Source: Cycas panzhihuaensis (lineage: Eukaryota > Plantae > Cycadophyta). From it: a stretch of DNA of 64,000 nt. Location of the stretch: NCBI GenBank assembly GCA_023213395.1, contig CM041465.1, forward strand, positions 167,221,741 to 167,285,740, read 5' to 3'. Below the pieces are notes generated by a model. The model made no database searches. It worked only from the letters and a program-made list of their open reading frames with translations, and had not been told where the DNA came from. Position numbers and translations under genes: made by a program. Shown piece by piece: positions 1 to 64,000 of the stretch. Numbering within the stretch: position 1 is the stretch's first letter; every line of letters begins with the position of its first letter.

Positions 1-1879
1 TGAAAGGGTACACGTTACAGGATCCTACTGCCCACAAAATCACCATTAATAGAGATGTTGTATTTGATGAATCTCCCCTTGTAAAATCAGATAGAGGAGA
101 AGTTGAAATGAAACAGGAGCAATAAGTTGAACATCAATAAGGCAAGTTTGAAATGCATCCATTTGTGGAATCAGAACAGCAAGAAGATCTTTCTGAAGAT
201 AAATCTGCAGTAGATTCACAAGAGTATGTGGACATTCCTCTGCCATTAGTTAGAAGATCTACACGAGTTAGTCATCCACCTGACAGGTACAACCCTTCTA
301 TTTCTATTGCTTTAGTTTCTAATGATGGTGAGCCTGCATGTTATCAGGAAGCAGTAGATGATATCCATGGTGAGAAGTGGAAAAAAGCTATGCAGGAAGA
401 GATAGATACTTTGAAGAAAAATAATTCATGGGACTTGGTAGAACTTCCATATGGTAGGAAGAGTGTTGGTTGTAGGTGGGTTTTCAAAAGAAAACAGATA
501 TTGATGGAAAGGTTGATAAATACAGGTAAAGACTGGTGGCTAAAGGTTTTGCACAGAAAGTAGGTATTGACTTTCATGAGATCTTTTTACCAGTTGTCAA
601 ACTTGTTTCAATTCGAGTGTTGTTAGCATTGGTAGCTTCTCTCAATTTGGAGCTGGAGCAGTTAGATGTAAAAATAGATTTTGTACATGGAGATTTAGAT
701 GAGGAGATCTATATGGATTAACCAAAAGGGTTTGTATAAGATGGCAGGAAAAGACTTATTTGTAGGCTCAAGAAATCATTGTATGGCCTGAAGCAATCAC
801 CCAGGCAATGGTATAAGAAGTTTGATGCCTTCATAGAGAGCAAAAATTTCAAAAGAAGTGAGTATGATCATTGTGTTTACTTTAAATTTATGGACAATGG
901 CTTATTCATTATCTTGGTATTATATGTTGATGACATGATGGTTGCAAGCAAGAGCATGGAAGAAATCAATAAACTAAAAGCTCAATTAGGTAGGACTTTT
1001 GATATGAAGGATCTAGGAGCTGCAAAATAAATCTTAGGCATGGAGATACACAGAGATAAGAAAAATGGTAAGCTATGGTTATCACAATAGAAATATGTGG
1101 AGAAGGTGCTAACCAGGTTTGGTATGGAACATGTGAAACTAGTGAGTATCCCATTAGCTTCCCACTTTAAGCTTTCTTCGAATATAAGTCCTAGTGGTGA
1201 AGAAGAAAAGGTTTATATGTCTCGTGTGCCTTATGCCAATGTAGTAGGAAGTTTGATGTATGCCATGGTATATACAGGACCTGATATTTCACATGCAGTC
1301 GGTGTAGTTAGCAGGTTTATGGCAAATCCAGGAAAGGAACATTGGGCTACTATGAAATAGGTGCTTCGATATTTGAGAGGCACAAGTGACTACTGCATCA
1401 CCTTTGGAGGTACAGGTAATCAGCTATGTGGATATGTTGATTTAGACTTTGTAGGAGATTTAGAGAAAAGAATGTCTACTTCAGGTTATGTTTTCACTCT
1501 TGCAAATGGTCCAATTAGTTGGATGTCCAAATTGCATAGCACAATTGCACTGTCAACTACGGAAGCTGAATATGTTACTACAGCACATGCTTGTAAAGAA
1601 GTAATATTGTTACAGGGTCTATTGGTTGAGCTTAGAAAGAGACAGGAAAATGTAAAAGTATTTTGTAATAGTCAAAGTGCCATTTACTTAGCTAAGAATC
1701 CATCTTATCACAGTAGAACAAAGTATATTGCTCTTAAGTACTATTTTGTTAGACAGGTTGTAGAAGTAGGTGGAGTGGCACTTGAGAAGATTAACACAAA
1801 TCAAAATTATGCTGATATTTTCATAAAACCAGTACCATTAGAGAAGTTCAAATGGTGTTTGACTTCTCTTGGCTTGTAG
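1..1879 (+). pseudogene. Ty1/copia pol 3' part (integrase tail, RT, RNase H), Tork/Tnt1-like, disrupted
   Basis: ORF pieces: WKKAMQEEIDTLKKNNSWDLVELP, AKGFAQKVGIDFHEIF, YGLKQSPRQWYKKFD, LYVDDM, MSRVPYANVVGSLMYAMV, STTEAEY, NYADIFIKP. Several in-frame stops and frameshifts. Confidence 0.95.
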
Positions 1880-1936
1880 AAAAGATGATGAAGGGTCCAA
1901 GAAAGGTACTGGGTAAATTGTTGTCAAGGTGGAGAT

Positions 1937-2568
1937 TATTGGATATTGTGATAACAATAGTTTGAGGCTAAAATTTTGGCATGTTGGTGGCACGGTTTCC
2001 CCCCCAAATCTTTCTCGGGGGGTTCCAAGTGAGCCCCCTTGCTAAGTCTTGGGGAATGGAATGCCCCCCGTTAAGAGGGGGTTCGAGGACGATAGCCCCC
2101 AACCCAAAAAATTAGCCCTATAAACCATATTAAATTGTAAAGAGAATTAGGGTCATTCGATACAAATACCCTAGATTCTACTGTTGAGATTTATGCCTTA
2201 GATGACCCTCTCATGTAGCCCAATTTAGAGCTTTTCTTATTATGTTGTATGTAATGAAATGTATTGTGATGAGGGTGGCAGTTGGTTGTTGTTCTTGAGA
2301 GCACTCTGCTACTAAGATGTACTTTTTCTCCATTCTACATCAATAAAGATTGATGCCTTTCCTATGTGGATGTTTCCCTAGCACACTACTAGGGTTTTAC
2401 CACGTTATATTAGGTGCATATGTGATGTTTAGCTTTCATATTCATGTTATTGTATTATCTCTGATTTTAGAACTTGCATGTTAAATGTTAGTTTTGATTC
2501 CTGTAACTAGTTGCAAAATAGTTCAGATCTTGTGGCGGTTTAAGGTTTGGGACCTTGTATTCTCAACA
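1937..2568 (+). repeat. 3' LTR of copia element 1
   Basis: Follows PPT AAGGTGGAGAT (1926-1936). Starts TATTGG (decayed TGTTGG) and ends CTCAACA. TATA-like CCTATAAA near 2117 and AATAAA at 2342. Confidence 0.8.
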
Positions 2569-2933
2569 ATCACGACGAATATCTTCATGAAATCGCTTCT
2601 TTTGGTGATCCTATTTATAGAAAATTTTAGAATATTCTTTTACCAAAATATATATATAATAATACCAAAATATCAAAGAAATGAGAAGGATGCAGTAATT
2701 CCAATAAATACGTTTAATTTTTTTGCAATGTCAAGCATGCTCAATGATCTAAGCATAAAGGAACTAATAGAGCAACTGCAACAAAAAAAGAAAATGGATG
2801 TACTAATCTAACTGAAAAGGCTTTGATTATGAGGCAATGACTGCTCAATATGAGAAATGAAGGATTGTAACGAAGTTACCAATAAAATAAAATAAAAATT
2901 TAAATATATTATCAGAAATATATCATAAGAAAA

Positions 2934-2934
<1 letters not shown>

Positions 2935-3009
<75 letters not shown>

Positions 3010-3012
3010 GTA
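2935..3012. repeat. (TG)n(TA)n(TGTA)n compound microsatellite
   Basis: Seen directly. Confidence 0.95.
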
Positions 3013-3254
3013 TTTGAGATCTTTTCAAATATATATTGGAGTAGATATATCAGAGATCAAGAAATATATATATATATGTTTAAATCTGAAAAAAAAAAAA
3101 TAAAAAACCTAATAAGCGATTTATAGCGAGTTGACTTGATTCTTCGATGAGAGATGGATATGTTGTAATATATGGCTTGTTGGGTTGAATATGCACCATA
3201 ACTTATAGATCTGAAAAAGAACTTGAAAAAAATGGTCAAATATATGATAAAATA

Positions 3255-3430
3255 TACAGATCTTAAAAAAATATAGCTGATCTGAAGAAAACTTGAATAA
3301 ATATTATAGATCTAAAAATAAATATTACAGATCTGTAGCTAATATTGCAGATCTAAATAAAATATTACAGATTTGAAACAAATAAACCAAAAAATTGTTA
3401 AATATTTGATAAAATGAGTAGATCTAAAGA
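3255..3430. repeat. Degenerate ~21-bp tandem repeat containing AGATCT
   Basis: Units like AAATATTACAGATCTAAAAAT. Confidence 0.7.
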
Positions 3431-4254
3431 AACTTTAAATAAATACTGCTTGTAACTGTGCTCTTACACAAATCTAAAAAAATATTAGATAAATAGATAA
3501 AATATGCTTAAAAAATGTCAAATATATGATAAAGATATATAAAACTTGTTGATAAAACCTCTTATAGAGTGATAAAACTTGATATTTGTTGTTTACAGCT
3601 ATACACCTACACAAATCTGAGAATAAATTTGAAATACATTTGTTATAGTATAAGTATATCTTCAAGAATAATCAAATCTGATAAAAAACTACTAAAAAAA
3701 CTTTGCAGAAAGTAAATGTAATCAATATTTGCTTGCTTGAGTAAATCTACTTTAAAATGCCAATAAATCTTATTGCTCTTCACAAAAACTTCAATAGGAG
3801 ATTCAACAACCCAACAAAATGCTCATAGATCTTTTTGCTCTAATACCAAATGTAGGAAAAATAATCAATAGAGAATAGGGCAGAACATAAAAGAGATAAT
3901 CATAAATCAATACCTCAGTGTTGCATAAATAAGAATCCTTTGTATTTAATCCATTGTTATGAAGAGAGTATTATAAATGTCCACAATGAAGGCAGTGTCT
4001 AAAGACACCAGGGTTACACACCCCTCAAAATATATAGTTTGGGGTAGGAGAGAAACTCCTCAACCCCTAAAATTTAAATAACAATAAAATAATAACTTAA
4101 TTCAAATGAACTTAACTCAAATTAACTTAAATCAAATCAACCTTACCTTATACTTACCTACACATGTGAGCACCCACATGTGTAAATTGATGAGAGTGAG
4201 GTGTGCACTCTTGGTTAGAAGATGGGAGTGGGGTGATGAGCATTAATCTCAATA

Positions 4255-5455
4255 AAGACACTTTTAATAATGTTTGGAGTTTGCAGCCTCCTTCGTAGCC
4301 TAGCAAAAGGTCACATGTAGTGACCTGGTGACCATGGGCCATTTTCAAAAAGGGCTTAAGGACCCATCCTTTTAATTTTTATTCATACGTAGGTGTCTGT
4401 ACTGTTTCTTTAATATCTTTCAAACTAAGAGTCTATTTTTTAAACGGTTTAAACCATTAGAAAGTTAATACATAGCTTTACACTTTAGAATTAGTTTGAT
4501 ATTGATTTAAAGTTCTTTTGTAGGTCTTTTAAATTACTAAAGTTGACCCATCTTATTGGTCCTTATTTGAGTATTTACCATTATTTTAAAAGTTATTTTT
4601 AAAATTTATTCAAGAATATTAATGATATATTGTTGTACTAACTACTGATAATAGATTTCATCTCATTATTTAAACTTATAAATATTTTTTGGCTAATTTG
4701 GAGTAGGGTTTCTTTTGAAAAGGAAGCAAATAAATTAGGTCAATTTCTTACAAAAAAATAGCATTCTAAACCTTTTTTACCATTTTAATTTATTTCATTT
4801 AGTACTATTTGACTCATTTACATTTTATTTGGGTTGGTTTTATTTAATTTCATTGTAAATATTTCAAGCTTTTTTAATTATTAATAAAAGGAACCATTGC
4901 TTGTAAACAAGACCATATCTAAGATTAAATTTTTCACATTAACAAGATAACTCCTAAATAAACCACCCTTATTTTCTAGCCTTATAAGAGGAATAGGTAG
5001 GGCCCCTAAAGTTACCACTCTGTATATGCCTTTGGTGTACTCTAAGTTGTTAAGGAAACCATTTTCTATAAGGTGTATTTAATGGTAGGATGAGGTGGAG
5101 AACCTTTATCCTTTGGAGTTTGGAGACCAGACTAGACCCAGAGGGGGTTAATGCCTTAGTTAGTCAAACTCTCAATACTAGATCTACGACTATGTATAAG
5201 ACTAATGCACATAGATTGACAAATCATGGGGGTTTTTAACCTTCTTTGTAGCATGTGCATTAAGGTATATCAAGCCTTGAGCTCATGTATCTGTATATTG
5301 GGTTCCTAGTTTACCACTTATGGGTAGGTGCTATTAGACATGATAGTAACTGAGAGGTTTCCTTGGAAACCCTAATACATATAACTCTAGATTAGAAACC
5401 CCATAGGTAGATAGGACACAAATAAACTTAAAATTTATTAGGGGACATTAAAACA
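4255..5455 (+). repeat. Probable 3' part of an unrelated LTR
   Basis: Non-coding; TATA-like CTTATAAG near 4981; ends GGGGACATTAAAACA just before copia-2 gag. No partner LTR in the window. Confidence 0.4.
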
Positions 5456-5488
5456 TAATTAAATTATAAGGCAACAACACTTAGAAAT

Positions 5489-8400
5489 ATGATTATTCCC
5501 AAATTTAACGGAAAAAATTTTCTTAATTAGAGTAAGAGGATAAAGCCTATTTTCATAGCCAAAGATATGTGGGAATTTATTGAGGAAGGATTTGATAAAT
5601 TAAAAAAAAATACCACCTTGGATGACAAAATAATTTATAGAGAATATGTCAAGAAGGACAATAAAGCCTTAGCACTTATTTTCTATGCTTTAGAAGATCA
5701 TATATTTCCTAGAGTGAGTGAAGACACTACATCAAATGAAGCATGGGATACACTAAAGTTGATTTATAAAGGAGCTACCTCAACTAAGCTTCAATCCCTT
5801 AGAAGCAAGTTTAAAAATTTGAAGACGTTATCAAGAGAGTGTGTTAATAAATTCATTACCAAGGTCTAAGACCTAGCCAACCAAATAAGATCCCTTAGAG
5901 AAGTGTTAACCAAACAAAGAGTTATGGAAAGAATACTAAGATATGTTAGAGAAGTTAAGTGATTTAAAATGGTTGTTACAAGTATCAAAATTTTAAAGGA
6001 CTTAAGTACTATCAAGATTGAGCAATTGAGTGCCATGCTCCTTATTATGGAAGAAAAGAATGGAGGAAAAAAATCCTTAAAATATACTTTTACTATAAAG
6101 GCAAGGATTAAGCAAAATAACTAAGGATAAAGTTTTAGGGGGAGGGCTCCATCCCTTAGAAGAGGAGAAAAGAACTGAAGTCATATCAAGAATCAAATCC
6201 TAGGAACCAAAGGTCAAATCAATGATCTACTCCTAGATATCAAGACTCAAGGCAACAATATCAAGAACCTCCTCAAAGATATCAACTACCAAATCTAAGG
6301 TACCAAGGGAGGAACAATTTCAATAATCAAGATAGAATATAATAACAGAATCATTATTGCCATGGACACAATTATTTCAAGGACTAAGTCAATGTTATCA
6401 AGGACCGAATCATATGGGTTATCAAAGGTAAAGTTAAACCCCATTCCTTGAAAGAGGTAAATCAACCTCTAGAGGTGCAGGAACCTCTAGAAGTAGCAAC
6501 AATAGCCAAAGGAGTAGAGAACCCATTCAATACTCATATAGCCATAAGATTGGATATATGGAGGATCGTTGCTTTTCCAAGAATGTAAACCACCAAAGAG
6601 GGAGTGTAAATACAATAACTGGAAGTAGAGAAAATGATAGACTATTCTTATCAAGTCTTATAGCCAATAAAGAATAAGATAGTTGGTATATAGATTTATG
6701 ATGCTCAATGCATATGATACATAAGGATGAAATATTCAAAACTATTAATAAAATCAAAAGAGTAAAGATTTTATTTAGGGACAACACTTCACATGAGTCA
6801 ATTGGTAGAAGCAACATTATCATCACTATAGAATCGGGACAATCAAGGTACATTGATGATGTGTTGCATGTACCAACCTTGAAAAAGAATCTACTTTCTA
6901 TAGGATAGATGATGGAATAGGATTATAAGGTCATCTTTGACAATGGTGAATGTATAATCAAAGATAAGAGAATGAATAAAGCCATTGTAGCCAAGGGATA
7001 AATGACTAGTGAACGACTATTTAAGCTAGTCATTCCTCCAATAGATAACTATGCATTGAAAGCTTCTACTAAAGTTGGAAGAGAGACATGATATGAACAC
7101 TTTGGCTATCTAAGCTATAGTAGCGTAGCCTAAATGAAAAGAATGAATATGGTTGAAGGCTTACTTACCATTGAAGGAAATAAAGAAATATGTGAAGGGT
7201 GTTTATTTGAAAAGTAACATAGAGAGAGCTTTCTAAATAATAGTTATAAAGCATAAGGCCCCCTCTAATTAGTATATATAGATTTATATGGTCCTATGGA
7301 TGTACCCTCATTTGGAGGAGCTAAATATTTCATGATATTCATTGATGACTTTGCAAGAAAAACTTGGGTATATTTCCTAAAGTTTAAATCAGATGCCTAT
7401 CAATATTTTATTGACTTCAAATCCTTTGTGGAGAAGTAAAGTAGACATCAAATCCTCTCCCTTAGATTAAATGATGGGGGAGAATTTACATTGAATAAAT
7501 TAAGAGATTTTTATATCCATAATGGCTTAAGGAGGTAATACGCCAATCCATATACTCTATAATAGAATGGAGTAGCTGAAAGAAAGAATAGAACCATTGT
7601 TGAAATGGTAAGGTGCGTGCTCAAGGACAAGCAACTTGGACATGAATTTTAGGTAGAAATCATACAAACAACTGTCTATCTATTAAATAGGTGTACCACT
7701 AAGGCACTAAGGTGGGTTACACCTGAAGAGGCTTGGACAAGATGTAAGCCAAGTATTCACTATTTAAAAATCTTTGGTTGTCTAGTATTTGTTTATATAC
7801 CTAAGCAAAAGAGAATGAAATTGGATGTTAGATATACTAAGTATATATTTATAGGATATTATGATTTAACTAGATCTTATAAGATATTTGACCCTAAAGA
7901 GAAGAAGATAATCTTGAGTAGAGATATTATCTTCAAAGAAGATGATTATTATAAAGCAAAGATTGAAAAAGACAAAGGTAAGAACATTATAGTAGAGTTT
8001 GATTCATATCTTACATCAACAAATGTGCCTTCACATGTGCCAACTCAACATGACACAAGTCCTAATAAGACTGGACCTTTCTCATCCAGTCAAAATGTTC
8101 CAAAGTGGGTACAAAGATAACATGACCTAGTGAACATGCTTGATAATAATTTTTAAAGGAGATCCACATGTTCCAATAGGATCAACTACACCCTAATGAG
8201 CCAAGTTATGGACTCACATTAGCCTCACACTTTTAAAGAGGCTAATACCCAATAAGAATAGTAAAATATAATGTAGGAGGAGTACAATACATTGGTAAGA
8301 ATGACACTTAGGAGTTGGTTAATCTCCCTCCAAACAAATCTATAATTGGCACCAAATAGGTTTACAAGATGAAATTCTAATCAAATGGCTCTACTGATAA

Positions 8401-9712
8401 ATATAAAATAAGGCTAGTAGCTAAAGGATATACCTAAATCAAAGGAATTGACTGCAATGAAACATTTAATCTTGTAGCTCGAATGGAAACAATACATCTT
8501 ATGTTAAGTCTTGTTGCACAAAAGGGATGGATCATCTAATAAATAGATATCAAAAGTACCTTCTTAAATGGATACATAGAAGAGAAAACCTATATCCAAT
8601 AACTAAAAGGCTTTGAAGTCAAAGGGGAAGAAAACAAGGTATACAAACTTAAGAAAGACTTGTATGGATTAAAACAAGCACCTAGAGCTTAGTACTCTAG
8701 GATAGATAACTATTTCAAAGACAAAGGGTTCAAACGAAGTCAATCAGATCCTAACTTATATATAAAGATTGAAGGTGACTGTATACTTATTATGGGACTC
8801 TATGTTGATGACTTAGTCTACACTAAAAATAACTCCCAATTATGATAAGTATTTGGGCCTTATGCATTACTCCTTAGGTTTGGAAGTATGGCAAGACAAA
8901 AATGATTTTTTTGTATCTCAAAGAAAATACACATTAGACTTACTTCAAAAATTCAAGATGAATGATTGTAAGGCATTGGTTATACCAACAGAAATTGGAA
9001 TAAAGTAATCCAAGCTCGATGATTCTATATTAGTTGATCCTACACTTTATAGGTAGTTGGTTGGTAGTCTAATCTACCTAATATCAACTTGTCTTGATAT
9101 TTTATATTTAGTAAGCATGGTATCTAAGTTTATATAAGAACTTAAGATAACACATTGGCAAGTGGCTAATAGAATACTTCATTATCTAAAAGGTATAATT
9201 AGTTGTGAGTTATATTATAAGTCCTTGACAAACTTTTGGTTGATTGGCTACAAATGATTTAAATTGGGCAGGTTGCATTAATGATAGAAAATCCATATCA
9301 TGTTACATTTTTAACACGGGATCAACTTTAATCGATTGGAGTACCAAAAAGTAAAATACAGTTTCCTTGTCTACTATAGAAGTAGAATATAAAGTAATAG
9401 TAGAAGGAGCATGTAAAATAATTTAGTTACGTTGGTTACTCCATGACCTACAAATAAAATAGGATGGACCTATACACATGATATATGATAATTAGAGTAT
9501 AATTCAAATGACATACAATCTAGTATTTCATGGATAAACAACGAATATTAAAATACAACATCACTTTATTAGGGAATTAGTACAACTAGGAGAAATTGAA
9601 TTGGTTTACTATAGCACATATAAATAGCTTATTGATATCTTTACAAAGGCTCTTGGAAGAATCAAATTTCATAAATTCAAAGAAAATCTTAGAGTTATAC
9701 AAAATAAACATT
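5489..9712 (+). pseudogene. Ty1/copia gag-pol (Ivana/Ale-like), heavily decayed
   Basis: IPKFNGKNF and KDNKALALIF (gag N-terminus); protease region with LKKNLLSIG; integrase DLYGPM..KYFMIFIDDF; RT LYGLKQAPRA and LYVDDL; RNase H DIFTKAL. Many C>T-derived stops. Confidence 0.92.
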
Positions 9713-9723
9713 ATAGGGGAGAA

Positions 9724-10033
9724 TGTAAGTTATAATGTTCATTTATTTTATTATTAAGGGTGCATGCTAAATTAGAACATCATGGAACTGCTAGAAACTG
9801 ACATCATCTAACTTAGTCATTAGGTATGTGTTATTTTATAATTTATTTTAAATGGTATTTTTGAATACCAAATTCAGTCGATGGCGGGCTTGCCCAATGT
9901 CATGACTATTTATACAAGCCTTCTTAGCCCAATGGCATTCCTTAACACTACCTACTTTATACAAATATTTTGTTATTTTCATAATATTTACGTTATAGTT
10001 CTATTTTACTCTGCCCTCTAGCCTTTACTAACA
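9724..10033 (+). repeat. 3' LTR of copia element 2
   Basis: After PPT AGGGGAGAA (9715-9723); TGTAAG...CTAACA. Confidence 0.7.
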
Positions 10034-11089
10034 CATATGACCAAGGCACTAGGTAATTAAGTATTAATTATTAACTTTTATGCATGGGTTATTAAGTCCA
10101 CCAATGAAATGAAAGGTCATTTAGCCCACCAATAGTATTGAATGGAAAAGCCCCTAGTTTGTTTATTTGAGGATCACAAATTATAAAAGAAGGTTGCTAT
10201 GTAATTATCTTCTCTTAAGAGAATTATACTTTAGTATTTTCAATCTTATTTGGTGATCATTCAGTGCTCTTATTATACTCCATTTGTATAATCAATTTCT
10301 AATATCAATGAAGGTGTGGTATTTCCTCTTTATTTTTCATTATCATTTTAGTATATGAGTAAATAGTAAAGAAAATAATATCCTAAGTGGTATCAAAGCC
10401 AAGTTGTAGATTATCCATGACTTTAAAAATATGATCAAGAGAAAGTAGGAGTAGTAGAAGGAGTAAAGAAAAAGTTAGAAAACTTTTTCCCTTGGTGAAA
10501 ATTTGAAAACCCGCTTCCACTTCCATTTTTTATTTCTGCGTTGTTACTATTTTTTGGAATTTTGTGATCAATTGTAAGTAGGCAACAAGACTCTTTCCCC
10601 CCCCTATCCCCTAGTTGTTAAGTAGAGACCCTATATTGAGGGTCTTTAAAAATCATAGAGATCTATTATTTTAGGCCAAATGTACATGGGTATATACATG
10701 TGCATGAAGCAAAGCAAATAACATTACTTACATAGGCCTTAAATAGAACATTACATAGACCTAGCTACATGATTGAGTCTCTACGTACCTTTGGGTATAT
10801 CAGAAGACCCTTATAGGTTCTCTTGCCTTACATAGCATAGGAAAATTATTAGTTGTATGTCCTTTGCAGTACACTAATTAGTGGTTAGCATCGAAGTTAC
10901 TCTTTATGAACATCCCAACATGGCTATCATGAATATGAGTATGGATTTCCTCCATGGTTGGTACCCTAAGAGATTGAGTCAAGCAATAGTAATGACTAAG
11001 AAGTTTATGGAGAGGCTTGTAAAATTAGCTACACCTTGATTCATTAATTCTAGATACTTCCAAACATAGCCTAAAATCATTGAGGCTAT

Positions 11090-11285
11090 TGTATATATAA
11101 ATATAAATTACTAAAATTGTTAGACATCTAAATATAAATTACTGAGACTTTTATACATTTGAATATACATTACTAAAACTGTAGTAATAATACAACCTTG
11201 AATTATAGAAGTAGTAATATAATGACAACATAAAAGCTCCATAGTCTGAATTATAGCAATAGTAATACAATAATAATATATGAGT
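11090..11285. repeat. Short degenerate tandem repeats (~30 and ~49 bp) in chromovirus leader
   Basis: AATATAAATTACT x3; TGAATTATAG.A.TAGTAATA x2. Confidence 0.55.
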
Positions 11286-14200
11286 ACCACTATCTAAATT
11301 CTTCATGTCCAAACCATTAACACAATTTTCAATCCATCAGCTAGTTGAGTCCAACCTTTTCCTTTCAATCAATTTAAAAAAAAAAGAAAAAGAAAAAAAA
11401 ATACTCAGGGTCACTTCACCGAATACATCTTTGATTCTAGTAAAACCTACACTATTAGGCTCAAGATTAAAAAGAAATTCCATAGCTTACAAATTATCTT
11501 ATCAATTTATGTATCTTATTTCAATCAGTATATTACATTAATCATTTTTTATTAGGTAAAATTTAGTTGTCGCTTTTGGAAAAAATTGGCGTATAAGCTC
11601 TTATGGGCCTCATAGGTAAGAAATTTTCACTTAAAAACTCATATATACCATCTTGACAAGCTTTTTACACTTATTTTAGTTTACTAGGTGATTTTCTCAC
11701 TTATTTTCAAGCTTGACATGCTTTAGACACCCCACTCCCTCATCTCCACCCCCTAATCTTTTCCTTTTTATTAAAATTCCCACTTCTCTAAGGCTCGTTC
11801 TATCTATTTATTCCCCAATTTTTAAAATTCCATTCTATCTCACTAATCCCATCTCTTATATCCTTTTCTTTTTACTTGTGTACCTCTTCTAATAATTTCC
11901 TTCTATCTTTATGATGGCTCCTCCCAATTAGGCGTAATATATCCTCACATTAGAAACTCAATTCTAGAACTTTTAGGAAGAAATAAATGCTAACATATTT
12001 TCTCTTACATTAAAATCTAACATAATTATAATACTAGACCAAATGGTATAAATGATAACTCAAGCATCATAATCAACCTCAATCTACAAGCAACACTCCT
12101 TCACCACAATAGACAAGCATTCCTTCTCCATGACAACAATGACTCCATCATAAAATAAATATTCTTACCTTCGATCTAGATCTTAATAGGGATAACATAT
12201 ATCATTGGATAAGTAAACTAGAATCTTACTTTTCCCTTAATCCAATGTCTAAGGATGTTCAACTAATATTTATATCCATTCATATGGAAGGTAGAGTATA
12301 TCATTAATTCTATTGGCAATAATGGGAATATCTTATAAATAAGACATGGGCATATTTCTCCACTTGTTTCTTTGATTAACACAAAGAAACTTAAAACTAA
12401 ACCTTCTTCAACTAGCTTAAAATATTAAAGCAAGTGTCATTGGTTGAAGCTTATACTAATGAATTCTAAAATTTATAGAATCACATCATCTAAATTTTAG
12501 ATAAGAAAATAAAGATCAATACTTATGTTATAGAATTAAAAGAATATATCTAAATATACTTAAAATCTTTGGAAATATCAAGTCTAAAGGACATGATAAG
12601 AATGGCTAAAATAGTTGAAATAACATTTATAATGGAAAGGAAATCTTTTTTTGACAAGACTCCGCATGATAATAATAACCACAACAAGTTGAGTTCCCAC
12701 AATAATGACCTCTAGTTGATGACTTACAAAGACTTGTAATAGAATAACCTTCTAAAGAATCCTCAACCAAACCAATCCAAGTTCCACCAATAGAGATATA
12801 TTGATACAAGAAGCTAGTCTTTGTATCTAATGCTTCAAAAAATGGACCCTTGGACATGGAAATGCCTATAAGGCTAAGAGAATGGTATTCACAATTGATC
12901 TTAGTTTGTCCCCTAAAAATGATTATGATTTTGAACAAGAATTTAAAGAAGAACCCCTCTTAGAGCATTCCTCAACTCTAGAGTTAGAGGTCTTCTTATC
13001 TATTATAGCCTTAACTTTGTGCCCAAAGCTATTATATGTTAGAGTAATACTTAAGAAAACACCTTTTACCATCCTAATCGATAGTAGCATGTCATTAAAC
13101 TTCATTAATATTTCTTGTTCTTTGGTTAGATAACTAAATATTTATATTATACTAAGAACTAGATTTACATGTTCCTTGTTAGGACATTATACTTTTCATT
13201 ATATAAGAATAATCAAGAACCTTACTATCTAAATTGATATCTATTGGATATTATCCTTGGAGTCTTATACCTCCAAACCCTAGGAATATATGACACTAAT
13301 AACTCCCCTACTAACCCATTCATTTTATTTAAGGACCATATAGGATAAATCTATAAATTCCATAGTATAGAACTCTTCCCTAATAAACTAATTTTACTAA
13401 ATTATATGTTTAAATAACTAAGTAGCCATGTGGGGTATATCACATGCATTTATAACATCTAAGCCCACATAGGTATTTATCTAGATATACAACATATTCT
13501 TAATAAATATCAAGTTATTTTTGCCCCCTTGTTAATTGGCCCCCTACCACATTATGGGTGTCATATACCATTGAGCTAAAAAATCCTCATGACCCTATCA
13601 ATCTTTAACCTTATATAAATTCTATTTTTTTTTTTTTAAGAAATTAAAAAAATTACTAATGAACTAATAGAAATAGGGATAATCCAACCTAGCAAGAGCC
13701 CATATCTTATCCCTATTATGTTAGTTAAAAAAAAAGGGTACTTTAGGCTTTATGTCATTTATTATGAGCTTAATAAAGTAACCATAAAAAGTAAACTTTC
13801 CACTATGAGAATTGATAACATATTAGATGAAATTCATGGTGCCATAGTTTTTACTAAATTATATCTCTAATTAAGATATTATCAAATTCTTATTGAACCT
13901 AAAGATGGACACAAAATTGGCTTTAATATACATCATGACCACTTTGAGTTTTATGCCATGCTTTTTAGCATATGTAATGCTTTATCCACCTTTTAATCTC
14001 TAATAAATAAGGATTTCACCCCATACTTGAAGAAATTTTTCATTATTTTCTTTGATGATATGCTCATCTATAGCTCAAGCATGTCGCTTTACACTCATTG
14101 GTTAGAAATAATTTTATAAATTTTGGCCAAACACTAATTATATGACAAGCTCTCTAAATGTGAGTTTCGTACGTCTAAACTATAATTCATAGGTCATATT

Positions 14201-16313
14201 ATCTCATCAAAAGGTGATTAGGGTTGATGCTGATAAAATATTAGTCCTTACAAATTAGCCAACACCTAAAATCCTCACCTAATTATGTTCTTTCTTAGGA
14301 CTTACAGGGTTCTATTGGCACTTTATCTAAAATTATATAGCTCTAACAACCCCATTACCTAATTTGCTTTAAAAAGACTCTTCCCAATGATCACTCACTA
14401 TTAATAATGCCTTTAATTATCTTAAAGAAGTCATGTCTCCATCCTAATTTTAACCACACTAGACTTCTTTTAACCTTTCTAACTAGACTGTGACATATTA
14501 AGATTTAGCTTGGGCATGGTACTTATTTAAAACCTTCATCTAATTACGTTTGAAAGTTAAAAATATAAAGACTATGAATGTAGGTTGTCAACATACTAAA
14601 AGGAAAGGAATGCTATTCTTCACACCACTAAAAAATGGTGTTAATATCTCATCAACTCAAAATTCACTACCTTAATGGACCATCGTAGCCTTTGTCACCT
14701 ATTAAACTAACCAGTTTTATCAAAAGAATAGACCAAGTAGGTTGAGCACCTCCAAGTTTTTACTTTACAAACACTTATAAGAAAGGTTAAGACAATGTAG
14801 TGGTTAATTCCCTTTCTTGCCTTCCAACTGATCCTTCCATTATTCTTCCATTCATGCCATCTCTAGATCCTACCCAACATGGGTATAGGAACTAGCTTTA
14901 GGCAACTAGTCCTAACTAGATTATGTAAAATAGGTTGACAAAATTCATACTAAAAAAGAAATGGTCCATACTGAATAACTTCTTTTATATCAAAATCACA
15001 TGTTCATACACCTGGCCTCAAAATTTATTCCTCAAATCCTATCAGAACACCACTTCACTCATTTGGGAGGATATTCTAGATTTCATAAAACATATCATTG
15101 GATTCATTTTGACTTCTTTTAGATGCACATGAAATCATCCATTCATACATTTATTTTAGAATGTGTTAATGCTAGCACAATAAGGATGGCATTAAGACTC
15201 AATTGGATCTCTTACAATCTCTTTACATTCCACAAGAAAAGTGTCAAAATATTTCCATGGATTTCATTACGGGTCTATCACTATATGTTGGATATAACTC
15301 CATGTTAGTAGTCATTGATCACTTAACAAAATATACAAACTTTTTGCTAGTTCATACTTCATATGAAGCACCTTGCATCACAAATATTTACCTCCAAATA
15401 ATATTCTACTTATATGGATTTCAATTAACTATCATATATGATCAAGATCCCAAGTTCACTAATTTCTTTTAGCAAGAACCTTTCTTAGTATTAGGTACAT
15501 TGTTCAACATGAATTTTTCTTATTGCCCATAAATATATATCCAATCAGAACTTCTTAACAAAACACTAGAAACTTACTTATATTATTTTGTATCTAACCA
15601 CCAAGTAGGATGGTCATCATGGGTATCCCTTATACAATATTGGTACAATTCCTCCCATTATTCAGCCATAAGGATGTTTCCATTTATGGCCCTTTATGGT
15701 AACCCTCCACCATCCCACCATACTTTAGCCCTAACCTTCACATTATTGTACAACAAGAAAAGTTGTAATATGTTGACTAGATTATAAATACCCTAAAGTA
15801 AAATTTAGTTGCAACCTAGAATTAAATAAAGAAATTAGTAGACTACCATTGTTTAAATTGCTATTTTTCCATTGGTGATCTTGTATTCCTACACCTTCAA
15901 TCATATAAGTAATAATCTCTTAAGCATCATAAGAATCTCAAGCTCAGTCCTCACTACTATGGGCCTTATAAAGTTTTCCAACATATTGATGAAATGGCCT
16001 ATGCATTAGAACTCCCACCTAACACCAAGATTCATAATGTCTTCTATGTTTTTTGTCTCAAGAAATATCTTAGGAAGGGAATGACTCCCCAAATAGTTTT
16101 ACTAGTCTTGGATGAAGAATAAATTCTCTCCATTCCTCTAAAATGTATCTTAGCCAACAAAAAATATGCTCTTAAGAATAAGATAAATTGTGAGTATTTG
16201 GTGCATTAGGTTAACTGTGAACTTGATGAGGTTACTTGGGAATCAACTAACCTTGTTAAGTAGCATCCGCATCTCCTTCACTTTAGGGACTCAACATCTT
16301 AAGGAAAGGGACC

Positions 16314-16709
16314 TGTTACATGGCCACATGCTATTAGTGGAACTAGAGTACTAGCACATATGACCAAGGCACTAGGTGATTAAGTGTTAGTTGGTAACTT
16401 TTGTATACATACTGTTAAATCCACTAATGAAATAAAAGGTCATTTGGCTCACCAATAAGATTACATGGAAAAGACCCACTTTTGTCTATTTGAGGATCAT
16501 AGATTGTAGAAGAAGGTTGTTGTATAATTATATTCTCTTTAGAGATTTGTACTTTAGTACTTTGAATATTCTTTTGTGATGATTTGGTGTTCTTTGATAT
16601 ACTCCATTTATGTAATCAGTTTCCAATATTAATAAAGATGTTGCATTTCCTCTCTACTTTATATTATCATTTCTATGTGTGAGAAAATAATTAGAAAAGA
16701 CACATCACA
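16314..16709 (+). repeat. 3' LTR of chromovirus
   Basis: TGTTACA...ATCACA; colinear with 10034-10385. Confidence 0.85.
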
Positions 16710-17700
16710 TCTTCCTATACCTTTATATCTAAATGATTATAGAAAATTCACTCTTCATCACATTTGCTTCTCCTTTATTTTTCTTGATTCTCTACCCAAC
16801 GTTTTATTCTGTTTTTCATCATAGTAATGAACAACTAATCCCAAGAAAGTTTTACTATACCCTACTCTCTCAATTCTTTTCTATAGAATATAATATATCT
16901 TATGGATTTTGACTTTCATTAAATAATGGAAATGATGGTTCTAATTCACCACCAAATTATATTTTAAAATATGTTTGTAATAATGGCTATTTGTCCACTT
17001 TCTCTCCCATATATCACATGCTAATATAAGGTTGGTCTTTTAAGTATTAATGATTTTAGTATTTTCCATTTCTTCCTATCTCAAATGTGTAGATCCCTCT
17101 GAAACTTAATACAATATTTTATATGTTAAATGGATCTCTTTGTGAAATGACATTTGAAGAATTCTAGAGATTTCAGTATATTAGTATAAGTGATTTTATT
17201 TTCTATTTTTTGTATCTTTATTTTCTTCTCACTCTAGCTATGTTTTGTAGAATCCCTCTTTAGATTCTATAAATTCACTATTTTAGAGTTCCTTTCCATC
17301 ACTTAATTAATAATTTTCTTCCTTATATATTCTAAAACATTTAATATCACTCCCTTCATAGGCCCTTCAATCCATTTGGCCAACATAAGGGTAATGCTTA
17401 TGCTCCTCTCTTCCTTATCTAATTTAATATATCATGATTGAGGCCCTACATATTCTTCAATTTCTTTATTATCTCTTACTCCTTATTAGTGGCTTAAATC
17501 AAAATGAAAACTATCTCTAGCTTCCCTTAATATAGTCATAAGGTTGTTATTATCAATTTGTTCATATTTTAGCTTTATTGAGGCCATGCATGTTGGGTCC
17601 ATTGAGAATAATATAGTTCCATGGTCTAGTCCATAATCCCATGTAGAATGATAACACATTATCATAGAAGCATATACCTTTCATTGCAATAACATAGTTA
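16710..17700 (-). pseudogene. Possible decayed gypsy gag fragment
   Basis: Lys/Glu-rich minus-strand reading with a zinc-knuckle-like remnant near 16975-17020. Weak. Confidence 0.3.
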
Positions 17701-17762
17701 CATACTACAGGGTTCTCATATCGCCCCAAGGAACCCCTTATTAATCAAGAGACTAGCATGTA

Positions 17763-17777
17763 TGTGTGTGTGTGTGT

Positions 17778-17866
<89 letters not shown>
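17763..17866. repeat. (TG)n(TATATC)n(TA)n microsatellite
   Basis: Seen directly. Confidence 0.95.
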
Positions 17867-17867
<1 letters not shown>

Positions 17868-17899
17868 CTATGATAACCAGAGAATTATATAACTAATTA

Positions 17900-19895
17900 A
17901 CTAACTTCTAATTCTATGGTGGACATAAAGGTTCTATAGTTCACTTATAATTACTGTGTAAGATCTATGATACCTACCAATTCTCAAAATACAAAACTAA
18001 GGCTTGATATATTTTTGGCCTCCTCAAAAGAATGCAAAGCATGTAGTTCATAATTTTTTAAAAAGAAACAAAAGAAAGATAAATATTTGAAATAATATGA
18101 ATTATTTTCCTTCCTTCCCCACCCCCAAACACTTGTGGAAATTGAGTGTTTATGATATATTACATTTCATATACATTCTCTGAAAGAAACTAAGATGGAC
18201 TTTATAGTCATTATGCCTAAATTAATGATATTTATACACATTTCATTAAAGTGGCCTACATCACTATCAAGGGGCACTATGTTACTATTTTCTATGGCAT
18301 ATCTTGTAAGATGTCTAGTTCCCATACTAATTCTATGGTTATATCTCACTCAACCTTCTCTAGAGAATTGGGTTGAGTCTCTTCTCTCCCTAAAGAATTA
18401 GGTCAAGTTGCCTCCCCCACACTAAATTTGGTATGCCAGCCTAAAAGCATAGTGACTCAAAGCTCCTGATCTTTATAATACTTTAATTTTATTTAAACCT
18501 CTTCCAGTGTTACTATATTCTAGGTAAGTTACATCCTTAAATATTGAATTTAGTCCTCTTATGCTATAACCTACATCTAAATCTCCTTTGAGACCTATTG
18601 ATTAACTTTACTGGCATTCTCTTAGATTTTAGCCACTATAGTAAATGCTTTGAGATGGTCTATTTTAATTATAAAGCCACTTAAGAATTTTTATCAAGAT
18701 TATGATTTAGTTACTGAGTCTCCTTAAGTTAAGAGAGAAGAGAAAAACTACATCAATTAATTAACAACATTACCACTAGTTCAGAATTGATTTAGGTCAT
18801 CCTCACATTTATGATTTACTCTAGATTGAATGATAATGGATAGTATATTGATAGGTGACCATTATATACTCTCTTGGATTGGTATTTGTTGTAACTTTTA
18901 TAGGATTATAATTTCTACTTTTGGGTCAATGTGCTTATTAGGTTGCTAATAAGGAGTAATATGTGATAGAAACCTATTCACTAGCTCCTTAACAACTATG
19001 TGAAAAGTGGCCAAACCACTCTATGATAATTTTACCTCATGTTTCTAGCTAAACCATTATAGAATTTATGGATCAGTGTCATCAAATACTTTCCTATATA
19101 GGTTTTGTGGTATAAACTCATCTAGCACCAAGACCATCAATGGTGTGAGATAATAGAATGATGTCTTCCTAAGGTGGATAGCTTTTGTAATCTATTGAAT
19201 AATGGAAGTTTCTATAAAAAGGATCCCATCTATAAACTACACCCTGTAAGAGCTAAGATGCAATTCAAACCATATGAAAATGAATTTAAGCTACATCACT
19301 ACTACCCATAGATTGTTAATGAGAAATTTAGATACAATCTTTAAATCATGGTCCTTGAGTTTCTCAATTACAATTCCATGATTATTATAATATTTACTAG
19401 GATAATCTAAGCAAAATTTCCTTACCAAATCTTCTCATATTATCTTATCCACTAAATGTTACTCCTTTTTTAATGGTATTAGTTTACCATTCAATGATAA
19501 GCCAAACAAATGGGTAAGATTAGAAACTTTGATCCCTAGAATATCATCGTTGTGGACCAATACTCTTTCCTCATCATCATAACTATTCAACATTCTCTCA
19601 TTTTAAGCTCAACATTTTAAGAGCTTCCATATTAATAGCTACTACAAAGTCAATTATAATTCATAAGATATCAAACTAATTTTTAAAAGTTTGCTACTTA
19701 TAACTAATCTTGTGTGTGCTTCATTTGACTCAAATAATAGGAAAAAGTTAAAAATAATTTATTTTTAAATCCCTAACCTCCTTTATTGAGCTTGCATCCT
19801 CTTGCATGATAGTAAAAGGTTGAAGAAAGTTTCATAATTCTATCTCTTTTAATGAACCATAAAGATGTAGCTTTTTTTATGACATTATCTTAGAC

Positions 19896-19935
<40 letters not shown>

Positions 19936-22930
19936 CCACTACATTTGAGATGTTATTCATTATTACCTTGAGAATATAATGTAATTTTTGTGGAAATTCC
20001 ACAATAATTTTGCCCCTATGGTATATTATATTGCATTCCATTCATATTCTATAGTACCTGATAATGCAATCAAACATCAACATTTTATAACAATAATATA
20101 ACTTCATTATTTAATTAATAACAAACTTTAATAATCAACAACATCACTTACCTACTAAAGCTACCACAAATCCTCAACCTATCCATGCTTATAACACCAT
20201 AATCAACTATCATTAATAGGTACTAATAATAGCTTCCCTCCTAGTTCCTTTAGAAAGATTGCCCCATTGTCCATGACTTTATCCATAATAAAAGGACCTT
20301 ATAAATGTAGTTTCACATTGCTCCTTCCAATAGAACTCATGACCTTTCTTAAATAATTTCTCTAAGGGTGCTTTAATTTTAGTATAGACATGCACAAATT
20401 TATGATAATACCTTATATTGCTAAGAAACACTTTGATATCAACTGCAAAGGTGGGTGTTGGTATATCTAAAATCACCTTCACTTTTAGAAGGTCTATCCA
20501 CAACCCTTTTCTCTAGACTACATGCCTTAATAATTGGCCAAAGGGCACCATAAAAATACACTTCTTTGGGTCTAAACAAAGTCCCAATTTGTGATAGGTT
20601 TTAAAAATCTCCTAAAGATGATCCAAAGGATTTTTCAATAAACTATAGATGGATTAGTCATCAAAGAATATCGCCATGTGTTCTTTGAGGTAGTCCTATA
20701 AAAATTTCACCAGGGTTCTTTGAAATATAGTTGGGGCATTACAAAAGCCAAAAAACATAACATGATATGTGTACATCCCTTATTTTATGAGAAAAGTTAT
20801 CTTTTCTTAATCGTCTTCTATAATGAAAACCTAGTTAAGCCCACTTAATCTATTATTAAAGGGATAATATTCTGCTTCTATAACTTACTCTAATACTTCA
20901 TTAATAAAATAAATTGAGAAAGGTTATGGCTTAGTCACTATGTTCAATTTATAATAATCAATATAGAGGCGTAGTTTTCCATTTCTCTTGGAAACTAAAA
21001 CCACATGACTTTTTTATTCATTATTTTCAATTATGTAAACAAAGTTTACATCTATCAATTTATCCAATTCCTTATTCACCAACTCTTTATACCCAAAATT
21101 CATGTGGTATAGTCTCTATTTGAGTAGTTGCACTCCATCTACTAATAGGATGTAGTGCTGACCAAATTAAAGGGGTATCCACTTCAAATTCTTGTAATTC
21201 CAAGTAAATATATCCTTGAATTCTAAGAATAAGGATGTGGCCTTCCCCACCATTTCCATATCCTGGTAATTTCCAAGTGTTCATTATTATGTCTTTTCCT
21301 TAGAATCCACATTAATCTTCATCATTCATGGTGGTGCCACATACTTTTCACTAGGAACATTGTCCAATACTATGCCTATTTTATAAGTTGAATCTACGTG
21401 TATATTAACCTCTTTCCATACTCCATTATAATGTATGCCAGTGGGAATTTTTTTTCCATTCTTCCATGACATTCACTATTCTAGTGGTATCCATCCTAGC
21501 TAGTCACCTACTGGTTTTATCCACTTATTGCTAAAATATCATTTTTACATCTAATAATTCTTCCAACCCTATGATGTATCATTTGCAAGTTGATATAGGA
21601 CTAGGTATTTGCACCACCCTACCCATTGCCCGTGAATCATAAAAATATCATTCTACTTACATGTGGACATAAGATTAATAGGCCCCTATCTCAAAATTTT
21701 CTTCTTCATCCTAAAAGTCTATGCATTTTTCTAGTTTACTATGTCTATTAGTATTACCCACTAGTTAACTCATTAACTCAAAATAGCCCATTTGCTAGTT
21801 ATACAACTCCCTATTTGAGTCCACGTCTAAATTCTTTTTTAGATATAATTCTCCTCCTAAGGTAAGTTTTATAATATCATCTTCCACTACTACACACTAA
21901 TAACTATATTTAGAAGAATAATTGTTACTTTCTTTCACTTCGAAATTAGATGTGATGTCTTACATCTCTACTCTCATAGGAGGTTCATTTGGGAAGAAGG
22001 GTAACTTTGTCTTATTTCTATTCTTTCTTAAAATAAACTTATACTTCAACTAGTCTGTAAGTACACCAATCATATAATGCCATACTTAGCCTACTAAAGT
22101 GGGATATGATTTTCTCCCCTCCTTCATCTTGATTACTTTAAAATCTAAAGAGGCCATACCTCCCTCTACATTGATTTGGATATTTCAAGTTACATTAATG
22201 GGAAAAATTCTAATATTATCTCCTATAATAATGGTTAATGCCAAACCATTGAGTTTTAATTGCCATATCCTTTCCAAGTTTTGTATGAAAGGATATTTAT
22301 AATTATTCCTCCATTTATAATAGTTCCTGGTGTCTTGAGTCTCCAAAACTTTATCTAGATTCTAGGATCATCATCTTTAATTTTGCTCATATATTACACT
22401 TACAATTTCTTTGGCTAGCCATGCACTCCTCTTTAAAGGAATGTTAATTTTCCCCTTAAGGGAAGTCCCTTGTAGAGATATAGATTTTACATCCTTCACA
22501 AGTATTGATTCAAGTTGCTACTATGGTTTCTCTTCTTGTGGCTCTATATATAATGTTAATATTTTATAACCACCCATTACATCTCTCTACAACCACTAAA
22601 ATGGTACTATCAATCCTTCAACAGTAGGGGTCCACATCAAATATAACTCAAAAGGCTAGTTGATTTTCTATAAAATCTAAGTCATTATAATGTTCTTCTC
22701 CTGCATGACATATGGATATTATTATCTCTCCTTCATGAGGTAAATAGCCTTTACATCATATAAAGCCTAAGGCTCTCCAACCACTCCATTCTCATGCCAC
22801 CATATTACCACTTCTCTTATTTTTGAAAGATGAGATACCATTACGCCCATTTCTTGAACTTACCAATTCTTTATTACTTGTTCATCTTGTAAAATATGAA
22901 TAACTTTTAATAACCCATTCTTCTCTTTTA
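17900..22930 (-). pseudogene. Decayed non-chromovirus Ty3/gypsy pol
   Basis: RT: PKKCIFMVPFGQLL, WIDLLKVKVILDIPTP, APLEKLFKK (about 20280-21100). Integrase-like remnant near 18900. No LTRs recognised. Confidence 0.75.
19899..19932. repeat. (TA)n microsatellite
   Basis: Seen directly. Confidence 0.95.
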
Positions 22931-24829
22931 CAACTCCCTCTTACCTACCAGGATTGTGCACCTCAATTTAGACATGTGATGCTCAACATGTCAAGGTAAG
23001 TTAAGGTAAGTTGAGTTAATTTCATTTGAGTTAAGTTAGTATTATTTTATTATTAATTTGAATTCAGGGGTTGAGGAGTTTCCCTCCTCCCCCAAACTAT
23101 AAATGTTAAGGGGTGTACAACCCTGGTGTCTTTAGACACCACCTACTTTTGAGGAAGATTTGGAATACTCATGCTGCTACAATGGATTGAACAATAAGGC
23201 TCTCATGTGTTATGCTATTGTAATTGGTGATACACTGCTGTATTGATGCAATACTAGTTTGTACTTATTTGATATATGTTCTAACCTGTTAGTTTGCAAG
23301 CATATTTTCTATCACTTTGTATTAGAGCATTGTGGCTCCATATTATTTCCATCATTTGGTATCAGAGCTCAGTTTGGCTCATAGTTCTGCAAGTATATTT
23401 TCCTTCATTTGGTATCAGAGCAGGCGATTACTGACACCTTGATGTTTTGAAGAAGAACAACAGGATCTGCTGGCACTCTACAACAGTTTTTTTTACAAGC
23501 AATATATATTAACTAGATTTATTTTCTGAAAATTTTAGCAAGTTCTATATATTATTTCAGCATTTTTGACTATTATTGAGCTATATTTCTGGTTCAACAA
23601 ATATTACTGAGATCTATTTTCAGATTTGTGCAGATCTACAAAGGATTTTTCAGCAGCAAGCTATATACTTTCAAGTTTTATTCTCATATTTGAGTTATTT
23701 TCTGTTCAGATCTACAGATTTATCATATATTTTCGATTTACAAGTTTTTTATCTACTTATTTGTTATTTTTGCATTTTTAAAAGAGCATCGGCCCATACA
23801 AAAGTTATCAAGTTTTTCGAGATCTACAATTTATTACTTTAGATCTGCTATTTTTTTATTTCAATAAGTTTTCAATATTTTCTGTTATATTTGTTTATAT
23901 CTGTGATATTTTTTTTGCCATAGATCTGCTATACTAAGGCCAGATCTACAACATTTACATAATATTTTTTGCAGATCTACTGGGTCTCACTGCAGATCTG
24001 AGATTTTCTTCAAAGATCTGCAACTTATTACTTCAGATCTGCTAATTTCTATTATAAATCTGCTTATTGTATTAGTTTTTTCAGCATTTTATGCTATATT
24101 TAGCTCAGATCTACGTATTTTCATTATATTTCTGACTATATTTTTCAAGATTGTTACAGATCTATAGTTTTTTGGGCATATTTAGCCGCATGCAGAAGCA
24201 ATCTTGGAGAATGCACTTGGAAATTTGAAGAAGCCTGTTACAAATACGTTTTAGTTGCTCAACCGTCCGACGGAACATAGCTATATGACTGCTCGTTGAG
24301 ATTCTGACGAGCTCACCGATCTGCTGGAGAAGACGGATCTGGATTCCATCCACTGTGGAGGAAGATCTCCCGCTCAGAAGTTTGCTCTCCATACGGAACC
24401 AGGTTCTTCGTTTCCGTTTGTTTTATATTTTCAACATATAAATAAATATTTTGATATATGCTCTTTGATTTTCATCTTTGGATTATTTGCTGTCCTTAGA
24501 TCTATTGTTTGATTTTCATATATTTAACTCTGCCATTATATTATTCATTGCTTCCGTTTATCATATTTGTCTCTATTGTCTCTCCGTTGTTATTGGCCTA
24601 TGCTCCGGCCTCTGTGCCGCACACACCTGTTTCCATCTACTGTCTGAGCTCAATCCTCTGTATACTGTTATTGGCTCGTACTTTATACCTGTTATCCCTG
24701 TGCATTCTCACATTCGTCGCATATTCTGTTCCCGTTGATCACCATTGCGCATCCGGCATCTGCCCTTTGACATTCGTTCTACTTCATTGATTGCGTCCCG
24801 CTCCAGCTTTGCCTGTCCTCATTCCCGTT

Positions 24830-25210
24830 CGACTCTCTCGTCTGGAATCTCTGTATCTGTGTCTGCGTTTCCGTTTTGCGGGAGCGTCCCGTCGCCTACC
24901 ATCCGTCTCTCGTCTGGGATCTCTGTATCTGCGTTTCCGTTTTGCGGGAGCGTCCCGTCGCAGACGTTTCCGTTTCTGCGTTTCTGTTTTGCGGGAGCGT
25001 CCCATCGCAGACGTTTCCGTTTTGCGGGGTTCGTCGCCGTCCCTTCTCCGTGCGCCGTCAGCGCGCTGCCTCGCCCTCGACCGCTCTCCCGTGGTTGCCT
25101 CGGACTCTGCGCTGCGTTTCCGTTTTGCAGGGTTCGCCGCTGTCCCTTCTCCGTACGCCATCGGCGCGCTGCCTCAACCGCTCTCCCGTAGTTGCCTCGG
25201 CCTCTGCGCC
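24830..25210. repeat. CpG-rich tandem repeats inside the young element
   Basis: GTTTC(C/T)GTTTTGC recurs 5 times, three of them followed by GGGAGCGTCCC; ~100-bp duplication within 25013-25210. Confidence 0.85.
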
Positions 25211-26682
25211 TCTTTCTGGACGCGTCGCCCTTCTCCGTCTCTTCTGTTTACGCTGCGTCGCTCTCCCGTATTGGTCTCTGCGTCGCCCGCGCTTTCGATC
25301 TTCATTGGCCTTTGCGCCTCTTTCTGTGCATTTGCACATTGCATGCGTTGTATATTTATTGAAACGCTTTACATTTATGTATTTTGGGAGGCTTTGTTTC
25401 TTGTACATTTATTGGCTGCGTTATTATTTGGCTGAGTCTATATTGAGTCATTATTTCACTTTATAAAAGTTAATTAAATAATTCTTTGTAAATCTTTTAT
25501 TTCTGTGCTTTTTCCCTTGACGAGCGAGTTCACCCTCCTGGCATCGGAGGTTTCCATTATCTGACTGGTCTTGGGTTCAATCCCAGCCCAGTTCAGTTTC
25601 AGACTGTTTTTTAAAAGAAGTTTTTTCAATTTTAAACCTTATTTTTTTTAAATTTTATTTTTCCATAAGGTTATTGGCGCATTTTTGGCCATAACTTCCC
25701 CCTGGCTCATCGGTTTCAGACGAAACCTGTGCCATCAGATCAGAAATTTTTCGTAGATAAATTTTGACTGGTCATAAGACCGATTTGGTGCACATTTTAC
25801 CTCGTTTCACCCCTTTTAACATTGGACTTTCGAAATTTCAGCAGTTTTTACATTTTTGATAAAATCGGTTTTAGAACTGGCTGCTATTTATTGTTGGTAA
25901 ACTGTTTTGTATCCGAATTTTTTCTATTCTGATCTACGTCATATAGACTCTAATATCCATCTTTTACTTTAATTTTTTGACTTCATTTTTACTAATATTT
26001 TAATCGTTAAAATAAGAAAATTAGTTGTTTTTCCCTGTTTCTTAAACATTCTCCATAAAGATACTTGTCACTTTTTTCACTATAACTTTTGCAATTTTTA
26101 TCAGATTTCATTTCCGTCACCGTTGGGAAGCTGACTCATTCCTCTTCACTGTGATATATTTTTTCATATATTTTGACACATTTTGCTTATATTTCAAATC
26201 AGCTAAAGTTGAGTCATTTTATTGGCCTAAATCGCTTTTTTACACTGCTTAATATATTCTTTCAAAATTTTCAATTGGCCGAATATTAATTACTTCATCA
26301 ATAATATTTAATCATTTTTTCAACTTTTCTAAGGATTAATTAATACTTTTATACAATTTTTGCCTACCTTGCTCCTATTAGGCTCCATAAGGAGGTCCTT
26401 TTCTTAGCATCATTCAAAACGTGACTTATTGGTATCATTTTTCAAAACCGTCTGTCTTATTGGATTCACATTTCAGCAATCTACATATTGATAAAATTTT
26501 AAGCTATTCTGACCTCTTTCAATATCGTTTTCAATCTGTTAAAGTTGAGTATATATATTCATCCTAACAAGCTTGTCTTCCTTTCAAAATTTTAAAGAAA
26601 ATTCTAGTTTATATCTCATTGTTTATTCAAGTTTTCTACTTGATCTTATTATCATTTTCTTATTGATTAAATTACTTTTAAA

Positions 26683-27447
26683 ATGGCGCAATTCCCCATT
26701 TTCAATGGCCATAACTATTCACTATGGTATGATACTATGCACACTTATTTTATTGAACGTGATCTTTTGAAGTATTTACAACATGAATTTGACCTTAGCA
26801 TTAAAGAAAACTTTAGAAAAGATAATGAAATTTTAGGTTTATTATTTTGCACTATTACTGATGATATTTTTTCACTAGTTTCTGAACTGACAACATCTAA
26901 GCCTGTTTGGGATTTATTGATTTCTACTTATGGGGGAGATATCCCTACTGTATTTGATGAAACTTTTGATGAGCATGTGAGACAGGTGACAGAACAGGTA
27001 GATCATGACGGCAACACCAATGAAGATTCAGATCAAATGCAGGACCACCTTGTTGCACAAGGATTTGATCCTCCATTTGAGGGGGAGCATCATGAAGACG
27101 AATCTTATGACATAGCGAAGAATGAACCTGGTGATATGACAACTGTTCGAAGCATAAAGAGTATAAAAGTTCAAGTCCAAATTACAGCTACTCATCTACT
27201 TTTGCATCAAGTTTCATCTACCTATAGTCTTCCTACATCATTCTATAATCAAGAGATATATGTGACTATAAGGGTGAGAAGCATTGACAAAGATCAAGTT
27301 TGGCATTTCAAAGTTTCTTTCAAGTACCAGTTCCACAAGTTCAAGGAAAAGATACAAGTATTCGTGCTGACATTAAGGGGGAGAATGTTGGGTGTAATGT
27401 CATCACTCAACTCCCTCTTACCTACGAGATTGTGCACCTCAATTTAG
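26683..27447 (+). CDS. Copia gag N-terminal domain fused to pol remnants, 254 aa, uninterrupted
   Basis: FPIFNGHNYSLW...KDNEILGLLFCTITDDIFSLV...SKPVWDLLISTY is copia gag. LVAQGF, MTTVRSI and QFHKFKEKIQV..LRGR resemble RT and RNase H end fragments. Reads through the PPT into the LTR. Confidence 0.75.
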   Translation: MAQFPIFNGHNYSLWYDTMHTYFIERDLLKYLQHEFDLSIKENFRKDNEILGLLFCTITDDIFSLVSELTTSKPVWDLLISTYGGDIPTVFDETFDEHVRQVTEQVDHDGNTNEDSDQMQDHLVAQGFDPPFEGEHHEDESYDIAKNEPGDMTTVRSIKSIKVQVQITATHLLLHQVSSTYSLPTSFYNQEIYVTIRVRSIDKDQVWHFKVSFKYQFHKFKEKIQVFVLTLRGRMLGVMSSLNSLLPTRLCTSI

Positions 27448-27881
27448 ACATGTGATGCTCAACATGTCAAGGTAAGTTAAGGTAAGTTGAGTTAGTTTCA
27501 TTTGAGTTAAGTTAGTATTATTTTATTATTAATTTGAATTCAGGGGTTGAGGAGTTTCCTCCTCCCCAAACTATAAATGTTAAGGGTGTACAACCACCGG
27601 TGTCTTTAGACACCACCTACTTTTGAGGATGATTTGGAATACTCATGCTGCTACAATGGATTGAACAACAAGGCTCTCATGTGTTATGCTATTGTAATTG
27701 GTGATACACTGCTGTATTGATGCAATACTAGTTTGTACTTATTTGATATATGTTCTAACCTGTTAGTTTGCAAGCATATTTTCTATCACTTTGTATTAGA
27801 GCATTGTGGCTCCATATTATTTCCATCATTTGGTATCAGAGCTCAGTTTGGCTCATAGTTCTGCAAGTATATTTTCCTTCA

Positions 27882-28900
27882 AGTTAGTCATCTATAGCCT
27901 ATGAACATTGAGCTTGTTGACCAGTTTAAGTCATCAACTTCATTGTACCCATGTTCTCTGTAAACTCCTTCTAAAGTAGCTTCATTGTTGTTCCTTTCTT
28001 TAGTGGACATAATTCCATGTCATGGTCCTATGGTCCATAATCCTCACAAAGCTTATCTTCACCATATTGAAGGGCTAGACATTCTCAATAGTAATGTAAC
28101 TACTTATTATATACAAAACATCTTGGTGGCATAGGAATAATTAAAGACCTATCATTATATAGTGCTTTTCTAATTGGCTATCAATCCTAACTGTAAAAAA
28201 TAACTACTACCCCAACTAAAGTTTATCTAGAAGGAGTACATGTGTATTTTGGATGAAATGGGTAATATATAGTAGCATGACCCATATGTTTATTGTAAGT
28301 ACATAAAATATCTATTAGAGGGTTGTGGTGACCTAATTATATACTTTTGACATTCATTTATAAGATGTCTTTATGAACCATACTTCTAGCTTATCTAATA
28401 TTGGATTCCATAGTTCTATAGTTAAAACCACTAATCTATATTTTAGATTATTTTTCAATCTCTTGTGGATATTCTTTAGTTGTGACTTAGTGTCACTAGC
28501 TTGATTCACCTCCTTCTGTCTTTGTTCTTAAGCTATCCTTCTTTAATATCTTTCCTCTAATTGAAGATCTCCTCTTAATGGTTAAACATATATCTCAGGA
28601 GCTATATCCTCTCATTTATCTTGATAGTATGATAATAATCATTCCATGAACTAGTGTAAAATTTAGTCATCCCTTGGTTTAGAATTCAATTTACACACTA
28701 AAATTTATAACCTTCTATCAAACTCTTTCCTTAACTTAAAATATTTCTATTATAAAATACCCTAACTATGCATGACTGAGGCATTATTTCAGTCATCCTT
28801 GAATCTTTTCTTAAATTTTATTTGAATGCCATCCCAACCTTTAAATTATTTCTCCATAAATTTGAATCATACCATTTGATAGGGTAGTGATTCCTTCAAT
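27882..28900 (-). pseudogene. Decayed gypsy gag region, probable continuation of 17900-22930
   Basis: Zinc-knuckle-like CTYNKHMGH near 28275-28305. Same strand and decay level as the pol on the other side of the insertion. Confidence 0.45.
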
Positions 28901-28909
28901 AATAAAGCA

Positions 28910-31805
28910 TGTCAGAAAAACAAAGTAATTTAGAGTGAAAAATAGAACTAAATTTTATAAGAACACCTTTCTTCTTTTTAATTTCTATCTTTCTATTATA
29001 CAACTAGTAAAAACTAAAAAGTTAAGTTTTTGTAATATAAAAAATATATAAATTTAAGGCCCTTGGCTAACTAAAAATCCTAACTACTATCCCCTAAATT
29101 TAGGAAATTGTCTTGGAGTAAAAATACCCCTAAAACTTTCTATTTTTAGTAAACCTTTAAAAGTTCTCCAAATCATACAAAAACTATCCTATGGGTTGTT
29201 AAATATACCATAGGTCCTACAAAAATGCTAGTAAAGTAAAATTAATCCTATAACTAAGAAAATTAATACCTTCGGAATCTTACAAAAGTGATAAATAATC
29301 ATAAAATTCAATATTAGGCTACTAGATGATAATGGATGGACTTAAAATTTTTAAAAATGATGTCATAATTAATGAAATAATTAATATGATGTACACATTT
29401 TAAAGATTTATGTTAGAAAAAAGGGCCAAAATAAACACTTGGATCAAAAGTTATGACCCTTGTATATTGACCCTCTAAATTTATAATTCATAAATGCTCC
29501 CATATCCTCCTCCCTTATTGAAAATAACTTAACTCCTATGAGTTATTATGTTTGAACTCCTACCAATTATCCATATTAAGTTTCTTTAATTCAACTTTTA
29601 AAATCTAGGCATTTCCCTCCTGTTATAGCCTTTTCCATTGGACTAAATACCTATTATAACTAACCTACCTTATATTAATTATTTTCTTATCTAGTACTTG
29701 TTCAATTTCTTCCCTCTTCTTCCTTAGTATTTATTATCTCTAATTTACCTCTTGTACCTCATCTTTTACCTCATCATCTTTTTCTTAAAAGGTATACAAA
29801 TCAAAAACATTAAATATATGTGAAGTATCAAGGTAATGAGGTGTATTCACCTCATAAGCATTGCTATTAACTTCCTTTATAGTTTTGGATGGACCTATCT
29901 TTTAATATTTTAGCTTCTTATATGTATATTAAAGAAATTTATTCTTCCTCAAATATAACATCACTAAACCCCTCTTTGAAAGTACCTTATTTCTTCTACT
30001 TATATATGCCACTAGGTTATATTTATCATTATGGTATTGTAATTTTCTCCTCACCTCAACATACACCTATTGCATGTGTTTTATAAAGGCTTTTGCATCA
30101 TTTCTTATCCTATCACTAATGGGTGATTATGTTAAATTTAGTACTCTCTTAGGATTCTTACCATAAACAATATGAAATAGTGACTTACCTATAAATCTAT
30201 TTATAAAGTTATTATAAGTAGATTTAGTTTGTACCAATGTTAAGTCCTACTACTTGGGTTTCTCTCTAATAATATATCTCAATAAGTTTTCTAAATTTCT
30301 GTTTAACATTTTTATTTATCTAGCAGTTTGGAGATAATAAGCATTACTTAATTATAGCTTTATCCCTAATTTCTTCTATAATGTTTTCTAAAAATGACTC
30401 AAAATTTTGGTATCTCTATTGAAAGTGATAGTCTTCAACACCCTATGCAACCTAGTAGCCTCCTTGAAAAATAAAATTATTATTCATGTTACATCACTAG
30501 TCTTTCTGCATGTAATAAAATAATCTATTTTTTAGAATCTATCAACATTAACAAATATAGAGTCATTACCTTATTAGGTGTTAGGAAATCACAATATAAA
30601 ATCTATGTTCAAATCTATCTATACCTTCTTATACTAGTAATGATATACATAGTCTAGTATCATGTGTATGCCCTTTATCCACCTAACAATTCCTACACCT
30701 TTCTATATATTATATAACAACCTACTTTATCTTTAGCTAAAAGTACTATTCCTCCCCCAAAAATTTGTTCCTACTAAGATGCTCTTCAAGTCTTTTACTA
30801 TATAATTTCCTTATAATATTGTCCCTCATAGACCTAATGGAAATATATAATTGTTTTCCTTTAAACAAGTATCCATCCTACATAAAATACTCATCATACT
30901 CAAATCCATTCCCATTAACTAAGTGATTCTTTTAATGTTTTATAACTTTTTCAAATGATAGATCATCATCATATAAATATTTTAAAGCATAAAATCTAAC
31001 TACTTCATTTACCATAATGGTTAATAGTACTACCCTTCTATTCAATACATCAATGACTTGATTTTGTTTTCTTGATTTATGCACCAGGATAAAAGTAAAG
31101 TCTAATAAATATGATACCTACTTTACATACATAGAATTAAACTATTTTTTCATGTTTATATATCCTATTGCCTAATGATCTATAAATAAGATAAATTCCT
31201 TAAGCATAAGATAGTACCACTAATGCCTTAATGTCTAAATAATAGTAGAGAATTTTATATCATAAGTGTAATACTTCTTCCTTACCTCATTCAATTTCTT
31301 ATTGTAATATGTTATTAGCCTTCCATCTTGACTTAATATGGCTCCAATAGCCACATGTAGGGCATCACAATCAACCTTAAATATCTTTCTAAAATTTGAC
31401 AGTGCAAATACAAGTGCCTTTATCACCTTTTATTTCATTAGTATACAGATTCATTTTGTTTCCTTATTCAAGATAACCTTCTTTCCCCTAATACAATATG
31501 TTAAAGGAGCAATGATACCACTAAAATTTCTAATGAAATTTCTATAAAATATGTGTAAACCATGGAAGCTCCTTACCTTTTTCACATTCTTAGGTGTAGT
31601 CCATTCAATAGTGGCTCTAATTTTCTCCTCATCTATCTGCAACCCATCCTTAGATATTATAAATCCTAAAAGTATTAGTCTACTCTATATAAACTTATAT
31701 TTATTCAATTATATATATAACTTCTCTTTCCTCAATATATGTAACACTATTATCAAGTGTAAGAAATGATTCTCCTTAGTTTTACTATATACCGAAATAT
31801 CATCA
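28910..31805 (-). mobile_element. CRM-like gypsy 3' half (RT end, RNase H, integrase, probable LTR)
   Basis: DDISVYSK, VRSFHGL, FKVDCDA..IGAILSQDGRLI..KLNE; integrase about 29850-30650. Interrupted at the RT DD motif. Confidence 0.8.
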
Positions 31806-32693
31806 ATAAGAATAGATATATGCTAACTAAGCACTTACAAGCATGCCAAAGAAAACCAAAGAGAACTAAAATATATATCAATGTATAATCTCATAAAAGT
31901 AATAGTACATAACATTTCTTTCTTTATAGTTTATAGACCTTAAAGAGATAAGAAGGTCCTTTTATATGGAATACTATTTTTAGGATAAACAACCTTTATT
32001 TTTATTGGTGAACTTAAGTGTCTTGCATATAAAAGTTAGAGGATATCACTGAACACCTAATTCTTTAGTCATATATTCCAACAATCTAGTCTTGTCCCTC
32101 AATATGATGAGTCCTTAAATCCAAAGATATGTGGTTACTACTTAATAAATTTAGTTGATTTCTATATTACCTCTTTAAGCTCACAACCAACCTACTATAC
32201 CAAATACTCATATATGGTCTTATTTTGAAGGCAACATTATTTCTTATCAAACATAAATTTTAACAAGATAGTGAGGAGTTGTTCTTCATCCAAGACTCGA
32301 AGAAGTTCTTAGAGAATAGTGTCCTGACCAAGGTATTTCTTAAGATATAAAATGTGAAAAATATTATATCTCTTAGTGTTGGGTGGGAATTCTAGTGTAT
32401 AAAAGAATTCACCAATCCTTTAGAGCACTTTGTAAGGACCATAATAGTATGGGTTGAGATTTTGGATTTTATGGTTCTTAAAGAGATTACTACTTATATG
32501 GTTGGAAGTAACAAAATGTAAGGTCACTGATTAAAAAGGAGTGATTAGAATGGTGGTGGTTTGTGAGTTACTTTATATAAAAGTCTAGGTAGTGTCTAAG
32601 TTTTATTTAATGGTATTTAGGATCTAATCTATATGCTAAATTTTTTTTTGGATAAAAGTTATTCTGAGATTGGTTATTAGAATATGATAGTTA
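31806..32693 (-). mobile_element. Chromovirus 3' fragment (integrase end, chromodomain, LTR about 31806-32083) related to 10034-16709
   Basis: Reverse complement aligns with 15720-16400 (KLSPHYYGPYKV-like, EYLV). LTR starts TGTTGG at 32083 on minus. Confidence 0.75.
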
Positions 32694-35600
32694 AGTGGTG
32701 AAATGAGTTATATCAATATTCAACTAATGCTAATAATTTCCCCATAATTGGTTTTCTTACCACAATTAGGTCTATATCTAGGTTGGTTATCTTAATCTAC
32801 TCAATGGTTATCTCTTCCACTTCTTAGATAGTATGATTTATTAATGGTTTACCTTTGGTTGATCATCTCATGCTTTAGTCTCTAATTTAGACATACTTGG
32901 CCACTCATTATATGATTTTAAGCTATGGAATATTAATCGAGCATTTGTTTGTATATGATGGTGATGATATTTTTGCCAATAATTGATACTATGATGTGTT
33001 ATTAAACTTATATTCAATATAGTTGTCATCATGCCCCAAGTTTTCCCTTATTCATTTGACTTTTTGTTTAGTATGATCCAGTGATTTAATTATTTTTAGC
33101 CTCATTTCAATTACTTTTTAGCCTAAGTTTACAATATTTTAAGCCCTATCTATGTATTTTCTAATCTTAGATGCCTTGATAAGTTATTTCTCCTAAAATT
33201 GCTTCATATTTTATGCTTTTTTAGTGACATTTTATTTTGTCTCACTTTTTGTATTATCAAAAATATGACTTTATAAATAAAATGTGATGATTGTATTTTT
33301 AGTGTAAAATCACGTTTTTGACTATCATAACTATAAAATTTAATATAGAATGCTAATTTTTCATGATTTTCTTTATGGCAGCTTCCCAAATTCAAAGTTT
33401 GGCATTATCCCACCTACCCTACTTACCTTCTAATTATCTTACCTTACTTGATTTAGAGATTTAGTTGTTGTGAATCATCAAAACTATGGGTAATAAACCA
33501 TGGTTTTCTTTCCCATCTTTCTCCCTCTTACTCTCTATAAATCCATGTGCATTTTTAGAGTTCAGGAGAGAGTGTTTGATGTAATGAAATGTTGCCTAAT
33601 TTTTGCCAACCATCACTAGTGATTACTTACTACCTAGATGTTGATTAAAGACTAGTCTTCTTAGAAAGTTATTGATTCTATTGGAAGGATTAAAGGATTT
33701 CTTTCATCTCAATTATTGTCCAGTTATGAGATCCACCTTTTCACTCACCTAATGGGATTATTTTCTTGTAGTTTTTACTAGTTTCTTGTCTATATCTTGC
33801 TCTTCTACAACATTCCTTCTATCAAACTTGTCATTTCCATGATACTTAGGGTTTGATGGCAATATGTTGAATAGAAGTGAAGCATCAATCAATCTTAGGC
33901 TCACAATACTGATTTTTCCCATATTAGAGGTAACTTTTGATGAATTGGTCATTAGCTTTAGAAATTAGTCTTAGTTTTTTTTTAATTCATCCTCAAATAA
34001 AAGAAAAAGTGTTTCCGTTATCATTTTTCTTTCATTTTCATTAAAGCTTAGTTGCTTTTACTCACTTACTTAAGTGATTTGGGTAAGAATCAAACCCATT
34101 TTGATTCCTAGGCTTTTATCATATTGTTGAAGTCATAAAAAGACTATTTTCTAGAATTGAACCAATTTCAAATTTTGGTTGTAGTCCTTTATTAAGTAAT
34201 CACATTCACATACCCCTACTTATTCTAATTCACAACTCTTAATGAATTTGGCCCCCAAAAAGGGTTAAAGTAAATTAAGCCAAACTCTTGTAAGGAGGTG
34301 AATGATAAGTAGAATAGATCTTAATGTAAGTATTTCAACTCTCTTTCATAGAGTTGTAGGTGGATTAAACTATTTGTCTTTCTTATTAAAAGTTCTTTTT
34401 GTACCACATGGTTATTATTAGAATTTTGTTAAGCTTGTAAAGTTTTATTTGAAACCCTTTTTCTTTGAAGAAATTATTACAATATCAATTTTATCTTTTC
34501 TTTTATTAATAAGTAACATTTTTAAATGAGGATAAATTAGATAAGTAAAGTCATTGACTTAAGCTATTCCATAAGATACTCATCTCTTATCCTAATACTT
34601 GCAATATTTTTTCTTTAGTTTCCAAGTTTCATAAGTAAACAAAGAGAAAAGAAGAAAATGAAATAAAAAAGTGTGTTTCTTATATTGATTGATTACTTTG
34701 TTTGACTCTTCCATCTTGATTGCACATATAAAAAGATAAGATAATTAAGAAATTATTGAGTAGGTTTAGAACTAAGAGCTTGTGATTATGCAATTGTTTA
34801 CTTCTTTCATTCTTTCATTTCCTATTGAGTAAATCTAAAAGATAAAAAAAAAAAACTAAAAGAATAGCCATTATGATATGCATAAGTGTAATAGAGGTTC
34901 CTAGACTCCTTTGTCACTTGTATGCTTAGTTGTTTCCTATTGATCACAAGTTATTTAAAAAGTATAAAAAAGAAAGAAAGGAAGGAATTGCATTCATATC
35001 TCATACAATTTGGTTGACTATATGTTAGTCTTTATTATATCCATTCAAAGTAATATTACATGCTAGATTTGTATATAGGCTTGGTTTGTTATTATTTACT
35101 GTGATTTAATTTGATTAAATCTATATTTATTTTCCTCATACATATGTGAATTATTTTAAAGCTTAAACTGGTTTAATTCCTTTACCTTTGATCAAGTCCA
35201 CAAGTAGATTAGATCTCTTATTAGAGGTTGGTTGAAAGGGTTATCCCTTGAGATCCATTACCTTTAGTTGACCCTCTCATAGACTCACTCTGGGTGATTG
35301 GCCCCAAGTCATGATACCATTTATGGTGACCATATCATGAATATGCCAAAGCTTCCTAGTTATACATTTTAAACCTACATATTTCACATTCAGTTGAGAT
35401 CTTTTATAAGATACTTTCACTTTATTGGATTTTCCCCTACTTGAATACTCCTTCAATTGGATAAATCCCTTTATCCTCATCTTGGGTCTTTATCCTTTCC
35501 TTGAGTTCCCATTGTTAGCTTTATGTCTTTATTTCAATGGACATTCCTCCTCACCATACTCAATGTAGGAGATTAAGGAGGCAATAAGGCCTCCCTCCTC

Positions 35601-38600
35601 AAGACCTTGAGTATGATTATTATTAGAAGTATGAAGCCCATAATGGCTATCTACTTTATGAAGACTATTCTAGGTATGAAGGTTATGAGACATATGTCTA
35701 CCCTCCCAATAGTTCAGTTAACTTATATAAAGCCCCCATTAAATAAGGTTATTTTGATCACCCTCATACACACATGGGAAATCCATCCCTGGTAGTCTCT
35801 TTAATTGATCAAGAAGAGGTTCATGTTAGTCATGTTGCCCATCCACTTTCAAAACCTATGCTCACTAGGATTCCTTCTCCTATCCTTATCTTAGGCTATT
35901 AAGACCCCTTTCATCAAGATACCCACAATATAACGTTGTCTTCATATCTGCCCCTTGACTAACATCAAGAGAATCCTGATCCTCTTTCTCAAGAGCATCA
36001 AACCCTTCATGAAATTCACCCTCATATATTTAATGTTTTACCTTATCCTTTTCCTTCCCATCCTCCTATCCTGAAGGCACCCCCTATCCCACCTAGTGAG
36101 ATAGGGAACACTAGGTTGGTTCACTCCTAACCTTAAGTACTAGTTAATACCATGCAATGAGGACCTTAAGTTCCTCTTATACCCTTTATTTCATATGATG
36201 TTCTACTTGAGAGCTCTACTTAGGAACAACAACTTACCTTAGGTTACCCATATCAAGAATCCACATCACATTAGTTCGAGTATTCAAGACCTAGTAGGGA
36301 ACCATCCCTTGTATGTAGGTACAAGTGCCTTCACGTTACTTCATAGGTTCCACAAGTTAATAGAGACATCCTTTATTATGGTATCTCTTAGCCTCGTTAA
36401 AGGAATCCTCATCCCTTACCCTACCAAAATATGACATATAATGTGAAACCACCTCCTTCTCAATCTCATAAGGGGATTACACCTTTTGATCCTCCATACC
36501 CTATATATGATACCTATATTGGTGCATAAGGTATATTAGGAAGTTCTCATGCACATATTCCTTTTAACCAACACATGAACCAATAGTAAATTCTAAGATC
36601 TATAAGAGGGCCCACATTGTCCTATGGTCCTAGACCTTACTACCCTCATCAACCCTATCCATAACACATAGTTCCTCCTCTCTAGTACACCCCAACAACA
36701 TCTTATCCCTTAAATAGAAACCCATTATAAGCCTACCATATGGTTCACTCCTTATCATATACCTTCTTGTCCACTCTATTATGATTAACCCCCACATGGA
36801 ACTTCCATGGTTTATCAACAACCTCCTCCTCAACACTCTTCTATGTTGAGGTCTATAAGGACATTTTTAAATTACATGAGATCCCCCTTTCCACAAGAGG
36901 CCCTCCTCTCATCCATACCTTCTTTTCTTCTTGAATTACCCAAGTTTTTAGGGGAGCATTCACAAGATCTTACTAAGCATGTGTAAGCTTTTATATGTAT
37001 ATGTGTTGATTTCCTCCTCTATGATTATTTCATGATGAGATTGTTCCCTAAATTACTTTAAGGTGATGCCTTAAAGTGGTTTTATCATCTCTAATTTACT
37101 TCAATGTTTATATTCTAGTATCTAGTTGATGCCTTCATCAACTATTTTGACATTGCTAGGCCATTCAAAATGGGAAATAAGTCCCTCCTATCTATTAAAT
37201 AAAATAATGATGAATCATCCTAATATTACATGAGACAATTCTAAGACCTAGTTCATGTTTATCACTTTCACCTTGATTTAGGTCTCCTTTTTGACATTTT
37301 CACTAATGCATTAAGATCTCATATTTATTTAGAAGTGCTTAAGATTAGTCCACAAACCTATGAGGAGGCCATATATAAATGCTTAGCTATTGAAGCCTTT
37401 ACGATCCAAGAAGGAATTAAGAAGATAGGTAAGCTTAGGCTAGCTAAAGAATCAACTCTAGGGCCCAAACCTAATCAGGGCAATCATACAAATGATCATC
37501 TTGCATCTTCTATTAGGGCCCTTAATTATATTATCAACATGAAATTGCATGGTAAGAATCCTTCTACTTTTTAATAGAAGCAAGAAACCAAAGTTACCCA
37601 CTATACTAAGGGAAAGAAACACCAAGATCCTTCTCTTCCTTCAATAAAGAAAACCCCTTAGTGTTCTTATCACCAAACTAACACTCATGAGAGGGATCAA
37701 TATCAACTAATTTAAGATATAGGTCATAAGACCAAAACTACTAATAATCCTACATCTAAGCCAAATCAATAATAATTAATCCATAAATTCCCCTTGACTG
37801 AACATAATCTTAAGAATGCTAAGGGCAAAGATAAAGGTAAAGACAAAAAAATAATATGATTGATAAAGAGAGTATGAGCTCTTAACCAAACAAGAAATGT
37901 ACCACCTCATCTAAGGGAGGTGGTAAGCAAACTAGTAACCAAAACTAGATGCCTTTCAAAGGTAACGAGACTAAGAGAACAATTAATATAGTTGAGACAA
38001 CAAAAAATCTTGGTGTATCCAAATACTTTGAAGATTTTCCAATTAAAGACCTTGATTCTTTTCTTCTTATTCCTCCATGACCTATTCATTTTAATTCCAT
38101 TCCTTCTACTTCAAAAGATGGATCTTTCTCAATAGTTAATGAGTTGAAATCTATTTTTACTATTTATTAAAGAGTTGCCTAGAGTAATGTTAACTCCTAT
38201 TTAACACTTTAGGTATTTCTACCCCCAACTCCCTAATAAACCTTACCCTTTTATTTGATCCCTCTATTCTACCTAATGAAATGAAATAAAGCCCTAACAA
38301 CATTCCCCCATTCTACATTGAGATATATAAAGAAGACATTAATATTTAATGAGTCATTATTGATGAAGGTTCATTCATAAATATAATCCCTCTTCATTTA
38401 GTAGAAGACCTAGAAATTACTGCCTATGACCCTTGTGAGTGGATATATCAAGGGTACAATAAGAACCAAAATGTATCACTAGGGCAAGTCACTCTCCCTC
38501 TCACCTTAGAAAGGAAGATAATTATAGTTGACCTTACCATAATAAACATAGACTTGGAATATAAAATTATTTTAGGAAGACCTTAGATGAATCAAATATC

Positions 38601-41600
38601 CACTATCTATTCCTTCCTCTTTGGTAAACATAAGTTCATTTATGAGGGAGAATTGAAGGTGGTAAAGTAAAAACATGAACCTATTAAGTAATTTATTCCA
38701 TTAGTGGAAACTATCTTAGAGATAGGGGAGTCCTCTAACTCCTCTAAATATTTCTTTTAATTCTTAGGCCTTAGATAATACTTTTCCATTAAGACTCTTT
38801 CCACATCTAAATAGGAAGTTAAAGTAGTTAACATAGTATTCCATTAGGGGAAAGATTTTCATCACATCATTTTGGTGTGGAAACATTTCAAACCACTTTG
38901 AAACCTTTCTTGATTCCTACTCCTTTACAAGAGACTTTCCCCCTCCACTTTATAAGTTATTTGTCCAATCTTATTCAAATGGAACAAGATCTTAGTCATC
39001 ATGCCCTTTTATCTCCATAATAGGCTAATAATGATGATGGCATATTATAAAGTAATCTGCTCTTACCTTAAAAAACCACTTCCCTAAGTTCATCCTCTAG
39101 TGAACCTAATTTCATGCATGTCCTTTATTTACATCATTTGAACAATGCCTTAAACATCACCCTACCTATTTCTTACCCTTTGAAGCAAGCACCTTTATCT
39201 TGGGCTCTTACTTATTCATCTAATGAAGTAACTTATTATGTATCTCCTTTCCAAACTACTTGGTTCAATTGGTAGGGTGAGAAAATCCTCATGCATAGAC
39301 ATCCCAACCTCTCACCTCCATAAGGTAAAATGTCCTCTTTATATACCTCACTTAGACCAAGTCTAACACATAGGAGAGAGATCAGAGATGTTAATATAAT
39401 TACTACAATCTCTCTCCTAGTTAAGGAGACTATTCTAGAATATATTATATCATCCCTTATTTATGTATCCTTTCTTACAAATTATCTCTTCATTAGTAAA
39501 TTTAGTTTTCATCAGATTATGTAGTTAGATTAGGAATTTCTCAAGCAACTTGGTCTACTTTCATATATTCGCATGATAATAGACATCTTCATAACATAGG
39601 ACCATGTCTTACCTATGAAGTCACCTTCCTCAGATTTACCTCATTATTATCACTCTCAACCTAAAAGTTCTATCCTTAGAGACCTCTTCCATCTTAATCA
39701 TATTAAGAACGATGAGGTAATTCTTGAGCACTTAGTTGGAGCCTTACCCAACTTCCTCCTCAATCATCTCAAATCTAGTTTTGGTAAGCACTTACATGCT
39801 AATTCACCTTTGGCTAACTTGAATCAACCATCACATGATCCTCCACCTTTTATAAGCCCTACCCCTTCTAACTTTGAGAAGTGAAATTTTATGCTTATTA
39901 GTGAGACAACAAACATAAATTTGGAGATGGGTGAAGCTCCAAAAATAATCAAAGTGGGAGTAGAATACACCCTAGAATAAGTAAAATAACTCAAGGACCT
40001 CTTCCAAGAATTTGTATTAGTATTTTCTTGGGATTATGATGATATGTAGGGCCATCACCTTAATGTCATAGTCCATAATAGCACCACAATTCTAAGGGAC
40101 AAGCCTAAAAGGTAGAAACAAAGACCTATTCACCCTCATCTATCAACAACTATTAAAGAGGAAGTTGAGAAACTTATAAAGACAAGATTCATCAAGAGTA
40201 TTAACTATTCATAACAGGTCTCCAACATAGTTTCTATTACAAAAAAGAATGGATCAATTTAAATATGCATAATTTTTTTGATGTTAATGATGTCTGTCCT
40301 AAGGATAATTTCCTTCTCCTATTCTTGAATTAAATTTAGAGCTAGACTACTAGTTTTGAAGTCATATCCCTTATGGATGGTTTATTAGGATATAACTAGA
40401 TTCTAATATATCTTAAGGACCATCACGAGACTACCTTTACCACTCCATGGGGAATATTTTCCTACAAGGTCATTCATTTAGCCTTAAAAATGATGGAGCC
40501 ACCTACCAATAGGCTATGGGTTTTATTTTTCATGATTATGTTGGAGTGATAATAGTTTTGTACTTAGATGACATGCTTGCCCTATCCCATTTTAGGAGAG
40601 ATCATATTCAAGATTTGAGAACCATCTCTGAACAATGCCATAAAATTGACCTTTGTCTCAATCCAACTACATGTGTGTTTATTGTTACTTTAAGAAAGAT
40701 GCTAGGAAATATAGTCTCCCATGATAGTATTAAGGTAGACCTCAAAAAGGTAAGAGTTATTATCAAAATACCACCCTCATAAACTCAAAAATAAGTCAAG
40801 TCATTTCTTGGTAAGTTGGGTTTTCTATGGTAGTTCATTATAGACTTTGCATTGAATACCAAGCCCCTTATTAACCTTCTTAGAAAGGGGGCTTCCCTAA
40901 CTTGGAATTCACCTATTCATGAGTCATTTGATAGATTAAAGTAAGCATTAATCTTAATCCCTATACTTGCTCCTCCCCTCTTTGAAAAGTACTTTATCTT
41001 ATATACATCCTTTAAGAAAGAATATGAATTCAGAAGAGAATGAGTTATTCACTTTATAAGTAGGACTCTTATTGCCACTAAACTCAACTATTCTCCTTCT
41101 AACAAAGAATGTTTGTCCTTAGTGCTCACCACTAATAAATTATGCCATTATCTTCTTGGTAGTACCACATTCCTCATTATCTAATTTGACCCTATTTGGT
41201 TCTTACTCACTAAGAGCAATCTTACTAGATTAGTAGGTAAATGGGCACTCCTCTTATATGAATTTGATTTCAAAATAATTAATTACAAATATAAGAAAGG
41301 TATGGTGGTTACTAAGATGATGGAAAAAACACCTTTTTCAAATCCAATTAATGAGTCTATTGATGATAGGTTCCTTGAAGAATAAATCCTTCAAGTAGAT
41401 ACTATCCCACTAAAATAAAGATGGTATAAAGATATCAAGCCTTATCTCTTAAACTAAATCTTTCCTTCTTCACTTTCCTCTAGGAAGAAGAGGTGAATTA
41501 AAGTAATTACCTATTGGTATCTACTCTTAGATGATGTACTTTATAAGCATTCTTTTGATGGAATCCTATTAAGATACCTCTTATCTTTTAAGGCTCAAAA

Positions 41601-41655
41601 TACCTTGAATGAATGTCACGGTGGTATATGTAGAGGCCATTTGGTGATACTACAA
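32694..41655 (+). mobile_element. Tat-type gypsy element A: 5' LTR (about 32694-34408), leader, gag, PR, RT, RH, start of INT; 3'-truncated
   Basis: Pro/His-rich gag N-terminus; LPKFLG..FPK.L.GDALKWFY; protease IIDEGS; RT PKDNFLLL and YLDD at 40561; RH; INT ECHGGIC at about 41610. LTR termini AGTGGTG...TACCACA are tentative. Confidence 0.85.
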
Positions 41656-44600
41656 CTGTTGGCTATGGCATTCCTAGCACCATGCACATACCCACTTTCA
41701 ATCAAGCATTTATAGCCTCACCTAGTTTATGACTCATTCAATCTTATTCTACTAAGATTACCTCTTCACACACTATTTCCGCTATCATTTAGAAACCCCT
41801 TCACGTATCGCATACTATTGGATCTCATGGCATTAGGCCTCGCCCACCATCACCTAGAGCATCTAATGTGATTCCCTCATCACAACATATTTCTCATACT
41901 TAATTATGGAATACACATGCTTCGACAAGGCAATCATAACTATTGGGGACCCCTAAGCCTATTTCTTCCTCACATATTCCTCGGCCTAGCCCACAACCTA
42001 ATCCCTTTAACACCTTTAATTCAAGTTTCCTATAAAACCTCATACCTTAAACCAATTCTATGGTTAACCCCATAGCATTCCTCCTTCTACTCTTCCACTT
42101 CATGACATTCTACAATAACAATCGCAATCACAACAACTTATGCATTTATATATTCCTCATCCAACACCCTTACCTTAATGTCCCACTATGTTGAGGCCAA
42201 GGAGGTTGTTCCTAGACTATATAAAGTCTCCCTTTCCACGTGAGGTTTTGTTGTTACCTATGCCCTTATTCCTTCTTGAATTACCTAACTTTTTTGGTGA
42301 CTTATCTTAAAACCTCGCCTCTTATATACGAGCATTTGTACTTGCTTGCATAGACTTTATGCCATATGATTACATTATGATGTCTCTATTTCTGAAGTCA
42401 CTTCAAGGTGACACCTTGAAGTGGTTTTATCATCTTCCTTTGGCTTCAATTCTCTCGTTCTAATAGCTAGTTAAATCTTTTATCAACTATTTTGATGTAG
42501 AGAGACCATTTGAGTTAGACATTAAATCTTTACTTGCAATTAAATAAAATAATGATGAAACCTTAAGAGATTTTGTTAGGAGATTTCAAGATCAAGTTCA
42601 TGCTTGCCATTCATACCTTGATCCTAATTTGCTATTTGATCTATTCACCAATGCGTTGAGACCCCATGTGCATTTGGAAGTCCTGAAACTTGGTCCTCAA
42701 ATATATGAGGAAGTAGTTGACCGTTGTTTGTCTTTAGAGACATTCGAAATACAAGCAAGTATTAAGAAGGTTGGGAAACCTATACCTTTTAAAGATCTAG
42801 TTCATCCTACAAAGGTTACCCATCCTGAGCCCACATATGATCATCTTACTTCCTTAATTAGATCACTTGAGTGTATGATCAACACTAAGTTATATATTGA
42901 TGGTACATCTCCTACTCAATCCTCTCAAGAGACCAAAGTGATCCACTTAACCAAGGGGAGGAAGAAATAAGCTCCTCTCCCACCTCCTCCCTCATCTAAA
43001 AAGATAAAATGGTGCTCTTATCATCAGACTGATGCATATGATAGGAGTGAGTGCCAAACTATTTAAAATGCAGCCCATAATACAAATACTCAAGTAAATC
43101 GTTCTTCCAAGTCATCGTAAGACCAAATGATCCATAAGGATCCATTGCCCCTCAGTAAAGAAGATAAAGGCAAGGGGAAACATATACAAGACGATGAAGA
43201 CTAACCTTCAAGCTCTAATTTGTCAAAGAAGACTATCACTCCCACAAACGTTCAAATAAGAAGAAACACCAATCAACCCCATCCACCTCCTAAAGGTGGG
43301 GATACCAAGAGAACCATAAACATGGTGGAGACTTTAAAGAGTACAGGTCCATCTAAATCATCTGGTGATTTAATGGCATGTAATCCTAACTTTTTACCTC
43401 TAGTACCCCCCTATCCCATCAGGTTTAGGTCCATTCCTTCTAGTTTAAAGGATGGATCTTTCTCTTTGATAGAAGATTTAAAAACCATTCCCACGGGCAT
43501 ATCGATTATGGATTTAGTCATGTGTTGCCCTGAGTAATATCAAATTTTATTCGTTGCATTCAGAGTCCTTGCAGTAGCTTCTTCTCCTACTTCTACCCTT
43601 TCCTTTGATCTTGCTTCCCTGCCTGGTTGTTCTACCCATGCACCCAATGACATTCGACCATTTTACATTAAGATCATCAAGGATAATATCAATATCAAGC
43701 AGGTTATCATTGACGAATGATCATCTATTAATATGATCCCTCTTTGTCTTGTCAAGGATTTGGAGTTTTCTATCTTTGATCCATACGAATGGATCTACCA
43801 AGGGTATAACAAGAATTAAAAGGTGCCCTTAGGTCAAGTTACTCTTCCACTTACGTTGGAAGATAAGACAGTGCTTGCTGACCTTACTATCATCGACCTG
43901 GATTTAGAATACCATATCCTTTTGGGTAGACCATGGATCACCTAAATGGCAACAGTTTATTCACCCCTCTTCAGTGGACTCAGTTTCGTCCATGAGGGAG
44001 AACTTAAAATCATCAAACGAAAGCCTAAACCTATTAAATAATCAGTTCCTCTCATTGAGACTTTTGCAGAACCTGGTGAACCCTCCAACTCTATGTAGTA
44101 TTTCTTTCAGTTACTTGGTTTAGGATAATATTTCGCTATTGAAGCCCCTTCAACCCCTCCAAAAGTGAAGGATATGGATTTAGTCGAAATAATTCCTTTA
44201 TCTTCAGGTTCCTCATCTATTCATATTCCTTCTTATTTGATTGATCCCCTTTTGGTTCCTTCTTCTTCTATTTTAGAAGAAGAAATAACTTCTCGTTCTA
44301 TCACGCCTTATCAAGGTCCATCTCCAAGTAACTTTCTCAATACAAATCCTATTCACACTTGTTTCTCATAAGTTTTGTGCTTACCCTTAGGGGAAAACTT
44401 AGTGGCTCCTTCTTTGACCATTCATCTAGCAACTACTTCCTCAAGTATCATTATGCATGACTCACGTGTTGCTACTTCTTCATCTTTCTCTCATTCCCCT
44501 TTCTTTAAGACATGGTTGAATAGACATGAGAAGAAGATATTGTTGCATCAGCATATAGATCTAGTATCAAATGATAAAGATGCTAGTTTATTTGATACAG

Positions 44601-45970
44601 GTCAAGCTAGGTTTGGAACCTCCATTATAGTATGAGAAGCTAATTTCATTTCTACTATCTCGTTACTTTCCCACCCTTATTTGGACTTTCCTATATCTTT
44701 GCTTGTCTTAATATCTACATCTCACCTTGATTATGGCATGTATGATCAAGAGTTCAATCAAGTTTTTTCTTTAATTTGGGAGTTTGTGGATAAGACTATC
44801 CCCTTTTCTCAAGTGGCATCAATTATAGAGTTTATGTCTACTCCAAACTCTCTAGTTGGTCCTCTTCCATCTTCTTCTTCTTAATCTAAGAACCTTCGCC
44901 TCATCAACCTCTTTCACCTCGATTATTTTGAGAATGATGAAGTGATTGTTGAGTATTTAGTAGGTTCATCTCTTAGTTTTCCTTATGGACATCACAAGTT
45001 AGGGTTTTCTAAAGTTATAGTTGATCATTCTCAATCTTAGGAATCTATCTCTTCAATCAAACCTACACCTCCTCACTTCAAAGAAGGAAACACAATGCTT
45101 ATGGAACAAATCATCGATGTAGATTTAGAAATATAAGATACCCCTAGGATTATCAAGTTGGGAACTAGTTGTACTCCCTAAGAGATCACCTAATTTAAGA
45201 ATATCTTTTGTGAGTTCCACTCAGTTTTTGCATGGGACTATAAAGACATGCAAGGCCTAGACTCCCAAATAGTTGAATATAATATTACCATTATTCCTAG
45301 TCTAAAACCTAAATGAAAAAAGTAATGTCCTATCTATCCACGTCTCTCTCTTACTATTAAGTAAGAAGTGGAGAAGTTATTAATAGTTGGATTCATTGAG
45401 AGCATCGATTACTCCCAATGGATCTCTAATATAGTTCTTGTAGTAAAGAAGAATGGTACGATTCAGATTTGTATTGACTTTCATGACATTAATGATACAT
45501 GTCCCAAAGACAATTTCCCTCTCCCATTTCTTAATCAGATTTGGCACCAAACTATTAGTTTTAAGGTAATGTCTCTTATGGATGGATTTTCAGGATATAA
45601 TTAGATCTCTATTATACCTCTTGACTACCATAAGACTACTTTTACCACTCCTTGGGGCACCTTCATTTACAAAGTCATGCCTTTCTGATTAAAGAATGTT
45701 GGTGCAATATATCAGAGGGCTATGGTTCATATCTTCTATGATCTGGTTGGTAATATTATTACCATTTATTTAGACGATATGCTTGCCATTTCACGCAAAA
45801 AATTTGATCATTTGTGTGATCTCAGAACCATTTTTAAGAGGTGTAAAAAGTATCACTTGTGTTTAAACCCTTCCAAATGTGTTTTTGTCATTACATTAGG
45901 AAAGATGTTAGGAAACATTGTTTCTCAAGACAAGATTAGGATTGAACCCAAGAAGATTAAGGCTATACCT

Positions 45971-46205
45971 CTGCAATAAGGATAGACTATGGCTCTGAAA
46001 TTAGTACCTTTACCTAATGAGCCAAAACTATGGGCAAAGCTTATCTTCCTTCTGATTTCACCTTTGCAATGAGGATAAATTACAACTCCAAAGAATTGTA
46101 CCTTTGCCTAACCAGCTAAAACTATAGGTAAATTCCCTTCCTTCTTTACTAATCAGTGGCTCTCAGACCTGTATCTTTGCCTAATGAGCTAAAACTATGG
46201 GCAAA
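45971..46205 (+). repeat. Conserved-loop hairpin cluster 1
   Basis: TTTGCCTA-ATGAGCTAAAACTA-TGGGCAAA type x3, plus 2 short-stem variants. Confidence 0.8.
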
Positions 46206-47200
46206 TCTTCCCTACTTTTTCTAATGCTTCTTACCTTCATTAAACATTATGGTGTTTTTATAATAAATCCAGCCCATAATCGTGTAAACTACTTGCTCTT
46301 TCTAGCACTTATACTAATTGTGAGTTTGCCATTATTTGGATCCCATTTCCCTTTGAGTTCTATACTCAAAAGGGAATCTTTGCCCCAAGTTTTATTGTAC
46401 TTTCATCTTAGAAAGAGAAACACCTTCGTCAGATTCAAGTATCCCCTCATTTGCCAAGAGTTTACTTTCATTTGCTAGCTTGTTACCTTGTTGATTCAGA
46501 CCATACTTTTACTTGCTAGTTGGTTAATGTTGGGATTTTCTTTTTGGTCATATAACACCAACTGTTAATTATTTCTATTATCCTCAGTTCTTTTTATTAT
46601 TCCCTCATAATAGATACTCATTCTACTACCTTCCCTTCACACTTAGAGACACCGTGATTTTGATTTCCTTTTTGCTTTCTATGGTTTATTCCTTAGGGAG
46701 ATTTGCCTCTTTCCCTTTTGAGAATCTATTAAAAAGGAGAAATCCTTATTGTGTTGAGTAGAAGAGTTTCTTAAGAAGAAAATTATGATCCTGTTCTTAT
46801 GAAAGGTAGAAGTACAAAGTAAAAAAATGTAATAATTAAAAAAAAAAAAGAGAAAAAAAGAAAAAAAGTTAAAAGAAAGTAAAAAGTAAAGTTTATTGTT
46901 TTCATCCTCTTATGATCTAGGGGAAGTTGCCTAATGGCTTCGTCCCCACCTATCTATCTATAGGTTGGGTTCATTTAGATGAGTCATTTAGGATTTTTAG
47001 ATCTAGCTACTTGGGTCCAACATGGCCTCAGTTACAGTCAAACCCTACTTGACACTTTGATCATAATCATCTTACTTGGGTTCCTTATTCTTCCTTCACT
47101 ACAATTAGAGATCTACTTTTACCACCATCTCCTTACTAATTGATTTTTACATCTTCCTTCATCGATCATACAGTCTCTAAGTTTTGATCCTCTCATTCCC

Positions 47201-47602
47201 ATGGCATTGAGTATCTTCACTAATGGGGGTAGTAGAGGAAACCCAAGACTGTCTACTTTTACTTAGGTGGTTTATGACCAATCAGGAAGTCCTCTCCTTT
47301 CCATAGGTTTCTTCATACCTAAGGCAATCAATAATGAAGTTGAATACCTTGCAATTATAGGAGCCTTATTAGATGTCTCTCACTTTTACCTTGGACCTAT
47401 TACTTTGTATGCTAATTCTTAGGTTGTCGTTTATTAGTTGATTAGGATGTACTAGGTCCACTCTCCATGACTCCTTTTACATCATCAAGCCTTGTCATTA
47501 TTGTCTCTATTTGTCTTAGTAACCATCTAGTACATGCCTTATTCTTTTAACCTCGAAGCTAACACTCTTGTTTCCTCAATCCTTGATGATCGTGTTGATT
47601 GA
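47201..47602 (+). pseudogene. Stand-alone archaeal-type RNase H (aRH) ORF of element B
   Basis: MALSIFTNGGSRGNP..., AINNEVEYLAIIGAL, ANS*VVV, P..FNLEANTL match aRH motifs DG.SRGNPG, TNN.AEY, DS.LVV and PR..N..AD.L. Internal stops present. Confidence 0.85.
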
Positions 47603-47633
47603 CTCACTTATTTTAGCTGGGGGCACTCTACTA

Positions 47634-47703
47634 TGGAATAAGTATAAACTACCACTTTAGAATGAGTATAAACTACCACTTTATGATGAGTATAAACTAT
47701 TGG
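47634..47703 (+). repeat. Three ~24-bp tandem copies of ATGAGTATAAACTA
   Basis: Seen directly; same loop motif as the hairpin arrays. Confidence 0.85.
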
Positions 47704-48594
47704 TTTTGGTAAGATTATAGGTTTGGGTAGTTGTAAGATTGTGGTGATAGGTTTGAGACTAAAGCAAGATTTGTGAAAGGGCTAGACCTCCATGGAAATC
47801 TTGGGCTATGGAAGATCTTGGTAGGGGGAAAGTTCCTGAAAGCTTTTACCCCTAGAAGGAGCCAACAAATAATCCAATATACTCAGGTAGTTAATCATTT
47901 ATTAAGCGAGATTAGTTTAGTTTGTTAAGTAATTTACTTCCTTCATGATATATTATATAAGTATGGGTTTATCCTATGTTTATATAATCTATTAGGAGTA
48001 TGATGTAAGCTATATGGGTTTCCCTTTTGGAGATTTATATTATTCCATCTTTTGCTTTTATAAACTTATTACTATTTGTGTTCTAGATGATTTTAAGTTT
48101 ATAAAAATAGAATAACCTTTCACCTGCCCTATTTTAATCTTTGTGTTTATCTCCTAGTTCTTATTCCTCCCCTAACCTTGTCTTTCCTAAACCATACTAC
48201 TCCAGAATGAGTATAAAATACCATGTCAATAATATGACAAAAACCAAAAAAAGTACATAACCACAAAAAAAAAAAAAAAAAGTAAAAACAACAAAAATCA
48301 TTACATATTCCCCTGGATAACTCACACTAATGAATGCATCATATCCTCAAATATAAATGGGAACAAGGGGGATAAAGGTTTAGAGACAAGCAATTACACA
48401 TGAGTTTTAAGAAAAAGAAGATCAATATATACATGATGTCAAAAAATTAGTACAAATGTCACCTAAGTGACTCATTATACATGATCCGTGATACATGACA
48501 TATGGTACATAATATATAATTCGATGCCCACGAAATACCTCATATCATACTCATGCCTCCTATACAACATATGATACACTCATATGTGCGATCC

Positions 48595-50720
48595 CTAATG
48601 AGATCCCTGAGGTACATCTGGATTTTCCCTCAGTCTCCTACTAGAAGTCTCCCCATGAGAGGACTCTCCTTTAGGTGGGAGATGGTGTAGCTCCTACTGC
48701 ACCATGCCAGTAGCTGATAGGGTATACCCCTCCCCTTCCTGAGCTAGTTTCATCCTCTGTAGGTCTCTCCTCTCCTCTTCACCTACCCTCAGTTCCATCT
48801 CTAGCCTCTACAACTCCATCTGCATGTCTATATACATGTCCTGAGCTCTTAAAGTGTGGTGATAGAAGTCTATCTAATGCCCCAGTAGTCTGTGATCCAC
48901 TACATTCTAAGCAGGCACCTCATCTAATGCTAGAACATAGGGGAAGATCACCTCTAACATCCTTTGCACCTCTCTCAAGGTAACTATCTCATCACCTATC
49001 CAATAGAAACATGTAATATATAGTTAATTCTTTGGAGAAGACAACAAACTTTAAAAATAAAAAGGAATCTAATATAATATGAGAAACTAATTAATCAAAT
49101 CGTGTACCTAGAGATCTGACTCTTGCTGGCTCTCTACCTACCACCTTGTTAGCTGGTGGTGCCTCTACTATCTGTGGCTCCTGATGAGTCTCCTACGTAT
49201 CTCCTCCCTTGCTAGTTGTAGCTCCTCCATCCCTAACCTTCTCATCAGTAAATCCTAGCTCCATACTCTAAATGAAGACCCCTCTCCTCTCTGCGGGTGC
49301 CTCACCCCCTTGTCTAAACACCTACCAACTACTACCTACTCCACCACTAGAGGAAGCACCTCCCCTACCTCCTTGTCCTACCTCCTCTCCCCTATCGGCA
49401 CCTATACTACCATGATCCCCTCTGTCATGACCTCCTCCTCTCCCTAGCCCTGCTACTGGAGCCTCCTTAGTTGCTACCCTCTCTGCAACATCTATCTCAT
49501 TATCTCTCCATATTGGGAGCCCATCATATGCATCATACACGAGTTGTCTCCTCATCATCCTGCTTAGTATGGGACTGTGAGTCATCCTTGGGATGATCGC
49601 CAGCCTATTGTGGATCCTCGATCTTATGTGCCACCTATTCATGCCTAGATCCATCAATGTCAGCTCCCCAGGTTCTCCCCTTGGCTGCATTAAGGGAATA
49701 TGATCATAAAGCTAATGCATTAATATCAAGCTATAAGAAAATCCACCTTTGCATATCCTCCATATCCTAGATAACTAGTGACTAATGCTATCTGCCACAT
49801 ACTACCCTTAGTTAATCTAGATCCCCTACTTGCATTATTATATGATCCATGTCCACTGAACCAGTATCCCCATAAAGTTTTATGTCCTAACAATCTGGTA
49901 TGTGATAATCAGAGTGATGATCCTCCTCACCACTAGAACTCCATCTGCCACCCTAATTGCCTTAATTGAGATATTGTGCTCATCAATCTAATTAATAAAT
50001 CTAGTCAAGTAGGTGTTGCATGCCATCTGTGACTCCTTGTTTATCACTCTGATCAAGCTATACTCTCTCGCCATGCCAACTCACTTTGAGAATATTCCCT
50101 GCATCCCGTGGGGTAATCTCCAGATCTCTAATACCATGAACTCTAAATACGTGCCACCCTAGTATCCAACAACTCACAAAGTCATGCAACACCTCATGCT
50201 CCATGACCAACAGGGTCAAAGCACTAGCCCTTGCTAGGCCACACGCTCGTTGGATACCCCATCCTACCTCATCTAGTTGACTCACTAACTCTCTGATGGT
50301 ATCTCCTTCATTCTCATGAGTATCAACTCTCTCCAAAGTAGTTTATAAAGAATAATATGTTAGCATTTACTCTGAGTCGAAGACCTCATGTAACTAAGAG
50401 AAACTTTCAAAATTTTAAAAATGTGATTGATAAATTAAAAAATGTAATTTCATAGTAAAAAACACAGTTTCACAGTGAAAAATGTGATTTCACTATGAAA
50501 AATACGATTTCACAATGAAAAATATGACTTCCTTAGATGGCCCAAAATAACAAAATTATGTTTTTCACTACTTTATCATGTTTTTCATTACAAAACTACA
50601 TTTTTAATATAGCACCTACACTTTTTGCACTGTATTATCGTATTTTCATCATAAATTTTAAAAAATAAAAATAAAAATAAACTACTTCACTCACTGAGTA
50701 CCTTACTTACTGCTCCATTA
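48595..50720 (-). pseudogene. Antisense spliced accessory gene of element B: plant mobile domain (PMD)-like N-terminus, Gly/Arg-rich linker, coiled-coil-like C-terminus
   Basis: VLHDFVSCW..VFRV..LEITPRDAGNILKVSWHGERV resembles the PMD pattern ALVERW..TF..MTITL.DV..ILGLP..G..V. GT-AG intron at 48996-49107. C-terminal exon homologous to 54834-55090. Confidence 0.65.
50438..50655. repeat. 20-bp tandem repeat followed by degenerate inverted copies
   Basis: AAAAATGTGATTTCACAGTG-like x4-5 (50438-50530), then TTTTTCA-containing reverse units. Confidence 0.7.
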
Positions 50721-51159
50721 TCTCCTGTCTCACATTATGGATCTCACCACCTAGCCAAAAGAGCTCAAAATCCTACTCAAATGAAGGAAAAACTCCTCAT
50801 AGAGTGTTCCTTTCTCCTCCTTCATCCTCGTGCAAATGAATCGATTTCTTTATCAACTTCCTTACATATAAGGGGCCCTTTCTAGCCCTTTTTAGCTCTT
50901 TTCGCCTATGAAATCATCCAAGCTAACCATTTAATCCATCAAAAGAAGGCATACTCCAATTTGATCTTAATTGTCTCCAAACTTATGATGATGTCTCATA
51001 AACATGTTCTTTTTTCATCTTTTGATAAAGTTCATGATATTAAACATTTGTTTGAGCTCTTTCTTTATTTTCTTGTCAAAATTTAATTGATTATTCAATC
51101 CTATTTTACCCAGTAACATGTTTACCTTCAATAATACTATAACTGTGAGCTTTTAAGTG

Positions 51160-51567
51160 TCTATTGATGAGTCTAAACTAGGACAGGATAATACACTCCA
51201 AACTTCTATCCACTTATTAATGAGTACAAACTATGACAAGAACATGCTCTGAGGCCTCCATACCTATTAATGAGCCTAAACTATGATAGGGATCCCTTTG
51301 AAGTCAATTATTAATGAGGTTAAAAGTAATAATCATCCTATGAAATCTCTCACCCCATTAACGAGGCTAAACTATGATGGGTTCACTCTAAAAAGTCACT
51401 TGTTAATGAGCTTAAACTATGACATTCCATTCTTTTTACCTCGACAGAAAGATTTTACTCTAAAAAGTCACCTATTAATGAGCTTAAACTATGATAGTCC
51501 ATCCTTTTTACTCTAGCAAAAGGATTTCCTTCTAATACTCAATTAATGAGAGATAAACTATGACCAG
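51160..51567 (+). repeat. Array of 8 conserved-loop hairpins with variable spacers
   Basis: Loop AYGAGNNTAAACTA; period about 44-72 bp. Confidence 0.9.
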
Positions 51568-52078
51568 GTATACAGTAGAGGCCCATCTAGTTTGTGGGTA
51601 TTTGGTTATGAAGTCCCATCCAATTTGTGGGCAGTAGATAGTGTTTGTTTAAGTCCCATCTAGTTTGTGGGCATTAGGTAATATTTTGATAATAGTAGGC
51701 ACCTAGTTCTTTGAGGTGAAGAAAACAAATATAGTGACGTTTATGAGTTGAATACCCAGTGTTTTTGGGTAAGTTGGTTGATGGTTAGTCATTTTGGGTA
51801 ACCTAATTAATGCACAACCCTTTTGGGCAAGAGATGTGAAGGACACCTCTTTTAGTCAAGATTACTCAGTCCTTTCAAGTAACCCTACCAATAGAAACTT
51901 CTTTGAATCAATTTGTAATGAAGATTTCACTCTACCATGGAGAAGTACTACCCTATCCTTCATACATTTCACTAGTTCCTATCGCTTTCACTAGAACAAC
52001 CAACATGCACATCATTGCCACCACTCACCATCCTATGTCTCTTTCTAGAATAGGAGCCTTAGGTGCTAAGGGGGCAAT

Positions 52079-54268
52079 TGTTTCACCAAAACAGGCCTCC
52101 TTAGTTGTATTTGGATCATGTTAATAAATTGATGCATGTTTATGGTTTTATTGATATATGTTAATTCTACTTAATCGATTGGGCCTTATTTTATTGAATT
52201 AATGTATGTTTTTTTTATTGATGAAATGTAATGAATGATGATATGGCTTATATTCCTATCATTATATTGATGATGTAAACTATGGCAACAAAGTTTTATT
52301 TTATGACAAACTTAACTTTGTACTTCCTTCAAAGTTGGCTATTTTTATCTTATTTTTGAGATTTCACCCACATTTTCATCATTTATCACTTTTTGGGCTT
52401 GTACTTAATGCATTTCACCTCATTTTGGGCCTGTTTACTATTTGACAAAGTCATTTTTGTGATTGGAAACTCACTAGATATCAACTTTTATCAATCTTCG
52501 GTCAAATTTTTACTTTACTGAAATTGCATTTTTCACCCTGTGAAAAATACAACCAATCATATTTTTAGAATAAAATCATATTTTTTTGTAGGTGAAAAAC
52601 ATAACTGATTACATTTCTCACTGTCATGCAATAGAAAATTAGGCCAACGTGCCAAAATTCTATATGTCGCCACCCAGATATGATAGGATTTAGTCCTTTT
52701 ATGTCCAGAAGTGTTGAGAGAATGTGGGTGGTTGAGTATTAGAGAAGAAGAAGTGATTCTTACTCTAGTTGTGAGATTTTGTGAATTTCTTTGAGAATTC
52801 TTGAGGATTGCTATTGTGGCTTTAAAGACTTGATTTTTTGAAGTCTATTGGGTGAAATCTCAAAGAAGTTTTGTTGCTATGTTGCTGCTACTCGGTTGTT
52901 GATGGTCTAAGCTTTTATTTTCTTGGATCTTCATCAACTTTTACTTCAAACTTCTCTTGATTTGGTAAGATCTTTCCTATTAGCTCTCAAGTTTATTTCA
53001 TAAAGTTTTGAAGGTGATTTTAGCTCATAATTATTTCTTTTCATTGGTTGATTATTGTCATACTCTCGCTTGGACTTCTGTTACTAAAATATATGCTGAA
53101 AGATCTGTCGTTTGTGGGGTTCCTTAAGGATAGACTATGGTGGGGCATGGTCATCTCTCCATCATACATCTAGTTACTTCTTCCCACTCTCTCATAACAG
53201 CCTATATTCTAGTTGGATTGCTGCTCTTGTTTGGCATTCTTTGGCTCTTGTTTGGCCTCTTTAGATTGTTAATGCTTCATTCTTTGCTCTTATTTTGAAG
53301 GAAAGTGTATGGAAATTTAGTCAAGTGAAAAGAAAACTGCCATTCTAAGGTGCTCGTTATAATAGGAAAGGAATACTTGTCTTACATCTATCATTACATG
53401 CACTTTTATTTCAAGTTAACTCTTACATTTGGAGAATTAAAAGTTGATGGTGTTGTTTGGTTAGAGTATTTCTGATTTTCAGCTTTCATATTAGGTTCAA
53501 GGATTCCTTTTGGAGCTCTTACTACTCCAATCATGATAGAGCCTCTAATTGGTCTTGCATGCATGATCATTGTTCAAATTTATGACCCAAACATCATCTT
53601 ATAGGTCTAAAAACTATTAGAAAACAATAGTAGTTTCCTTTAAGAACTTCTTTTTCTATGCATTATTTCATCACTTTTAAAAGAATTAGTTGCATGTATC
53701 AAAGTTAGACCATATTAACTAGTCTTGCATGTAGTTTAATCTCTTTTGAAAAGAAATTTGCATAAAGATCATTTGGTTACTTTCAAATTTTTAGTATTAT
53801 TATTTCTTTCAAAGTAAAGTGTGCATGTAGGAAAGCTACTTTATAGTTGCATCTACATCTTTTATTTTGGGAACAAAATAAAAAGGACTTGCATGCATAG
53901 TTTCTAGTTTATTTATTTGTGATTTCATTATTAAAAAATAAATAAATAAAAAGATTGATATGAGTTTGATCTTGTGGTTTCTTTGATTGTATTGCCTTAC
54001 TCTCTCTTGGCTTTACATCTTTACAAGAATATCAAGACCTAGAAACTTAAACAAGTCAAACCATTATTCCCATTAACTTACCCTCTCTTACATCTTAGTA
54101 AAACTCAAAAAGTTGAACCAATTATAAGAGAGGAGTCCCTCAGAAGGATATTGAAGTGTGGCTCTGAACTTAGAACTCCTTTGTCAAGTCATGTAGGTTA
54201 GTGGATTCTATCACCCCACTTCACATCCATACCTTTCGTCGTACCCACTCTCACTAAGGTAGACAACA
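52079..54268 (+). repeat. 3' LTR of element B (about 2.2 kb)
   Basis: Begins TG just after the PPT. End is at 54265 or 54268, where the interrupted gene of element C resumes. Confidence 0.65.
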
Positions 54269-55230
54269 CTACTAGGCGAATACTCCTCCTTAGGAGTTAG
54301 GTAAAGATGGTCTTTTAGATCTCTTTTGAACTTCGTATTAGATCCTCCCCAAGCCCTAGACCATCTTTCCGGTAGCCTTCCTGAGCATCTAATCCCCTAG
54401 AACACCATCATCTTTCTAGGGATAGACTGCGAGCAACTAAGATAAAATTGGAAGAGATAATAGAGGTAATAATAGGATGGATCGAGGAGGAAGAAGAGGG
54501 GCATCGATCAATAGAGGAGAGGGAGGGAGTGGATAGGTTCTTAAGAGAGTAGATGAAGCACTAGGTGGGGGTAGAGGAGGTTCCATATAAAGCATAGAGC
54601 TAGGCTCAACAAATGAGCAGGGATAAGGAGGAGGGAGCAAAGTAGAAGAGGGGGAGCTTACCCAAGAGGCTCCCCAAGAGCTTTAGAAAGAGGAAGTGCC
54701 ACAGGTAGAGAAGGAGATAAATAAGGAGGTATTTTAGTTAATTAGTTTTACATATATTAAGTTATATTTTCTTTTTTATTATACGCTTTATTTCTAGGAG
54801 ACTAATCATGACTTATATATTTTCTATGGATAGATGATGAGATCATGACTCTGAGGGAGGTGAGGATACTAGAGTTGATATTCTCTTATGTTCTTATATT
54901 GGAGAAGGCTTCAACATGGAACATGGTAGATCATACACTATTGGAATACCATATTAGCTACTTTAGTCATGCACTTCGAGCTCGAGACATATTCATGGAC
55001 ACGAGAGCAGGGTTGAGACTACGGGAGTTAAAGCTTACAGTAAATGAAGATGAGAGACATCATGTACATACAATGACATTGGCATAGGTGGGAGTGCAAG
55101 TTACTATATTAGGGAGTACTATAGTGTAGCATGGATGACACCTTCCACCTCGTAGAGAGTCTAAACAATGATAGACTTCAAGTAGAGGGGAGAGGGCAGA
55201 TCCAGGACCATAGGAAAGATCTCATTAGGG
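54269..55230 (+). pseudogene. 3' part of the antisense accessory gene of element C
   Basis: Gly/Glu/Arg-rich exon, GT-AG intron 54729-54833, then DEIMTLREVRILELIFSYVL homologous to B DEIVTLREVQRMLEVIFPYVL. Confidence 0.7.
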
Positions 55231-56155
55231 ATCATAGAGATCAATGTATTTTGTATATATAGAGTGATAGGAGGGAGATACGAGGTATTTTTTAAGCCTC
55301 AACTATTTTATCATGAGTCGCATGAGTGACAAATGTACCATATTACCTTTGTATATGTATATATATTGACCACTTTTCTTTAAAACTTATATGTAATGAA
55401 TTATTAACTCTAAACTCTTTTCCCCCTCATTTCCATTTTAGTAAATTAAATATAATATACATTCATGAGTGTGATGGTCCATAGAAACATGCAATAATTT
55501 TAACATTTTCTTTTTGTCATTTTATATATATTTTTAATTTTTCACTAGTATGTACATGGTAGTTTATACTCATTTTGGAGTGTGAATAGGTTTTAAAAAG
55601 AAAAAAATTACGAGTAATGAAGGATAGAAAATAAATAAAGATAAAGGGAGTAAATAAAAGGCTTACTAATTCTATTTCTATAAATATAAAACCATTTAAA
55701 ATAAATGGTAATAGGTTTATAAAAGTAGAAGATGGAATACCATAAATATCTCAAAAGAAAAACTCAAATGATTCACATCATACTCCTGACGGATTATATA
55801 AATATAGTGTAAAATCCACATCCATATAATATATCATAAAGAAAACATTTTATTTACTGAGTAAAAGACTAATCTCACTTAATAAGCAACTAGTTTTCTG
55901 AGTATATTAGATTCCACATTGCCTTCTTCTAGGGACAAGAAGTTTTTAGGATCTTACCCCTTGCGAAGATCCTCCATGGACCAAGATTCCCATGTGGTTT
56001 TATCCTTTCAAATACTTCATTTGATTTTTAGACCTATAATCTTAACCTTTACACTACTTTAAATGTTATCTTATAAAACCAGTAGTTTATATACTTTATG
56101 GAGGGGTACTTTATACTCATTCTAAAGTAAGTTGCCCCTAGCCAAAAGATGAGAG

Positions 56156-56556
56156 TCAATCAAAGTAATCATCCAAGATAGAAAAGACAAGAGTTTTAAC
56201 TTCAGTATTAAGGGACTAAGGAACATATTGGATAATAACTGAAGAAAATAGTGATAATAATGATAAGGCCTGATGGTGAAGAAGGAGTTATGAAGAGTGC
56301 ACCTGATATATCCCCACCAGTTGGTAGACTACAACCTGAGATTAGAATATATGATGATGGGTCCAAGATAAGAGTGAGAGATATCAAATAAGGATCCTAT
56401 AATGGCAAAATATTTAACTTTATTATTAGCTGCTCTAGGTATAAATAAGGCAGTAGAGAGAAGAGGATTTCTTAATTGGTTATAGATCACCCAAGTAGCA
56501 GTAGAAGATATTGGGTTATCTCTATTACCTTTATCAGTGAATACACTTAATGCCAT
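56156..56556 (-). pseudogene. Stand-alone aRH ORF of element C
   Basis: MALSVFTDKGNRDNPISS..AANNKVKYFAIIGSL; same start codon position and near-identical length as 47201-47602. Confidence 0.85.
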
Positions 56557-59500
56557 AGGAAGATAGGACCAGTATTTGGAGATGGTGTGATCAATAAAGA
56601 AAGGTATAGGAATCAATCAATAAGGAGATGGTAGTGAATGAGATTAGTTCTAATTATTAAAGAAAAAAAAAAATCATAATTGAGATGATCATAATTAATA
56701 AGAACAAAATATATCAATCATGGTTCAATTATAGTTGAGGCCATGGTGGAGCCAAGAAGTTAGACCTAAAAATCCTGAATGACTCATCCAAATAAACATG
56801 ACTTATTAGATGGATAGTGGGGGATGAAGCTATCATGTGACTTGCCTTAGATTACAAGAGGATGATAATAATATGCTTTTCTTTTTTTTTTCTTTGACTT
56901 TTTTTTAATAATTTTTTACTTTTATTTTCTACTTTTTATAAGAACAAAGTCATAATCATCCAATTACAAAATTCTCTTTTACTCAATACAATAAGGATTT
57001 ATCCTTTTCAATGGAATACGAGATGAAAGAGACCAATCTCCTTAAGGATTAAACCATGAGAAAAAGAGGAGATCAAAATCATATTATCTCCAAACGTAAA
57101 GGGAATGTGGAAGAATGTGTATTCACTTCAAAATATAGATAGAGTAAACCAAGGATAATAAAAGTAACCAAAAGAAAGTAGTAGGTGATATATGACTAAG
57201 AAGGAATCCTTAAGGTGAAAGACTAACAAGTAGAAGTATGACCTAAGAAAATGATAAAATATCTAAAGTTGATAAACTAATCTCTTGTTTCGAGGATGAA
57301 AATGAATGATAGGGCTTAGGGGCCAAATTCTCTCTTAAGCACATAGTTTAAAAGAAAAGAAAATTAAAACCTCAAAGAAGAGAACTCACAATCAACGTAA
57401 ATACTAGAAAGAGCAAAAGACTTATATGATCATGAATAAGAACTTAAAGAAAGTAAGAATAGCTCAAGGAAATATGAGAAAAGACTAAAGAAATGAATTG
57501 CTCATAGTTTTAGCTTATTAGACAAGAAGAAAGATTTAGAGCCATAGTTTATCCCCATTATAGAGGTAATGAAGAGCACTACTAGGCATAAAACTTTCTC
57601 AAATATTGAGATTTCACTAGCTTTTTAAATTCTGAACTTTCTATTATTGAGATTCGATAAGCTCTATTATTCAAATCTTCAATTACCATGTAAGGACCAA
57701 CCCACTTAGGAGAAAACTTATGTTGCTTATTAGGGAGATATTCTAACTTTAACAGTTTATTGCCAACACAAAACTTCTTAGGCCTACGTTGCCTATCGTA
57801 AGAAGCCTAGACTCTAGCCTTAGATGCCATATTATTTTGCAAGGCTTGTAATAGAGACTCATCTAGTTTTCTGAGTTCCAAGAGGTGTGCTTCCCTTTGG
57901 AACTCTTCATTAGTAAATTATTTCAACGAGACATACAAAGAAGGAATTTCAACTTCTAATGGAAGAACAACCTCAATACCATAAATAAGAGATAATGATG
58001 TCATACTTGTAGCATTCCTAATGGAGGTTTTATAAGCCCATAATACTGGAAATAACTAAACGTGCCAATCTCTATGAGAGGTTGCAACCGTTTTAGCTAA
58101 AATCTTAGCTAAAGTCTTGTTAAAGGCTTCAACTTAGCCATTTGCCTGAGGGTGATATGGGGCTAACAATCTATGGGTAATATGGAATTTGTTGCATAAT
58201 TCATTGACATGGGGATTACAAAATAAAGTCCTATTATCAGTAATAATAATATCTGGTACTCCAAATCTACGAATGATATACTAAAAAATAAGAGTGGAAA
58301 CAATCTTTTCAGTAGCAGTGACTAATATAATGGCTTTGCTCCATTTAGTAAAGTATTGAGTTGTAGTTATAATAAACTTATGACCATTAGATAATGCTAG
58401 AAAGATTTGGCCAATGAGGTTGAAGCCCCATTAGGAAAAAGGCTAAGGTGAAATAATTGATTTTAATTCTTACGTAGGTTTATATATTAAGGTCACATGA
58501 GATTGATATTTCTAACATTGTTGTATATAATTATGAGCATCTTTAAATAAGATGGGCCAACAATAACCTATACGAAGAATACATTAGGCTATCGATTGAC
58601 CACCAAAATATTTACCACACATTCCTTTATAGGATTTTGTCAAGGCTTTAAGTGTTTCATCAATAGAAAGGTATTGCAATAGAATTCCATTAAAAGAACA
58701 TTTGTAAAATATATCGTCAAGCAAAAGATATTACCTAGTAGTAGCTCAAATTTGTCTTCTCTTCTTAGATGTATAAGGAGAAGGAAAAGATTGATTGTGA
58801 AGGTGGGACCTAATTTTTCCATACCATGGATCGTTAAATGGGATATCCTAGATATAGAGGATATGTTAATCAAGAAGAGTATCATCAATAAGTTATTTAG
58901 CAGGGTTAAGAAGAGGAGCATCAACCATGATCTCTACAATGACCATGCCCTTCTTAAAGCTTCTATTAACAATTTAAAAACCAAACTCTTGTAGCAACAA
59001 GGACCATTTACCTAATCATTCAGTAGGATTAGATTTGGTAAGCAAATATCTAATAGGATCAAACTAAATAATAAGGTAGAGCTTACTCCCAAGAAGGCAG
59101 TGGTATAACTTCTTAGTAGTAAATATTAAAGTAAGACATTCTTTTTCAAGAAGGGGATAATGAAGTTCAGCAGCCACTAAAGTCCTACTAAAAATATATA
59201 TGGCTCATTCTTTACCAAAGTCATCCTCTTATGTCAGCATACCTGCTAATGATTCTTTAGTAGATGAAGTATACATAATAGAAGTTTTATCAAACCTTAG
59301 GGAAGCAAGTATAGATGCTGAGATCAAGGCTTGCTTCAACTTATTAAAGGGTTCTTAAACTTGAGGAGTCCATTGTAAGTCAATGTATTTCCTCAAAAGA
59401 TTTATGATAGGCTTGGCATCTAAAGTGAAATTAGCAATGAAACATCTTAAAAAACCAAGTCTACCTAAAAAGGATTTAATTTGTTTCAACAATTGGCTTT

Positions 59501-62500
59501 ATCTTATCAAGATCAATTCTAATCCCATCGTGAGAAATAATATTTCCTAGCATTCTTCCTAACATCATGACAAAAACACATTTAGACTAATTAAGACACA
59601 AATGATATTTCTTACATGTTTCAAAGATTATTCAGAGGTCATGCACATGGTCTTGTCTTTTGTGAGAAAGGGTAAGCATGTCATCTAAGTACACAATAAT
59701 AACATTACCAATCAAATCATAAAAAATGTGAACCATTACTCTTTGATAGGTTGCATCAGTATTTTTTAATCTAAAAGGCATGACTTTATACATGAAAGTG
59801 CCCTAAGAAGTAGTAAAAGTAGTCTTATGATGATCTCAAGGTGAGATGGAAATCTAATTATAACCAAAAATACCATCCATAAAGAACTTCATCTCAAAAC
59901 CAAACGTTTCGTCCTAAATTTGATCAAGAAAAGGGAGAGGAAAATTGTCTTTAGGACATGCCTCATTAATATCTCAAAAATTGATGTAAATTCAAATTGA
60001 ACTATTTCTCTTTATAATTGGAATTATAGTAGAGACCCATTAAGAGTAATCAATACTCTCAATAAATCTAACTCCTAACAACTTCTTGACTTCTTGTTTA
60101 ATAATAATAGAGAGATGCAAGTAAATAGGATATTATTTTTATCGTTTAGTTTTAAAGCTAGGAGTAATGGTAATATTATGCTCAACAACTTGGGGATTAA
60201 GGCCATGAATATCTTTATAATCCCAGTGAAGATCGAATAGAACTCACAAAAGAGATCTTTAAATTGAGTAATCTCTTAGGAAGCACAACTAACTCCTAAT
60301 TTGATAACCTTAGGGGTATCACCTAGTTTTAAGTCTACATCAATCGTCGATTAAATAAGCATAGTATTTTCATCTTCAAAATAAGAAGGAATAGGTTCTA
60401 TTAGAGAATCTAACTCCTAAGGTTAGGAATGATCAAATAATGATGAACCAGGTTCTATTACGTTTGAAAAACCCAACCTATGATGTCCATTGGGAAGACT
60501 AGAAGATGACCTTATTAAATATTTGAGAATTGCCTTGTCATTCTGAAAATAATCAAGGTGGAAAAGGTCAATGAAGAGTAAATTTCTCGATAGGTTAGCG
60601 AGTAAGTAAGAGGGCCTAAAACATAAAGGAGATTTAAACAAATAGCCTGGATGAGTAGGAATAAACTCAATGATTAAAGAAACTTAAGAGAAAAGAACAG
60701 GCCTATCAATGAATTCCCAAGTTGATATAAAAATTCAGTCAAAATCTTGATGATACAAATGATGATCTTGATTACATAAAGACATCAAGATGAGAGATGC
60801 TGGATAAGGATCTACAGAAGGATAGGAAGGAAAAGAAATAATAGAAACCAAACTCACTTCTCATACATGAGTAGGAGTATTTTGATTACATTAAAATGTA
60901 TTAAGTGTATCAGTATCCTCTCTACATGATTCTAAGCCTAGATGCTAATATAACATCATCTTTTTCTCATGTCTATTCAACCAAGTAATAAAGAGAAGGG
61001 ATCGAGAAAAAAGATATACAACATCAACATACACATCATGTAAAAGAGAAACTATATGAGTAATCAAAAAAGGGTTCATAATAGGAGAAACTAAAGGACT
61101 TGGTATTAAAGGCAAACATAAAACCTGTGAGAAGTGAGTTTGAACAGGAAAGGGAAAATTCACATTAATAGCTTTTCTTAAAGGTATTTCCTCATAAGAT
61201 ATGATAGAAAGTGAAGTTACTTTTTAATCCCATGAGGAAGAGGAAACTGAAGATTGATTAGTCAAATCCAAAGACCGAGAAGTGAATGAGGAACTTAATG
61301 AAATAGGGACAATCTCCACTAAATCAACATCCTTTACTTCTTCCTAAATAGAAAGAGTTTCAATGGCAAAGTATTGACTTAAACCTAATGATTGAAAGAA
61401 ATACTTTGAAAAGTTAGATGATTCACCAAGCTTAAAAGAGATTTCAATAAGTGGGACTGACTATTTGATTGGTTTAGATTTTTACTTTATAATTTTTAAT
61501 TATCCCTCATGAATGAATTTAAGTTCACCAAAGAGGGAAGAATAAATTGTAGCCATTTAGGTAATCCATAGTCTACCTAAAAGGATACTATACTCCAAGT
61601 CAAGATCAATGATAGTCAACTTAGTGAGAACTATATTTCCTTCCAATGTAAAAGGGAGAGTGACTTGACCTAGGGGGACTTTTTTATTCTTATAATATCC
61701 TTGGGAAATCCACTCATATAGATCAAAAACTAAAATTTCTAAATTCTCAACAAGGTGAAGAGGGATTACATTAATAGATAATCTCTCATCAATAATAAAA
61801 TGTTTGATATTGATATCATTCTTTATTATCTTAATATAGAATATAGGTATATCATTTTGTATATGAGAAAAATGATTAGACAAGGTAGCTAGGTCAAATG
61901 ATAGTGTAGAACTAGATGAAGAGACTATGATAGGAGCTCCCAATGCATCAAACAAGAGTTGATGTTGCTGAGGGTAATACTTTAATAAATCAATAACTAG
62001 AATACCTACAGGAATGGTCTTTAACTTATTGATTAAAGAGAATGATCCATCCTTCATACTTGAGGGAATAGATCTAAACCTAATGGGACATTGGGTATAA
62101 GAGGTAAAGAGTCAATATTATTCACTATCAAATCATCAGGTGATTTAGATGGACCTACACTCTTTGTTGTCTCCACCATATTTATTATTCTCTTAGTCTC
62201 ACCACCTTTGGGAGGTGGGTGAGTTTGATTACTAATTTATTTAGTCAAAGGATTAAGAGGAGTTATATTCTTCTTCAATAAATTATAACCAAAAGGCTCA
62301 TATTCATCATTGTGAACCTATTTTTCCTTACTCTTATCGCCCTTATTTCTTTTATCATTATGTTGAGGTAAGAGGTCCTTGTGAATCATTTGATCTTGTG
62401 ATATTTTAGAGGGATGGTTTAATTGAACATTCATATTTTAAGTGATCATTTAGACTATGTGGTATTTACTTCTATCATGGGTGTTAATTTGATGATATAA

Positions 62501-64000
62501 ATACCATTTTATGCTTTTTAAAGAAGGAGGAGGTGGAGGAGGACCTTATTTTTTCCTTCCTTTAGTAAGATGGATTACTTTTGTTTCCTGAGAGGGTTGA
62601 ATTTGAGAAGAACCATAAACATGTAACTTAGTATTGATCACATACTCCAATAATCTAATGAAATAAGTTAAGTGATCATAGGTAGGTTTAGGATAGGAAG
62701 CTTTTGTTGTTTGAATAGTTTCTTTAGAAAGTGCAAGTTTCCCAACCTTCTTAATACCTGCATGAATCTTAAATATTTCCAAAGCTAAACATCAATCAAT
62801 AGCTCTTTATAGATTTGAGGACCAAGTTTTATAACTTTAAGGTGTACATGTAGCCTCAAAGCATTAGTAAATAGATCAAATAGGAGACTATGACTAAGAC
62901 ATAAATGGCAAGCATGTACTTCATTTTGCAACTTTCTCATAAAGTCTTTAGAGGTTTCATCATGATTTTGTTTGATAACCAAAAGGGACTTAGATGCTAG
63001 ATTTGAATGGTCTCACTACATCAAAATAGTTGATAAAAGAATCAACTAATTGTTGAAATGAGAGGATAAAAGCTGAAGAAAATTAGTAAAATAATTTCAA
63101 GGCATCACGTAGAAGTGATTTAGGAAACAAGCACATCATGATGTAATTAGTTGGCATGGAATCTACATAAGCAAGTGCAAACACTTGTATATAACAAGCA
63201 AGGTCTTGAGAGGAGTCACCTAAAAATTTAGGTAACTTAGGAAGAAATGGAGACATGGGAGATGAAAAGACCTCATAGGAAAAGGGGGACTTCATGTAGT
63301 CAAGAAAAGGTTTCCTTGGCCTTAATATAGTAGGACATTAAGGCAAGGATGATGGATGTGGAATAAAAGAAAGAATAGTTTGTTATTATTTTTGTTGGGT
63401 AATGGAGTGAGATGGAAGAGTAGATGAAGGATTAAACCAAGTTGTAAGGTTAACTATAGAGTTGGTTTGTAGCATAGGATATTGTGGAAGGATTGGATTA
63501 AATGAAGAAAAAGAGACTAGTTATAGGGTAGGTCTAGGAATATTTGATGAAGAAGTAGGCTTTCCAACTCCTAAAATATGAGATTGACTAAGTGAGGTAT
63601 AAGGATGAATGGAATGGTTATGAGAAACATGTTGGGTAGAAGGAGATACATTAAGTATTCTAAGAGAAGATGCATAAGGTCTAATGCCTTGTGGAATAAA
63701 CATATGGGATGTGTAAGCTAATAATTGAGTTGAAGAAAGAATAGGATGAGAGGGGGTAACCCTAGTGGTATAGGAATGGATAGGTTGCAGACTTAGTGAA
63801 GGTGAGACCACTTGACTCGAGGTAGGAGCATGAGAAGGACTGGGGTTATCATAGATGGGAATAGTAAAGGTATCTCCATGTGTAAAAGGTTCCACATAAG
63901 GAGAATGGATTCAAACTTGTAACCTAGAAGGAGAGGGAGGAGGCTAAAAATGAACTAACTTGTAATCTTCTACCTCCTCTAAAGGAGGAGAATGAGGTCT

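Follow-up and report, generated by a model that had tools for sequence, protein, structure and literature searches.

A 64-kb window of the Cycas panzhihuaensis genome (64,000 nucleotides, the whole stretch of DNA analysed here) contains an array of eight small repeat units in which a near-constant core lies between two arms that change from unit to unit and stay complementary. The arms pair in one register, the same core recurs inside different stems, the units are abundant in related genomes, and the array occupies the region downstream of pol in a retrotransposon. We tentatively read the units as reiterated stem-loops of the sense RNA that would form a protein-binding platform and would have been expanded by template switching, an interpretation to which we give slightly less than an even chance. 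The evidence for selection on structure is mixed, and it establishes a selected RNA structure only partly.

Layout of the array and its host element

The eight units, U1-U8, span 51157..51570 on the + strand at a spacing of 44-72 bp. Each consists of a 7-nt left arm, a conserved core of 13-15 nt and a 7-nt right arm. The first and the last, U1 (51160-51187, +) and U8 (51539-51567, +), are degenerate in this copy. Between them lie U2 (51213-51240), U3 (51263-51290), U4 (51307-51333), U5 (51354-51381), U6 (51399-51426) and U7 (51471-51498), all on the + strand. U3 is among the best preserved: its arms (CCTATTA/TGATAGG) pair at 7 of 7 positions, and the predicted RNA hairpin has an energy of -5.8 kcal/mol. 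U5 also forms 7 of 7 pairs, has C-G at stem position 5 and ACGAG in its core, and reaches -8.6 kcal/mol. Eight units sharing the core A(T/C)GAG-NN-TAAACTA had been described in an earlier reading made from the letters of the window (hereafter the sequence-only reading). All eight are present with this consensus, and the six arm pairs which that reading listed were found exactly where it had placed them.

We assessed how well the parts of the unit are kept. The mean pairwise identity among the eight units is 0.85 for the core, 0.70 for the left arm and 0.61 for the right arm. A 20-nt core pattern with up to three mismatches gave 10 matches in the 64-kb window, where 0.37 were expected. The loop had been called a conserved 14-nt loop of near-constant sequence; near-constancy holds for its sequence but not for its length, which is 13 nt in U4 and 15 nt in U8. 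The spacers are heterogeneous. Similarity among spacers 1-5 is at shuffle level (z 1.5), whereas the spacers of U5-U8 are related to each other through a 72-bp higher-order repeat (51382..51535, +, 2.1 copies) that runs across U6 and U7 and has long spacers with a second 8-bp inverted repeat. The description of the spacers as mostly unrelated is thus accurate for the first five and not for the rest. Where the loop was to be set against the spacers, the core is clearly the conserved part and the first five spacers are near random. The core is far better kept than the arms and spacers, and decay does not account for that.

Several further repeats accompany the array. The second inverted repeat inside the 72-bp repeat (ATCCTTTT/AAAAGGAT; 51503-51527, +, and the homologous spacer 51430-51460) is used in the minimum free energy (MFE) fold of the array. 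Directly after the array (51580-51680, +) are three units of ~21 nt, each with a CCCAT/GTGGG mini-hairpin, and more CCC...GGG units follow to ~51840. A 20/40-bp tandem repeat occupies 50436-50523 (+), between the start of an antisense open reading frame (ORF) remnant described below and the array.

Self-comparison of the window revealed three decayed related elements with pairwise identities of 64-70%: copy A (36841-41579, +), copy B (41955 to about 49009, +), which carries the array, and copy C (63562 to about 54821, -). Copies B and C can be aligned across 4.1 kb. Pieces of the related copies matched the Pfam families RVT_1, RT_RNaseH, rve and SH3_Tf2-1, which identifies the host as Ty3/gypsy. 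Copy B retains a gag-pol remnant (41955..45976, +) that includes a fragment of the reverse transcriptase (RT; 45689-45976) and has lost RH-INT by a deletion at about 45961/45975. Because of this loss, the RT remnant abuts the first units found after pol. With neither RNase H nor integrase, and with the RT remnant joined to the post-pol region (45961-45976, +), copy B resembles a non-autonomous derivative. Copy C keeps a C-terminal integrase piece (SH3_Tf2-1; 57585..57806, -) that ends at the pol stop. For the gag piece we found 11 relatives, all of them short proteins, and none of the frames of the decayed gag remnants contained a CCHC knuckle.

Downstream of pol, copy B carries the remnant of a stand-alone RNase H that is aRH-like (47144..47419, +), with a homologue in copy C (56332-56616, -). 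This piece of 95 aa matched RVT_3/RNase_H clusters in the atlas with a score of 0.93 and had no hit in Pfam. An additional archaeal-type RNase H (aRH) is a mark of the Tat clade. In both copies the RNase H-like remnant is a separate unit outside pol, ~1 kb past the pol stop, and in copy C the interval from RH to integrase is too short to hold an additional RNase H. Remnants of an antisense ORF resembling the plant mobile domain (PMD) follow at 48782..50342 (-). They matched PMD in the atlas, and a Pfam search of the same remnants returned no PMD match. The main array lies 5.2 kb downstream of the pol end, on the same strand. The RNase H and PMD remnants lie downstream of the first units, and therefore two sets of units bracket an RNase H-PMD cassette.

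The array host is a dead plant Ty3/gypsy retrotransposon, probably of the Tat type, and the array is in its post-pol region, in agreement with the 3' UTR location that the sequence-only reading had given. Its more precise placement just upstream of the polypurine tract (PPT) was not borne out: the nearest run of at least nine purines followed by TG is at 52741-52753, ~1.2 kb downstream of the array, and we located neither a long terminal repeat (LTR) pair for copies A, B and C nor the 3' LTR and PPT of the array copy. Elsewhere in the window, two direct repeats that are 98% identical and 4.47 kb apart (22931-23407 and 27408-27881, +) are probably the two LTRs of one small, young element.

Recurrence of the core in other stems and other genomes

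The core is not confined to the array. Four units, V1-V4 (46007..46207, +), stand right after the pol remnant of copy B and have the same core in a different stem of 8-9 bp; V2 is degenerate. Two more, W1-W2 (57495..57568, -), come after the integrase stop in copy C, where W2 forms 6 of 8 pairs and W1 has no stem. These V and W units begin within about 20-40 nt of the pol end, W1 at ~17 nt after the integrase stop. The stems around the one core are of different types, CCTATTA/TGATAGG in the array and the longer CTTTGCCTA/TGGGCAAAG after pol. A third class is the family variant of U8 seen in sequencing contigs, with the left arm TGGTTA pairing with TGACCA. At stem positions 4-5 the three classes are set apart by transversions or a paired 1-bp shift. 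Such differences go beyond what C-to-T decay can produce. Compensation by transversion or indel is visible only between the unit classes.

Some copies of the core have no complementary arms. Three cores of 14 nt with a 24-nt period lie at 47638..47699 (+), and a single armless core lies at the homologous place in copy C (55560..55573, -). Because the core is conserved at these four places without arms, the core sequence itself may be what matters. An identical 16-nt string that resembles the first post-pol unit is present at 45972-45987 and 53118-53133 (+), the second occurrence having no adjoining integrase end.

Sequencing runs of several species, none of them recorded as RNA, contain parts of the stretch. 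We aligned contigs from four of the runs, representing three species, to it at 80% likeness. Between 12,000 and 19,600 contig records per run matched. The summed contig depth was >100,000 in the bins of U3, U5 and U7, compared with 10^2-10^3 in the flanks (element sequence left of the array). The tandem units vary in number and sequence among the contigs; in many contigs spacers are replaced and units are skipped or added. Depth is also high in the CCCAT/GTGGG mini-hairpin zone (51580-51680, +), and a summed depth of up to 76,000 in the bin 52004-52057 (+) indicates another abundant short motif there.

Differences between the window and the contigs are mostly transitions (~285 places, against 82 others, in run X1). 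Among the 40 variant positions listed out of 505, the majority contig state restores the common core at 51227 (C to T) and restores a pair at 51160 (T to C). The consensus of contig loose ends at 51536/51539 gives U8 the left arm TGGTTA, complementary to its right arm TGACCA, and the A-C mismatches of U8 in the window are therefore private decay. The same kind of consensus gives U4 the right arm TGATAAT, so that its outer A-T pair is a family feature. Since both recur in abundant contigs of other species, the stems specific to U4 and U8 predate the insertion.

Arm pairing and folding

We compared the arm pairing with that of column shuffles. In the 7-pair stem of the eight array units, 83.9% of the cells are paired against 76.2% in the shuffles (0 of 500 reached the observed value), cell counts that overstate the number of independent events because the units are related by duplication. 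When the 3' arm was slid by 1-3 columns, paired cells fell to 27-54%. For all 14 units the paired fraction was 70.5% against 57.3% in shuffles (0 of 500) and 27-47% when slid, and the covariation score was 0.394 against 0.238. The arm pairing in the array is tied to one exact register. Four stem pairs have changes on both sides among the eight units, and the T-G at stem position 2 is retained in 11 of the 14 units.

Intact units are predicted to adopt the proposed fold with energies of -5.8 to -8.6 kcal/mol, lower on the sense than on the antisense strand. Together with the T-G at stem position 2, these energies favour the sense strand. Only U3, U5, V3 and V4 beat ~95% or more of the shuffles in folding energy. 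The array as a whole has no extra stability compared with shuffles (z +0.87 and +0.88 on the two strands), and its MFE structure leaves the hairpins unused. Since the copies have decayed, this lack of extra stability weighs little. RNAalifold on the eight units recovered the same hairpin de novo with two additional inner pairs (AG with CU), at a consensus energy of only -0.9 kcal/mol and with a slightly positive covariation term; on all 14 units it returned no consensus structure. Scores of the units under a structured covariance model exceeded those under a sequence-only model by 12-19 bits, a gain that is only indicative because the structured model had been trained on these very units. Neither model found further convincing copies of the unit in the 64-kb window. 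The earlier claim of a structured RNA therefore stands in part: the sense-strand preference agrees with it, but the whole-array energies, the weak or missing RNAalifold consensus and the existence of armless cores do not.

Explanations and known parallels

Under the reading we prefer, the array would be the variable tandem-repeat zone of Tat-clade Ty3/gypsy elements between pol and the 3' LTR, with a repeat unit built around a small stem-loop in the sense genomic RNA. The stem would comprise 7-9 bp, closed in every case by A-U and then U-G. The 14-nt loop, AUGAG-NN-UAAACUA, may be narrowed by the two possible inner pairs, leaving NNUAAA as its tip. One set of units would directly follow the pol stop and another would occupy the opposite end of the internal region, flanking a cassette made up of the sense stand-alone RNase H and the antisense PMD gene. 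The reiterated loops could then offer multivalent docking for a particle or host protein, the likeliest roles being to bind Gag/nucleocapsid in packaging or to serve the export or stability of the RNA. The RNA fold in vivo, the selective upkeep of the units and a binding partner are what we infer here. Copy number and spacers would turn over as the reverse transcriptase switches templates between units. In a broader and rather doubtful form, the post-pol arrays of the Tat lineage would be selected copies of a fixed-loop RNA stem-loop that acts as a multivalent packaging or export signal, and the repeats would serve as recombination joints for the gain and loss of RNase H and PMD cassettes.

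A neutral origin has to be weighed against this. The array could be a tandem repeat of a duplicated chance palindrome in which C-to-T and G-to-A decay on both strands mimics compensation, an account that we consider possible but fairly unlikely. Of the five compensated cells (double changes) within the array, four are C:G to T:A transition pairs, and the arm mismatches are mainly A-C. To simulate neutral change, we scattered 10 changes in the left arm and 15 in the right arm, the numbers observed, randomly over a star tree. With 78% transitions the p values were 0.04 for compensated cells and 0.01 for paired cells; they were 0.09 and 0.05 with 90% transitions, and 0.16 and 0.13 with 100%. Because a neutral, transition-biased model comes this close for the compensated cells, the array alone is no proof of selection. 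At stem positions 4-5, the pattern of U5 and U6 would arise from self-complementary CpG decay in half of all cases. The dominance of transitions in the comparison with the contigs and the weak or absent folding support also suit neutral decay. What it leaves unexplained is that three stem classes surround one core and differ by transversions or paired indels, that the core is kept so much better than its surroundings, that the unit-specific stems of U4 and U8 were in place before the insertion, and that pairing is so sharply register-specific. The step from compensatory stems to selection, as the sequence-only reading took it, thus finds its support between the stem classes, whereas the changes within the array are mostly those that decay would yield.

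Two other accounts dispense with a selected RNA stem-loop, and we hold each of them to be improbable. One places the function in the DNA: the core of ~20 bp would be a duplex site for a PMD-type or host protein, iterated along the element, and the complementarity of the arms would be incidental. Such sites could work as repeated enhancer or promoter elements of the antisense gene, which starts ~0.8-1.2 kb away. The conservation of the core both with and without arms fits this account, as does the fact that, on the minus strand, the array precedes the antisense PMD remnant; the antisense proteins of Retand are predicted to bind DNA (PMC11963269). Duplex sites do not, however, predict arms that change and yet remain complementary, or a constant T-G position, and the second set of units directly follows the pol stop, at a distance from anything that looks like a promoter. 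The other account makes the hairpins a mechanistic by-product with no binding role, which pause the reverse transcriptase, seed template switches and mark the sites of duplication, deletion and cassette capture. It draws on the units on both sides of the cassette in copy B, on the variation of unit number and spacers among the contigs, and on the template switching already proposed for such arrays (PMC7004042). It gives no reason for the persistence of a 14-nt loop in different stem classes and in cores that have no arms. The by-product account is compatible with a protein-binding platform and does not exclude it.

We compared the array with known systems. Dispersed packaging signals of ssRNA viruses and the NC-binding stem-loops of retroviruses consist of many weak stem-loops with a shared loop motif and variable stems, and zinc-knuckle nucleocapsids bind GNG motifs. 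By analogy, the Cycas loop would expose a G-A-G triplet comparable to GNG. Unlike those signals, the Cycas array is 3' rather than in the 5' leader, and no knuckle is detectable in the decayed gag remnants. The MPMV constitutive transport element and the RSV direct repeats are structured RNAs between the last gene and the 3' LTR that act on unspliced RNA. The Cycas array may parallel them as a reiterated RNA, structured by prediction, in the same interval, whereas its units are much smaller and more numerous and have no sequence or Rfam similarity to them. The label 'CRISPR-like', attached to the array by the sequence-only reading, is an analogy and nothing more. The array shares with CRISPR arrays the repeat-spacer look and partly palindromic repeats. 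It differs in being part of a eukaryotic retroelement of plant type without cas genes, in having non-identical repeats with varying arms, and in having spacers that are diverged copies of one unit or replaced filler, some of them homologous.

The closest parallel is within the Tat lineage itself. A tandem array in the interval from pol to the 3' LTR is characteristic of Tat/Ogre/Retand elements, and such arrays are documented to have seeded satellite DNA in plants. The Tat-clade arrays adjoin pol or lie towards the 3' LTR, a placement that the Cycas units probably share. Like the Cycas array, they have units of 8-100 bp and vary in copy number among copies. Unlike it, they are not described as having a hairpin or a shared core, and the antisense protein there is TRP28 where the Cycas copy has a PMD-like one. 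The RNase H differs in place from that of Ogre/Retand, being stand-alone after pol rather than between RH and INT. The tandem arrays in the 3' UTR of Ogre/Tat elements are a source of satellites, and their origin has been ascribed to abnormal strand transfer or template switching (PMC7004042). They were treated as hypervariable by Macas 2009, as cited in PMC7004042. These repeats (Macas 2009; Vondrak 2020) resemble ours in their Tat lineage, family-specific units and very high unit abundance, and differ in that they are described, as far as these citations convey, as varying in sequence and length and not by a conserved structural core. Hairpins are not mentioned in the accounts of Tat/Retand arrays that we consulted, including PMC7004042, and our literature search found no description of a hairpin with a constant core.

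The kind of region is therefore known and the reading as constant-core hairpins is apparently undescribed, in a literature that leaves the origin and function of these arrays unexplained. A conserved core in covarying stems, found at either end of the internal region and abundant in several species, is a concrete and testable candidate for the role of the arrays. Core units at both ends also suggest how accessory cassettes move. If the neutral account were true, the array would be a warning case in which C-to-T decay of palindromes imitates compensatory evolution.

We searched for the motif in databases and considered other identities. The search of Rfam that the sequence-only reading had proposed (Rfam 15, E up to 10) returned four sub-threshold chance matches, none of them on the array; a sub-threshold C/D snoRNA match lies at 45970-46063. 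K-turn, C/D-box, hammerhead and SECIS motifs were checked by eye and rejected, because neither the spacing nor the covariation at stem position 3 agrees with any of them. A coding repeat was dismissed on account of stops in the cores of V3, V4 and W2 and of unit spacings that are not multiples of three, and a TATA box because TATAAA occurs in only some units. We found no complement of the loop in the rest of copy B, which leaves it without an apparent kissing partner. A two-unit pattern had no match in viral and metagenome contigs. The single-unit pattern matched 48 loci there, once each, and we treated all of these as chance. Two of the loci (L036 and L020) are isolated hairpin look-alikes without arrays, and many of the 48 resemble bacterial stop/ribosome-site/start contexts.
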